Program-made: the position numbers and the translations under genes | In this document: piece by piece, positions 1 to 64,000 of the stretch | Numbering within the stretch: the stretch's first letter is position 1 | Layout: every line of letters begins with the position of its first letter | Notes under the pieces: model-generated | The model's database searches: none | Seen by the model: the letters and a program-made list of their open reading frames with translations, nothing else | Told to the model about the DNA's origin: nothing | Assembly: GCA_024137785.1 (NCBI GenBank) | Contig: JAHRHZ010000021.1 | Span: forward strand, 22,702,212-22,766,211 | Source of the DNA: Ginglymostoma cirratum | Taxonomy: Eukaryota | Direction of reading: 5' to 3' | DNA length: 64,000 nucleotides

Positions 1-351
1 TCTAGACGGAAGTAAATGAGTTTGCTGTTAATGTAGAAACCTGAGGTAAGACAGGTTTGATCCCCAAATAGATTTGATCCCCAAATCTATACCAATGTTT
101 ATGAATGAAAATAAATTACGTCGGGACCCGATTTAGGAATATCTGATTTACAATCGTTCATATTTATAAACGTAATCCCATACAAAGGTGTAATTTTAAA
201 GATCTGACATTCAAATGTTCCCTGTACTTATGAACTGCAATTTTATGTTGTCCGCATTGTGTTTCGACATGCATACAAATCAACTTGCAAACGGACTCCA
301 GAATGGAACCGGTTTGCCAACAGGGGACTGCCAGTTTGTACATTTACATAG

Positions 352-551
352 GATCAGAGAATCATAGAATCCCTAAAGGGTGGAAGCAGGCCTTTCAGCC
401 TATCGAGTCCACACCGATACTCCGAAGAGCGTCCCACCCATACGCACCCCCTGTCCTATCCCTCCATTTCCTACCCTAGACACTATGGGCAATTTGGCAT
501 AGCTATTCCACCTAACTTGCACATCTTTGGACTGTGGGAGGAAACCGGAGA
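352..551 (-). mobile_element. HE1/V-SINE-type shark SINE, 5'-truncated
   Basis: Reverse complement matches the 3' half of the copy at 14661-14947 (ctccggtttcctcccacagtccaaagatgtgc...aaattgcccatagtgt...gattctatga tail). Confidence 0.8.
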
Positions 552-1097
552 CATCTAGAATCTTTTTCTAGACAAGGCGAAAGAAGTTATTGGAAGACTG
601 AAGAAAAGGCTTTTTAAAAAATTCTTCATGGTGTGCGGGCAACTTCTTTTTCCCAATTGTTAATTGTCCTTGAATTGAGTGGTTTTCTTGTCTACTTCTG
701 AGAACAGTTAAGACTCAACCATATTACAGAGGTTCTGGACTTATATATAAACCAGACCAAGTAAGGATGACAGATTTCACTTCTTGAGGAATATCATGAA
801 TTCAGATGGGTTTTTATATCAATCAGTAGTTTCATGATCGCTATCACTAATACTTTCAAGTGGCTATCAATTCCCAGTTTATATTAATTGCATTTAAATT
901 CCATCAGCTGGAATACCAGATGATTAGCCATGACCTTTGGATTACCAATAGGCCACCATCTTTCCTCTGAATAGTAAAAATGTACTTAAGGAAAAATTAG
1001 TCAAGCATATGAGGGAGAAAGGGATCGTGTGTTACTGTAATACATTTATATAAGGAAAGATGGAAGAATGCTTGAGTGGTGCATAAACAGTAGTAGG

Positions 1098-1558
1098 TCT
1101 ACCAGGATGTTGCCTGTTATACGGGATTTTAGCTATGAAGAAAGGTTAGATAGACTGTGTTTGTTTTCACTGGAACACAGGAGGTTGATGGGCAACCTAA
1201 TAGAAGTTTATAAGATTGTGAATGGCATGGATAGAGTGGAAAGTATGAGGCTTTTTTCCCAGGTTGGAGGGGTTAATTACTAGGGAGCACAGATTCAGGG
1301 TGTGAGGGGGTATGTTTAAAAGAGATGTGCGAGGTACGTTTCTCACACAAAGTGTGGTGAGTGCCTGGAATGTGTTGCCACAGGAGTTGATGGAAGCAGA
1401 CATAATAGCAGCATGCAAGAAGCATCTGGATGAATACATGAATGGGAAGAAAATAGAGGGATATGAATCCTGTAAGTAAAGACAGTTTTAGTATGGAAGG
1501 GAAAAATGTGGCAGTGCAAGCTTGGAGGGCCGAAGGGCCTGTTGCTGTACTGTTCTTT
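1098..1558 (+). mobile_element. CR1 (HER1-like) LINE 3' fragment
   Basis: ORF2 C-terminus remnant (SYEERLDRLCLFSLEHRRLMGNLIEVYKIVNG) followed by the typical 3' UTR gggccgaagggcctgtt. Confidence 0.85.
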
Positions 1559-2213
1559 GTAGTATAGTTGACATACAGCGTAGCCAGAGAAGATCTTTGC
1601 AGCTTTTTGACAGCAGTTTGCAAAAATATTTCAAATGGCACATTACCAGCTGAAGTAGATCCTACATGAAACCAATCCTATGGTGCAGAACTCTGTTTCA
1701 GGTGATTTTGGTGGCTGAATGAAGGTCAAAGACAGACGGTAGGGGTGGGCTTTTAATGTGCTAAAAGAATGGTTATAACAGAGCTGCAGAAGTACAATGG
1801 GTAACCATATGGAACAATCAGATTTAGTACTGAAAAGTAAACATGCTAACTCCTCTTCGAGAGAGTAAATGCATCTGCATGGCGAAGATTTGGGTTTTAC
1901 AATAGACCTAATAGGACTGTATGATAAGATAAGCTCCCAATACGTGAAGGAAGCTGAAGTGTTGATTTAAGACTTCATAGTATTTTCTATGAACATGTCT
2001 GCTGCATTGTACCTCTGTGTGCTGTGGCACTTAACTGTCTCAATTGTTTGATATGCTGGGACTGAGGACAATAGCCTTGATCATCAAGAAACCATCCTTT
2101 CAACTTTTCTTTTAATCAGCCAATGAACTAGGAATTGTCTAAAGATGAGGGCATCATGACTTGCTGATAAGTGAACAGTGATTTGCATGGCCACCAGAAT
2201 CAACTTAGATTTA

Positions 2214-2399
2214 AGTTTTGTATGTTGTTGGGGAGATGCCCCTTTAAGAGAAATGGTCAAATAACATGCAAGGTCGGAGCTGGAGTCTGGTACTGGCAGT
2301 GGAGATGTGAGCATCTAAAATAAAGTGCTGCTATTCAGAATTTTACCTGTGCTTTCCTTGTGTATAATTCCTGGTTCCCAGCGAGTTACAAACTTAACA
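2214..2399 (+). repeat. 5' LTR of the Gypsy element
   Basis: Aligns by eye with 6945-7136 (gagcatctaaaa, ttacctgtgc.ttccttgtg.ataattc.tg.ttcccag.ga.ttacaa), ends in AACA and contains AATAAA. Confidence 0.85.
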
Positions 2400-4262
2400 T
2401 CTGTGGATGAGTGTGAACCTAACCTATGGACCATATATGTACGCTGTGTTTTTTGTCTAGAGAACATCTTCCCGACTACTGAAATTGTAGTGCGGAATTA
2501 AGGATGTAACGTCGAGGAAAACGGTTGCGGCCGGACTTGAGCTATGGCCGGTGTCAGTAAAGAAGGATCTCTCTGGGGAGTGGGTCGAGAACGGCGATTG
2601 AAGAAGAGTATCCACCTGGGAGCTACCAAATTTGTTGCGCAGAGCAATCATGAGGGGACTCAGGCTGTGGGTGATGCCAGGGAGGAATGGTATGCTCGCA
2701 TGGTAAGTGAGGGAGCAGCTGATGCAGGAGGGGACTTAAGCTGTGAACAGTTACTAGACTTGAGTGGCATGAAAACTAAATGGTGGGTCATTTTAGAGCA
2801 ATGGGACCATTCAGTGAAGATCAGAAAATTGGACTTTACACAGGTAACAATTCAATTCATTCTTAAAGGCGAACAAAATGGCTGAGAACGTCATAGTACT
2901 AATTTTCTTAAGTACCATCGAGATCAAGACTGTCGCAATTCTAAGGTGTTTGATACAACCAGAGAAACCCGTGGGGAAGACATTTCAAGACATATGTGAA
3001 GTATTAGTAAACTATTTTGTATCCAAGCTCCTGATGGTCATAGAATGGTTCCATTTTTACAGACAGGCACATGGCCACCTCAAAGAGGCTAGCGGAACAT
3101 TGTGAATTCAGAGGGTTCTCCAAGATATCCTGTGGGACTATTTGGATTATAGCCTCTGACATGAAACCATCCAACGGAAGCTATTAGCAAGGAAAGACCT
3201 CGATTTCAAAACAGCTTATGAAACTGTTACCTCAATGGAGTTGGCTGCCAATGAAGTAACCCAAAAGTTGGCTGACGATGCCTGGGTGCACCAAGTACTG
3301 GAAACTTGGCAGACTGTGATACCAAGTACTGAATACTGCTGATGTAGTAAGAGTGGCCACAAGGAGTCAGTATGTTGGACTTGAGAAGCCTAGTGCTGCA
3401 GGTGTAAGGAAGTGAATCATATTGCCTGAAATTAGTGGGTAGAACTCAACCAGAAAGGAAATCTAAAGGAGACAAGTCAGAGGGCAAGGCATAAGGTACA
3501 TGCTACCAGGGAGTCAGCCAAGTCTGCGGGAGAAGCCACAGGCCCAGATTTAGTGGAGTTCCGGTTAAACCTACTGTCGGTATAGGGTGAAGCTGATTGT
3601 TTCTGGGTTCTTCCCAAATTAGAAGGGAAAATCATAAAAATAGAAGTGGATATGAATGCAGCAGTGTACCTGATTCCTCAATCAATACACAGAGATACGT
3701 TAAAAGCACTATCATTGAAGCCAGCAAAGATTGCACTGCAGACTTAGATGGAACAAGTGGTGCCACTAAAGGGTTAAGCACTGGTGAAAGTACAGTTAAG
3801 GGACCAGTGTTTGGAACTGTCACTTTATATGTAAAAGACAAATACCCAGCATTATTTAGACAATCTTGATTACAAAATTTAAGGTTGAAATAGGGGACTG
3901 TTGATAGGTAGCAAGAGATCCTGGAAAGTACATCGATATCTTCAAAAGAACCCTGGGGGAAACAAAAGTTGTTGAAATTCAATTAGAATTGAAGTCAGAG
4001 GCTCGTCCTAAGAGTCTGAAGGCATATCCGGTACCATGTGGAGGTAGAACTGGAACAGCTGGTGAATCTGGGAGCATTGGAAGCAGTAACCACTAGTGAA
4101 TGGGCTACTCCAAACGTTCTGGTCTTAAAAACAGATGGCATGGTGAAGATTGGTGACTTTAAGATCACAGTCAACTCAGCCCTGAGTGTGGATCAATACC
4201 CCTTTCCACCCATTGAAGACCTATTCAGTGGACTGGCAAGGGAAAAGAAATTTTGAAAAATG

Positions 4263-4912
4263 GAGATAACAAGCATGGGGCTGGATGAACACAGCAGGTC
4301 AAGCAGCATCATAGGAGCAGGAAAACTTGACGTTTCGGGCCTAAACCCTTCATCAGAAAAATNNNNNNNNNNNNNNNNNNNNNNNNNNNNNNNNNNNNNN
4401 NNNNNNNNNNNNNNNNNNNNNNNNNNNNNNNNNNNNNNNNNNNNNNNNNNNNNNNNNNNNNNNNNNNNNNNNNNNNNNNNNNNNNNNNNNNNNNNNNNNN
4501 NNNNNNNNNNNNNNNNNNNNNNNNNNNNNNNNNNNNNNNNNNNNNNNNNNNNNNNNNNNNNNNNNNNNNNNNNNNNNNNNNNNNNNNNNNNNNNNNNNNN
4601 NNNNNNNNNNNNNNNNNNNNNNNNNNNNNNNNNNNNNNNNNNNNNNNNNNNNNNNNNNNNNNNNNNNNNNNNNNNNNNNNNNNNNNNNNNNNNNNNNNNN
4701 NNNNNNNNNNNNNNNNNNNNNNNNNNNNNNNNNNNNNNNNNNNNNNNNNNNNNNNNNNNNNNACCCTTCATCAGAAAAATCTGATTTCTGATGAAGGGTT
4801 TAGGCCCTAAACGTCAAGTTTTCCTGCTCCTATGATGCTGCTTGACCTGCTGTGTTCATCCAGCCCCATGCTTGTTATCTCGGATTCTCCAGCATCTGCA
4901 GTACCTTTTATC
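4263..4912. mobile_element. Penelope-like pLTR-derived inverted-repeat insertion carrying hammerhead motifs (spans a 400-N gap)
   Basis: Arms 4263-4359 and 4785-4912 are near-perfect reverse complements; flanked by a 13-bp direct repeat tttgaaaaatgga (4252-4264, 4913-4925); removing the insert rejoins the Gypsy RT (KF*KMDLLQAYQQM). Confidence 0.85.
4322..4361 (-). ncRNA. Minimal type I hammerhead ribozyme motif, core intact
   Basis: Minus strand reads UUU-CUGAUGA-A-GGGU-UUAG-GCCC-GAAA-CGUC-AAG: conserved core boxes, 4-bp stem II, loopless palindromic ACGU stem III, short stem I. Confidence 0.7.
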
Positions 4913-5720
4913 TTTGAAAAATGGATCTGTTGCAGGCCTATCAACAGATGAGGGTCGCAAAGGTGTCCCAACTGCTGCAGACAATGGTGACACATGGGAT
5001 GTTTTAGCTACAAGCGACTTTCTTTAGGCATCATATCAGTGCTAGCTCTGTTCCAGAGGGCCATGGATCAAATAGTAAGTGGATTGCCGGGAGTCCAGTG
5101 TTATCTGAATGATATTTTGATTACTGGATCCTCCAAAGAGGAGCATTGGAAAAATCTATAGGGGACCTTAAAAAGATTGCAGGAGCACAACATGAAAGTA
5201 AAAATGGTGAAATTCAAGTTTTTTTAATGATCCCATGGAGTACCTGAGCTATGTAATCAATGGCAATGGACTACCCAAGGCACACAAAAAAGATGGAGAT
5301 CATCATGCAGGCCCCTAGAGCAGACAGTGTGCCTTAACTGAGATCATTCTTCGGACTTATCAGTTGTTATAGCAAGTTCAACTCATGTCTGGCTACAGTG
5401 TTAAAGGCCCTGCATTGGTTGCTGGGAAAAGGCCGGCTGCGGAAATGGACCCCAGACTGTAATGTGGCTTACTGGAAGGTGAAGCAACCCTTCTAAAGGT
5501 CTGAAGTGTTAATGCATTTTGACCTAAAGTTGCCACTAGAGTTAATGTGGCGCTATACCTAATGGGGTTGATGCTGTACTGTCACAAATCTCACCGAATG
5601 GAGAGGAAAGGCACATTACATTTGCATCGAGATCGCTAATAAAGATGGAGGAGAATTATCCTCAAGTTGATAAAAAAGGATTGAGCATTGTGTTCGGTGT
5701 AAAAAGAAATTTACCCAGCA

Positions 5721-6682
5721 TGGCTGGAGACCAGTGTCCAGCTGTGTACCACAAGGATCAGTACTGGTACCCTTGTTGTTTTTTATGTACATAAATTATA
5801 TAGATGAAAACGTGGGTGGGATTGTTAATAAAGTTTGCAGACGATTCCAAGATCGGTAGGGTGGTTATTAGTGAGGAAGATTGTTGTAGGTTACAGGGAG
5901 ATGTAGATGGGTTGGTCAGATGGACAGAGCAGTATGAGGTGATGCACTTTTGAAGAAGGAATAAGATGAGGGAGTATTTAATGAATGCCAGGATGCTCAG
6001 AGGACAGAGGGATCTTGGGTAATTATTCATAGATCCCTGAAGTCGGCAGAGTACAAGAATAAGATAGTTAAGAAAACATTTGGGTCACTTGCTTTCATCA
6101 GTTGTGGCATAGAGTATATTAGCAAGGAGGTAATGTTGGAGTTGTACGGAACATTGGTTAGGCTGCAGCTGGAGTACTGTTTGCAGTTCTGGTTACTCCA
6201 CTGTGGGAAGGATATGATAGCACTAGAGGGGGTACAGAAGCGTTCCACCGGGATGTTGCCTTGTATAGGCTTGGATTGTGTACTTTAAAGCAGAGAAGCC
6301 TGAGGGGTGACCCACTTGAGGTATATAAGACTATGAGGGGTACGGACAGGGTGAGTAGGGAATAGCTTTTCCCCTTGGGTAAAGGATCAATCACAAGGGG
6401 CATAGTTTTCGGGTAAGGGGCAGGAGATTCAAAGAGGAATTAACAAAAAACCTTTTCACTCAGAGAGTGGTGGGAATCTGGAACTACCGCCTGGGAAGAT
6501 AGTGGAGGCCAGAAACCTTACAACCTTTAAAAAATATTTGGTTGAACACTTGAAATATAATATACAAGGGTATGGCACAAATGCAGGAAATTGGGATTTG
6601 TGTGCCTTTATTGGTAGTTATTGTTGGTGCAAACTTGATAGGCCAAAGGGCGTCTTCTGTGTTCTATGACTCTATGACTCTA
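5721..6682 (+). mobile_element. CR1 (HER1-like) LINE fragment nested in Gypsy RNase H
   Basis: RT motifs (VPQGSVLVP, KFADDSK), ORF2 C-terminus and tandem tail ttctatgactctatgactcta. Confidence 0.9.
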
Positions 6683-6944
6683 CTTACTTTATGGCAGGCA
6701 CTTTGTGCTTCTGACTAACCACAGAAGCCTGGGAAATTATACTAGAACGGGTTCCAGACATGAGGAGACAGTTGTCCGGAAATTGCCATCCTCCTGAGAG
6801 ATTGATCATGTCAATGTTGTGTACAGAACATCTTGCATAGCAGGAGTGGTTGTTTTCCATGTTCTTGTAACCATGCCTGTGCAACCTTTCTATGGTTGTA
6901 TATGTGTGGATTAATGGGGCTTGTTTAAAATCAAGGGGGAGGAG

Positions 6945-7136
6945 TGTTATATATGTAGTTGGGGTGCTGTCCCTCTAAGAGAGCTGGTAAGGTAACTCAC
7001 AAGGGCAGAGCAGGAGACTCAGTCTAGTACCAGCTGTGGAGGTCCGAGCATCTAAAACAAACAGTTTCTGTTCGCAGTGTTACCTGTGCCTTCCTTGTGC
7101 ATAATTCTTGTTTCCCAGTGAATTACAAGCTGAACA
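6945..7136 (+). repeat. 3' LTR of the Gypsy element
   Basis: TGT...ACA termini, directly after the polypurine tract; homologous to 2214-2399. Confidence 0.88.
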
Positions 7137-10100
7137 AATTTGAGGCATATTCAGTCACTGCAATACTTTTGAAGCAGAACCTTCAAGCATAGTTTTCCTG
7201 AGACATTTTCAGGCAGTTGTGTCAGTGGCTTTAATAACGAATCACCTGTGGCTCATACAAATTAGCCTCATGTTCCTTTTTTCAGTCCTTTCTTCTCACA
7301 AGAACAGAGAAAGGCAAAAAAAAGTCTCCTTTGTGATCTCGTATTTGGAGGTCGTATTGGAGTAACAATAAAAGTTTCTGGTAAAACATACCTGGTCAAA
7401 AGCATCCAAAAACAGAGGAAATGGCAAAGAAAGCTGACGTGGAATTGTCATAAGCTTAGAATTAAAGTCTACTTTCACAAATGCTCCAAATAAGTTAACA
7501 CTGGTTTTCTCGGTCCAGCATGTAACGGAATCTGATTTTATGTTTTACATGGAAAATTGCACAATACAATTCTGCAAACAAAACCTCAGGAGCCCGATTA
7601 CTTTCTCGTTAAATTAAGGTCTCTAACCATTTTAGCTCACAGTACTTTAGATCAAAGTAGAAGCTTTCCAGAAACTGATGCACAGAATGGATGAATGTTC
7701 AGATATTCTTCTCCACATTTCTCAGCTTGGATAATGGCAGCATTATCCTATGTTATGTACGATTGGGTATCATACTTCGTCGGTGTCATACTGCTTCTCT
7801 GTTTCTTCTGTAATGACTTCACCTGAATTATTTAAGCAATTGCAAGAACAGTAAATCTATTTCCAGAATCCATTGCTTTGAAATGTATCTGCCTTTAAGC
7901 ACTGCCATAACTCAATCTTCTGTGTTCTGAAACCCAGATTCCAGTACTCCACCTTTCTGTCAGGGCTCTGGACATCATCACCTGAACTCTCTCCCATTGA
8001 AAAGCCAAATGGGCGTCAGAGCTGAGTCTTACGCTATTTTTGGCTGTCAATTTTGGTGAGTTTCAAAGGGGTTTTTCTCTGCAAGGCCTCACAAGATAAC
8101 TTGCTGCATCTTCCAAGCCCTGCCTCATTAACAAAGTCCACTATTGTCTTGTATACTCTTCCTAGTGGTTCATACCGGTGATCAACACCAATAGCCTGTC
8201 TTCCATAGCCTCATGCTCCAAATGTCAAAGAGCATAACCCTCATTTACATTGATGTTCCCCTGTCATCTATCCTTGTGCCCACCTCAATACATGCCTCTG
8301 CTTTCTCTCTGCAAGCTTGGAGCTCCATCCCCTTTTGCCAATGAGCTCTTTCCCTTTTTCTATAGGGACCTCCCCCCCACCCCCGACCTTGTTGCCTCAG
8401 ACTACGCAACACATAGACTCTCAGGCTTGTATACGCTTCTGACCTATAATTGACGTCAATAGACAATATATAAACATGTCTGACCAGACCCCTGATCACT
8501 GTCTTTGCAGATCGCAGACTGACAATTTTTGATTATCTGTTTGTAATAGCCCTAGAGAACTGATTGTAGCACATTCCCGAGACTGTAGTCTTGGCCAAGT
8601 GGATAACCGACTGTGTTCAATCTCTTGGACTATTTGCAGACTGTGCTTATACCTGATGTTACCAAGATTCCTTGACTGGAGTGAGTACTGCCCAGTGGAT
8701 ACTTTCAGACATGGCTATTTTGTTGAATAAACATGCAATGGCACACACAGTTGGTGTGCAATTGACAACTCACTGTGTTATATAGTAAATATGTCCCCCT
8801 CCACATGATCTGATCCACACTGACAAGCTTCACAAGTGACCTGTCTGTATGTCTGCATAAAAGAGCTCATCAATATGTTAGAGTGATAGTCTTTAGGCTT
8901 TACCTGAAGCATGGATACTCTAACAGGCATTGAGGTAGGTACACAGTGAATAACAGAGCAAGTGAGGTGCCTGAGATGCAGCCTGGTCCAATACATGAAC
9001 TGGGTGACTTGACTTTAATACTGCCTTGTTAGAATCAGTTCTCAGAGTGTCAGTATCTCTGACACTTCCCTTTTTATCTGTCATCCAGGGCACTCATATT
9101 GGACCAGATTAACAGCCCCAATCAGGAACTCTACAAGGTCCAGCTGGGTAACATCATTACTGTCACTACACTTTGAATTGTTGCCACTGCACCCTGAAAT
9201 GCAGGTCTCAACTCTCTGCAAGTGAATCGGAAAGCTGCCATGAAGATTATAAGAGGTTGAAAATGATAGGATGCAGTGAGTTATTCCCAAAATTAAGAAA
9301 TGTTTCTTTTGACATCTTGTATGATTCTACCAGATTTCATTGCCATAGCCCATGTTTTTCAGGCTCCTGTAAGTTTCTGCTGTTAGTCGTTATGGGTGCT
9401 TAGATAGAAGAAAGGCCAAAACCTGGATGTGCATAAGTGACTACATATGTTACAGTGAAAGCCAGATGAGTTGTCTGATGATCCAGATATTTAACAGGCA
9501 GCTCTCACAAATTCATGGCTTCAAATTTATTCAGACTAACTTTGGGCACTTAACAGGGTGGTCTCTGATTGATTACAATTTCCATGGTATCGAGGTTAAC
9601 ATTGCAAAAATTCTATGCAGCCTTTAGTACACATTCATAATATTTCCTGTGCCTACTTTTTTTATAGTGTACCCTGCAGTCACAAAAGTTTTTGTGCATT
9701 CCATTTGATTTGTACACCATTGATGAAGGTGGAAATGGCACAGTTTGTGGGATATTGAATATAAATCTCCCTTGCATAGATTCATAGCTCTTGAATGCCT
9801 CAAGCAGAACCAAAGCAAATCAAACATTGAACAGAGTAGGAGTGAGAACTCAATCTTGTTTGACACTGTTATAAAATGTGATTGCGTGCAACCTTGATCC
9901 ATCAGTGAAATAAAAACATCTGAACTTTAGAGGAATCTCCCACAGTGGATTACAATTCACTAAATAAAATGTCATTCTGAAGCCTACAAATGCCACATAA
10001 ATGTTCTGCTACTTCTTTCTACACTGTCCTTTATTTGAAAAGCTGTGAAAATCATGTTAGATGATTTTCAACCAGCAAAATAAAAACTATTTTTAACTGA

Positions 10101-11479
10101 AGTTTAAATGGAAATACCCTTTATTTTTACTTTTGTATAAATACTTAAACATACAAATATATTGTTCTAACAACTACATGTTAGTTGTGTGTCAATGAAA
10201 TGTTTAATTTTGAAGCTGATCTTCCAATACCCTTTATAATTGTTAACACGACCAAAAATAAATGAACAAATTAGTTATCAGATTCTTTTACGTGAAATCT
10301 TGCTGGCTAGTACAGAAACAATAATATGTTTGAACATTGTAGCTTTTCTGAAAGGTTTGATGAAGCAACATGTAAATATCAGTCTTGCTTTATTTAATGA
10401 TTGGTCGTTTTATAGACAACCAGATATTTTTCCTTGATGATGCAGTAGGCTGTAAATGCTTTTATTTAATTAAACATTGTGAGCTGAATCATACCTGAAA
10501 TTGTCCAAGTGTCATTTTTGGTGACTGTCATGGAAGGTTTCTCTCTGCAAATCCTAATGAGTTTTTTTTTGTGCTGCTTTCCCAAACTGCCTCATTTACT
10601 ACCCACTCACCCCGCGTGTAGCTTGCATCCACCTTCTCATGTTATCTCATTTGCCATGGGTAGAATTATTGGATTTGCAGGACCTCCCAAGATTCCTGGT
10701 ACCATTGCCATCTTTAAAGCCCAATCATGTACTCGGCTCAAGCTCTACATGGTCCATTTGTTTGCCAGTGGGGACCTGCAACTCCTGCTGGATGGGGGCT
10801 GCTTGCAGTTACTGGCTACGTAGCACACTTTGAGATGTTGGTGATTGATGGAGTTCTGGAGGAGTAAATGGCAAATTAGATTCAGTAGGTTACCACATTG
10901 ACTTTCATTTTGGGAATTATTGCTGGATAATCCTTCTGCAGCAGGTGGGAAAAAAGGAAACTGCATATCAATAAGGAGAGATAACATAGTAATGAGGATA
11001 CTAATGCATGCTAATAGCCTCATATTGCCCACTAGCAAGAATCTCTTTGTTGGAAAATGAGATTTTTTTAGTTTCAACAACAGATAGCTCCTCGCTACTA
11101 AACTCATGTGATTGTCCCAACTTCCTTGCCAATGCTCACAATGTTCAGAGTTATATCAACCCTTATAATTATAGCTAGTATTCAAAATCTATGTAAGATA
11201 CTGTATGATTTGCACAGAAATCTGCAGTAAAAACATTTAATTGAGGGATTAATATTTAACTCTTTTGGGTTTCTTTTCAAAGCAAAAGATACAATTAAAG
11301 AAGATCAAGTGCTCCTTCTATCAGCCTTATGGCTCAATACAGCCTTATTCCTTGGATCCTACTGCAGTATTAAAATTTAGAAACAGGTAACATTACAGGT
11401 GTGACCCAAATGATTCAAATAGAAATCTTTACTGTTCATTGAATTCATCTTAAGTGAAGGTAACCTATCAATTAAAAAA

Positions 11480-11720
11480 CAAAAAAATACCATGAACATG
11501 TTCAATATTGGGTTCAAAGCGAAAATCGTTGCTCAATACGTGACTACAAATTACACAGCTTGCAAAACCCTGTGAATTTGCACAACCAAAAAATGATCTG
11601 ATGAAAGATAGACAGTATGACAAATTGAATACAAATGTGTTGCCTGTATTTCTCTGAAGATTTTCTGTAATTAAGCAAATCACAATGAAAACACAACATT
11701 GTTTGCAATTTTATTACAGC
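11480..11720 (+). mobile_element. Gypsy gag remnant
   Basis: Fragmentary translation QYVT...QLAKPCEFAQPKNDLMKDR resembles Gypsy gag; nucleotide similarity to 12840-12925. Confidence 0.5.
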
Positions 11721-12639
11721 AACTTAGTTTCTGCCAAGAATCTACAAATTGATGAGTTTATTAGTAATGGAATTTGGTAAAATCCAGTAGATTAGAAATG
11801 GTACTAAAGTTGAAGTCACAATGCATAATACATGCCACATTTGTATCTAGCCCAGTGCAAATTTTGTCAGGTCGATCAGCTTAGTTGGAGGACACCAAGG
11901 GTTAAAGTTCATCAAAACATAAATTTGGTGCAGGGGTTGCAGCTCACAATCTGCCACAACTGTTCCCGTTGAGGCAGGTATTATGCAATATTTATATTAC
12001 CCACTCATAGGAATGACTTCGGTAAATAGCCTGGTTACACTGCCTGGCTACACACTTGAAAAAGAGTCTAACACCTCACAATGTGTTCCAATTAGCCTCC
12101 AGTTCTTGAAGTCAGTCTTGCCCTGCGAAAGATAGCTGCAGTGAATTAAAGAAGTATTTTTCGCACTGTCAGTGTTGTAATTGGAGAGAAAGGAAATGGA
12201 AGACTATGGCAGAGAGAGGGCCCTGCAGTTCACAAATGTATCTCTGCAAATTTTAGTTGTTTAGTTTAGAAATGTAATACCGTACCACTATAACTCCTGG
12301 CTCCCTGGAGTCAAATGACTTTTGCAAAAAGACAGTGACTGGGGCATCCATTTGCACACAATATCAATAAAATCCCAGTACAGGCAATATGGTATTGGTT
12401 TGAATGCATAACATGGTGTCAGAAGTGGAGCTCAGGCTGAGCGTTGAGGAGCCATAACTAAAAGAGAGAAACAATAATATTCAGAGCTGTAAAAGCTGCA
12501 AAAAGCACATGAATGATACTGAAAAGGAACAATAGAAGCTAGCCACAGCTGAAACACTGTGTGAGTCACATGCCATGACTTTTCTTTCTTTTCCCAGGCC
12601 TGGTTGAAATAAAAGCTGATATGAAATAGAGCTGGCAGT

Positions 12640-12924
12640 TTTTCTACTTGCAATGGCAAAATTAGGAGACTGTGACAGACCTAACAATGTAGATCAGCTA
12701 CAGGTAGCTCTACTCATCACTTAGGGAGAGACTCTTTTAAACCCTAAATCACTCTGAAGAGCAGAAAAGAAAAACAGGTTGCAGAAATTTTGAATGCATT
12801 GAAGACACACTTTGAACCCTAAGTGAATGTAATATATGTATGAAACATGCTTAATTTTAGGGTTCTAGGTGAAAATCGTTGATCAATACCTAATTGCATT
12901 AACACAGCTTCAAAAACCCTTGTT
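12640..12924 (+). mobile_element. Gypsy gag remnant
   Basis: Fragmentary translation AEILNALKTHFEP*VNVIYV*NMLN...DQYLIALTQL is typical of Gypsy gag. Confidence 0.6.
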
Positions 12925-13490
12925 TCACCTGGAAAGCGTGTTTAACTTGTGTACAGTAATGATGGAGGAGGTCAATAGGTAATTGTGACACTTGCTGCAA
13001 TTGTATGGGAAGGTGCCTTGTGGGAGTGAGCATTTGTTAGGAGTGGACCAGGGTGCCACGGTGAAATACTGACAGTGGAAGTGAGGGGAAAATGTATTTG
13101 GTGGTGGCATCCTTCTGGAGATGTTGGAAATGGTGGAAGATGATCTTTTGATTGCAGTGATAAGTGGGGTGGAAAGTGAGGACAAGAGAACTTTATCATT
13201 CTGGGAAAGAGGGGAAGGAATGAAAATAGACGTTCAGAAGATGGGTTGCAGGAAGGCCCTATCAATCACCGTGGGTTGAACTGTTCAGATGAGGAGAAAA
13301 GAGGTTATGTCAGAGACAGCATGGTGCAAGGTGGCATTATCAGAAAACATGCACTGGAGACAGAGAAACTGGGAGAATGAAGTGGAATTCCTACACAAAG
13401 TAAAGTGTGAGAAAGTGCAGTTGAAGTAGTTGTGAGAGTCAGTGACCTTGTAATGGATATTGGTGGACAGCCTGTTCCCAGAAATGGAAA
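12925..13490 (-). mobile_element. Penelope-like element ORF remnant (RT thumb and linker)
   Basis: Minus-strand translation ISGNRLSTNIHYKVTDSHNYFNCTFSHFTLCRNSTSFSQFLCLQCMFSD matches the PLE YxKPTD...SxHP...SIPxSQFLRLRRICS region. Confidence 0.8.
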
Positions 13491-13794
13491 CACAAAACTC
13501 ATCTTGTAGAGTAGTTTATTTGATTTGTGCAAAGCACTTGATGGTTAGATTCAATATCTTTGCTAGGCTGATGACTTCTAGACCATGAAAGCTGCTGTTT
13601 CTTATTGCATCTGGAAGATTTCATCCTCTGTCACAGCATCCTCTTATTCCTTCATAAAGAGTGCCGCATTCACAAGTAAACAATGTACAGCTGTTTACCT
13701 TGCTTCTATGTCACGCCATGATGGTACACTGTAAAGAGAATAACATTCTCTGCAGATGTTCTGGAATAGGTAGCTGCATCTAGAGGAATATTCT

Positions 13795-14290
13795 TTGAGA
13801 TCAAAGGCCAGGAATCCCACATCAAGTATTCCACCTCCTGACTTCCTCAAAACCCAATCCACCATGTACAAGGCACAAGTCAGGAGTGTGATGGAGTACG
13901 CCCCACTTGGCTGGATTAGTGCAGCTCCAACAACACTCAAGAAGCTTGACACCACCCAGAACAAAGCAACCCACGTGTTTTGCACCACCTCCACAAACAT
14001 TCACTCCCTCCCACACTGATGCAGTAGTGTGCGCTGTTTAAAAAGTGCACTCAGAAATTCATCAAGGTTCGTTAGACAGCACCTTCTACACTGACAGCTG
14101 CTAACATCTGGAAGGACAATGGCAGCAGATACATGGGAACACCACCACTTTCAAGTTTCCCTCCAAGACACTCACCATCCTGATTTGGAGGAAATACTGT
14201 TCCTTCAGGGTCATTAGGTCAAAATCCTGGAAATCCATCTGTAATAGCATTGTGGGTCTACCTACAACATATGGACTTCAGTAGTTCAAG
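13795..14290 (+). mobile_element. LINE 3' fragment, second CR1/L2-group family
   Basis: TMYKAQVRSVMEYAPLGWISAAPTTLKKLDTTQNKA; homologous to the reverse complement of 59515-60340. Confidence 0.8.
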
Positions 14291-14492
14291 GTTCAAGGAA
14301 GAAGCTTAGACTGAATTTTCAGTAAATTCAGTGAATTTTCAGCTGAAGTAATGGAAACAGGAATCCTGAAATAATTGATGAAACAGGTGCATGCCATTAC
14401 AGTGAAGTCACAGCTCTTCTCGCGATCTTCTAAATGAACTAAGATGATTTTCTTCATCTCAAGATCAGAAGGATATCTGTATGGCAGGTGGT

Positions 14493-14566
14493 GGTTGGTT
14501 AGCTCAGCTGCTTAGAGTGTGGTGCTAATAATGCCATGGTTGTGGGTTCACTCCCCATACTGAACT
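14493..14566 (+). pseudogene. tRNA-Ile(AAU) pseudogene or tRNA-Ile-derived repeat head
   Basis: Collinear with vertebrate tRNA-Ile-AAT (GGCCGGTTAGCTCAGTTGGTTAGAGCGTGGTGCTAATAACGCCAAGGTCGCGGGTTCGATCCCCGTAC); anticodon AAT at 14527-14529; many differences are CpG to TG/CA; acceptor stem broken. Confidence 0.8.
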
Positions 14567-14660
14567 GGTCTGTACGTTTCCAGCTCTGAGTGTTATGCCA
14601 AATGGATTTGAATTGTAGTGATTGCAGATTGAATGGGTGTGATTGTAACATTGAATATTT

Positions 14661-14947
14661 GGGGCAGCACAGTAGCTCAGTGGTTAGCATTGCTGCCTCA
14701 CAGTGCCAGGGACCTGGGTTCAGTTCCACCCTCAGGTGGCTGTCTGTGTGGAGTTTGCACATTCTCTGCATGGGTGTCCTCTGGGTGCTCTGGTTTCCTC
14801 CCACAATCCAAAGATGTGCAGGCTCAGTGGATTGGCCATGCTAAATTGCCCATAGTGTTCAGGGATGGGTCTGGGTGGGATACTCTGAGTGTCAGTGTGG
14901 ACTTGTTGGGCAAAAGGGCCTGTTTCCACAATGTCAGGATTCTATGA
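14661..14947 (+). mobile_element. HE1/V-SINE-type shark SINE
   Basis: tRNA-like head (A box tagctcagtgg, B box-like ggttcagttcc), central ctgtgtggagtttgcacattctc...ggtttcctcccacaatccaaagatgtgc, CR1-derived ttctatga tail. Confidence 0.9.
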
Positions 14948-16649
14948 TAGCTGGCACATTTATTTGGTATGCTAGATCTTACTCATTGTTTTTAGCTTGT
15001 TCTTAATATCATGAATAGTTTTTAAAAATATATATTTCTTTTGTTTGAGTATGCAACTTTGTTATCAATTTGTACTTTCCATTGTGCTTAAGATTGTATC
15101 AAATGCATGGGAAGCATGCCTTACAGTACAAGCCACTCATTTAGACATTGATGAAGGTGTCATCATTTTTATTTCCATTACATTTGTTCAACGGATATTC
15201 ACATAGAAATGAGTGCTTCTGCAATTATACTGAATTTTCCAGTTTTTAACTGACAAATAATTCACAAATAACTATGGGAAGTAGCCTGACTGGCTTGTTA
15301 TGCTTTCAAGAAAAGTCAGAGATTTTCAGTGAATCTTTTAAGCCATTGTTTGCAGGATATGTGTTTTAGTCTTAGGTTTGGGTAAAGACATAAGACTGAA
15401 GACAAACCTTGAACCAGAGATTAAGTGAAGAAAAAAAAGAGTCATATAGAGCTAGAGAGACATGAGGAATAGTGAAAAATCGTGAAAATCTAAACCTTAA
15501 GTAAATATGTGATGAGTGGTTCTGAAGAGAAACTTTGCACCTTTAATAATGTTAACAACAATCTCCCCAACCACAGAAAACAACCACTGGTGAAAGAACT
15601 ATTATTTTTTCTTAGGGAATTTATCTCCCTTCTAACTGGTAAATACATATGAAACAAATCCTAGATAAACAACCTGTGTTGGACTGGTTTGTTTCCTTTT
15701 ACCAGGATTTGCATAATCTGGTAATATAAGTAACGGTAGGAACATTCCTACTTGTACGGTAATTACCTATTTGTTTATACGCTGGGAAAATTAAAAGGGA
15801 GGAGAAATGACTGATCTATATACTTTTTGATGCCTTTGTTTGCTATTACTTTTTGAAGTCAATCAAAACATTTTAATTTTAAAAACCAAAACAAAAGAAA
15901 CACGAAGAGACTGGGAACAACAAACCACTAATAATATATTAAAATATACATTTAGTTAGTTATTTCCGAGTCATTTGCAGTGAAACAAATTCCAACGACC
16001 TTGCGGCGAAGCTATTGCACTGTGGATCATAATATCATATTGAATTATTGAAACCTTGTAAAGCGTTTAACCACTTTTAAACGTATCTTTGGCTATGCGC
16101 ACCTTCAAATAAAAACAAGTCCAAATGATTATGGATATAAGTACATTATTATCAATACTTTTATTTGTGCATTAGTATCGAGTGTGCCCGTAAAACGTTA
16201 AGAATGATAAAATGTTATCTCCCCAACACCATCCCATTGCACCTCCCACACCCCAAATACTATTTCTTGTTGATCTAGGGAAGGATTCTGTGCTGCAGGT
16301 TGCAAATGGGAAAACTTTGTTTTATAGTTAGGAATTCCTCCTCTTCGTTATGCTTTCTGGGGAATGTCGCGCCTTGGGCCAGGCCAACATTTATTATCCA
16401 TTCCTAATACTGACGGGACTATGAAAATGAAATTCAGGAGTTCAACGAGTATTACTTTGAGATATAGTCATTTTTCTGAAAGGATCAAGGTGCATTGAAG
16501 GATTTTTTTTCTGTCAAATGGCGAGGTGGCTTGGTTAGAGACCTGTACCGCATAAGCAGAACCTCGCTCTCCGTGCTGTGGGTCCAACAGTGCATCAATG
16601 ATAAGAGTCTGTAGGACTGTAAGACCTGGGGACAGCCTTCTGGTTCTGG

Positions 16650-16982
16650 GAGATATAGAACTGAGGACGTGGCGCATGCGCAGCGTGTGGGTCCACCCTT
16701 TCTGTCAAAGTGGCTGAGATTGTGTGGACGGACGCGGGGACCGCACTGGGACCGGCATTTACTCAGAAAGCAAAGTGTGCAAGCAGCAAGAGCTTTGCTG
16801 TTGATAGAAGCGTTGCTGGGAGTTTCCGGACCCAATGTAAAATCGCGCTGCAAACTCGCTGCTCGGGCCGGGGAGACTCGCGCTCTTACATTCACTTTTC
16901 ACTTTAGTTCGAACTGCGAGCATTTTTTGTACAAAATTTCACGTTTTCTTTTGCAACATTAGCGTTTGGATTAAAAGAGTTG
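16650..16982 (+). promoter_or_regulatory. TSPAN12: CpG-rich promoter and probable non-coding exon 1 of TSPAN12
   Basis: Most CpG-dense block in a CpG-depleted window, about 2.4 kb upstream of the ATG; GCGCATGCGCA at 16672-16682; ends at consensus donor TTG|GTGAGT (GT at 16983). TSS cannot be determined. Confidence 0.7.
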
Positions 16983-17196
16983 GTGAGTGTGGCGCTCTGA
17001 GTTTGTGTCTTCGGCAATGTGTACCAATGACAATGTGAATGTGTACCTTTGGTAGGAGTACGTTTCTACCTATGCTAATGTGAGTTTGTAACTTTCACAC
17101 TGTTGGTTTGTAGCTCTAGCATTTTAAATTTATCTTTGGCACTGTGGGTTTGTACCAGTAACAATGAGAGTTTGTGTCTGTGGCTCTGCGAGTTGA
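16983..17196 (+). repeat. Degenerate minisatellite of about 21 nt (gtgagtttgtacctgtggcact-like), left part
   Basis: Recurring gagtttgt, gtacc and tggcactgtg sub-motifs at about 21-nt spacing. Confidence 0.6.
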
Positions 17197-18342
17197 TCCT
17201 GCCTTTGACACAGTTGATCCCACTATCGTCCTCCTCGGTGTTGTACCACAGCTGGGTGTGACTGCTGCATTGACCTTATTCCATTCTTACTTATCTAATT
17301 GAAGGCAGAAAATCGCCAGCGGTCGCTTCTCTTTCCTTTCTTTCAATTGCCTCGGGTGTCCCCCAAGAATCTATGCTTGGACCCTCTTCTTCTCATCTGG
17401 CAGCATCATCTGAAAACACATTCAGTTCCACGTGTTGCCGACTACATTCGGTTTCACCAGCTGCCCTGATCTACCACTGTCTCCAACTTATCAAGCTGCT
17501 TATCTGGCATCCAGTACTGGATGAGCACTTCCTCCAATTAAGTATTGGTAGCCTGAAGCAAGTGATATTTGGTCCCAGTACAAACTCTACTTTGGTCTCT
17601 TCAGTCTCCCTCCCGGGCAGCTATGAGGCTGAACCAGACTGGTCATAACCTCTGTGTGGTATTTGACCCCGAGGTAAGCTTTCAATCTTCTCATCCACAC
17701 CACCTTCCCACCTCAATGACATTCCATCACCCCCTCTCTCCTCAACTGTTGCTGAAGTCTGCATTTATGTCTTCGTTATCTCCAGACTTGAAAATTATAC
17801 AAAAGAAAACAAAATCAGGGCTGGGCTCTCACATTCTTTGTCAGAATTTTGTGATTATCCGAGACTCTGTTGCCCATATTCTCGCTTGCGACAAATGCTG
17901 TTTATTAATAACCCTATGTGCTCACTGGTCTTTGGTTAAGTTACTACTCAATTTTAATGTTCTCACCCTTGTTTTCAAATCCCACCATGACCGACGCTTT
18001 CTTACTTGCGCAGCGTCCTCGAGCCCTACAATCCTCCCAGATATCTGTGTCCCACTAATTGTGATCTTTTGAGCATCCTAAATTTTAATTCTTCCACGTT
18101 GGTTTTCCTGACTTTAGCTGCCGAGGCTCTAAGCTCTGAAATTCCCTCTCTAATCTTCTAAGACTTTCTATCTCACTTCTCTTTTTGGAGATACCCCTTA
18201 ACATTTCCCTCATTTGACCAAACTTGTGGCCATCTACCATATTTTCTTCTTTTGTGTCTGATGTCTTTTTTTTTGTTTCTGTTCCCCAGAAATGTTTTGG
18301 GCCATTTCATTCTGTTAAAGGATTTAATACTGATTACTGTTG
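17197..18342 (+). mobile_element. L2-type LINE fragment
   Basis: RT motifs AFDTVDP (17201) and GVPQESMLGP (about 17355); pyrimidine-rich body and L2-like 3' end (tgttaaagg...tgttg). Confidence 0.75.
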
Positions 18343-18347
18343 CAGAA

Positions 18348-18590
18348 TTCTGAGATTGTATCTTTGGCACCGTGAGCGCGCCTGTGACACGGAACATACC
18401 TGTGGCACTGAGAGACTTAATGTCCCAGGTACAGAGTTTGAGATGAGTTTTATTGAGCTACACAGAGTTTGCCAAAGAGTTTGTTTGTACCTATGGCACT
18501 GAGTGCGCTTGTGACACTGTGGAAATAGCCGTGGGACTGCAAATGTTTGTAATCGTGGCGCCGAGTTTGAGTCTGTACCTGTGGTATTGC
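18348..18590 (+). repeat. Degenerate minisatellite, right part (same unit as 16983-17196)
   Basis: gtatctttggcaccgtgag, atacctgtggcactgag, tttgtacctatggcactgag, ctgtacctgtgg. Confidence 0.55.
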
Positions 18591-19341
18591 TTAAAAATAC
18601 AAAGGTGCAGATATTGTGGTATTTTCTGGTTTCTGAATCCTGACGGAGAGTTGGGTCGCAAGGCATAGACTTGGTCAATAAGTAACGCGCCGTACGGGTG
18701 AACGTTTGCTAAGATTATCCATTACCAAATATCCCAGGTTACGGGTTAATCACCCTGTCGAGATTTATTAAGCAATTCAATGTATCGATCAACCGCAACG
18801 TGATTTTTATTTACTCTCTCTGGAAAGTAAGCAGAGAATTTTAGACATTTGGAGAGCGCAGTGAATGATACAACGGATTAGAATGCGCTGCAGAGTTAAA
18901 ACAGTGGAGGTCAAGACTGGAATAAATTGGTCAGTTCTCAAAAGTTGACAGTTTATTAGTGTGCGTATAAACTTAAACTGTAAATCAAGATGAACGTATA
19001 TTTTAATTCTAATCCAAATTTTGAAGCGCCGCGAAGTTTATTTTAATTCAGTGAGCTTAAAGGACGAATAACCTTTGTATTTACAACTCACGGTACATAA
19101 ATACCAATTCCACTTATTTACAGTGTTGCCGCTTTTATATTTGCAAATTCGAGAATTTATATATTACTGGGTCGTTGAACAATGATATGCTTTAGAATTT
19201 AATTTTTAGACCAAAATAGTGAGCGGTTGTTCTGTGTGATCGCCCATTTCATTTTGTGACATTTTACTTCCGACTCTTTTCAAGGGGAATGGTCTATTTG
19301 TGAAACATAATGATGGGGTCAACCCTCGAACTTCTTACAGA

Positions 19342-19407
19342 ATGGCCAGAGAAGATTCTGTGAAATGTCTTCGCTGCTCCCTTTATGCTTTAAATTTTCT
19401 TTTCTGG
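19342..19407 (+). CDS. TSPAN12: Tetraspanin-12, coding exon 1 (66 nt)
   Basis: [22 protein letters not shown], nearly identical to the vertebrate TSPAN12 N-terminus; donor GTGAGT at 19408. Confidence 0.98.
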
Positions 19408-20314
19408 GTGAGTATGGAGCAAAGCCAGACTCCTTTACCATTGCTCAGAACTACCGGCCAGCGGTTACCAGTTAGCGCTCTAAACTGTCATTTATGAGAA
19501 ATCGACTAAGTGTTAGTAAGATTGCAACACTGCTGCTACAATCCTTTTTCACCAGTATTGAACTAATTGATTTTTGCTTGAACTTTGGATGTTCCTGAGG
19601 GAAATATTTGTTTCTGTTAGTTTTAGTGACCTGTTGATAGCTATCTCATAAATGTGTGTGGGCAGAATACTTGTTATTTACATTATGGTTAATTTTTGTG
19701 GTGCCCTGATACCATTAATCAATAATTCTTAATAGCATTGTGTGTAATTTGGAGTGAATAAAATGCTATTTACCTTTGTACATTAGTTTGCATATTTGTG
19801 CAACTTTACATGATGCACCAAGAGGTCCTATTATAATAATGAGCCTTCAATTAACTGAATTTGATTGGAGAAGCTATATTTCCAAAGGATATTAAACAGT
19901 TTTATCAAGACAATATTTTCTAATTTGATATAGATCCTCAAGATTCTGGTTCAAAAAAAAAAGAATTTTGGGATTAGTTTTCACAATGTATTTGAACTGC
20001 TCCCTAATCTGCATCACAGTGTAAAAATTTACAGATATGATTTTACACTTTTTACAGATCATGAATATATTTGTTAGTCATCTACAGTTTTCACAGATTG
20101 AAATTTTTTAGTGCTTCCTAATGTATTCTAAAATTCAGTTATTTTATTAATGGGCGTGTTCTACATCTTTAATCAACAATGTTTGCAAAGATATTTATAA
20201 CAAAACTGAATACAATTTAACACTCAGCAAAGCTGCATCGTTATGGATAAAAAGAAGTTGAAATTTATCTTAAACATCTCTTTTTTTTCCCCTTTCGCAC
20301 AATCAGATATAAGC

Positions 20315-20590
20315 AAGTTCAAGGCCTGCAACTGGAGCATAAAAGTCAAAACTGACACTGCAGTGCTGCACTGTCAGAGGTGCTAATTGTCGTATGTGGC
20401 ATTAATCTGACACCTATCTCCTCCCTCCCCTCCCCAAAGTGGACATTAAAAAACCCTATGATATTATTTTGAGCACTATGAGCAGTTTTCTGTCATGTCC
20501 TGGCCAATATTAGTCCTCAAACAACATCACAAAACAAATTGTCTGGTTATTATTATTTTGCTGTTTGAGAGAATGTGCCATGCACAAATT
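20315..20590 (+). mobile_element. Deu-domain SINE (SacSINE1/AmnSINE1-related), degraded
   Basis: gtgctgcactgtcagaggtgc...gtggacattaaaaa.ccc...gtcctggccaatatt.tcctca.acaacatcac matches the Deu domain as recalled. Confidence 0.65.
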
Positions 20591-20933
20591 CTAATATTGA
20601 AAAATCATGCAAGTCTTTATTTTCATAATAACTTTGCCCATAACCAAATCTAAGCCTTGTGAAATAATATAACACAATTTTCAACAGCCTAATTTTTATA
20701 AGATGAAATTGAACTATTTCTTGATGTTACAATGAAATACAGTCCCCATATTTTAAAGAAAAGGTCTGACTATAGTAAAGTATCTATGTCTGCATATTTG
20801 TAGCATAGAAATATCCTGTGGTTAAAAGCCGATGAGCGGTAAAATGGAAAACCTGTTCAGCAAAAGGAAATTGCTGTGCCGTCTTAAATATTTGCCTACA
20901 GAATAGTAAATAAAAGACATGCATATTTTACAG

Positions 20934-21016
20934 CTGATGTCAGTGTGTGTTCTGGGTGTGTCTGCGTGGATGAGAGATTACCTGAATAATGTACTTGTGT
21001 TAACAACAGAGACCAG
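20934..21016 (+). CDS. TSPAN12: Tetraspanin-12, coding exon 2 (83 nt)
   Basis: ttttacag|CTG...AG|gtatgt; [27 protein letters not shown](R); not in the ORF track. Confidence 0.98.
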
Positions 21017-21149
21017 GTATGTATAAGCTAAATAAATTAATAAATTTTGTTAATGGAGTTACTTATTTGGTTTGTCAAACATGAATTGTAACTACATATT
21101 TACAGTGTGGCAGTTGCCATCCAGAAACAACATCTGAAAAGATCAGATT

Positions 21150-21358
21150 CTGTGGGTTTCCTCAGGGTGCTCCGGTTTCCTCCCGCAGTCCAAAGATGTG
21201 CAGGCTAGGTGGATTGGCCATGCTAAATTACCCATAGTGTTCATGAATGTGTAGATTAGGTGGATTCTAGGGGGATGGGTCTGGGTGCAATGCTTTGAGG
21301 GTCAGTGCAGATTTGTTGGCCCAAATGGCCTGTTTCCACACTGTAGGCATTCTATGAT
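21150..21358 (+). mobile_element. HE1/V-SINE-type SINE, 5'-truncated
   Basis: gtgggtttcctcagggtgctccggtttcctcccgcagtccaaagatgtgcagg...ttctatga. Confidence 0.85.
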
Positions 21359-21874
21359 CTGTGATTTGCATTCCATCTAATGCACATCAATGATTTTATT
21401 TCATTATCACCTGATATTTAAAATCAAAATTCCCAAACTGGAATTTTATGATAATTTGAGTAGAGTTCCTTGTCTTCATTTACTTCCCTTGCCTTTTTTA
21501 CCACAAGTTGACCAACTTTACAAGCAATTAAACCTCTTTAAACATCAAATTGCTTTTAATTATTAAGGTGAATATCAGGTATCTGTTTCAAGCAACTTTT
21601 TTTATTAACAGTTTTGATCCTTTTGGGGTGCAGTTCAAAAATATAAAATATTCATAATTAAATTTTATGGCTTGATTCATGGCAACTGATGATATCCAAT
21701 ACTTGACTCTGATCATTTTAAACTCTTTCAACTTGGCTTCAAACATGACAATATTGAGTGCTAAAAGGGAATAAATGTCAAAGTTGATACAGGCTTGTGG
21801 CTTATTTTGCATTAAAAAGAAGCTTACGCATCTCAGGAAATGATTTTCATATTTTTGGCGAGCTAATTTTTTTA

Positions 21875-22970
21875 TTCATTCATAGGATGTGGGTAATGCT
21901 GGCTGTGCATCCTTTCATGCTCATCCCCAGTTACTGTTGTGAAGATGTTGACAACAGTCCCTTTGCTGTAGGTAGACCCACAATGCTGTTAGGAAAGTCC
22001 CGGATTTTGACCCAACAACACCGGAGGAACGGCAACATATTTTCAAGTCTGGATGATGAGTGACTTAGAGGAGAACTCACAGGTGGTAGTGTTCCAAAGT
22101 ATCTTCTGCCTTTGTCCTCCTAAATGGTGGTAGTTGAGGGTTTGGAAAATGCTGTCAAAGAAGCCTTGGTGAATTTCTGCAAAACAGAATTCCATGATGA
22201 CGATGTTATTAAATTTAAAAAGGCAATGGTTAGATTTTCTTTTGTTGGAGGTCAGTATTTCCTGGCATTTGTGTTGTGTGAATGTTACTTGCCACTTATC
22301 GGCCCAAACCTGGATATCATCCAGTATTACTGCATTTGGGTACAGACTGATTCAGTTTCAGAGGGATCATGAATGGTGTTGAATATTATACAGTCATCAG
22401 TGAACATCCCTTCTTCTGATGTTAAGATGGAAGGAAGGTCATTGATGAAGCATCTCTGAAGATGGTTGAGGTGTAAGAGGATCTTGTATAGTGATTTCCT
22501 GGAACTGAGATGATAGACACCTCTCTGCCCCCACAACGCTAACATTTTCCTTTGTGGCAGAGGTGATTTGAATCAGTGGAGAGTTTTCCTCCAGATTCTC
22601 ATTAACTCTAGTTTTGTGAGGATTCCTTGATGCCAATCTCAATCAAATGTGGTCTGATGTCAAGGGAAGTTGCTCTTACCTAACCTCTAGAATTCAGTTC
22701 TTCCTGTGTTTGAACTAAGACTGAAACCAGATCAGGAGCTGATTGGCTCTCGTGGAACCCAAACTGAGCGTCATTCTGCAGGTTATTGCTAAGCAAGTGT
22801 TGATTGATATCACTGCTGATGACACCTTCATCACTTCACTGATGATTGAGAATAGCCTGATGGGGCAGTAAGTGGCCGAATAGGATTTGACCTGCTTTTT
22901 ATGTACATTATGTGCTTGGGCAATTTGCCACATTGTCTGGTGGATGCCAGTACTGTAGCTGTTGTACTGT
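21875..22970 (-). mobile_element. LINE fragments, second CR1/L2-group family
   Basis: Minus-strand RT remnant (HKKQVKSYSATYCPIRLFSIISEVMK); 3' end homologous to 59515-59830. Confidence 0.75.
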
Positions 22971-23744
22971 GTGTTTCTGAATAGCAAATTATTTTTTAAT
23001 GTTAATATACAAGAAGTTCTGATTTGTGCCATGAGCTCAGCATCAAATAGTCATAAATTATCTCCAATTACATTCATGGTAAAAGTATGATACTATTCAC
23101 AGCTTGCATCCAATAGGTCAGATGTGCTTAGATAAATTTACACACTTTTTTTTTGCAAATGGCTATGAAATTCATCTTATAAATTTATAACTACTAACTT
23201 GATTCATGGGCTTTTAGAGGCACAGCCTTGGTTGGTACCAGAGCAGCTTTAGTGATGGCTGTGGGCTGTTCTATACTGGCAGCAACAAGCATCGCAGTTG
23301 AAGCAGATGCGTGTTTCAGACCTGAAGTAGAAAACAAGATTTGTTGCTTCTTTTTTGAAATGGATTTTCTATTGTTCCTCAGATCACCCCATACCATATA
23401 CCAGCCTTGTGCAGGGTTAATTGTTCAGTTCTCTGGTTACTGTTATGATTACTTTTGAGCTCACATCTATGGAGAAGACTGGAGTGGCAAAGCTCCAGAT
23501 GTTGCTTCTAGCTGAGGTGTAGTTACTTTAGTTTAGTCTCAATGGTCTGAGAGACTATAGATCAGATTAGGGGAAATGTATAGAACATTTTTGAAGTTTA
23601 CCACTGAATTATGGCAGGATTAGTCTGTTTTCAATGAGATTAAGTTTTAAAGACATTGGAAAAACATTCTATAAAAATTGTATGCACTACGTTGTATTTA
23701 TTAACTGAACATTCACTAGGAACAGACAAGCCTAAAACTGTGGT

Positions 23745-23850
23745 AGTAGCGTCTTGTGGTACGGTGGCAGTATCTCTACCTCTGGGCTAGAAGGGCTTTG
23801 AATCCCACCAGCCCTGGAAGTGAATCATAACATATCTGATCAAGTTGATT
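23745..23850 (+). mobile_element. Short tRNA-derived SINE
   Basis: Homologous to 29866-29965 (gtggtacggtggcagtatctctacctctg...aatcccacc.gc.c.gga.gtg..tcataaca..tctga.ca.gttgatt). Confidence 0.55.
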
Positions 23851-25392
23851 AACAATAATTAAACCTGTGGTTGGGTTATGAAGTATGTGCTTATAATCGG
23901 TAACTCTGTTAAAAAAATGGCTAAAGATTGGTGCTAATTTTATCCTTTACAAACTGCCTTTCTGAATTAGAACACTTTTCATAATCAAATACCTTCGTTC
24001 ACTGTTGAAACTATTCATCAATAGTTATTATGACACGTTGAAAATAAAAATATTCATTCAATTTTCATCAAAGAAGGCAACTTTGTTATCATAATATAAA
24101 ATAATGAAGTGAAGAAGTGCATGCAGCATGAATGATGTGAACATACTTTTGTGTTTTCTATCCATTTGCAGTGTTTTCTTTTCGCTTAAACAGTGTTTGC
24201 TGGTCATCAGGGGAATAGTGTCATGCCTCACTCGGGTAGCTCACTGGAAATCAAACCCTGTTATTGCTGGACCCATCACAAAAGCTAAAGATTCTGTGAA
24301 AGTATGCAAAGTTCCCCAATCTTGCAGCAATGTTTCCCTCTTAGTAGTATAAGTTCCGTGAAGTGTCAATTTGCATGCGTAATGACCCTGATCCCTGAAA
24401 CAGACTGAAATCAAGGCTAAATTTAAAGTGTGATGAATTTCTAACCTGCCAATACTTTGCTCACAAAAGAAAAAACAAAATAAGTCCAGAAATGAAACAA
24501 CATTTAAAAACAGATACAAGCTGTTGCCAAATGAACGTATGAGAAGGTGATAGTAATAGTTCCTCTTGTAAAGTTCAATTCTGTTTGTACTGAGAGGCTG
24601 CGCAAATGCCACAAGTGATTGCAAAAGTTCTGGTTTAGCAAAGGACATATTGTCCAAGATTCCTTCTCCTGAGTGCCATGCAATGCATCCTGCTGGAGAA
24701 GTCTGTGTGTGAGAACCACGGATATGGACATCTTTAGGACCCAGCCTGTCATGTCCTTCATGGTGAAGCACATGCTAACACACTGACAGTCACGAATTAG
24801 ACTCAGAAATTAAAAATAGATACTTGTACAGAATACTATGTTGCACCAAGAGTCATTGGAACTGTAAACCAACATATAATGCAGTTGAGTCTGTAAGAGA
24901 AACATGACAAACTAAACAATGAAAACAATCTATTAATATTAGCCACACCAATGAAAGCTGGAGTAGGGACCGTTGGCCTAATACAAATTTCATCCTTCAT
25001 GCATCCATATGATGCCAGTTTTCTATATTTGTTTTCTAGTCCTTCTGAAGATAGTCTTTACTGATTTCATCTATAAATCTTGTCCCATTTCTCCACACTT
25101 AATGCCATTCTATAACATCATAAATTTGCAAATATGTCAAAAATCACATTAACACTTATAAACTTGTGCAAATAACATTGTGATTACAGACTCTTACTGT
25201 TTAATAATGAGATTTGACAATTTATTTTGTGAGGCACAATCCATAATTCTTGATAATCCAAATTGCATTGTACTAAAGCAGTCATCAGTAGATATCAGGA
25301 CAAAAACTTACATTTTTATTGTTATGATTGATGTTCAAATAAATGCGATGTCTTTTGGTGCCATTAACTCAGACTTCAGTTTTCTTTTGCAG

Positions 25393-25528
25393 GCTGGAAG
25401 AAGCATTCATTTTGACATATTTTTCAGTGATTCATCCCATAATGATTGCTGTGTGCTGTTTTTTAATAATAGTTGGAATGTTAGGCTGCTGTGGAACAAT
25501 AAAGGGAAATCCATTGCTGCTTGCTTGG
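25393..25528 (+). CDS. TSPAN12: Tetraspanin-12, coding exon 3 (136 nt)
   Basis: ttttgcag|G CTG...TGG|gtatgt; [45 protein letters not shown]; phase matches the previous exon. Confidence 0.98.
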
Positions 25529-27089
25529 GTATGTATGTTTTTAACTTAGCTAAGTGAATATTCGAATGGCTTATGTCTTAAAATATTGGACTGAATTTTC
25601 CTGACTCCTGTGATGACCTTGGAGGTGAGGGGACTGGGAGCTGTGACTCCCCTGCTGTGTTCCTGGATGGCTTGGGGAAGTGGAGTGACTCTGCTCCACA
25701 GTGCAGCAACTACAAAAGACTCCCCCCTGTGCCACAGGTGGTTCCACTAGAGGCACCTTTGGGAAGATTGCAATGCCAGACTCAATCACAACAGATGCAG
25801 GCCTGAAATCTCTTCATTGGAGTCCTGAAGCCCAGGGGAAAATTCAACCCATTATCTTCATCATTAGAATTTGATACAGCGCTTGTGTGAATGTAAGGTC
25901 CCAGATTTTGCTGGAGGCTGGCAAACTGTGGCATGTCCAGTTAATTAGACTTGCTTTTTTTTTTGGTTAGGGTTTTAAACACTTGCCACAAATATGCTAG
26001 AACTTGTGAATTGATAATGGCGCATCGAGTGCAAGAGGGCATCTGAAATTTTAGTGAACAGGACAGAACATCATATCTTCATAACCTATACAAGGGAAAA
26101 TAAGAGCAAAAATAACTAAACAAGTTAAAAATAACAAAAACTGAGTTTGATCTAATTTTAAAGATCAGCAACTATTCCCTAACTGAAGGAACAGCACGCT
26201 ACATTACTTTCTGGACAAAAGAACTTGATTTGAAGTTCTTTAAAAATGATCATACAGGGAAGAAGGAATGCATGTCATTTGTCAACCAACTTGTGGTGAT
26301 TTGCAATTCATGGGATACTTGTTCCTCACCCCAGATTGCTGGACATTTTGCATGTGAATAACACATGCGTTGATCGGATTCCATAAAATCTGCCCCAATT
26401 TTTTTTAGTTTAACAGATCTAAACATATTTTCCTTTGCATATTAATATTCTTTATTCACATTGATCAGGATTTAAGAGCAGCAAATGCTGATTTACCTAT
26501 GAAACTAATACTGAGTCATGTGTGTATTGCAAGAGATGGAAGAATTCCTGACTCATTGCAAAGCAAATAGTTCACAGATTGTTGGACTTTTTTTTCTGCA
26601 CCATCTTCGTGACTGGAATATTTCAGCTTTGGCTTGGTGACCAAAATAGAATACAGTAGGTTATGTTTCGCAAGTATTTACAGTAGGGTCTGTACATTAG
26701 CATGATTTTATATTCAGCTGACTGAACAAAATAACAATACATTCTCTTTGTTTTCTTTCCTGACACTGTGCAGTTAAGCCGCAAATCCACCTCAGATCTC
26801 TTCCCACTTCACATTTAGGTATTTTTGCATTATTCATGTAATACTTCATTTCCCATGAATCTGCTAACTTCCTGAGTTTGGGAGTTATACTTAAGAGTCC
26901 AGGCAACAGGATGTAAGTCTGCTGTGCCTTTTCTCAGTTGTTTACAATCCTCGAGTGTGTAAACTCCTTCGAATTATTATTTGTTCTGTATTGGAATACT
27001 TGAGAAAGAGGAATGAATAAGTCTCAGTTTAAAGAAAAATAAAGTTGTGACAAAACTGAGCTGAGGGAAATCTATCTGTAAGTTAATCA

Positions 27090-27191
27090 GAAACAAGAAC
27101 AGAAATTGCTGGAAAAGCTGAATGGGTCTGGTGGCATTTGTGAAGAGAAATCGGAGTTAATGTTTCGGGTCTGGTGACCCTTCCTCAGAAA
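27090..27191 (-). mobile_element. Older Penelope pLTR fragment with hammerhead-like core
   Basis: Minus strand: CUGAGGA-A-GGGUC-ACCA-GACCC-GAAA-CAUUA, followed by a tail related to the young copies. Confidence 0.7.
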
Positions 27192-29865
27192 GTTCGCTTG
27201 CTAATCTTAGTATGAGATAAAACTAATCAATAGTACAATTTTCCAGATAATTGAATAATGCAAAAATTGTAAGATTTACCAAAGTGAACAACACGTACTA
27301 GAAAAGCTGCTGACCATTTGGCCAGGATTTCACAGGTTCTCAGGAGAATCACAAACTCAATCGAGCTGTGTTAGTTTGTCTCCCTGACTGGTTGCACTAT
27401 TTGACATTTAACAAATGGTAGGACGAGATGCGGACAGACAGCCGCCCCAAGGAGTTAGGCGGCAGATTCACATATGTAAAGGCACTATTAAAGACCATTT
27501 TTAAATTTTGATTGGCATTTGACTAGTGATATGCTGACATCCCTCTACATGGTGAGTCTGCCAGCTCAGGTGGCGGCTTAATGATGCCAACAAGGATAAT
27601 CATATGAGTCAAATAGGAGACTGTGGGCAAGGAAGGCAGCAACTGCAGGCCCAAAGCCCTTCCTGGAAGGGCTTCCTGTCTAATCATTGGCCCTGTGAAT
27701 TCTCTTTTGTTTCAACTTTTTCTTAACGTATCTGCTGTCGGTCTGGTGTTTTCTGCACTCCTCAGTAGGGACCACCTCTCCAATGCCTCTGTAGAGCCCT
27801 TAGAGCCAATGGTCATATGATCAGGCTAGTTGCTTGTCGAGCTCATCCACAATCTTTAATTGAATGACAGGCCACTAGGTGCCCAATTAGGAGGCTGCCT
27901 GTAGTAAAATTGCTGAGATATTGCTGTCTGAAAAGTGTCAGCTTAAAACTGCTTTTTATCCCAACATCAGGGTCCAGACACCCCTTGTAAAAGACAGCCT
28001 TTTGTGTGAATTGTTTCTGTCAGTCCTAGAATCATTTTGGCTCTATGGTTCTATCATTTATGTGGAGAAAGCTAATATATGTGTATTAAGTATTATTTCA
28101 AACCATGACTTCAAAATTGTTAGTTACAGGTTCCAAATGGTAATAAGTTATGGCACTAAGAGACCTAGAAAAGTATGTACACTTCTGGTCAACAATGAGG
28201 TATTTTGATTCATCAGTGTACATAAGGTTTCACTGACACTTCGTCTTCTATGACTAAGCTTCACAACAGTTTATCCATGAAGATCTGTGCCTCCTAGACC
28301 TTGGTATTTTATGTTAGCAGGCACTACTGTCACAGATTTCTACCACAGCAAGTTGTCTGCTAGCATTGAAACAGTTGATAATCCAGAATCTGTTTTCTCA
28401 CTCTTCAGTTTACTCTGGGAATGTTGTCTTCCTTTTATTCTGTACCTTTAACTTCTTGACCATTTTCCTAGTTCCATGATTTCTATTTTTCTGTAAATTT
28501 TCTTTTTGCAGGTCCTGTTTTGTTATTTTTAACGTGAAGGTGTTTGCTTACAATACCTTTAAAAAATGTTCCAACTTGCCACTCTCAACACACAACTTGG
28601 ACATTCATTGCACTATGTTACAGTTTGCAGCCACATATTATACAACATAATACGGTTGAATATGTGATTCCTGCTCTTTTAGCATTTAGTTGGGGCTTTT
28701 AGGGGGGTGATGTCACCTTGAGACCTATCATTGACTATGTCAAGAATTTGTGATGTTTTCTTGCAGTGCTGCCCAATTTTGGGCAATGGTCCCTGACGTG
28801 TAGTGATCAAACCTAGTTTGATTTCTTTCTAAGTGAGAAGATCTGATACATATAAGTTGCTGTGTAGCTTAAATTCTGGAGCTCAGTTGTTTGTACATTT
28901 TTAGATTTTGCTGACGGTCTGTTAGTGTACTAAATAAATTTTAAAATGATATAAAACGTCATATTGAGATAACTTGCATATATCCAACTTGTCTGCTGTT
29001 TTGATACGGTTTAGTTTATAACAGATGTGTTTTGGGTAGACAGAGTTTTAAGCTCAAACTAAATTCCTTTTGCATGCAACTTCAAAATTTAATGTGCTTA
29101 AAAAGAACTACCTTCTCTTCAACTGATACACGTTTCTAAATGTGGAAATTATGGGCCCAAAAATCTGAGACTTCTGAGAGTATATGTGATATTTTTTCTG
29201 GTATACGAGACTGGAATTCAGTGCATAAATAACAGTGATAAGCTTGTTCAAAATAGTTAAATTCTGGTACATGTGACTAACATAAGAAGTGCCCACCTCT
29301 GCAGAATGATGCATTGTTGCTAATGACAGGATATTGAGGGCAAAAGCTGCTGCCACCGAAATTGTTGGTGGCATAGTACAGCTTGTACCTCTCTAAACTG
29401 GCAACCTTAGGGCCGGCCTTCACCAGATGGACAGTTTGCTGACCAAAATGGTCATGTGTCAGTGCCGGTATTTTAAAAGTACCGTGCAACTTAAAATGAG
29501 AGAATTATATATGTATTCTCATTTGCTGCCAGTACCTTTCCAGCTGCTGTCAGTGATGCAGTGTTTGTGCTGCTAATGATCATTCTCCTTTGTGAGTGCA
29601 GACTGGACAGAAGGACTGCAGGTGCCAGACCTCAGAGGTCTCTGGACAAGGATGTGTCGGATTAGGGAGATACAACCTGTAGTTGCCATCTCTGGAGTTG
29701 AGAGCCCAATTCTGTTGGAAATTGCTGCCAATTGTAAAGCTAAAATTCAGAATGCTTGTATTTAATCGTTTTTGGTTTGTTTTATCTGATTTTGGATTAC
29801 AAGAAGAAGTCAATGTTTCGGGTATTACCCTTCTTCAGGACTGGAAAAAGCAACCTGAGGATGTT

Positions 29866-29965
29866 GTGGCACAGTGGTAGTGTCCCTACCTCTGAACCAA
29901 GAGACCCAGGATCAAATCCAACCTGCTCCAGATGTGTCTCATAACAATTCTGAACAGGTCGATTT
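29866..29965 (+). mobile_element. Short tRNA-derived SINE
   Basis: A box-like tggcacagtgg and B box-like ggatcaaatcc; homologous to 23745-23850. Confidence 0.6.
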
Positions 29966-30121
29966 AGGAAAAGTACATAACAAAAATCTTTGTAATTAAC
30001 AGTCACAGAAAATTTGATATATTGTTTAATACCTTTTCCATCTGTGTGACTCAGCTATTTGTCAAATTCATTCAGCCACAGTATTTGTGACGCAAAACAA
30101 ATCCATGTTGTAATTTTGCAG

Positions 30122-30196
30122 TACTTTGGTATCCTGCTTGTAATATTCTGTGTGGAACTAGCCTGTGGAGTATGGAGCTATGATCAAGATAATTTG
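30122..30196 (+). CDS. TSPAN12: Tetraspanin-12, coding exon 4 (75 nt)
   Basis: ttttgcag|TAC...TTG|gtgagt; [25 protein letters not shown] (TM3). Confidence 0.98.
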
Positions 30197-30399
30197 GTGA
30201 GTACCAATTAAATGTTTTAAAATGAAATTTATATTGATGACTTGCATTTTAATAGAACATTTTGTACTTTTCTTCATCTAACAAAGTTTTTTCTTCAGGG
30301 ACCCCATGGCCCGTATTACACAATTTATAGTCGCGTACATTTTATTCTGTGTTGCACACTATTTTTGCATCAGTGCTGAGGGGTATGCATACATTTTCA

Positions 30400-30850
30400 G
30401 GAAAGGGTTTCAAGAATTTGAGAGGAAATTTGCAGCAAAGTATAGTTTAGAAGTATGAAAGTTGATCTTATTGAAATACGTAGGATGCTGAGGGAGTTTG
30501 ACAAAGTAGATGCTAAGAGAATGTTTCCCCTCATCAGGGAATTTAAAACTAGGGGCATAGTTTCAACATAACGAGTTTCTTATTTAAGTTGAAGAATGGG
30601 AGGATTTTTTTTTCCTTAAGAGGGTCATTAATCTTTGGGGTTGTCAACCCAAGGGAATGGTGGAAGCTGGCCTATTGAATCCAATCAAGGCTGAGTTAGA
30701 CAGATTTTTGATCAATAATGGAGTTGAACATTTTGTGGAGCAGGCAGGAAATTAGAGTTAAGGTCCACAATCAGCTCAGTCATTTTCTTATTGAATGGCA
30801 CAACAGACGTGAGATACCAAATGATCAACCCATGCTCCTATTTCCTATAT
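30400..30850 (+). mobile_element. CR1 LINE 3' fragment, degraded
   Basis: gatcttattgaaatacgtaggatgctgaggg...gacaaagtagatgc...aaaactaggggcatagt, typical CR1 ORF2 end and 3' UTR. Confidence 0.7.
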
Positions 30851-31947
30851 TCTTATCATGTACTTTCAATTCATACAGAAACTTTGGAAATATTTTGCGT
30901 TTTCTTTTTCATTGCTTTCATTCTATAACATTTCTCACTCAGTCTTTTAAATCCGTTTTCAGTACTTTTAAGTTCCAGAATCAACAGCTAAGAAAAAGCT
31001 TTAACAATTAAATTATACATTGAAATGATTACCAGATAAAATGGTCCTGCATCTTTTTACAAATGAACTACATTTCAAGAAACAGATGCAATCTTTATAT
31101 AAACTGCCTTTGTTGCCTTCGTCACTTTGCATTTCCCCTTCTGCTTCTGTCTGTTCTTCTTAGCTCTTCAGTTTCTCTTCCTAAACACATTTATTTCTCT
31201 TTTCTTCTTCTTTTGTTCTTTTCTTTTTCAGTTGGGAGGTGGTATTCGAATGGCAGGTCGGGAACTGATGGTCATAGGTTCTGTTTCTGGTCGTGGTTAG
31301 GATGAAAATGTGAACACTAGACCTCCTTTCTAATTATCACACTCTATCACTTGTACTTCCTCCTATCCTTTGAAATTTTTTTGTGATTCTCCATATTTCT
31401 TTGTCTTTGTATGACCTACTTAACCCACAATCCTCATCATTCTACTATCAATCACTCTCGCCTTAATTCTATCCACTGCGAACTGTTTCTGACTTCTTGC
31501 ATCATGAGAGGCTACAGGTCCCTTCAATTATCTTCCTTCCATTTGTCCTATCCAATTTACTAAAGCTGGCTTTATTTACTTTCCTATTTTAGCAAACGTT
31601 AAAAAGAATTCAGGTTAGAAATACACTGGAGGACAATTTTGAGCAGTGCTATTTGGATGACAACCTGACAGAGGAAGTCATCTGGCCATTGTATAATTCC
31701 CTCAAATTGCTAAAATAAGGTATAATCAAAAAAATGTAATGCTTCATCTTGAGGCAGTGAGGTTAAAATTACACATTATCTACTTGCTTTCCCTTATTTC
31801 TCTGCATGTCTTTCTCCTTTAGTCTTTTAGTCTCTGTCTGTCTCCTAGTTTCATCAGTGGCAATAATAAGAAATTAAATTAGAGACTTTGTTTTTTTTTT
31901 GCTGTAGAATTTGACTCCTGCATGTTGTTTTTGGGGCGGGGGTGCAA

Positions 31948-31948
<1 letters not shown>

Positions 31949-31972
<24 letters not shown>
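31949..31972 (+). repeat. (GA)12 microsatellite
   Basis: Direct reading. Confidence 0.95.
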
Positions 31973-31980
<8 letters not shown>

Positions 31981-34900
31981 TTATTGTCTTAAGTTTTCCA
32001 TTGACATTTTCAATTTCCTGTTCTAACTTTGGTGGATCATCCATGAAATTTCTGGAGAAATAGCCTGAACATCCATTTACACAACTTCTCTAGAGATCAA
32101 TGATCCATTATCAAGTAGCGTTAGTATTAGAGATGATGGGGAGTTCCACTTGATCATCAGCGGAGCCAGGCCAAACATATAAAGAAAGATTAGCAAGAGA
32201 TGGTATTGGTTATCTAGATACAAATGCAGAAAATGTGAATGTGGAGTTCCCACAGAATCTTTGGACACTTGGTACAAAAAACATGGATTCCATCCCAAAT
32301 TACAGAGACTACATCATGGTGTAGAATCTGAATGGGTAGCCAGTAATTGTACAGGTTTAAAAGGGACACAATCTGTATGACAGAAAATTGAAATAATATC
32401 ATGTCACACAAATTGCTCTAAAAAGGAGAACGAAGTGTTACAAAAACTTTCCATGAAGAGAAACTTGGCAACAAAATGTAATTGGGATGAATTCATAAGA
32501 ATCAGAATATCCTCAGATACACTCCTCATGTCTTTTGATCTAACGCCCAGGTAGGAGTTACCTTCTCCTTCGACACCAGCTTTTCCAGGTAAGGTTTATA
32601 TACAGTGGAAAGTGGGTTCAGATTTGTTTCAAATTGTTGCCCTCCTGGATATTATATTCTTGCCTTGTGCTCACCCCACCCCTCATTTTACGTTGAAACT
32701 TTGAGCCTTATGACAAATATGAATTGAAATAAGTGAGAATCCAGTTTCACATTGAAGTATATGAAACCTATCAAAATACAATGATTTAGTCATTGCACTA
32801 TGAGATAACTAAAAGCTGTTTTGCTGCAAGCATGTTCACTATTGTTTATGCCCTCCATTTTTAATAACTCAATAAAAAAATCTGTTCATTCTGATCTTAG
32901 AACAAATTAATGCCGTTGATATTAAATGTGAACTCCTCCGCAAAAAAAATCACCATTTTGTTTCAAATGATTTGTGAGATTCAAAATGAAAAAATCATGT
33001 GCATACATAGAAATGGTCGAATAAGATATTCCAGAATAGCACAAAGCCATTTTATCACAACAACCTGTCACTTTATTGGAACAGTTCATCAGATTATCGA
33101 TACAGTGAAATACAAAATGTTACACACTGCAGAATAACTGCTACAAACATTTAACATTTAATATCAAAGCATACAGGTACTGTTTGTTGAGATTCAATAA
33201 CTTGATTTTGTAGTGGTAGCTGTAAGGAAATTGGAATGTCAACCTGCTTTATATGACAAATTATAGTGGATAATAGTTTTACTTCTTGTTTAAAAACATT
33301 TATCATTCTTCTTCAAACATAACTGTTCATTATATGTTGAAACAAAACAAAAGGAGAAGAAGTGTATTACAAACGGCACAATCACTAGTTTTGCTAACAT
33401 ACTACAATTTGGATATAGGCAGCTAAAATAGCAGCTGAAAACATTAGAATGGAAGCCTGGTGGCCCCCCATTGACGTAGGATATTTTAAAAGGCGGCAAC
33501 AGCAATGGTTCAGTTGCCTGCTAAGTAGAATTGAATGGCAGTTAGGGTAAATAGCTGTTTTTTTTTAATGGCCATATGAAGCCACCACAACAGCATTTTA
33601 CTGCCATTGGAATGGTCCCTCACTGCACAATATTCCAGCTGTATAAACGCAGCTTCCCAGGAAGTGGAGTCTGGAATTTCCATCTTTCCTTTGTTTCTGA
33701 GAACTTCATAGCCCACAAAATGGTCAAGCCCCAACAGTGACAATGGCCACCACTATCTCTTCAAAGCCATACTTTAAGCATTCACGCCCCCATCACCAAG
33801 GTCTGCCTGTCCTGGAATACCAAAAGAAAATTAACTCCAGCTCTTGAACAGAGCCTCAACATGGAGGCAGCCTCAGTAACATCTACCTCCATTGGTAGTG
33901 CTGCCAAAGCTGGGGAGGCTACCATCCCTTCGTATGAATCAACAAGTTTGAGAGGAAAGCTTCTTTATGGAATGGAATTCTTGGTAGCGGCTTCCTAATT
34001 AGCTGCCACTGATAATATCTCCACCATGGTTCCACTGTCCACCCAGATAGGCTAGGAATGTCCATTTGGACCTTGCAATAAGACTACTGCACATCAACAA
34101 ATGCCAGCTACGGATTTAATTTTTACGCTAGAGAACTTATTTAAATAGTTGTGAATTCCTAATAATTCAGCATTGAAAAGCTACATCTAATATTTAATGA
34201 TTATTACTTGATCTAAGTTCATTTACTCAGTGTTCCAATTTTTCTTCCACTATATTTCATTAGCTTGGGCAATTTGTGTGTTGTTTTAATTATTACCATG
34301 TGACACTCATCTGAGCAGTAATACAATTTTAAATGTCAATTGATTTTTTTGGATTATGAAATGTAAACTCAGATTCCTAAACTAGTGCAGAGCGTTTCTG
34401 ACCTCCATTAGTCTTGTGAACTTATCTTTTACTTTTGTATGGCTGCTTCTTTATTTCATCTGCTCAGGATTTGGCTATTGCTTCATGTGCATCCAGCAAA
34501 CAAAATTAGTTTGAATAACTTGATCATTTTATAAAGATTTGCAAGAGAGAACTTTTTTAAAAAAATTAAGCTTTATATAAAGCAGCAACCTTTTATCGAC
34601 CCAAATTGATCATTTGCAACATTTGAGGTTAAAGGTGGTTGTGGGGCTGACTGTTGTAACTTAAAGCCTCACAATGGGTGATACAGGTGGATTCAAATTG
34701 TTAATAATGTGAAAATCAAACCAGCCTGCCACAAAAACATTTTGCAGGACTCAGGAAAGTCAGCAACTGAAGGGTTTGAAGTGTTAGATGCAATGGTAAA
34801 TGCTTTCCAGCACTGCTCATGCATTTCTACTCTGCCAAATCTTTCTTCCCATCCCTCCTTCTCAAAATCCCCACCCACAAAGCTTCTGCTATGATCTTTC

Positions 34901-37900
34901 ATTGTCACCGCCATAATCACTGTCTTCTTCACAATTTTTCTCAACCTTCTTTCCTGCAACCCCTCTCACTCCACATTCCAGCCCCTTTCCTATAAACTCT
35001 CACTGTGATTGCAGCATTGTGATCTCTTCTATCTATTTCACCCTTCCCTAGATCTTTCACCCGACAGTTAGTTTGTCCTCCCATATTGCTCCCAACTATC
35101 TCTCAGTCCGTTATGCGCAAGTTTTCAGTGATTGCTGAGGAAGGTCCTCAGTTGTCCCAGTCTGCAGCTTTCAGTCACTGGCTTTCTATCCTGAGCAGTA
35201 AAAAGCCTCTCAATCCTGTGAGTTGCCATGTGAGGAATGGAGCAAAAAAATCTAATGAAGTTAAATTCAGGAAGGCCTCTACATTTCTGGAACTTCTGGG
35301 CTTCAACCCTGCAAATGTACACCAATTCCCTCCACACCTTTTGACTGTGTGAGACAGCTTAAAATAATAATAGAACTTTTCTAATTGAAAAATAACTTGG
35401 AGCAGCGATGTGATATTTTTGCAAGTCTTCATTGAGGACTACAGTTTAAAAATTCTGTGATTAAATGGACAATGCAAGTCTCTGCATTGGATTAGTGATG
35501 CCAAAAGGTAAGGCTTCCAAACGATGTGGACTTGTATGTTGAATCCTATTATCTAATTTGGTGTCTGTATGTATAATTGCCACAAATGAATTTACAACTC
35601 ATCAATTTGATGAGAACTGTGAATTAGCCAGATTCTGAAATTTAACCTCTGGCCTGAATTTGCCATAAGAGAGTAAGAGTTATTTAAGCAACTAGGATAA
35701 TGAAAGTTATATTTTTATTCCACAAACATTGTTACCTTGTACAAATAGAGTGAACTATTTAATCTTGGCCAATTTCCAACAGGTAACACACAAAATGAGA
35801 AAATTGCCTGCTATCTCAACTGTGTCCATAGTTGTTGCCTGGAATGATTTTCTACTTCCATGCATTCTTTAATGGAAATGTGAAAGTTTGCTTTTGTGTC
35901 TCTGAAAGCATTCATTTGAAACATTTTTACACCCTGAAGTTAATGAAAAAGCTATTTAGAAATGAAATGGTGACAGTGCAACAGGCATGCATATCCTTTG
36001 CTGCAAGCTTTCCAAGTCTACCATTTATTCTGTGACAGATCTGGGCAAGTATGTGTGTGACTCATAACTCTACCAAAATAGTGCCGGTGGATCAAATGTT
36101 GCAGCAATTTATTGCTGAGTTCATGGTTCAAATCTTATCCCAATTGATGGAACTGAAGTCTTTCATTTTTTTGACCCCAGAATGAATAGGCCAGGAATTA
36201 ATTTTTAAAAATCAGTTTGACAAACTCAGCCTATTCCTTATGCATATGAGTGCAAAGTGTGCAAAAATGAAATCAAGAATCTCATTGGCAGAGGGTAAAC
36301 TCAGAAAGGTTTGTGTGGGAAGTGGAATGATGCATATTGAAATAGCAGGATATGTTTTGCTCAGTTTGGGGTGAAGGCATTATTTAAAATTAACTTTAAT
36401 TCAGTGCAGGACCAGAGAAGTGCTACATTTTTCGTGCTTTAATCATTCAGATATTAAACCATCCGCTTGTTTCAGCTAGATTTAAAAATCCTCCTTCCTT
36501 GTTCATATGTAGACAGCATAGTTTTTCTGGTAATCCGACTAGTACTTAGTCATCAGCCAACATCAAATAAGATATCTGATTTTAACCTCACTCTCCTATC
36601 TGGAATGGATGAGGCCAGGGGTTAAAGATGGGGGAGGGCAGGGTTTTACAATGTTTCCAACCCATTTCTTCCACTCCAGCATAATTCAGGCAAGGGATGA
36701 CTGGTTACCTCAGAAGTGAGGTCAAAGGGGGTATGGGGGATGTATGTTTGTGATAAACTACATGGCAAAATTGTATCCTGATGATGTTATGATGCATAAC
36801 TGTTTTCACTGTAGGTTAAACATATCCTGCATGGTCTAAACCCACTAGTGAATGCTGGCTGCAGGCATGGTACTGACTAGAGAAGTGTCAGGTAACTTCT
36901 GAATCAGTGGATAAAATCACATGAGCGTAGTAAAGCAGGTTTTCATTTGTCTTTGGCATCCATCTGCTGTTCTGACAGGGATGAGTAGACTGCATTGTCT
37001 TTTGTTAACTCCACTATTTCACAGGGCACAATGCAATTTTAATTGTTTTACCTGGTTCCTGACATGGCCAATCATATGTGTATTATACTTAAATGAACAC
37101 AAAAGTAGATTTATTATAAAACAGAACTTCATCAAAGATGATGCAAACATGGTCGATGGACTTTGTTTGAGATATGCAAATATAAAGATTAACCACACTG
37201 AGTAACCACACACACACACAGTAAAGGGAATAATTCATATTCTCGATATAGAGATGCACACTTTCATTTTAGGAAAAACATATTTTGGTCAATAAGTCTT
37301 CTTTCTTGAAGATGAAAGAATAAGCTTTGAAATGTACAGATGGCTATTGGCCTGACGTTCTATGTAGGTGAGTGACACCAAATTTTGGCAGGTGTCTCTG
37401 GGATCTTGGCAGAAGCAGCTTGCTCAGGAAATACATTTTCAAGATTTCTTCAGTTGCTCTTCAAGAGGGCAGTCAGGTTTCACACACTCAATTCATTACA
37501 AAGGTGCTTCAGAAATAGAGACCCAGGCTAAATTACTTGTTCTCTGGTAGGCTTCCTCCAAATGAAAGTCTGAGTCTACTAGATGCTTTTCAAATGGAAC
37601 TGACTTAAAACTCAGTCAAAAAACAGGTGTTTTCCCAAAAGTGAGTTCAAGCAACCAAGATCAGCAATTATCTGGAACCAAGTAGTTTCCAAGAAATGCC
37701 TTGCTTTAAAAAAAGTTCCATAATGTGTCTTTTCATTTGAGCTAATAGAGAAAAAAAATTCCAGGTATTTATAATCATTTAAACTTAAGTGGCAAAAGTG
37801 ATTAAACATGAAATCATCACAACTCTGCACAACTTGGGAGTCAAAATTTACTCTGATGTTTTTTAATTGGTATTTGCTACAGTTTTTGTTTTACTTACAA

Positions 37901-39299
37901 GAAATTTTGGAATGTAATAAGTAGTGTTTTTATATTAAATATATCCAGTAAATACCGTAAGACCTTTGCCAGAAAAAGTGCCACGCTGAAATTAGCATAG
38001 ACATTTCTATAAATTGTGAATTTAAACAAATTACCAATTAGCAAATACTTTCTTTCACAATCTATTTAGTTATTCATACAAATGAGTGTAAAATGGTCAT
38101 AAAATAAATAACAAAATATTTATCATAAAATCTAAAATCTGTTTCTAGATGTCATCAGCGTACAGTGTGTAGCTAATGCAGTATGCAGTTACACTGCATA
38201 TGTTTACACTGATTTCTCACACAGTAACCTTCTGTTCTCATTTATGCCATCTGGTGGAGTTATTGCGCAGATGCCAAACACAGGTTGGCAAATCAGAAAG
38301 CAAATCACCCCAGGCTTTTGATAGACAACTCAAAATTAGGATTTATTTTTTCCTTTTCAGTTATATTCTCCTTATTACGTGAGCGGGGAGACGGCAATCA
38401 GCTTATTCTCATGTCCCTATCAGGACTATTATCTTATTGATAATAAGAGGTTGAGACCCTCCAGACTTGCAGGAGTAACTCAACAGTTACCTTTCTCTGA
38501 TACCTTTCCGTGATGACATACAGGAAGTGAACATTTCCTATATGGAGAATCGTGGCCTTAAATATACATGCTGCCAATTCAGTCTTTGACATGAGGTGGA
38601 AATTTCCCCTCCTTGATGTAGCAAGAGTAATGGCAAGAAACGTGTTAAAGTATGTCAAGAATGAAAAAGATCAGATTTTTGTTGTCAAGAAAAGTTTTCC
38701 CCTTGAGGCTTAAATGGTAACTTCAAACTTCAGAATCTTTCCCTTGAGTGATGACTCCCGTATTTCCATGTGTTTGCATTTAATTAAAACTCCCATTAAC
38801 TCTATTTTTTTCCCCACTTATTTTATTGTCTTCCATTGAGTAACTAAAAGGTGCAAATTCCCAACAATTAATTCAGAGTGGGTTCCTGGTCGTTGCAGCT
38901 TTGTCCTAGTCATCTTGCAATCTCCTCTTTGGATGCCCTTGCATTCGTAATGGTCACCATTCTCCATGACCTTACATGCGCATAAATCAGCAAACCACCA
39001 GCCTTGCGTCATCATCGCACTTGCTTTCAGTCCAACTCTCTCACTCCTCAGCTCTTTGGGATTTTACTTTGTAGTTCAGGGTCACCTTGCATGATACTGC
39101 CAGTTAATTTTGCGTACAAGAAGACACATCCATCCATGCAGCTTGTATCCACACACTCATCTATTGGTTCTCAACTTGATTTCTTAGCATTTACTCATTT
39201 TGTACTTAATTTGAAGGCTGCTAGTCCCTCTCTATTTCACATTGTTTTCTTAGCCCATACCTCCTGTCATCAGCATGTGTACCACCTTTTCCTAGCTAC

Positions 39300-39410
39300 T
39301 ATCAGCTCTGAAGAGAGGTCACTGGACTTGTTAAATGTTAATTCTGCTTTCTTTCCAGAGATGTTGCCAAACCTGCTGAGTTTCTCCAACAATTTCTGTT
39401 TTTGTTTCTT
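39300..39410 (+). mobile_element. Old Penelope pLTR fragment with decayed hammerhead core
   Basis: CTGAAGA-GAGGTC-ACTG-GACTT-GTTAAA-TGTTA, then agatgttgccaaacctgctgagtttctccaacaatttctgttttt; homologous to 27090-27191. Confidence 0.65.
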
Positions 39411-40504
39411 CCTAACTTCAGCACTGACTTACAGGCTGACAGCCTATGTGAAGGTCACATTGTGCACTCAGAAGACAATGTCTTCAATGCTCAGTTACAG
39501 GCTAGTGATCTTTGGCTTGCATTGCTTTTTAGTGCAGAAGAAGTGGTAGGCACCTTGTGATGGCGGAAAGCACTGAACAGTCAACTCATTGGTCAGATAG
39601 GGGGGTGAACATGTCATTGAATGGCATTATAAAATGTCAACATGAGACCCACAGCATGTGCCAGCAGTTTATGTGGCAAATGCACTGCATGTACTTGAAA
39701 AAAATAGTTATTTGTGAAAATCAGAGGGAAGCAGTACTTAGTGGATTGAATAGGGCAACAGTCAGTCAGGGATACTATCACACGCAGTCAGGGGCTCATC
39801 CTATTCCAGCTCAGGACATTGGTCTTGGTCATGGTCATTCAGACATTTAATTCTACCAGAGTCTGAGGATTGTGTCTTTGTAGTCCAGGGTTTGGGCCAC
39901 AGTCAACCCTGCAGGTCAACTGCAAGTATTTCGTGGCTTACGAGTAGACCGATTAGAGTACTTTAAGACATCAGTTTGTGGTCTGTTTGGGCTGTGCTGC
40001 CAATTCCGTCTTGGTGGTTTGGTCAGTAATGGTCAGGAGAGCAGTCTATGGAATCCTGGGGAAAGCAGGCAATTCAAGTCTGGGATGAGATTTGTTTTGT
40101 TGGATTACTGATTGCCCCTCTTGGAAGGACAATTTCAAGCAGTAGGGTTGTACTTCATAGTGAATAGGAGGGAACTAAGTGCCCTGGAAGGGGACACTTT
40201 AAATGGGTCACGGTAATGTGCCCTCTACATGAAGAGGATGGCAGGTGAGTAAAGCGATGGCAATTTTCAAAGACAATGCCTGTTATTAAGCATAGACTAA
40301 TAAATGTGTGCTCCTAAACCCAGTGCCTGCAACACACACGTTCTGGTTCACATATGTCATAACAATCTGAAGTAGACATCATTGAACTTTTTGTAAAGGC
40401 GTTGGTATGTGCTATGTGGTTGATATTTTACACTTTGCCATATTAATCCTAAAAGTCACAGTTTAATTATAATATTGTCACTAAGAGGTCATTCTATATT
40501 TCAG

Positions 40505-40612
40505 GTCTCCATTCAAAGGTCTGATGTGCTTGAGCTGAAGACTAGAATGTCACATTATGGTATGGCCAGGTACCAGTGGTTAACCCATGCCTGGAATTTC
40601 TTTCAGAGGGAG
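40505..40612 (+). CDS. TSPAN12: Tetraspanin-12, coding exon 5 (108 nt)
   Basis: atttcag|GTC...GAG|gtagac; [36 protein letters not shown]. Confidence 0.97.
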
Positions 40613-41689
40613 GTAGACTTTACAACTTGACATTAATCTATCAGTATGACCACTAAGTTTGCTTCTGTGGTGGAATGCAATATTCTTTAGTGATGTATGT
40701 ATTTATATACTTTATAAATTACATATTCTGCCTGGATTGTGCTGCCTGCTAATGGCACATCCATTACTATTAATTTGGAAGAGCACTGAGCAGAAAACAA
40801 AATGAGAATTATTTTATGGTAATGGAATCTAGAAACAGATTTTAGAAATTTGATGTCTTTAATGAGAAGTGCTTTTGCGAATTATTTTACATTCTTTTTG
40901 TGTCCAATTTATGAGTGAATGATTAATTGGAATACAGCAGATATGTGTCTTTTATGGGCAAATGATGTTTTTTTTTAAAAAGTTGAAAGCATTGTTATTA
41001 CATTCTCCCAAAGCCCTAATCATATTTTGTATTTATGGAAGAGTTAAGTGGAAAAAGGAGAAACTGAAAACTATTCACTTGTTTTCAACTCCAACAATAC
41101 CATCTTCAATAGAATAAACTGTTTAAAGAAGCTTTACAAAACAAAACTTGACAGTGAACCACATAAGGAGATACTGGGGTAGATAGTTTTAAGAAGCATT
41201 TTTTTAAAAAAAACATTGAGAGGTGAAAAACCTTCTGGGAAAGATTTCCAGAGCTTAGATCCTTGGCACCTGATGGTATAGTCACCAAGATGGAGCACAT
41301 ACAATAAAAGAGGTTAAGACACCAGAAAGTATCTTAGAGGAGTTCAGATTATCACATGGGGTGCAGCCTGGAGAAGATTGGAGAGATAGAGAGGGATGAA
41401 ACCATGAAGGGATTTGAAAATGACAATGCAACCTTTAAAATCTGAGTTTAGAATTCGATTAACTTGATGACAGAAAACCGAATCAGATATGTTTTCCCTG
41501 TGGTTTTGAATGAGTGGCTTCTTTCTATCAACTTCACATCAAATTTTCTGTAAAATATTTAAGTAGAGGTTTACTAATTATGAATTATTCTGAGGCTATG
41601 GTGTTATAACAACAAACTGAACTCTCGTAGCTCCTTTAATTTTAAAAATGACCTAATGAGCTGAACAAAAGAAAAATGGGTGAGCAGTG

Positions 41690-42600
41690 AGCCTTTGGAA
41701 GAGGTTTGGGAGGAATAACTGATGTACACAACTTTCAAGATGTGTTTGATAAAGTGCAGTAAAACAGGTTTGTCAGCAAAGTTAAAGCCAATGGAATGAA
41801 AGGGACAGTGGCAGCACAAAATCAAAGTCTGTTGAATGATTTAGGAACTAGCAGTTGCAAATTTTCTTTTATAGATTGGAGGAAAGTGTCTTGGGGAGTA
41901 CCCAGGAGTAGGGATTCGGACCATTATTTTTCTTGATCTATGTTAATGACCTAGTCTTGGGAGTGCAGTACACGTTTCAAAATTTGTAGATGACCCAAAT
42001 CTTTGAAATATTATGAACTGTGAGAAGGAGATTGATAGAGTTTAAGGGGACAAAGACAGGCTGTTTGAATCAAAGGGACAAGGAGGTATGTGTGCACAAA
42101 CCTTTGATTGTGCAGGCCAGATTGAGAATGCAGTACAATGCATGTGAGATCTTGGACAATGTAAATAGGGCAGAGAGTATAAAAACAAGGCACCGATAGT
42201 GAGCATTTGTAAAGCACTGGTTTGGCCTCAGAGAATTTTCTGCCCAATTCTGGCCACTATACTTTAATAATGATGTGAAGGCATTAGAGTGCAGAAAAGA
42301 ATTGAGGAGTATTCCAAAAACTGAGGGTCTTCAGTTCCGTGGATTAGGGAAGATTAGGGAAGCTCGGGCTGCTCAACATGAGAAGAAAAGGATGAAAGGA
42401 GAGTCGATAGAAGTTTTCAAAATTGAGTGATATGAGAAGATAATGGAAAACTGTTCCCATTGCAGGATAATTATCTGAAGAGAAAAAAAGTTGCATTGTA
42501 ACAGGGAAATGAATGGGGACTGGGACTAGCTTGGTTGCTTGTCCAAAATGGACAGAACAGATCTGCTGAAACTTTTCTCTCTGCTGCAATCATTCTGATT
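41690..42600 (+). mobile_element. CR1 LINE RT/3' fragment, degraded
   Basis: GVPRSRDSD (decayed GVPQGS) near 41895, KFVDD near 41980, ORF2 C-terminus. Confidence 0.7.
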
Positions 42601-42921
42601 CCGTAATGAATCACTTGAAGTTACTGTTGCATTTGGGGTACTAGGGAATGCAATTTTGGATGCACCAAGCTCCCATGAACAGTAATGTGATAAATAATGA
42701 GATAATTTATTTTGGTTTAAGAATAAATTGTTGGCAGTGGGTATCAGAAACTCCCTGCTATTCCTTGAATACAAACTTTTATAACAATTGAGAAGTTTGT
42801 TTTACGTGAAACAAAATAGGTAGCATTCTGTTTCACACAGTTTAAAAAATGTCATTGGATATAAAATTTATTCGAAACATTTCAAGAAACTTACAGCGTT
42901 GCCAATTTTACTTTTTTCCAG

Positions 42922-43065
42922 TTCAAGTGTTGCGGAGTGGCATACTTTTCAGATTGGTTGGAAATGACAGAAATGGAGTGGCCTCCTGACTCCTGCTGCA
43001 TTAGAGAATTTCCTACATGCTCTAAACAAGTCCTCAATGGGAATCATATTGATATTTATCAAGAG
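42922..43065 (+). CDS. TSPAN12: Tetraspanin-12, coding exon 6 (144 nt)
   Basis: ttttttccag|TTC...GAG|gtaagt; [48 protein letters not shown], with tetraspanin CCG and PxSCC motifs. Confidence 0.99.
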
Positions 43066-44849
43066 GTAAGTGGGCTAGCTTCTTGCAGCATTTATTAAAG
43101 AGACCATAATATCTGGCTAAGCAATTTGGCAAATGGTTTTAAGTAGGTGCATATCTCAATTCAAGTGAAGTGCACACTTTCTACATAATCTTCTAAAGGT
43201 AAGCTCAGTATAACAATTACGCTTAGCTCCAACTGTAGATTTGGATAGGTGCTGGAAGTGGAAAATTTATATGTAGTTGAAATTTAAATGTGATGTCATC
43301 AAATCAAGGGAGTGGCTGAATAGGGGATCTCTTTACAGTTTTGGAAAAGCTCCTCAGTTATTCCAACCCATTGGCACCCTTTACTAAGTTTGAAAAAGGA
43401 GACAAGCAAGGAATGCTATGTAACTGTACAATCTATGAGCATGTTTCTGTAGCCAAGCGATGGATCCATTTCATTTGATGGCTGCCAAAATGGTAGTGGC
43501 TGTATGAGGTGATTGTGTGCATCACAGCCCCATTTACCACTCAAGTGCATCATCCAAGTAGGCTAGCAGAATGCCTGGAAGAAAGTAGAAGCATGTTTTG
43601 AGGCTGCGGCAAATTGCAATGGTCATTGGCTGTTCCAGGCATTTATTTCATTTTATAACCAGTTGTACTTGCGACAGATGGCACCGCTCTGCATCTGACT
43701 ACTTGCTGATCAAAAGCCAATGAAGATGGATCCCTATGGTCTTTGCCAGTTGGCCGTACCAGCACCTGTAGATAGTTTTAGTGGATGCAGACAACTATTG
43801 ATCACCTTGGCGAGTTTTCTTTCATAAATTCTCCCATAGGATGATGCTGAAGTTGAACACTTTTGGATAGCCATTCACAGCAGCATGACTAGTAAAGCCT
43901 TTACATATGCTTGTGACATAAGTTTTTATTTTTGTTAATGTCTATTTCCATTTGAAATCAAAGTCTCTCCATGTACTAGGCATTTGCCAAAACAAGGAAT
44001 ATGCCTGGGGGTTCTGGCAGATGGGCACACTACACCTTTGCTGCCTGATTTGTGAGGCATCCATCTGTCTTTCCTAAAAATAAACTCAAATAAAAAGTGA
44101 TTCGGTGTCAGCAGACAGAAGCAAAATGCATTCAGGGTTTTAAAAGCTAACAGCAGGGAGGATGGTTGCATTTCAGTGAGATCCCACAAAGACATGGAAC
44201 CACCATACATTGTGGGCTAATGGGCATCTTGTGATGTCCAAGACATGGATGGAATATAGGGAGAGAGCTGCAAACTGTAAGGGGCTCAGGTAGTGGAAGG
44301 TAACCTTTTACAGGACTGAGACTTCCAGTTTTCTCAAGGCAGAGGATGGGTCAGTGGCAGGTTAGTGATGCCAGGGCAAGGCTAGAATGATTGGGGTTCC
44401 AACTTTCTGAGGGGAATCTCATTATTGCTTTCAGGAAAACGCATAAATGCGCTTCAAGTAACCCCAGCCATGGGCAATGCCACCATTCACATGAATGTCT
44501 TGCGGTGAAAAGGACACGATGGTGGAGTAAGGTGGAGACCAGGGCGAGACATATCCCAGGTTCAGTGCTCTGCAGGGGTTAATGGAGCAGGGTTGGAGGG
44601 AAGGTTTTAAAATAATGTGCTGCCTTAATGGATCATTGGTAAATCATCTGAGGACAATACTGTCGTGGCATGGAACAAACCTGGCCATCATACAGCTGAG
44701 GAGGTACTATCGCTGAACGAAAGAGGAACAGCACCAGCAGCCACAGCTTGTGCTAGGGTAAGATCCAGACACCCGGGTGCAATGGCGATTATGAGCATTG
44801 CCCTAATACAGAACGTACAGGAGTGCTGTACTGCACCTACCTTCAGTTG

Positions 44850-45500
44850 GCTGAATGAAATGCAGGAGGTGCCTCAGTGTGGGCTGAAGGTTGTGTCCTG
44901 TGGAAATTTACTTTTGGAAGATGACCTTCAATTGGAAGGACTGTGAGGCAGTTGTATTCAGGCTGCTCTGAAGGTCACCATGGTCCTGAGTTTTTCTGCC
45001 AATTGTTCATTCCAGGGCTCCACTAGGGATTCCTGTGGTATCTTCTAGTCAGCCACTCTCAACTGTTCTTGGGAGGTCACTGATGCTCTCTTCTGAAGAG
45101 GCCATGATTAGTGAGGCTTCTGTTGGATGCAAAGAGGCAGGCAGGCAGGCCAGTGGTATTTGTTGTAATAGCCAGTTTCCCATGGCTTCAAGAATACTGT
45201 AGATTGTCATTAAAATTCCAGCTGTTTTTGCCAACAGAATGGGATTCCACTCCATGAATGTGCGACTAAAATGTGACTATACCAGCCAAATATTCCAGGC
45301 TTGTGCACATGATGCAGGGAGTTCACACAACTTCCATATTCTGGAACACTGTCAGATGGTTGTAGTTATTAATGTCTCTGCTTGATTATAGGGCTGGCCA
45401 CTGGTAGATGAGGGCTACTCCCAGTATACCTAGCAGATGACAGTGGGGATGAGTCCTCCTATGGACAATGGAGAGAAGCCCGATGCTGCATAAACCTCCA
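44850..45500 (+). mobile_element. PIF/Harbinger transposase remnant
   Basis: ALKVTMVLSFSANCSFQGSTRDSCGI, FANRMGFHSMNVRLKCD, AGSSHNFHIL and GWPLVDEGY match the Harbinger motifs NRKGFHSxNVQ, PGSxHD and LGDxGY; broken by stops and frameshifts. Confidence 0.8.
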
Positions 45501-45814
45501 TGTGGACCATGATTGCTCATGCTGCAGATGTGGGTTAAGCTTTCCTGAGAAATTTATAAGGACATATATATTTTTCTTTGTTCGCTTTTTCCAAACTTTT
45601 AAAAACAAGCTTATTCTGTTGGGAATAGAAGCAAGGCCTCTGGCAGACGTCACAGGGAGGCGAGTCCCTGGACTAGAGCCCATTGCGAGGAGATGAGCCC
45701 CTGTTATGGGTAGGCGAGGCTCCTTGTGGACTGTAGGTTGTTGTGAGGAGGCAAGGCCTCCATTTTGAAGCCTGGTGTGCTCTGGAGGCTAGGTGCTGGC
45801 ATGGAGTGGTCATA

Positions 45815-46122
45815 GATCATAGAATTCCTACAGTGTGGAAACTTTGGCCCAACAAGTCCATACTGACCCTCAGAGCATTGCACCCAGACCCAGACCCAGA
45901 CCCATCCCCCTATAACCCACCTAGTCTACACATCCCTGAACACTACAGGCAATTCAACATGGCCAATCCACCTAGCCTGCACGTCTTTGGACTGTGAGAG
46001 GAAACCCATGCAGACACTGGGAGAGTGTGCAAACTCCACACAGACAGTTGCTTGAGGCTGGAATTGAACCTGGGTCCCTGGCACTGAGGCAGCAGTGCTA
46101 ACCACTGAGCCACCGTGCCACC
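45815..46122 (-). mobile_element. HE1/V-SINE-type SINE
   Basis: Reverse complement begins gggtggcacggtggctcagtggttagcactgctgcctca and ends ttctatga. Confidence 0.9.
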
Positions 46123-46588
46123 CAAACAACAATCGCTTTGTCCCCTGGTGGTCTTGAGCCACCAATCCTTTGGTTAACAGCAGATTGCACAAACTAATTA
46201 CACCACACAGATGGATAAACGTAGTGCCCCGTGTGAGGTGTGGAAGGACTGTAAATCGAATACTTTTTAAAAATCTTTTCCATTTTATTCTTTTTATTTA
46301 CTACTTTTTCTCTTTTTTTATACCAAATATTTAGGTGTCTTGTACCTAAGATGGCGCTGTAAGTGGCGACTTGTAAACTTTTCATTTGAGGACGTGTGAC
46401 AATAAAGCTAATTCATTTCAGTTCGGCTCATATAGAGTGAGGACAAAGAAGCAGGATTTGGCCAATCAGACTGTATAGTGTTCTCCACAGCTGTCTTTTA
46501 CCATGGCTGTCGTAACCTATCATCCTATTCCCTTAGTATCCCTATTGCTCTGGATATTTTTGTCTTCTGGAAGTCTCTTGTCATATTA

Positions 46589-46865
46589 GGGGTGGCGTGG
46601 TGGCTCAGTGGTTAGCACTGCTGCCTCACAGCACTAGGGACCCAGGTTCAATTCTACCCTTGGGCAACTGTCTGCTTGGAGTTTGCACATTCTCCCTGTG
46701 TCTGTGTGGGTTTCCTCCCACAATCCAAAGATGTGCAGGCTAGATGGATTGGCCATGTTAAATTACCCATAGTGTTCAGGAGTGTGTAGATTATAAGGGG
46801 ATGGGTTCAGGTGGGATACTCCAAGGGTTAGTGTGGATTTGTTGGGCCAAAGGGCCCATTTCCAT
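46589..46865 (+). mobile_element. HE1/V-SINE-type SINE
   Basis: ggggtggcgtggtggctcagtggttagcactgctgcctcac...ggttcaattc...tccaaagatgtgcagg. Confidence 0.9.
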
Positions 46866-48029
46866 GATTAGGTGAGCATATTCAGTGAATACACCACCAC
46901 TATTCAATTGATGGGCAATTCCAAACCTTCCCAACCCCCTGAGAGAATGAAGTCCTTTACATATTGGTGATGTATTGCCTACCTGTTATCCTGAGTGTGT
47001 TTTCTCTGGCTATGGAGACTGAGCCAGGGAAAAGACCTTTCCTGCCTCTATCCTGCAGAGCTTTGTCAGATTTTCTTTATGCCTCACATAGTCTCCTCTT
47101 TCCTGCAATGTAGTGAATACGGGCCCAATCTCCTTCATGTTTCCTTACTCAACAATCCACTGTGCCTATAATCAGTCTTGTGAGCTTTAGTTGCAGGGTC
47201 CCCACATAGGTCTAACCTACTCTAGGTAATGAGAACAACATGAGGCACTCATATTGTGGATGATGTGAAATAATAAATGATCTGTAGGTGGAAGACCATT
47301 CATCCAGCCATGCTGGCACCTTGTGGCATACCTGTGTGCAAGTGAGCATTTATTTATAGAAGTCCAAACTATAGATATTGAATAAATAGCCATGTCACAC
47401 AGATGCCTCATATCTCTTCCTTCTTTGCCCACCACTAGGCACTGCTCTGACATCTAAAGCTGTGGTGGTACTGATGCCATGTCTTGTTAATTGTGATGAC
47501 TTTGGCAGATGTCTTTTGATGGTATGGGGCTTAAAGGTTCGTAAAGGTGCTGCAGGTCTCCTGCACAAGTGCATTTCTCCCCTGCCTAACCTACTGGAGG
47601 TGATTGGGTCAATGGCAGAGGGGAGGTAGAAAGGCAGGGCAGCTCTGGGGTGCCTGGCTGGTGCTTCTCTTCCCTTTGGGTGTCCTTGAAGAAAAGGGGT
47701 AATGGGAGGAAGGCCAAGTTCCTTTGTCCCACTCTCGCTTTGCTATTGATTCCCAGCATCTGTGCCTATAGTGGTGGATTGCAGGTCTAAACACACATCT
47801 AGCAACCAACTGTGTTCTGCTGGACTTGGACCTTCAATGTAGCTACTACTCTTTCAATGGAAGCTTCCTGGAGCAATGACAGTACATAGATCTGGCATTG
47901 CCATGTCAGGTCTTTGGTCCTCCCAAGAAAGTGATTAACAAGTTCATTGTCCTGCAACTGGTAGAACCTGTGGTTGTACTGTCATTAAATTTTCAGAACA
48001 CATTTATTAAATTACCATGTCAAAGGTTA

Positions 48030-48490
48030 TTGAGGAAGACTTAAAGGGATCAGAATGCTTAAAATGCAGCTCCTAAAGCCAGTGTGTAGAAGACAGGGGA
48101 CGGTCTCAGACTTAATTTTGGGTAATGAAGCCAGGCAAGTGATTGAAGTATCAGTGGGAGAACATTTTTCAGACAGCAGTCATAACTCCCTTAGATTCAA
48201 GGTTGTTATGGAAAAGGATGGATCTGAAATTAACGTTCTATACTGGCGAAATGCCGACTTTGTATTAAAAATGAGATCTGGTATGATTTAGCCAGAGTGG
48301 ACTGTGAGCCGATAGTTTTAGGTAAATCTGTGTCAGAGCACTGGGGCACATTCAAGAAGGAAACAGGGAGAGTACAGGCCCACCATATTCCAATATAGAG
48401 GGAGTGGGACCAACAAATTCTGTGAACTCTGGATATCAAGGAGTATACAGGATAGGGTAAGGAGAGAAAGGGAAGCTTATGGCATATACC
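48030..48490 (+). mobile_element. CR1 LINE ORF2 fragment (end of endonuclease domain)
   Basis: DLILGNEARQVIEVSVGEHFSDSSHNSLRFKVVMEKD (decayed GxSDH motif). Confidence 0.75.
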
Positions 48491-48691
48491 CAGGAAGGAA
48501 CCCAGCATCAGGAAGGGGTGGACTGCTGACAGCCATCTGCTGTCCTTGCTTCCTACACCTCTCCACATTAACCCATCTAATGATGTCCCTTGTCCCTTGT
48601 GCTATTATTGGAAAGGTGTCCTACTGGAGTAACCACTATCTGCCAATGGTATCCCTCCTCAATAGAACTGCTACACTCTGGCCGGTGATAA

Positions 48692-49295
48692 GAGATAAAA
48701 GGTACTGCAGATGCTGGAGAATCCGAGATAACAAGCATGGGGCTGGATGAACACAGCAGGTCAAGCAGCATCATAGGAGCAGGAAAACTTGACGTTTCGG
48801 GCCTAAACCCTTNNNNNNNNNNNNNNNNNNNNNNNNNNNNNNNNNNNNNNNNNNNNNNNNNNNNNNNNNNNNNNNNNNNNNNNNNNNNNNNNNNNNNNNN
48901 NNNNNNNNNNNNNNNNNNNNNNNNNNNNNNNNNNNNNNNNNNNNNNNNNNNNNNNNNNNNNNNNNNNNNNNNNNNNNNNNNNNNNNNNNNNNNNNNNNNN
49001 NNNNNNNNNNNNNNNNNNNNNNNNNNNNNNNNNNNNNNNNNNNNNNNNNNNNNNNNNNNNNNNNNNNNNNNNNNNNNNNNNNNNNNNNNNNNNNNNNNNN
49101 NNNNNNNNNNNNNNNNNNNNNNNNNNNNNNNNNNNNNNNNNNNNNNNNNNNNNNNNNNNNNNNNNNNNNNNNNNNNNNNNNNNNNNNNNNNNNNNNNNNN
49201 NNNNNNNNNNNNCCCTTTTGATGAAGGGTTTAGGCCCGAAACGTCAAGTTTTCCTGCTCCTATGATGCTGCTTGACCTGCTGTGTTCATCCAGCC
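48692..49295. mobile_element. Second Penelope-like inverted-repeat insertion (spans a 400-N gap)
   Basis: Arms 48692-48812 and 49218-49295 are reverse complements, essentially identical to those at 4263-4912; flanked by a 16-bp direct repeat ctacactctggccggt (48671-48686, 49296-49311). Confidence 0.85.
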
Positions 49296-52200
49296 CTACA
49301 CTCTGGCCGGTATCTGGCAGGCAGTGGGACTTCCTTGCACAGGTTCCTTGATCCCAGGAAGCAGCCCACTGCTGTTCAGTTAAGTGCCTGAACGACACCT
49401 AATACGAGAGGCCTTCCTAAAAAGAGGAAAGTTAGGGCTCTTGTCATCTCTGCAGTTAGTGATGAACCCCTGCGGCTTCCATTAAGTACCACTTGCTAAC
49501 TCTCTTTCTCTCTGTGATGCTGCCTGACATATTCATAAGAACTTCAACAATAGACTGGAAGTGTACAAGACTTAATATTGATCTATTTTAGCACACAGCA
49601 TGGTATCTTTATGTTGCAAAGCTTAATTTATATTGTCGGATAAAAGAAGCAGCACAAAATGATCAGAAATGATTGGAAACAATTAAATCAGTAACATTCC
49701 ATAATATGTGCATGATCCCCTCCTTTTGGAGTACTAACCAGGCAGTACAGACAAACATTTAGCCTCTGGACTCTTCCTCCCTCCATTATCCCCCTACCTA
49801 CTGAATCGTTTCATATTCTTCTGCTATCATTCCTTTCTTAGTTTCCTTAAACCTTTCCACCCTTTTACAATTGTCATACTTTCAAAAGCCAAGCCTAATG
49901 TTGCTTAGTCACGACTTCCCAATTTGTTTTTCTCAGCATTAGTTTTCTCTCTCTTGATGGTGATGTTTGTTTTTGCAATAAAATTATGGCCTTCAGGTCT
50001 TACTGGTAGCAGCATGAAGAGCTAAAACCTGGCTTAGGTCAAAACGTATTTAATTCAATTTGCAGTAATACGATCATGACTGGAATTTATTTCAATGAAG
50101 CTTTTTGTTACTTGGAAAGAAGTAAATCATTCACAACTTGTCAACAAATAAATGCCATTTGCCAAAGGAGGTCTCTTAGGTATTTCACAGTTTATGTAAA
50201 AGTGATTTCTGCCAGGAAATAATGAACTAAGCTTTTACATTTCCTTTTTCTTTTTCTCATTTTGTTTACATCAGGCATTGGTTAGTGTTCATATAATAGA
50301 TGTGAAAATTCCCACGGCAACATCATAAATACACAGTGGCAAAACAGTACTCATATCTTTGGAGTTCTTTTTGCCCAGTTACAACATTTTTAAAATAAAG
50401 ATGGAGCTATACTTTTTTCCAAAAAATATCTTTCGCAGGCAACAATATTATACTTTAAAACAGCTCAAGAACCTGTTAATGGTACCAATTAATTATGTGG
50501 AGCAGTGTAAAGATTTATTTTATACTTTGTAATAAATGCAAGTTCATTTTTACAGTTCTTAAAACATTAGATTTCTAAAGCAATAACTTGACATGGACAG
50601 ATGAATGTGAGAATAAATTCTAGATTTGCAGAGCAGTAAAACTTGTATTATAACTGTTCCTATGCCACATGATTTTTACAATATTTGAGGTTTTACATCA
50701 ATATAAAATACATATTTTTGATAACTTTGTTTGAACTATCATTTCAATTTTGAAAGCATCAGCACCGTTTTCTTTGGAGGGGGCTTTCATACACATTCCC
50801 GTTCAGAGACTGTTGTTGAAAAGCCATTAATAATGCAGTAAATACTGCTGGAGGCTATTTTGATGTCAACCACAGCTTGTTTATAGATTACTAAAATATT
50901 ACTTTAGTTGTTTAAAGGTATGAAGAAAGAACTGCGCTAGAAATCTTTGCCCCTAATTCGTATTAGTGTGCACCGGCGTAGTGATAATGTCATTGCACTG
51001 GCAGTCCGAAACCTCAGCGTAATGTTTGTTCTGTGTTGAAATACCATCATGGCAGGTGGTGAAATTTGAATTAAAGAGAAAATGCACCGTTGATTGGTGT
51101 AAAAACCTGGTTCAGTAATGTTCAATTAGAGATGAGCAATAAATGCAGGCCTAGCCAATGAAGCCCACATCTGTGAATAAAGTAGGAAAAAATATTGCCT
51201 TAATATTTCTTTATATTATTTCTTGCACACCATATTTTAACTTCTGGTTTTTTTGTTTCCACTATCATACCATTCTAGCTTTACCTGAAAGGCAAAGAAA
51301 TAAAATTTGCTCATTGGGTAAAAACTGACATAGAATCAATCTGCCAAATGACCTAATTTATGAACCAACATTTGATAACAAGAATTTATTAAATAATGTG
51401 TCAGTGGCAGGGAGCTAAGGGCAAAATGATTTAGTTGGTGGCTTTCAAATAGTTAATTTACTGTGAATAATTCTGAGGTAGTGACTTATGCAGTATAGGA
51501 TATTACTTTTTTTCAAACACCGGTAACATCAACTGAAATCTGTCAAGCAAAAAAATTTATCTAAGATAATATGAAATCCAATCCTTTGGGAAATAGATCC
51601 AGGTGTTTGAAATGCTGTTTAAGTGCTAAGTGTGTCAGAACCTCAGATATCATGCCATCAGAGGTGATTCTGAAACACCCTCACTCTCTTTGTTGTGTAC
51701 TGAAGGTGACAACTCACCTTCAATCTACTTAAAAGTGAGTGCTACCAACTAATATAAAAACATAAGGTGATTTAGAAAAATGCTGTTGCTACTGTGTGCG
51801 TTTGGCAAGATTTATGATAATTATAATCCAGTGTTTCTTTTTTGGAGTTCAAATCTGTAGACAAGTATTCTACAAAATGTACTTAACAGGAAATCTACAT
51901 TTGCATTATATTTAGCAGCACATTTCAGACAGTAATCTGCTACATTGCATTTAATTTACACTGTGGCTTAAAGAAGATAATATTTATGTGACATTTAAGT
52001 TGGCATTATTATAATTTATTGTTAATTGGATAAACCTCTTCATAGGAAGTCCCTTGGTAATGAGGATGAATTCCATCCACTTGGGTGTTGTAGATCATGA
52101 GGTCATTAAATAATCCAGTGCTAGATCTGCACATTCTGCTGAAGGGGCTTTTGAAGCTGCTAGCGTGCTTGGGTTTTTGCAAGCTCTGTTTGCTGTTTGC

Positions 52201-52529
52201 CCTCAAATTCCATCTGGGCTGTCAGATACTTAATATAGTGGGAACCTTGGGGGCTGTCTGTCTCTGGTTTGGGTGGCCTTGGGCTAGAGATTCCCATGAG
52301 TCAATGTGGATATTGCATTTTATCAGGAAGGCTTTAAGGACGTTTGTGAAGCATTTTCTCTGTTTGCTTTATATAATAAAGTGCAGAGTGGAAAGTTTGT
52401 TTTGGAAGTCTTATGCCAGGTTTGCGAACAATGAGGCCTCTCAATACAGTTAATTAACTTTGAACAATGTCCCAGTGCTAAGCACGTTAACCTGGGAGAG
52501 GACATTGAAACTAGAGTGTTAATCCTGCC

Positions 52530-52625
52530 TAACAAGCATGGGGCTGGATGAACACAGCAGGTCAAGCAGCATCATAGGAGCAGGAAAACTTGACGTTTCG
52601 GGCCTAAACCCTTCATCAGAAAAAT
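52530..52625 (-). mobile_element. Single arm of the young Penelope-like family, hammerhead core intact
   Basis: Identical by eye to 4267-4362; CUGAUGA at 52619-52613 and GAAACGUC ending at 52592 on the minus strand. Confidence 0.85.
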
Positions 52626-54269
52626 TTTTAAGGCTGCTCCAAAACTGACTTTCACATGGGGCCCAGTTTCCCCCTCGATAACAGCTCTGATCACAGGAGA
52701 GGGCAGCGACACTTTACCTTTCCCAATAAAGTGCAGGATATTTGTACCCTTCATGTTACAATAATTACATGTAACATTGATGTCATTGTTCCAACCCCTG
52801 ATCTACATCCAGTTCTATAAGCACTTGATCAATGATGGACACCTTTATGGACAACCCTAGGTTCTCTGATCTCATGATGTTTACCATATAGCTTTATCAC
52901 TAGTCCTTGGGATATTGTAATGCATCCCATTAATTTATATTCCAATCCTTGCAGTTATTACAGGAGATACAAAAAGATGCTAATTCCTGTTCTTTGCTGT
53001 AAAATTTCAGTTCTAGTATGAAGTTAGTTATATATAAAAATTATCTGGTTACATCTAATGTGAGAATTTTTTAGTCAACGAGTTGTGAGCAGCTTCTTTA
53101 TCAGCTGACCTTGTAATGTCAAACAAACACTGCCCCTCTATCTTGTACCTGCAATTATAGCTCCTTTTATTCCAATGCTGTCTGTAAGTGTGTTTTACAG
53201 GGGACTGCTTCTGAGACAAAATTTACTGTCCCTACTCTAAATATTTCTACATCAACTATTTTACTTAAGACGACATTAATTCAAATTAAATTAATAAGAT
53301 TGAAACTCAATCACTTTTTCCCAGCTCAAAAATTATGTCTGAATTCCTATGGTTTTACAAGATATCTCTGTCCTCCCCTCCGCCCTGGACCTTGGACATA
53401 AGATTTCATTTGAGCTGTCTCATTTAAGTTGTGAGCTGCCATTGTTTATTTTCTCAAATTTAAGCTGGTGTCCTTTAGAGGTCATCTGCTTACCCATTTG
53501 TCTTTCAGTCCTTCTTTACCCATGAGATGTGAGCACCTCTCCACATCTGTAGCCCTTTGTTTTAAAGGAATCTCTGAACTTTAGATGTAGATTGCATTTC
53601 AGAGTTTCTCAATATTCAATTACTTAGAGGCTCCATTATTGTTGGATCATACTTTTCTTATGATTCTTGCTAAACCACAAACTTTGGGCTCTCCTCAAAC
53701 ATCTCTTATCAGACTGCATCTTACAGATATCAGCCACTGTGACTTTGTACAAAACCTCCCATAATTTAATTTGTTAGTTTCTTTGTTCAATCTGTTCCCT
53801 TGGGCTTATCATATTCTCAAAGTTACCATTGACCTAACTTATGATGTCGTTTTCTAATGCTGAACTAAACAAGCTGTTTCTGTGACTGCAACTAAAAATC
53901 TCTCCGCCACCTTTATGCCAACTCCACAGGCAGCCATTTTGTGCTACCTCTAAGTCAGTGCTACCGTGTCCCCAGTGACCACTGTAGGTCCGTGACTGGT
54001 CATTGTCCAGTTGGGGGACATCACATATAGGAAGGCAATCGGATAAATATAAAACACTAAAGGGAACAAAAATGAAGCCTACTAAGCCTGAAGTCATACC
54101 CATAATACCAACCAGATTTATGAATAAAATGTAATGGTCAACAATTGTCCACTGCAGCCAGCTGTCTTCCATTGGAATCAGGTGTGAATGGGCTTCTGTT
54201 GGCTTCCATTGTCCGTGTTCTTCCCCCTCGGACACTGAGGAACGGGGAGAATGGGAGCAGTTTTCTAAG

Positions 54270-54700
54270 TCATCACCTCATTGCCAGCACTGATTGTATA
54301 GAGCTTAGCACACCAGTATGATGTGGCACATTGTATTTGGACCATATTGAAAGGCCTTTCCAGACCTGTCCTTGCTGTGCAAATGCATCTTTAGCGATCT
54401 TACAGCCATGGTTGAGGAAGGAACAGCATTGTATCGGCTCTGTTGCAACCCCTGACTGAGGCAAAATAATGTCATGAGCCAAGATCGCAACGGATAGCCT
54501 TTATTCCCCATTTACTAGCGTAGTAAAGTCTTGAAACGTCAATCGCACCAGGCACATTGGAGTGCTTAAGGATTGATGAGTTGTAACAACTGCCAGGATC
54601 ACAGGTACACGCCTCAGGGAGTGGTAACAGTGATCACCGATCACTTGAATGTGAATTGAATGGAATCCTCTCCTACTGATGAATTCTGCAGCATTATGTG
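54270..54700 (-). mobile_element. PIF/Harbinger transposase remnant (second copy)
   Basis: EFISRRGFHSIHIQVIGDH, PGSCYNSSIL, MGNKGYPLRSWLMT...YN...LKM...DRSG..QY.P...CHIILVC. Confidence 0.8.
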
Positions 54701-54929
54701 GCCTAGAGAAGACTGACAGAGGACCTTCCAGGTGTGTAACGTAAGATCCATTCTTTTATATGCCTTAGTGAATGCATTGCTGATAGTTTGGAGCTTGGCC
54801 TCTGAGTGTATGTGCATGCAGGTGTTGTCTGTGTACTATGGCTTGATGACAGAGGTTGGGGTGGTCTTGGTTCTGGACTGGAGGTGATACAGGTTGAATG
54901 GTTTCTCACCTGTCCTATAGATTAGCTCT

Positions 54930-55440
54930 GCACCAGCAGGAAGCTTCATAGATACAGGGTGGAGTGTTGCAACAAGGAAGATGGAGAGGTCTCACATTGC
55001 TGAGTTGAAACAGCCTTGCTTGACCCTAGTTTGGACCCACTACACATCCAATGCATGTACATTGGTGAAGGTCAAGACTTGTATGCCATCATGCAGCAGG
55101 CAGGGGATGGGATGAATTCCTGTGGGCAACCACATTTGTGAAGGATGCTTATTATTCCTCTTAGTTTACAGAGGCGAAGGCCTTTGAGGTCTACAGGGAA
55201 ACATCAAGACTGGTTTGATGAAAAAGACCAGGAGATCACATGCTACAAAATCACAAGTGCAAAGTATTCTTGTACTGGAAACACAACCAAATATCAATGA
55301 AACAAAATTGGGTCTATAAACCAAATTAAGGCTGAGGCCTAGCAAAAAAAAAAGTCTAAAGATCAGCTGGTGGGCAGAACGTGTGGAGGAAATACAGCAT
55401 CTCACCGAAAGCCATAACATGAGTGAATTTAAATGCCTCT
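54930..55440 (-). mobile_element. RTE-type LINE RT remnant
   Basis: Minus-strand fragments GCPQEFI...LLHDGIQ and VQTRVKQGC resemble RTE RT (GCPxKF...LHDxM, GVKQGC). Confidence 0.5.
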
Positions 55441-55454
55441 TCTAGATCAATTAC

Positions 55455-56015
55455 TGGTAACCCCTCCCAAGATGTTGATAGTGGGAGCACAGCAAAGGTA
55501 ATGACATTGAATGTCAGGGGGAAATGTTCGATTTTGACTTGTTTGAGCTATTCACTGCCTGGTACTTAGAAGGCACAAATGTTACTTGCCACTTATCAGC
55601 TCAAGCCTGAATGTTGTCCAGATTGTAACGCACATGGACATTGATGACTTCAATATCTGAGGAGTAACAAATTGTGCTGAACATTGTACAATCATCAGTG
55701 AATACCCCCACATGTGACTTCATGTTGGAGGAAGGTCTTTGATGAAGCAGCTGGAGATGGTTGGGTCCAGGGTATTACCCTGAGGAACTTCTACAGTGAA
55801 CAACCACAATGACCTTCCTCTGTGCTGGTCTGACTCCATCCAGTGTAGGGTTTTCCCTATGATTCCCATTGACTTCAATATTACTAAGGCTACTTTATAC
55901 TATAGTTGGTCAAATGATATTTTGTGAAGGACAGTAATTTTCATCTTGTCTCTGGAATTCAGCTGTTTTGTCCAGTTTTTGGACCAAGGCTGTAATGATG
56001 TCAGGAGCTGAGTGC
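55455..56015 (-). mobile_element. LINE fragment, second CR1/L2-group family
   Basis: Homologous to 22200-22750 and 60140-60340. Confidence 0.75.
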
Positions 56016-56889
56016 CTGGATTGGGCTATTATGCAGATTTCCATCAGTTAATCCCATCCCCTCTCTGTACTTCAGCTCATTTTATTTTTCTCTGCAAGTT
56101 GTTGGAAATACGAGCTGATAATAGCACATCTAATAAAAAATAGAGGAACAGCAGAGAAAATAGTAATGTGAACTTGGCTCAAATCAGGTGCAGAAAAGGA
56201 TATGGAAAAAGTGATGGGTTAAGAGAGAGAACAGATGCAGAAGTAAAGTGAGAAAAATGTTAAATTATACATTTGACCTTTAAAAATCTTCAGAACAATT
56301 TACAACCTGCCCAAATGAGACCTTGCAGATTCAATTTTTCTTTTTCTATCAGGGTGTTAAGTATTTCAGCAACATAAAATTTTGTTGTCACAAGGGTCAT
56401 ATTACTGTTAGACACCAGCCTTTCTGTGGTGAATTTAATTTTTAATGTGATTTTAATTTAGGTACTGCAATTTCTTGAAACGTGGGGGAAGCTCAGAGTG
56501 AGATTCTACTCTTGCAACTTGAACTTGTGGAATGCTGCGACTTGTCCAGTTGCTTTAATGCTTTGCAAATTAAGGTTCTCATGTTTGTCCTAAATTGTTA
56601 GACAACTTACACACTAACAATGTCTTAAGCTCTATTATTTTGCCAGCTAATTCAGATCCTTTGTGCAGAATATTTACAAGCAGTAATTAGCACCTTGCAT
56701 ACCAAAATGTAAATTGAAAATATGAGGCTGTTTCCACTGAGTGCAAACTCATACTTTACTGCACTTTTGATGTTGATGCAGAACACAGAGTGGAACTTCA
56801 GAGTGTGTTTCAGCAGAGAAAGAAACCTATACTTAAGAGGGTTTTTTTAAAGGGTTATTTAATGTAACATCCTTTGTTTTTTGAAACAG

Positions 56890-57198
56890 GGCTGTGGACA
56901 GAAAATATACAACTTCCTACGTGGCACAAAGCAATTACAAGTGTTAAAGTTTCTCGGGATTTCCATTGGAGTGACACAGTTACTGGCCATGATACTGACT
57001 ATTACATTGCTTTGGGCCTTATACTACGACAAAAAGGAACCAAGAACTGGCCAAAGGATGGGCCCAAAAAATCTGAGTGTCCAGCACTTTGCCTGTCATT
57101 CAATAGAATTAACGAAGCATGTGCCAAAGAACAATGAGCTGAGACAGACACGTGCAGCACACAAGTTTTGTACACACTTTGAAATAGAGGAATTGTAG
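56890..57198 (+). CDS. TSPAN12: Tetraspanin-12, last coding exon (309 nt including TAG)
   Basis: ttttgaaacag|GGC; [47 protein letters not shown]...THFEIEEL*; spliced CDS totals 921 nt (306 aa). Confidence 0.99.
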
Positions 57199-58424
57199 CT
57201 GGTATTGATCAAATCAGCTGGATGCTGGAAACTTAGCATGAAAATTTCTTTTACCATTGCACAGATATCACTATAGAATTTTGAAAGGACTTCTGAATTC
57301 TGTATTATCGCATCAGACCAAACAAATGTTTAAGAGGCTGAGAAAGAAACTTTTCAGCAAAGGTAACTGGAAAAGGGTTTACTTTGATTAAGATATTTTT
57401 GATTGCTGCTACGGAAGACATGTACTCTCTTGATTATCAGTCTCCCTTTGACCATCTTTACTTGACATTCAATTGATTGATCCATTGTTGTCTCCTGTAC
57501 CGATATACAATGAAAAGTGTTGTTTTGTGTGCTAGTCAGGCAGATCATACTGTACAAAGTGCATCAGGGTGGCATCCATTCATTTGAGATCTTCTTATGT
57601 CTTTGCTTCTGACCTTCATTCCAGGACCACACAATCAATTACTTTCCAGGCATTGATGTTTACCCATTTTAACACCAAAGAGCAGTAGGAATACTGAACA
57701 TCATCTATCAGTGATGCTCTGATCAATGTAAAACTTCATTAATTAAATATATTTTACAAGCCTTTTGACAGGGTTCTAGAATACCGAAATTATTGTAATG
57801 CACCAGGAGTTCTGAGTTCACCAGTTTTTTTTTCAGGAAAGCTTGATTGCTGTGCTTTGAAAATTTTCCTGAAATATATTAATCAATTCAAATTTGTTTA
57901 TGTTCTGTCTTAACTAAATATTAGTGTAATTGATTAATGTACTATTCTGTGTCATTTATTGGTGTGTACAAGAAATCACATCATTGAATATTAGTCTTTG
58001 AATTTAGTCCCTTCTAATTTTTATGATACCATATCAGAAATTTCCATCTTTGTTTTAAAACGATTAATGTATGTGGAACCTATTTACTGTATGATTACAA
58101 AAATCACACTTGTGATTATGCTGTGTTATTTATGTGTTGTATGTTTCAATAATTGTTTTTTAAGTAATGCAAACCATTTCATCAAATGGCAGCACTGCTT
58201 AGATTTTCTACGTTTAATATTTCAAGGGTATGCTGAAAAAGGCTTTGAATCTATTGATTTTCACTTCTGAAATAAGTTTTACAACAATGTTGCTTCATAG
58301 TTATACAGTGTTGCAATTTGTTGGAACAATGATGCACTCTGACATTGAATGCTAAAATATTGATTTACGGTCATAATCCTGGTTATCGAAGTTAAGTCAG
58401 AGCAAATGCATATTCATTGGAAAA

Positions 58425-59038
58425 TTTAATAGCTTTTTGGCAAGTGCCTTTGAGTATGGGAGTTGGGACATTATGTTGAGTTTGCACAGAACGTTGGTGG
58501 GGCCTCTTCAGGAGTTCTAGTCTCCCTGTTGTAGGAAGGATATTATTAAGCTGGAGAGAGTTCAGAAGAGATTTACCAGGATGTTGCTGAGAATGGAGGG
58601 TTTGAGTTATAAGGAGAGGCTGGATAGGCTGGGACTTTTTTCATTAGAGAGTAGAAGTTGAGAGGTGACCTTAAAGAGTTTTATAAAATAATGAGGGGTA
58701 TAGATAAGGTGAATGGCAGGTGTCTTTTCCCGAGGGTGGGGAGTTTCAAGACTAGGGGTCATATTTTTAAGGTGAGAGGATAAAGATTTAAAAAAGACAT
58801 GGGCATTTTTTTTTTTTACAGTGGTTCATGTGTGGGATGAACTTCGGGAGGAGCTGGTGGATGCGGGTACAGTTACAAGGTTTAAAAGACATTTGGCTAA
58901 TTCCGTGAATAAGAAATGTTTGGAGGGATATGGGCTAAGTGCAGACAGTTGGGACTAGTTTAGTTTGGGATTAGGATTAGTATGGATTGCTTGGACCAAA
59001 TGGTCTGTTTCTATGTTGTATGATTCTATGACTCTATG
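58425..59038 (+). mobile_element. CR1 (HER1-like) LINE 3' fragment
   Basis: ORF2 C-terminus (LSYKERLDRLGLFSLE) and tail tatgattctatgactctatg. Confidence 0.9.
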
Positions 59039-59514
59039 AAATTTTAGCAGGTCATGTTATGAAGGTTTCATGCACCTACCACTTTATGCCACAAGCAAAT
59101 TGTTTGCTATTGGAAGAAAATGCTGAGAAGGACAGAGCAGTTATAGGAAGGTCCACAAATTAACATTGACAGCTACTTTTACTCCTAACACTATTTTGAA
59201 AATGAACCAATTTTGATTTCATGAAGTCCTAACTCAAGGTTTAAATCCCAAAAGATGTAAATTAAGATGACAGATTTCAACTGCATAAGACAAGGCATAA
59301 ATATTCTTTGTGAACCTCATATCATTGGTTATCCTTACATCATGGGAATAATGACATATATAAAAAAACTTAGTCATAATATGATGGGCTAAGAATCGTT
59401 GGTCCTAAGAGTTAGCAGGAATAGAGTAAAAAAGGTAGCACTTTGAAAGGCTTCAGGATTTTTTTTTCCCTAAAATCACACAGCATTCTGCACAACATTT
59501 TGTTTTCGACCTCT

Positions 59515-60340
59515 TGTGGGACATGGCGTCACTGGCTAGCCAGCAGTTATTGTCCATCCCTAGGTCCGATTAAGAAGGTGGTAGTGAGCTGTCGTCTTCA
59601 ACCACTGCAGTCTGTGCTGTGTCGGTAGACCGACTATGCCCTTAGGGACGGAATTCCAGGATTTTGAAGCAGTGACAATGAAGGAATGGTGAAATATTTC
59701 CGAGTCAGGATGGTGAGCGGCTTGAAGGGGAAATAACGGGTTTTGGTGTTCCCATGTATCTGCTGCCCTTGACCTTCTAGTTGAAAGTGGTTGTGGATTT
59801 AGAAGGTGCTATCGAAGAATCTTTAGTGAGTACTACAGCGCATCTTGTAGACAGTACACACTGCTACCATTGAGTGTCAGTAGTGGAGGGAATGGATGCT
59901 TGTGGATGTGGTGCCAATCAAGTGGGCTGCTTTGACCTGGATGGTGTCAAGCTTTCTTGAGTGTTGATGGAGCTGCACCTATCCAGGCAAGTGGGGAGTA
60001 TTCGTCACACTCCTGACTTGTGCTTTGTAGATGGTGGACAAGCTTGGGGAGTCAGGAGGTGCGTTACTCATTGCAATATTCCTAGCTTATAACCTGACAG
60101 TGTACATATATGGCAAGTCCAGTTAGGTTTCTAGTCAGTGGTAACCTCCCGGATGTTGATAGTGAGGGAATTCAGGTGATGGTAACACCACTGAATGTCA
60201 AGGGGTGGTTTTTAGGTTGTCTCTGTCTCTGATTGAAGATGGTCATTACTCAGAATTTGTGTGGCATGAAAGCTACTTGCTCCTTGTGAACTCAAGCCTG
60301 AATATTGTCCAGATGTTCCAATTTAATATGGCTACTTCAG
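59515..60340 (-). mobile_element. LINE 3' fragment, second CR1/L2-group family
   Basis: Reverse complement homologous to 13795-14290. Confidence 0.8.
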
Positions 60341-60616
60341 GATCTGGAGGATACTACATGGGCTGATTTTTTATAATTGCAGGATTTTTATCAAGAAAAT
60401 ATATTGTATTTCTGATAGGATCAACAATTAGGGAGGGAAAGAAGAGTCAAAAGGAAGAAATGTACAAACTGAAATAAATAGCTGCAAAAGATCGTAAGTA
60501 TAAGTAGCAATAATGAATGAAAGAATGTGAAGATGGCATTTATGAATTTAAACTCATTTCAGTGGGGTAGCTGGGAATCTGTGAAACCTGGCCAGTATAG
60601 GGTCAACCTTAAGAAT

Positions 60617-61460
60617 TATAGAGTGACAGAATTGTACAACATGGAAACAGACCCTTTGGTCCAACTTGTCCATGCTGACCATATATCTGAAACGGATCTA
60701 GTCTCATTTGCCAACATTTGGCCCATATCCCTCTCAAATCCCTTCCTATTCACGTACCCATCCAGATGCTTTTTAAATGTTGTAATTGTAGTCGCCTCCA
60801 CCACTTCCTCTAGCCACTTGTTTTATACATGCACCACCCTCTGTATGAAAATGTTACCCCTCAGGTCCCTTTCAAATCTTTCCCCTTTCATCTTAAACCT
60901 ATGTCCTGTACTTTAGACTCCCCTTGTCTGGGAAAAAGACCTTGGCTATTCACCCTATCCATGCCCCTCATGATTTTATAAACCTCTGTAAGATAACCCC
61001 TCAGTCTCCAACACTCCAGGGGAAAAAAGCCCCAGCGTTTTTAGCCTCTCCTTGTAACTCAAACCATCTAATCCTGGCAACATCCTTATAAATCTTTTCT
61101 GAACTCTTTCAAGTTGAACAACATCTTTCCTATAGCAGGGAGACCAGAATTGAACTCAGTATTCTAAAAGTGACCTAACCAATGTCTTGTACAGCTGCAA
61201 CATGACATCTCAACTCCTATATTCAATGCACTGAATAATGAAGGCAAGCATGCCAAATTCCACCTTCACCACCCTGTCTACCTGTGACTCCGCTTTCAAG
61301 GAACTATGACACTGCACCCCCAAGTCCCTTTGTTTGGTAATACTCACCAGAGTTCTACCATTATGTGTATAAGTCCTGCCCTGACTTGCCTTACCAAAAT
61401 GCAGCATCTCACATTTATCTAAATTAAACTCCCTCTGCCAATCCTTGGCCCATCTGATCA
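60617..61460 (-). mobile_element. CR1 (HER1-like) LINE 3' fragment
   Basis: RWAKDWQREFNLDKCEMLHFGK...QRDLGVQ; VEATTITTFKKHLDGY; 3' tail. Confidence 0.9.
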
Positions 61461-64000
61461 AGGTCCCATTGAAGAAGGTTATCTCAGAGTACAATTGGAT
61501 ACAGGTTACTGTGTTTTTGATGAGTTGGAGTTTGTATAGGTTCATATCAGGTAAACCAGCAAAGAAAGCATACTAGAAATCAAGCATTCAGGTGATTATG
61601 GCCTGAATAAGAGTTTCAACGGTATAGGGGAGAAGATAAAGAAAAGCCTTTGAGATGGACCAAATATATAATTAGAGACCATTGATTGGCTGCATCAACA
61701 GGAGGAGAGGCTATAGTGCTTAGCATTATTTAGGCCCATCCTCAGCTGAGGATAGGTATGTTATTAATCGCAGAATCCAAAAGGCTATCAAAGATGTTTT
61801 TTCTTCCAAAGGTTCATTTTGAAGTAGCCACATAACAATGTGACACGTGTTAATTACTCCTAATCTAGCTGTCTGGCACAGAAAATTAACTCTTGCAAGT
61901 ATGGAGACTTGTTCCTTAATGTTGCAGGTGTTCTTGAATATTTCTTCTCTCTCAGTCCAATCTTTAGTTCCCTGTTTTTCTCTTCCTATATCAGGTTTGA
62001 TGTTGAAATCTCAATTCTTATGATGCTAATATCGTAATGTTACAATCTGGTTAGTTAAGGAAATCCATGTTGCTTGCCTTGTAAAACCTGTTTCACCTGG
62101 CATTGCTCCAACAATTTACAGCATAAAATATTGTTAACATTAAATGGGCAAAGGCACCTTTAACTAACAGTAGGCTGTGTTTGTCACACTGCCACAGGAG
62201 ATTTTCGGTTATTATTTCAAGCCAACATCCCTATTTGATAACCCATTGAGATGAATTAACAAAAACACCATGCTTCCCATTATTAATTAAATTCTTAATA
62301 TTTGTTCAGCAGGGTATTATGACTTTCCATCCACAGCCAAAATTATACCTTACTACAGCATGGTATGATTTAATTGTCAGCTGACGTGCATTGATGATTC
62401 CTCCTATCTCGGTGTGTCAAACAGTAGATCAATATTTCAACCCTGGACAGGCAATACAAAGGTGCTATTTATCTTGTTAAATTGTTATTCCAAATAAAAA
62501 TCACCACAACATTGAAGAGTAAACTCTGGAACATATGGGTCTGACAAAATAAACTGCATTTTAATTGCACCCAGGTCTTTAGCATTACATTGTTCATTTA
62601 CATACTCGTGAACCATTTGAACACCTCTGCCCTTAATGACTTTTGCTGACTGAAAGTGAAAGTGAATTCCACTCATTAAATTTTCTGTCATAAGTGACTT
62701 ACATTTCCTCTGCCAATTTGGGCGTTCGTTTTTTTTAGCCCTTGGGAACTTAACAGCAGCTGGTTGACATTGATTTCACTTTTGTTTCAGTAAGTTAATA
62801 ATGCAGCAAACTTTTTCAGAACTGATGTGCTTGCCAGAGGCTTCCTAGCATCCTGGGTGCATTTTGTATGGTTATGAATTAATCATTGTTGCATACTAAT
62901 AATTATTCAATTATTATGCCTCATACGTTAGGTTTGAATTCTTCTCAAGGTGGAACAGCTATGCCTTTGAATCAGAGTTAAAGGGAATACGCTTTGAATT
63001 TATATAAGTTTGAATATAGTTACGCTGAAGCCTCTCAGCAGGTTCAGCAAAATAAGGTTTATGAAGTTTTCATTAAGCAATAGCACATTTTCTACTTTAT
63101 AAAGTATTGGGTCAGGTGGAGCAGATGTAAGTGACTTGTCACAATTATTAAACACCATGCAGTGTCCCTGAATGATAAAGGTGGCACAAGGTTGATTGTA
63201 CTGTCATCAAGAACTTACTAAGGCTTAGCCTGATGTAGATTTGAGATCTACTCAACCTTCTAGTAGTCTTTGAGGTTAATAAATTGGGATACTGGTGGCA
63301 TTTAGTGAGCTGCAAGATTTTAAACAGTCATAAAGCAAAACTTTGCTAGCTAAATAATATGATTTCTGAGACATCGGGGAGAGCCACAGAAATGACTGGA
63401 AATTTTGGGTAAAGACCAGAGAGAATTTCTAATTGATACCTTCTTATTTCATGTAGGTTGGAAATGATACAAGTCCATTAGTTTGAACACCTCAACATTT
63501 TAGAACTTATTAGCTCTAACACTGAAAAATGTGAAGCTATCATGTCTATATATTTAGGGTTGTTACAAAATGATAACTAAAATCTCTTACCTGAAATTCT
63601 TTATGGCTTTTACACTGTTTTCCCTAGGAGTGTGTTCTTTCTACCCTAATTTTTCTCTTGGGTGATAAATTAAGTCCAATTCTGTGGCTAATGAACACTC
63701 ATTTGACCTTACATTTACATTGCTCTTGTTAATTGCCAGAAAGTACCTGAATAACCCAGAATGACACCCATACACAGTGTATAACTTTCCCTTTATAGCT
63801 GAAATGTAACTGTTTTCATTAAAATTATGGAGTACTAAATTTAAATCTTTGATTTTTTTCAGTTTGATGAACTCAGCCTAATTTTGCTCATCTGAGTGAA
63901 AACAGCATAGATTACAGATTCTTAAGAAAGTGATTATTCATTCTCAGATTATTCATTCTGTCATTATGAGAGGCTCACATTGGTTCGTTGCTCGTAGATC

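What the first reader, a model, noticed from the sequence alone, without database searches (positions are those of the whole stretch)
4252..4925. Young head-to-head hairpin mini-element built from hammerhead-bearing Penelope ends
Seen: one arm with the full 3' end (4785-4912) and one 3'-truncated inverted arm (4263-4359), both starting a few nt 5' of a CUGAUGA...GAAACGUC core, inside a 13-bp target duplication. The same design recurs in the opposite orientation at 48.7-49.3 kb, and the five arms in the window are nearly identical. Known: Penelope-like elements carry minimal hammerheads in their pLTRs and often have inverted partial pLTRs. Inference: a recently active, possibly ORF-less unit of about 200-250 nt. 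This is the best candidate for something undescribed here, but it may be ordinary truncated Penelope insertions.
Basis: partly seen in the sequence, partly recalled or inferred. Interest (0 to 1): 0.7.

Follow-up and report, generated by a model that had tools for sequence, protein, structure and literature searches.

The report
Run-off hairpin stubs of Penelope retrotransposon
This is a mirror-image stub, likely about 230 bases long, left by a very abundant Penelope-type jumping gene in a layout already described for these elements; about four in ten copies that reach one spot stop there, which likely marks the front end of the element's RNA and hints at how it copies itself into both cut DNA strands.

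Summary
The hairpin is real: a tailless inverted arm (4263-4359), a tailed arm (4784-4912) and a 13-bp duplication. The 400-N gap is likely artificial: its flanks overlap by 18 nt, and ungapped relatives measure 222-246 nt.

It is not a separate mini-element. The arms are the end piece of a Neptune-type Penelope-like element (44,964 exact tail copies; RT and GIY-YIG in longer copies). Apices differ from site to site (33 kinds at 47 sites), so each hairpin is assembled at insertion. The layout is published.

The junction is not random. Genome-wide, about 42% of arms that pass the hammerhead core stop within the next 9 nt. That stop lies about 30 nt upstream of the predicted cut, at an initiator-like motif, often with an untemplated G. 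In 13 of 27 pairs the geometry needs two separately primed cDNAs.

Best reading: both cut strands prime at the two known internal start sites and run off the RNA's capped 5' end. No start site was mapped. This scan's earlier notes found the same pattern on other DNA.

The parts
4252..4264 (+). Left copy of the 13-bp target-site duplication (last 2 nt shared with the arm)
4263..4359 (-). Tailless inverted arm, element positions -2 to +94 (C of CUGAUGA = +1); intact minimal hammerhead core; followed by AAT (4360-4362)
4363..4762 (.). 400-N assembly gap, likely of negative true size: the flanks overlap by 18 nt
   Evidence: same apex on both sides of 400-N gaps in L181, L182, L186, L188
4763..4784 (+). 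Repeat of the left arm's end (4763-4780) and hairpin apex AAAAATCTGATTT; A4784 is element position -3, preceded by a G that the element does not template
4784..4912 (+). Tailed direct arm, -3 to +125; hammerhead core 4788-4815 with G12 changed to T at 4808; tail of about 31 nt beyond +94
4913..4925 (+). Right copy of the 13-bp target-site duplication
48671..49311 (.). Second hairpin insertion in opposite orientation: 16-bp duplication (48671-48686, 49296-49311), tailed arm 48692-48812, 400 N, tailless arm 49216-49296; about 205 nt if the 5-nt flank overlap is real
52530..52622 (-). Lone tailless arm, -2 to +90, followed by AATTTT; no duplication found

Best explanation
The hairpin is a short insertion product of an autonomous Neptune-type Penelope-like retrotransposon, likely made when both nicked target strands prime reverse transcription at the element's two internal start sites and both copies run off what is likely the capped 5' end of its RNA, about 3 nt before the hammerhead core. 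Shown: family link, two fixed outer ends (about +92 and +129), sharp inner stop at -2 to -5, private apices, 13-16 bp duplications, unequal arms that need two primings. Taken from a relative (Frangieh 2024, in vitro): nicking and extension of both strands and internal initiation at two sites that bound the tail. Inferred: that the stop is a transcription start with a cap; that the two cDNA ends are joined by microhomology with short re-copied inserts; that copies reading further 5' come from the 3' repeat or from tandem or circular RNA; that the stubs cannot move again.
For: Survival of arms genome-wide: 28,821 reach -1, 15,393 reach -10, 14,116 reach -19. The control of 9 more nt on the 3' side keeps 26,657. 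That is 53% kept against 92% background, or 42% excess loss. Position-ordered sample, 94 of the 100 tail copies listed: 22 of 72 direct arms not cut by a gap end at -6..0 (1.3 expected) and 1 of 72 at +27..+31; 13 of 35 inverted arms end at -6..0 and 0 of 35 near the cut. Outer ends: 33 of 47 inverted arms at +88..+94. In 13 of 27 ungapped pairs the tailless arm reaches over 10 nt further 5' than the tailed arm, which snap-back copying of one cDNA cannot give. Copies bearing the ORF start also stop there: 5 stop (2 at gap edges), 3 read through, of 30 examined. 4 of 4 long loci show a -2/-4 unit joined to a point inside the ORF, as after a template jump. The sequence CCATTTC fits the initiator consensus (recalled) with A at -3. 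Where A(-3) is kept and the templated C(-4) is not, the next base is G in 65, A in 27 and T in 8 of the first 100 listed of 2,455 (counted by eye). L247 has exactly one G between its duplication and A(-3). Untemplated G is read as cap copying in L1 and SVA (PMC4859970, passages). Raw RNA reads show the opposite-strand joints at -2 (54 reads, about 41 starts); 10 of the 12 such rows shown have a side at -6..+2.
Against: No start site was seen in RNA: one search lists no place where many molecules begin. That library looks unstranded and is likely dominated by embedded copies. The G excess shrinks on inspection: of 18 G cases among 30 loci, about 10-12 can come from the facing arm, the duplication or a re-copied UGA, leaving 6-8 G against 3-4 A and 0 T (p 0.02-0.08). 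Many stopped arms keep C(-4) or CC(-5), so the end is ragged. The initiator motif carries little information in a pyrimidine tract, and no DPE sits at canonical spacing (checked by eye). About 58% of arms read through. No full-length intact copy was found (0 of 4 long loci). There is a smaller pile-up at +5..+10 (10 of 72) that the model does not explain. Arms of one insertion differ at subfamily-diagnostic sites in 9 of 126 comparisons against 1.9% background, so one RNA for both arms is not always the case.
Confidence: 0.58

Rival explanations
1. Same twin priming, but the stop is a roadblock, not an RNA end: a protein on the C-rich tract just upstream, or the tract itself, halts the RT, and host end-joining adds the apex inserts.
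For: The stop lies at the edge of CCCCTCCCCC. About 58% read through. The end is ragged from -2 to -5. Re-copied inserts also fit polymerase-theta joining (own knowledge).
Against: Loss falls to background inside the tract (-10 to -19: 92% kept). A roadblock does not predict the G excess at -4.
Confidence: 0.22
2. Short pLTR stubs or hairpins are themselves transcribed and re-mobilised in trans: a non-autonomous mini-element.
For: Very high copy number. Stubs keep the putative initiator. One 18-nt apex occurs at two sites with unrelated flanks (L112, L171). pLTRs alone can mobilise sequence in trans (PMC3846280, passages).
Against: 33 different apices at 47 sites (counted by eye after merging 3 gap duplicates). 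Both outer ends sit at RT start sites rather than one being randomly truncated. Another shared apex is a flank duplication (L172/L173). In the lizard element the protein needs ORF sequence downstream of the start sites, which stubs lack (PMC11167929).
Confidence: 0.08
3. Self-priming or snap-back: one copy folds back at a palindrome and is copied again (Arkhipova 2013 proposes self-priming on an antisense template).
For: Palindromic apices. Arms agree at 117 of 126 diagnostic comparisons. 9 of 27 pairs end within 10 nt of each other.
Against: In 13 of 27 pairs the tailless arm is the longer one, yet only the shorter arm has the tail. The tailless arm has its own fixed outer end. This argument addresses snap-back of a sense-templated cDNA; the antisense-template version was not tested directly.
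Confidence: 0.07
4. The hammerhead cut makes the RNA end that defines the junction.
For: A minimal type I core is present and conserved, and the stop coincides with the start of helix I (sequence; criteria from PMC4209133).
Against: The predicted cut is after +28, and arms keep the whole core. 1 of 72 direct and 0 of 35 inverted arms end at +27..+31. Uncut RNA was the main template in vitro (PMC11167929).
Confidence: 0.03
5. Assembly artefact, or a multi-kb element hidden in the gap.
For: Both window hairpins contain a 400-N gap. No read spanning site 1 was seen.
Against: 6 of 20 fetched apex loci are ungapped whole hairpins of 222-246 nt, and 4 of 20 show one apex on both sides of a 400-N gap. 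Raw reads hold the joints. Site-1 flanks overlap by 18 nt including untemplated A's.
Confidence: 0.02

Closest known systems
Inverted-pLTR insertions of endonuclease-bearing Penelope-like elements (Adineta Pen2a_Av, PMC3846280, passages; general layout in PMC8557442, passages and Fig. 2 legend)
   Same: Head-to-head inverted repeat, palindromic junction, optional tail of about 31 nt on one arm, target duplication, assembly trouble in short-read genomes.
   Different: Here nothing lies between the arms in thousands of copies, duplications are longer (mode 14 bp against 8-10), and inner ends pile up at one position. The geometry favours two primings over the self-priming that paper proposes.
Poseidon of Anolis carolinensis, PAc (PMC11167929; main text parts 1-2 of 4 read)
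   Same: Two internal RT start sites bounding the tail, near the ORF start; both target strands nicked and extended; hammerhead upstream and not needed for insertion.
   Different: Different clade (this one has the CX2-5CxxC linker). The ORF here starts at about +167, downstream of the tail, not inside the hammerhead. The parts read do not describe run-off hairpin products or a fixed 5' stop in the genome.
Minimal hammerheads of metazoan PLEs (PMC4209133; parts 1-2 of 4 read)
   Same: CUGAUGA core, extra base before helix II, G10.1-C11.1, palindromic CG at 15.2/16.2, short helix I. The paper notes pairs of motifs 100-700 bp apart on opposite strands, likely from truncated PLEs.
   Different: No shark example in the parts read; no mapping of junctions. 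The site-1 tailed arm has lost G12.
Non-LTR retrozymes (bioRxiv 10.64898/2026.07.22.740005; part 1 of 5 and passages)
   Same: ORF-less, type I hammerhead, derived from PLE pLTRs, present in a cartilaginous fish.
   Different: Retrozymes are head-to-tail tandem units thought to copy through RNA circles. These are head-to-head and show no shared unit junction.
L1 twin priming and retroviral strong-stop DNA (twin priming and cap G: PMC4859970, passages; strong-stop: recalled)
   Same: Works like them: two primers on one insertion give an inversion; an internally started cDNA runs off the RNA's 5' end and may jump.
   Different: L1 inversions join non-overlapping parts of the RNA, whereas here both arms copy the same stretch. 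There is no tRNA primer or integrase.

Membership tests
EN+ Penelope-like element (parent family of the arms) | Single ORF with PLE-type RT and C-terminal GIY-YIG linked to this end sequence | tested here: met
   L037 runs from YIDD to VVY...YIG and on into the same 3' end; DKG motif in L221. Pfam GIY-YIG E 0.00024, 21.8 bits, just under the 22.6 cut-off; RVT_1 weak, E 0.019. Shown on partial copies only; no intact full-length copy found.
EN+ Penelope-like element (parent family of the arms) | CCHH motif with two cysteines inside GIY-YIG | tested here: met
   VVYCIRCTRCGFLYIGET...EHL...NHF; criterion from PMC8557442
EN+ Penelope-like element (parent family of the arms) | Inverted 5'-truncated copy and one-sided 30-40 nt tail | tested here: met
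   48 of 94 sampled copies have an inverted arm; outer ends +88..+94 in 33 of 47, against about +127..+131 for tailed arms
EN+ Penelope-like element (parent family of the arms) | Target-site duplication | tested here: met
   13 and 16 bp in the window; 12 bp or more in 37 of 48 copies with an inverted arm
Neptune clade | CX2-5CxxC linker between RT and EN | tested here: met
   CNRRKCYTC; criterion (shared with Nematis)
Neptune clade | RT phylogeny groups with Neptune | not tested
   No named reference sequences were fetched; no tree built
Minimal type I hammerhead | Core bases, extra base before helix II, G10.1-C11.1, palindromic 15.2/16.2, helix I | tested here: met
   Read from sequence against PMC4209133 for the site-1 inverted arm, site 3 and family copies. 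Not met for the site-1 tailed arm (T4808) or the site-2 tailless arm (C3 absent). No Rfam match; the predicted fold is not the hammerhead fold.
Minimal type I hammerhead | Self-cleavage after GUC | not testable with these tools
   No pile-up of copy ends at the site
Non-LTR retrozyme | Head-to-tail tandem units, each with a hammerhead | tested here: not met
   Arms are head-to-head at the window's two hairpins
Self-propagating non-autonomous element (SINE- or MITE-like) | Copies share one internal junction inherited from a master | tested here: not met
   33 apices at 47 sites; one unexplained shared 18-nt apex (L112, L171)
Run-off (strong-stop-like) cDNA | Copy ends coincide with a mapped, capped RNA 5' end | tested here: inconclusive
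   Sharp stop and G excess; no start pile in RNA reads

The most novel reading that the evidence does not exclude
Penelope-like elements make a retrovirus-like strong-stop DNA. The RT starts just ahead of the ORF on its own capped mRNA, copies about 100-130 nt to the cap on both cut target strands, and then either joins the two ends (hairpin stub) or jumps to another point of the RNA, so longer copies and pseudo-LTRs would arise by strand transfer. The shark stubs would be a record of this step in over ten thousand copies, cap G included.
Probability: 0.35. Interest if true: 0.68.

Novelty: new member of a known kind. Interest (0 to 1): 0.38.

Why it matters
How Penelope-like elements build their inverted and tandem ends is stated as unresolved in the papers read (PMC8557442, PMC11167929). 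This family gives tens of thousands of young copies with both start points and a sharp stop, so the question becomes countable. The counts argue against the ribozyme cut and against simple snap-back, and predict a capped start 3 nt before CUGAUGA that one 5' RACE could confirm. In practice, these hairpins open many false 400-N gaps in this assembly. As a new mobile element the finding is ordinary.

Tried and rejected
(1) Idea that G12-to-T marks tailed arms as a class. It came from using the site-1 arm as query. In pairs not picked by that query, 0 of 37 carry T; in the picked set 7 of 7 pairs are G/T, none T/T. It is a sporadic change.
(2) Cut-defined ends: rejected.
(3) Two arms drawn freely from different subfamilies: rejected as the rule, with 117 of 126 diagnostic comparisons concordant.
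(4) A stable special fold of the arm: z-scores from -1.03 to +0.34 in 4 of 4 folds. The predicted pairing of the core with the tail end is not supported beyond that.
(5) RNA start mapping: no pile of read starts; three of the four runs were contigs, which cannot show starts.
(6) Spanning site 1 and testing for an empty allele: no result, so gap size and polymorphism at this site stay untested.
(7) Full-length intact element: not found in 4 long loci or among the longest reading frames of the loci held.
(8) The 200 kb of contiguous neighbouring DNA gave only 14 arm hits at 88% or more and was not used for counts.
(9) DPE at canonical spacing: not found by eye.
(10) Literature: seven searches found no paper describing a fixed 5' stop of PLE copies or shark PLE hairpins. 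Dfam, Repbase and most subscription papers (for example Arkhipova 2006, recalled) could not be searched. Supplements were not read; those of PMC11167929 (Fig. S2) may show such ends.
Rows set aside: 22 of 94 direct arms and 13 of 48 inverted arms end at a gap; loci L001-L030 were left out of end counts as query-biased; L035/L036 and L059/L060 are each two ends of one complex insertion but were counted separately.

Full report
Numbering. Element positions count from the C of CUGAUGA (+1); the base before it is 0. The predicted hammerhead cut is after +28. That the host is a shark is inferred from recalled repeat types and from earlier notes of this scan; the calls show only a 4.36-Gb genome.

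Observation. Site 1 has a 13-bp duplication (4252-4264, 4913-4925), an inverted arm from +94 to -2 (4263-4359), a 400-N gap, and a direct arm from -3 to +125 (4784-4912). The flanks translate in phase into one decayed gypsy-type RT stretch (label recalled), which confirms the duplication. Site 2 has the same design, reversed, with a 16-bp duplication; site 3 is a lone tailless arm. The site-1 tailed arm has T in place of G12 (4808). Rfam finds nothing, but the intact arms meet the minimal-hammerhead criteria of PMC4209133 (parts 1-2 of 4 read).

The gap. The same 18 nt, including extra A's, end the left side and begin the right side. Of 20 apex loci that I chose from the 50 listed, six are ungapped whole hairpins of 222-246 nt, with duplications of 12-16 bp in four, 8 and 9 bp exact in the other two. 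Four show one apex on both sides of a 400-N gap. Raw RNA reads of the same species label hold the opposite-strand joints: -2 to -2 in 54 reads from about 41 starts, and 10 of the 12 such rows shown have one side at -6..+2, with 146 further rows not shown. Removing the overlap gives about 230 nt for site 1. No read spanning this site was seen.

What the arms belong to. The 30-nt tail occurs 44,964 times exactly. Longer copies continue upstream through a pyrimidine-rich 3' region into GIY-YIG and RT. Pfam gives GIY-YIG E 0.00024, just under its cut-off, and a weak RT match. The linker CNRRKCYTC fits the CX2-5CxxC motif of Neptune and Nematis (PMC8557442, passages). Downstream, the tail continues into the ORF start (MPTLKK..., about +167) in up to 1,107 exact matches, and 424 copies hold a deeper ORF word. 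So the arm is the pseudo-LTR of an autonomous family and lies at both ends of its coding unit. No intact full-length copy was found.

The ends are not random. I fetched 94 of the 100 tail copies listed, in position order on one contig. Of 72 direct arms not cut by a gap, 22 end at -6..0, 10 at +1..+10, 17 at +11..+100, 1 at -12..-7, 4 at -100..-13 and 18 further 5'; one ends at +27..+31. Of 35 such inverted arms, 13 end at -6..0 and none near the cut. Both arms end at -6..0 in 8 of 94, others being hidden by gaps. Genome-wide exact counts agree: 28,821 arms reach -1, 15,393 reach -10 and 14,116 reach -19, and a 9-nt control on the 3' side keeps 26,657. About 42% of arms that pass the core stop within the next 9 nt. 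At least 2,875 matches show both arms meeting there within 30 nt, a few counted twice across gaps. Outer ends are also fixed: +88..+94 for 33 of 47 inverted arms, and +127..+131 for 56 of 94 tailed arms, which were selected to reach +125. Duplications have a mode of 14 bp.

Made anew at each insertion. The 50 apices listed are 47 sites with 33 different spacers (counted by eye). They are built from A/T runs and short re-copies of the first bases of the arm. One shared spacer is a flank duplication (L172/L173). One 18-nt spacer at two sites with unrelated flanks (L112/L171) is unexplained. In 27 ungapped pairs the tailless arm reaches over 10 nt further 5' in 13, the tailed arm in 5, and 9 are level (automated boundaries, a few imprecise). 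A fold-back copy of one cDNA cannot both lack the longer 5' part and carry a tail the other strand never had, so two primings are needed. The two arms agree at 117 of 126 subfamily-diagnostic comparisons, slightly below background agreement.

Mechanism. In the lizard element PAc both target strands are nicked and extended, and reverse transcription starts internally at two sites that bound the tail; ribozyme cutting is not required (PMC11167929, parts 1-2 of 4). Applied here, starts at about +92 and +129 on opposite strands give the unequal arms. The stop lies about 30 nt upstream of the cut, at CCATTTC, which fits the initiator consensus (recalled). Drosophila Penelope has an internal TATA-less promoter (PMC2377424, passages). 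Where A(-3) is present without the templated C, the next base is G in 65 of the first 100 listed, A in 27 and T in 8. In 30 loci inspected, 6-8 of 18 G's have no other source, against 3-4 A's (p 0.02-0.08); L247 shows duplication, one G, then A(-3). Untemplated G is taken as cap copying in L1 (PMC4859970, passages). Of 30 copies with the ORF start, 19 have a linked pLTR; 5 stop at -2..-5 and 3 read through. Four long loci, picked for long ORF starts, all show a short unit stopped at -2/-4 and joined to a point inside the ORF. I therefore favour run-off from a capped 5' end (0.58). A roadblock at the C-rich tract is the main rival (0.22), because no start was mapped, ends are ragged and over half of the arms read through.

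Comparison and novelty. The layout is described: inverted pLTR, palindromic junction, one-sided 31-bp tail, duplication (PMC3846280, passages; PMC8557442). Opposite-strand hammerhead pairs from truncated PLEs were noted in PMC4209133. It is not a retrozyme, since those are head-to-tail (bioRxiv 10.64898/2026.07.22.740005, part 1 of 5 and passages). Seven searches found no account of the fixed 5' stop; Dfam, Repbase, subscription papers and all supplements were not seen. Earlier notes of this scan report the same hairpins and the same start-site idea on other DNA; they were read after my reading was formed and are not independent support.

Verdict. Real and young; a new member of a known kind; not a separate mini-element. 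Its value lies in making the Penelope copying mechanism testable. Interest 0.38.

Noticed in passing
window 3900-5300: The host of site 1 is a decayed gypsy-type protease/RT stretch with several stops and frameshifts (family label recalled); the insertion splits the RT motif region.
   Followed up: partly
window 4808; L002-L030: G12-to-T turns GTTTAGGCCCGAAAC into a perfect palindrome around one base; 7 of 7 picked pairs have it on one arm only. It may be a recurrent quasi-palindrome change; frequency against other transversions was not counted.
   Followed up: partly
L112 (C1:3978331) and L171 (C1:4562759): Identical 18-nt apex at two sites 584 kb apart with unrelated flanks; in L171 it precedes a tailless arm. 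Could be one case of a hairpin copied as a unit.
   Followed up: partly
L143, L145, L159, L221-L224: Copies made of pLTR plus ORF start joined to a second pLTR that begins at -2..-4; jump points in the ORF vary from about 100 to 1,500 nt.
   Followed up: partly
L146:1435-1559: A 39-codon upstream ORF runs from inside the pLTR through the tail and stops 2 nt before the main ATG; a shorter one starts inside CUGAUGA.
   Followed up: no
sample: Second, smaller pile-up of 5' ends at +5..+10 (10 of 72), often with AAGG microhomology; the predicted fold pairs this stretch with the tail end (not significant).
   Followed up: no
L146:1474-1487 and 1503-1518: Both inferred RT start sites end in TTATCTC, a short direct repeat that bounds the tail.
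   Followed up: no
genome-wide: Many 400-N gaps of this assembly sit on these hairpins and have overlapping flanks, so they inflate the assembly and duplicate apices.
   Followed up: partly
window 14655-14948, 21153-21358, 45842-46126, 46583-46884, 361-550: Several 70-89% identical copies of a tRNA-like SINE (recalled as a shark SINE), two of them in inverted orientation about 500 nt apart at 45.8-46.9 kb.
   Followed up: no
L035/L036, L059/L060: Complex insertions with tandem or multiply folded pLTR pieces; one carries a tail at both outer ends.
   Followed up: no
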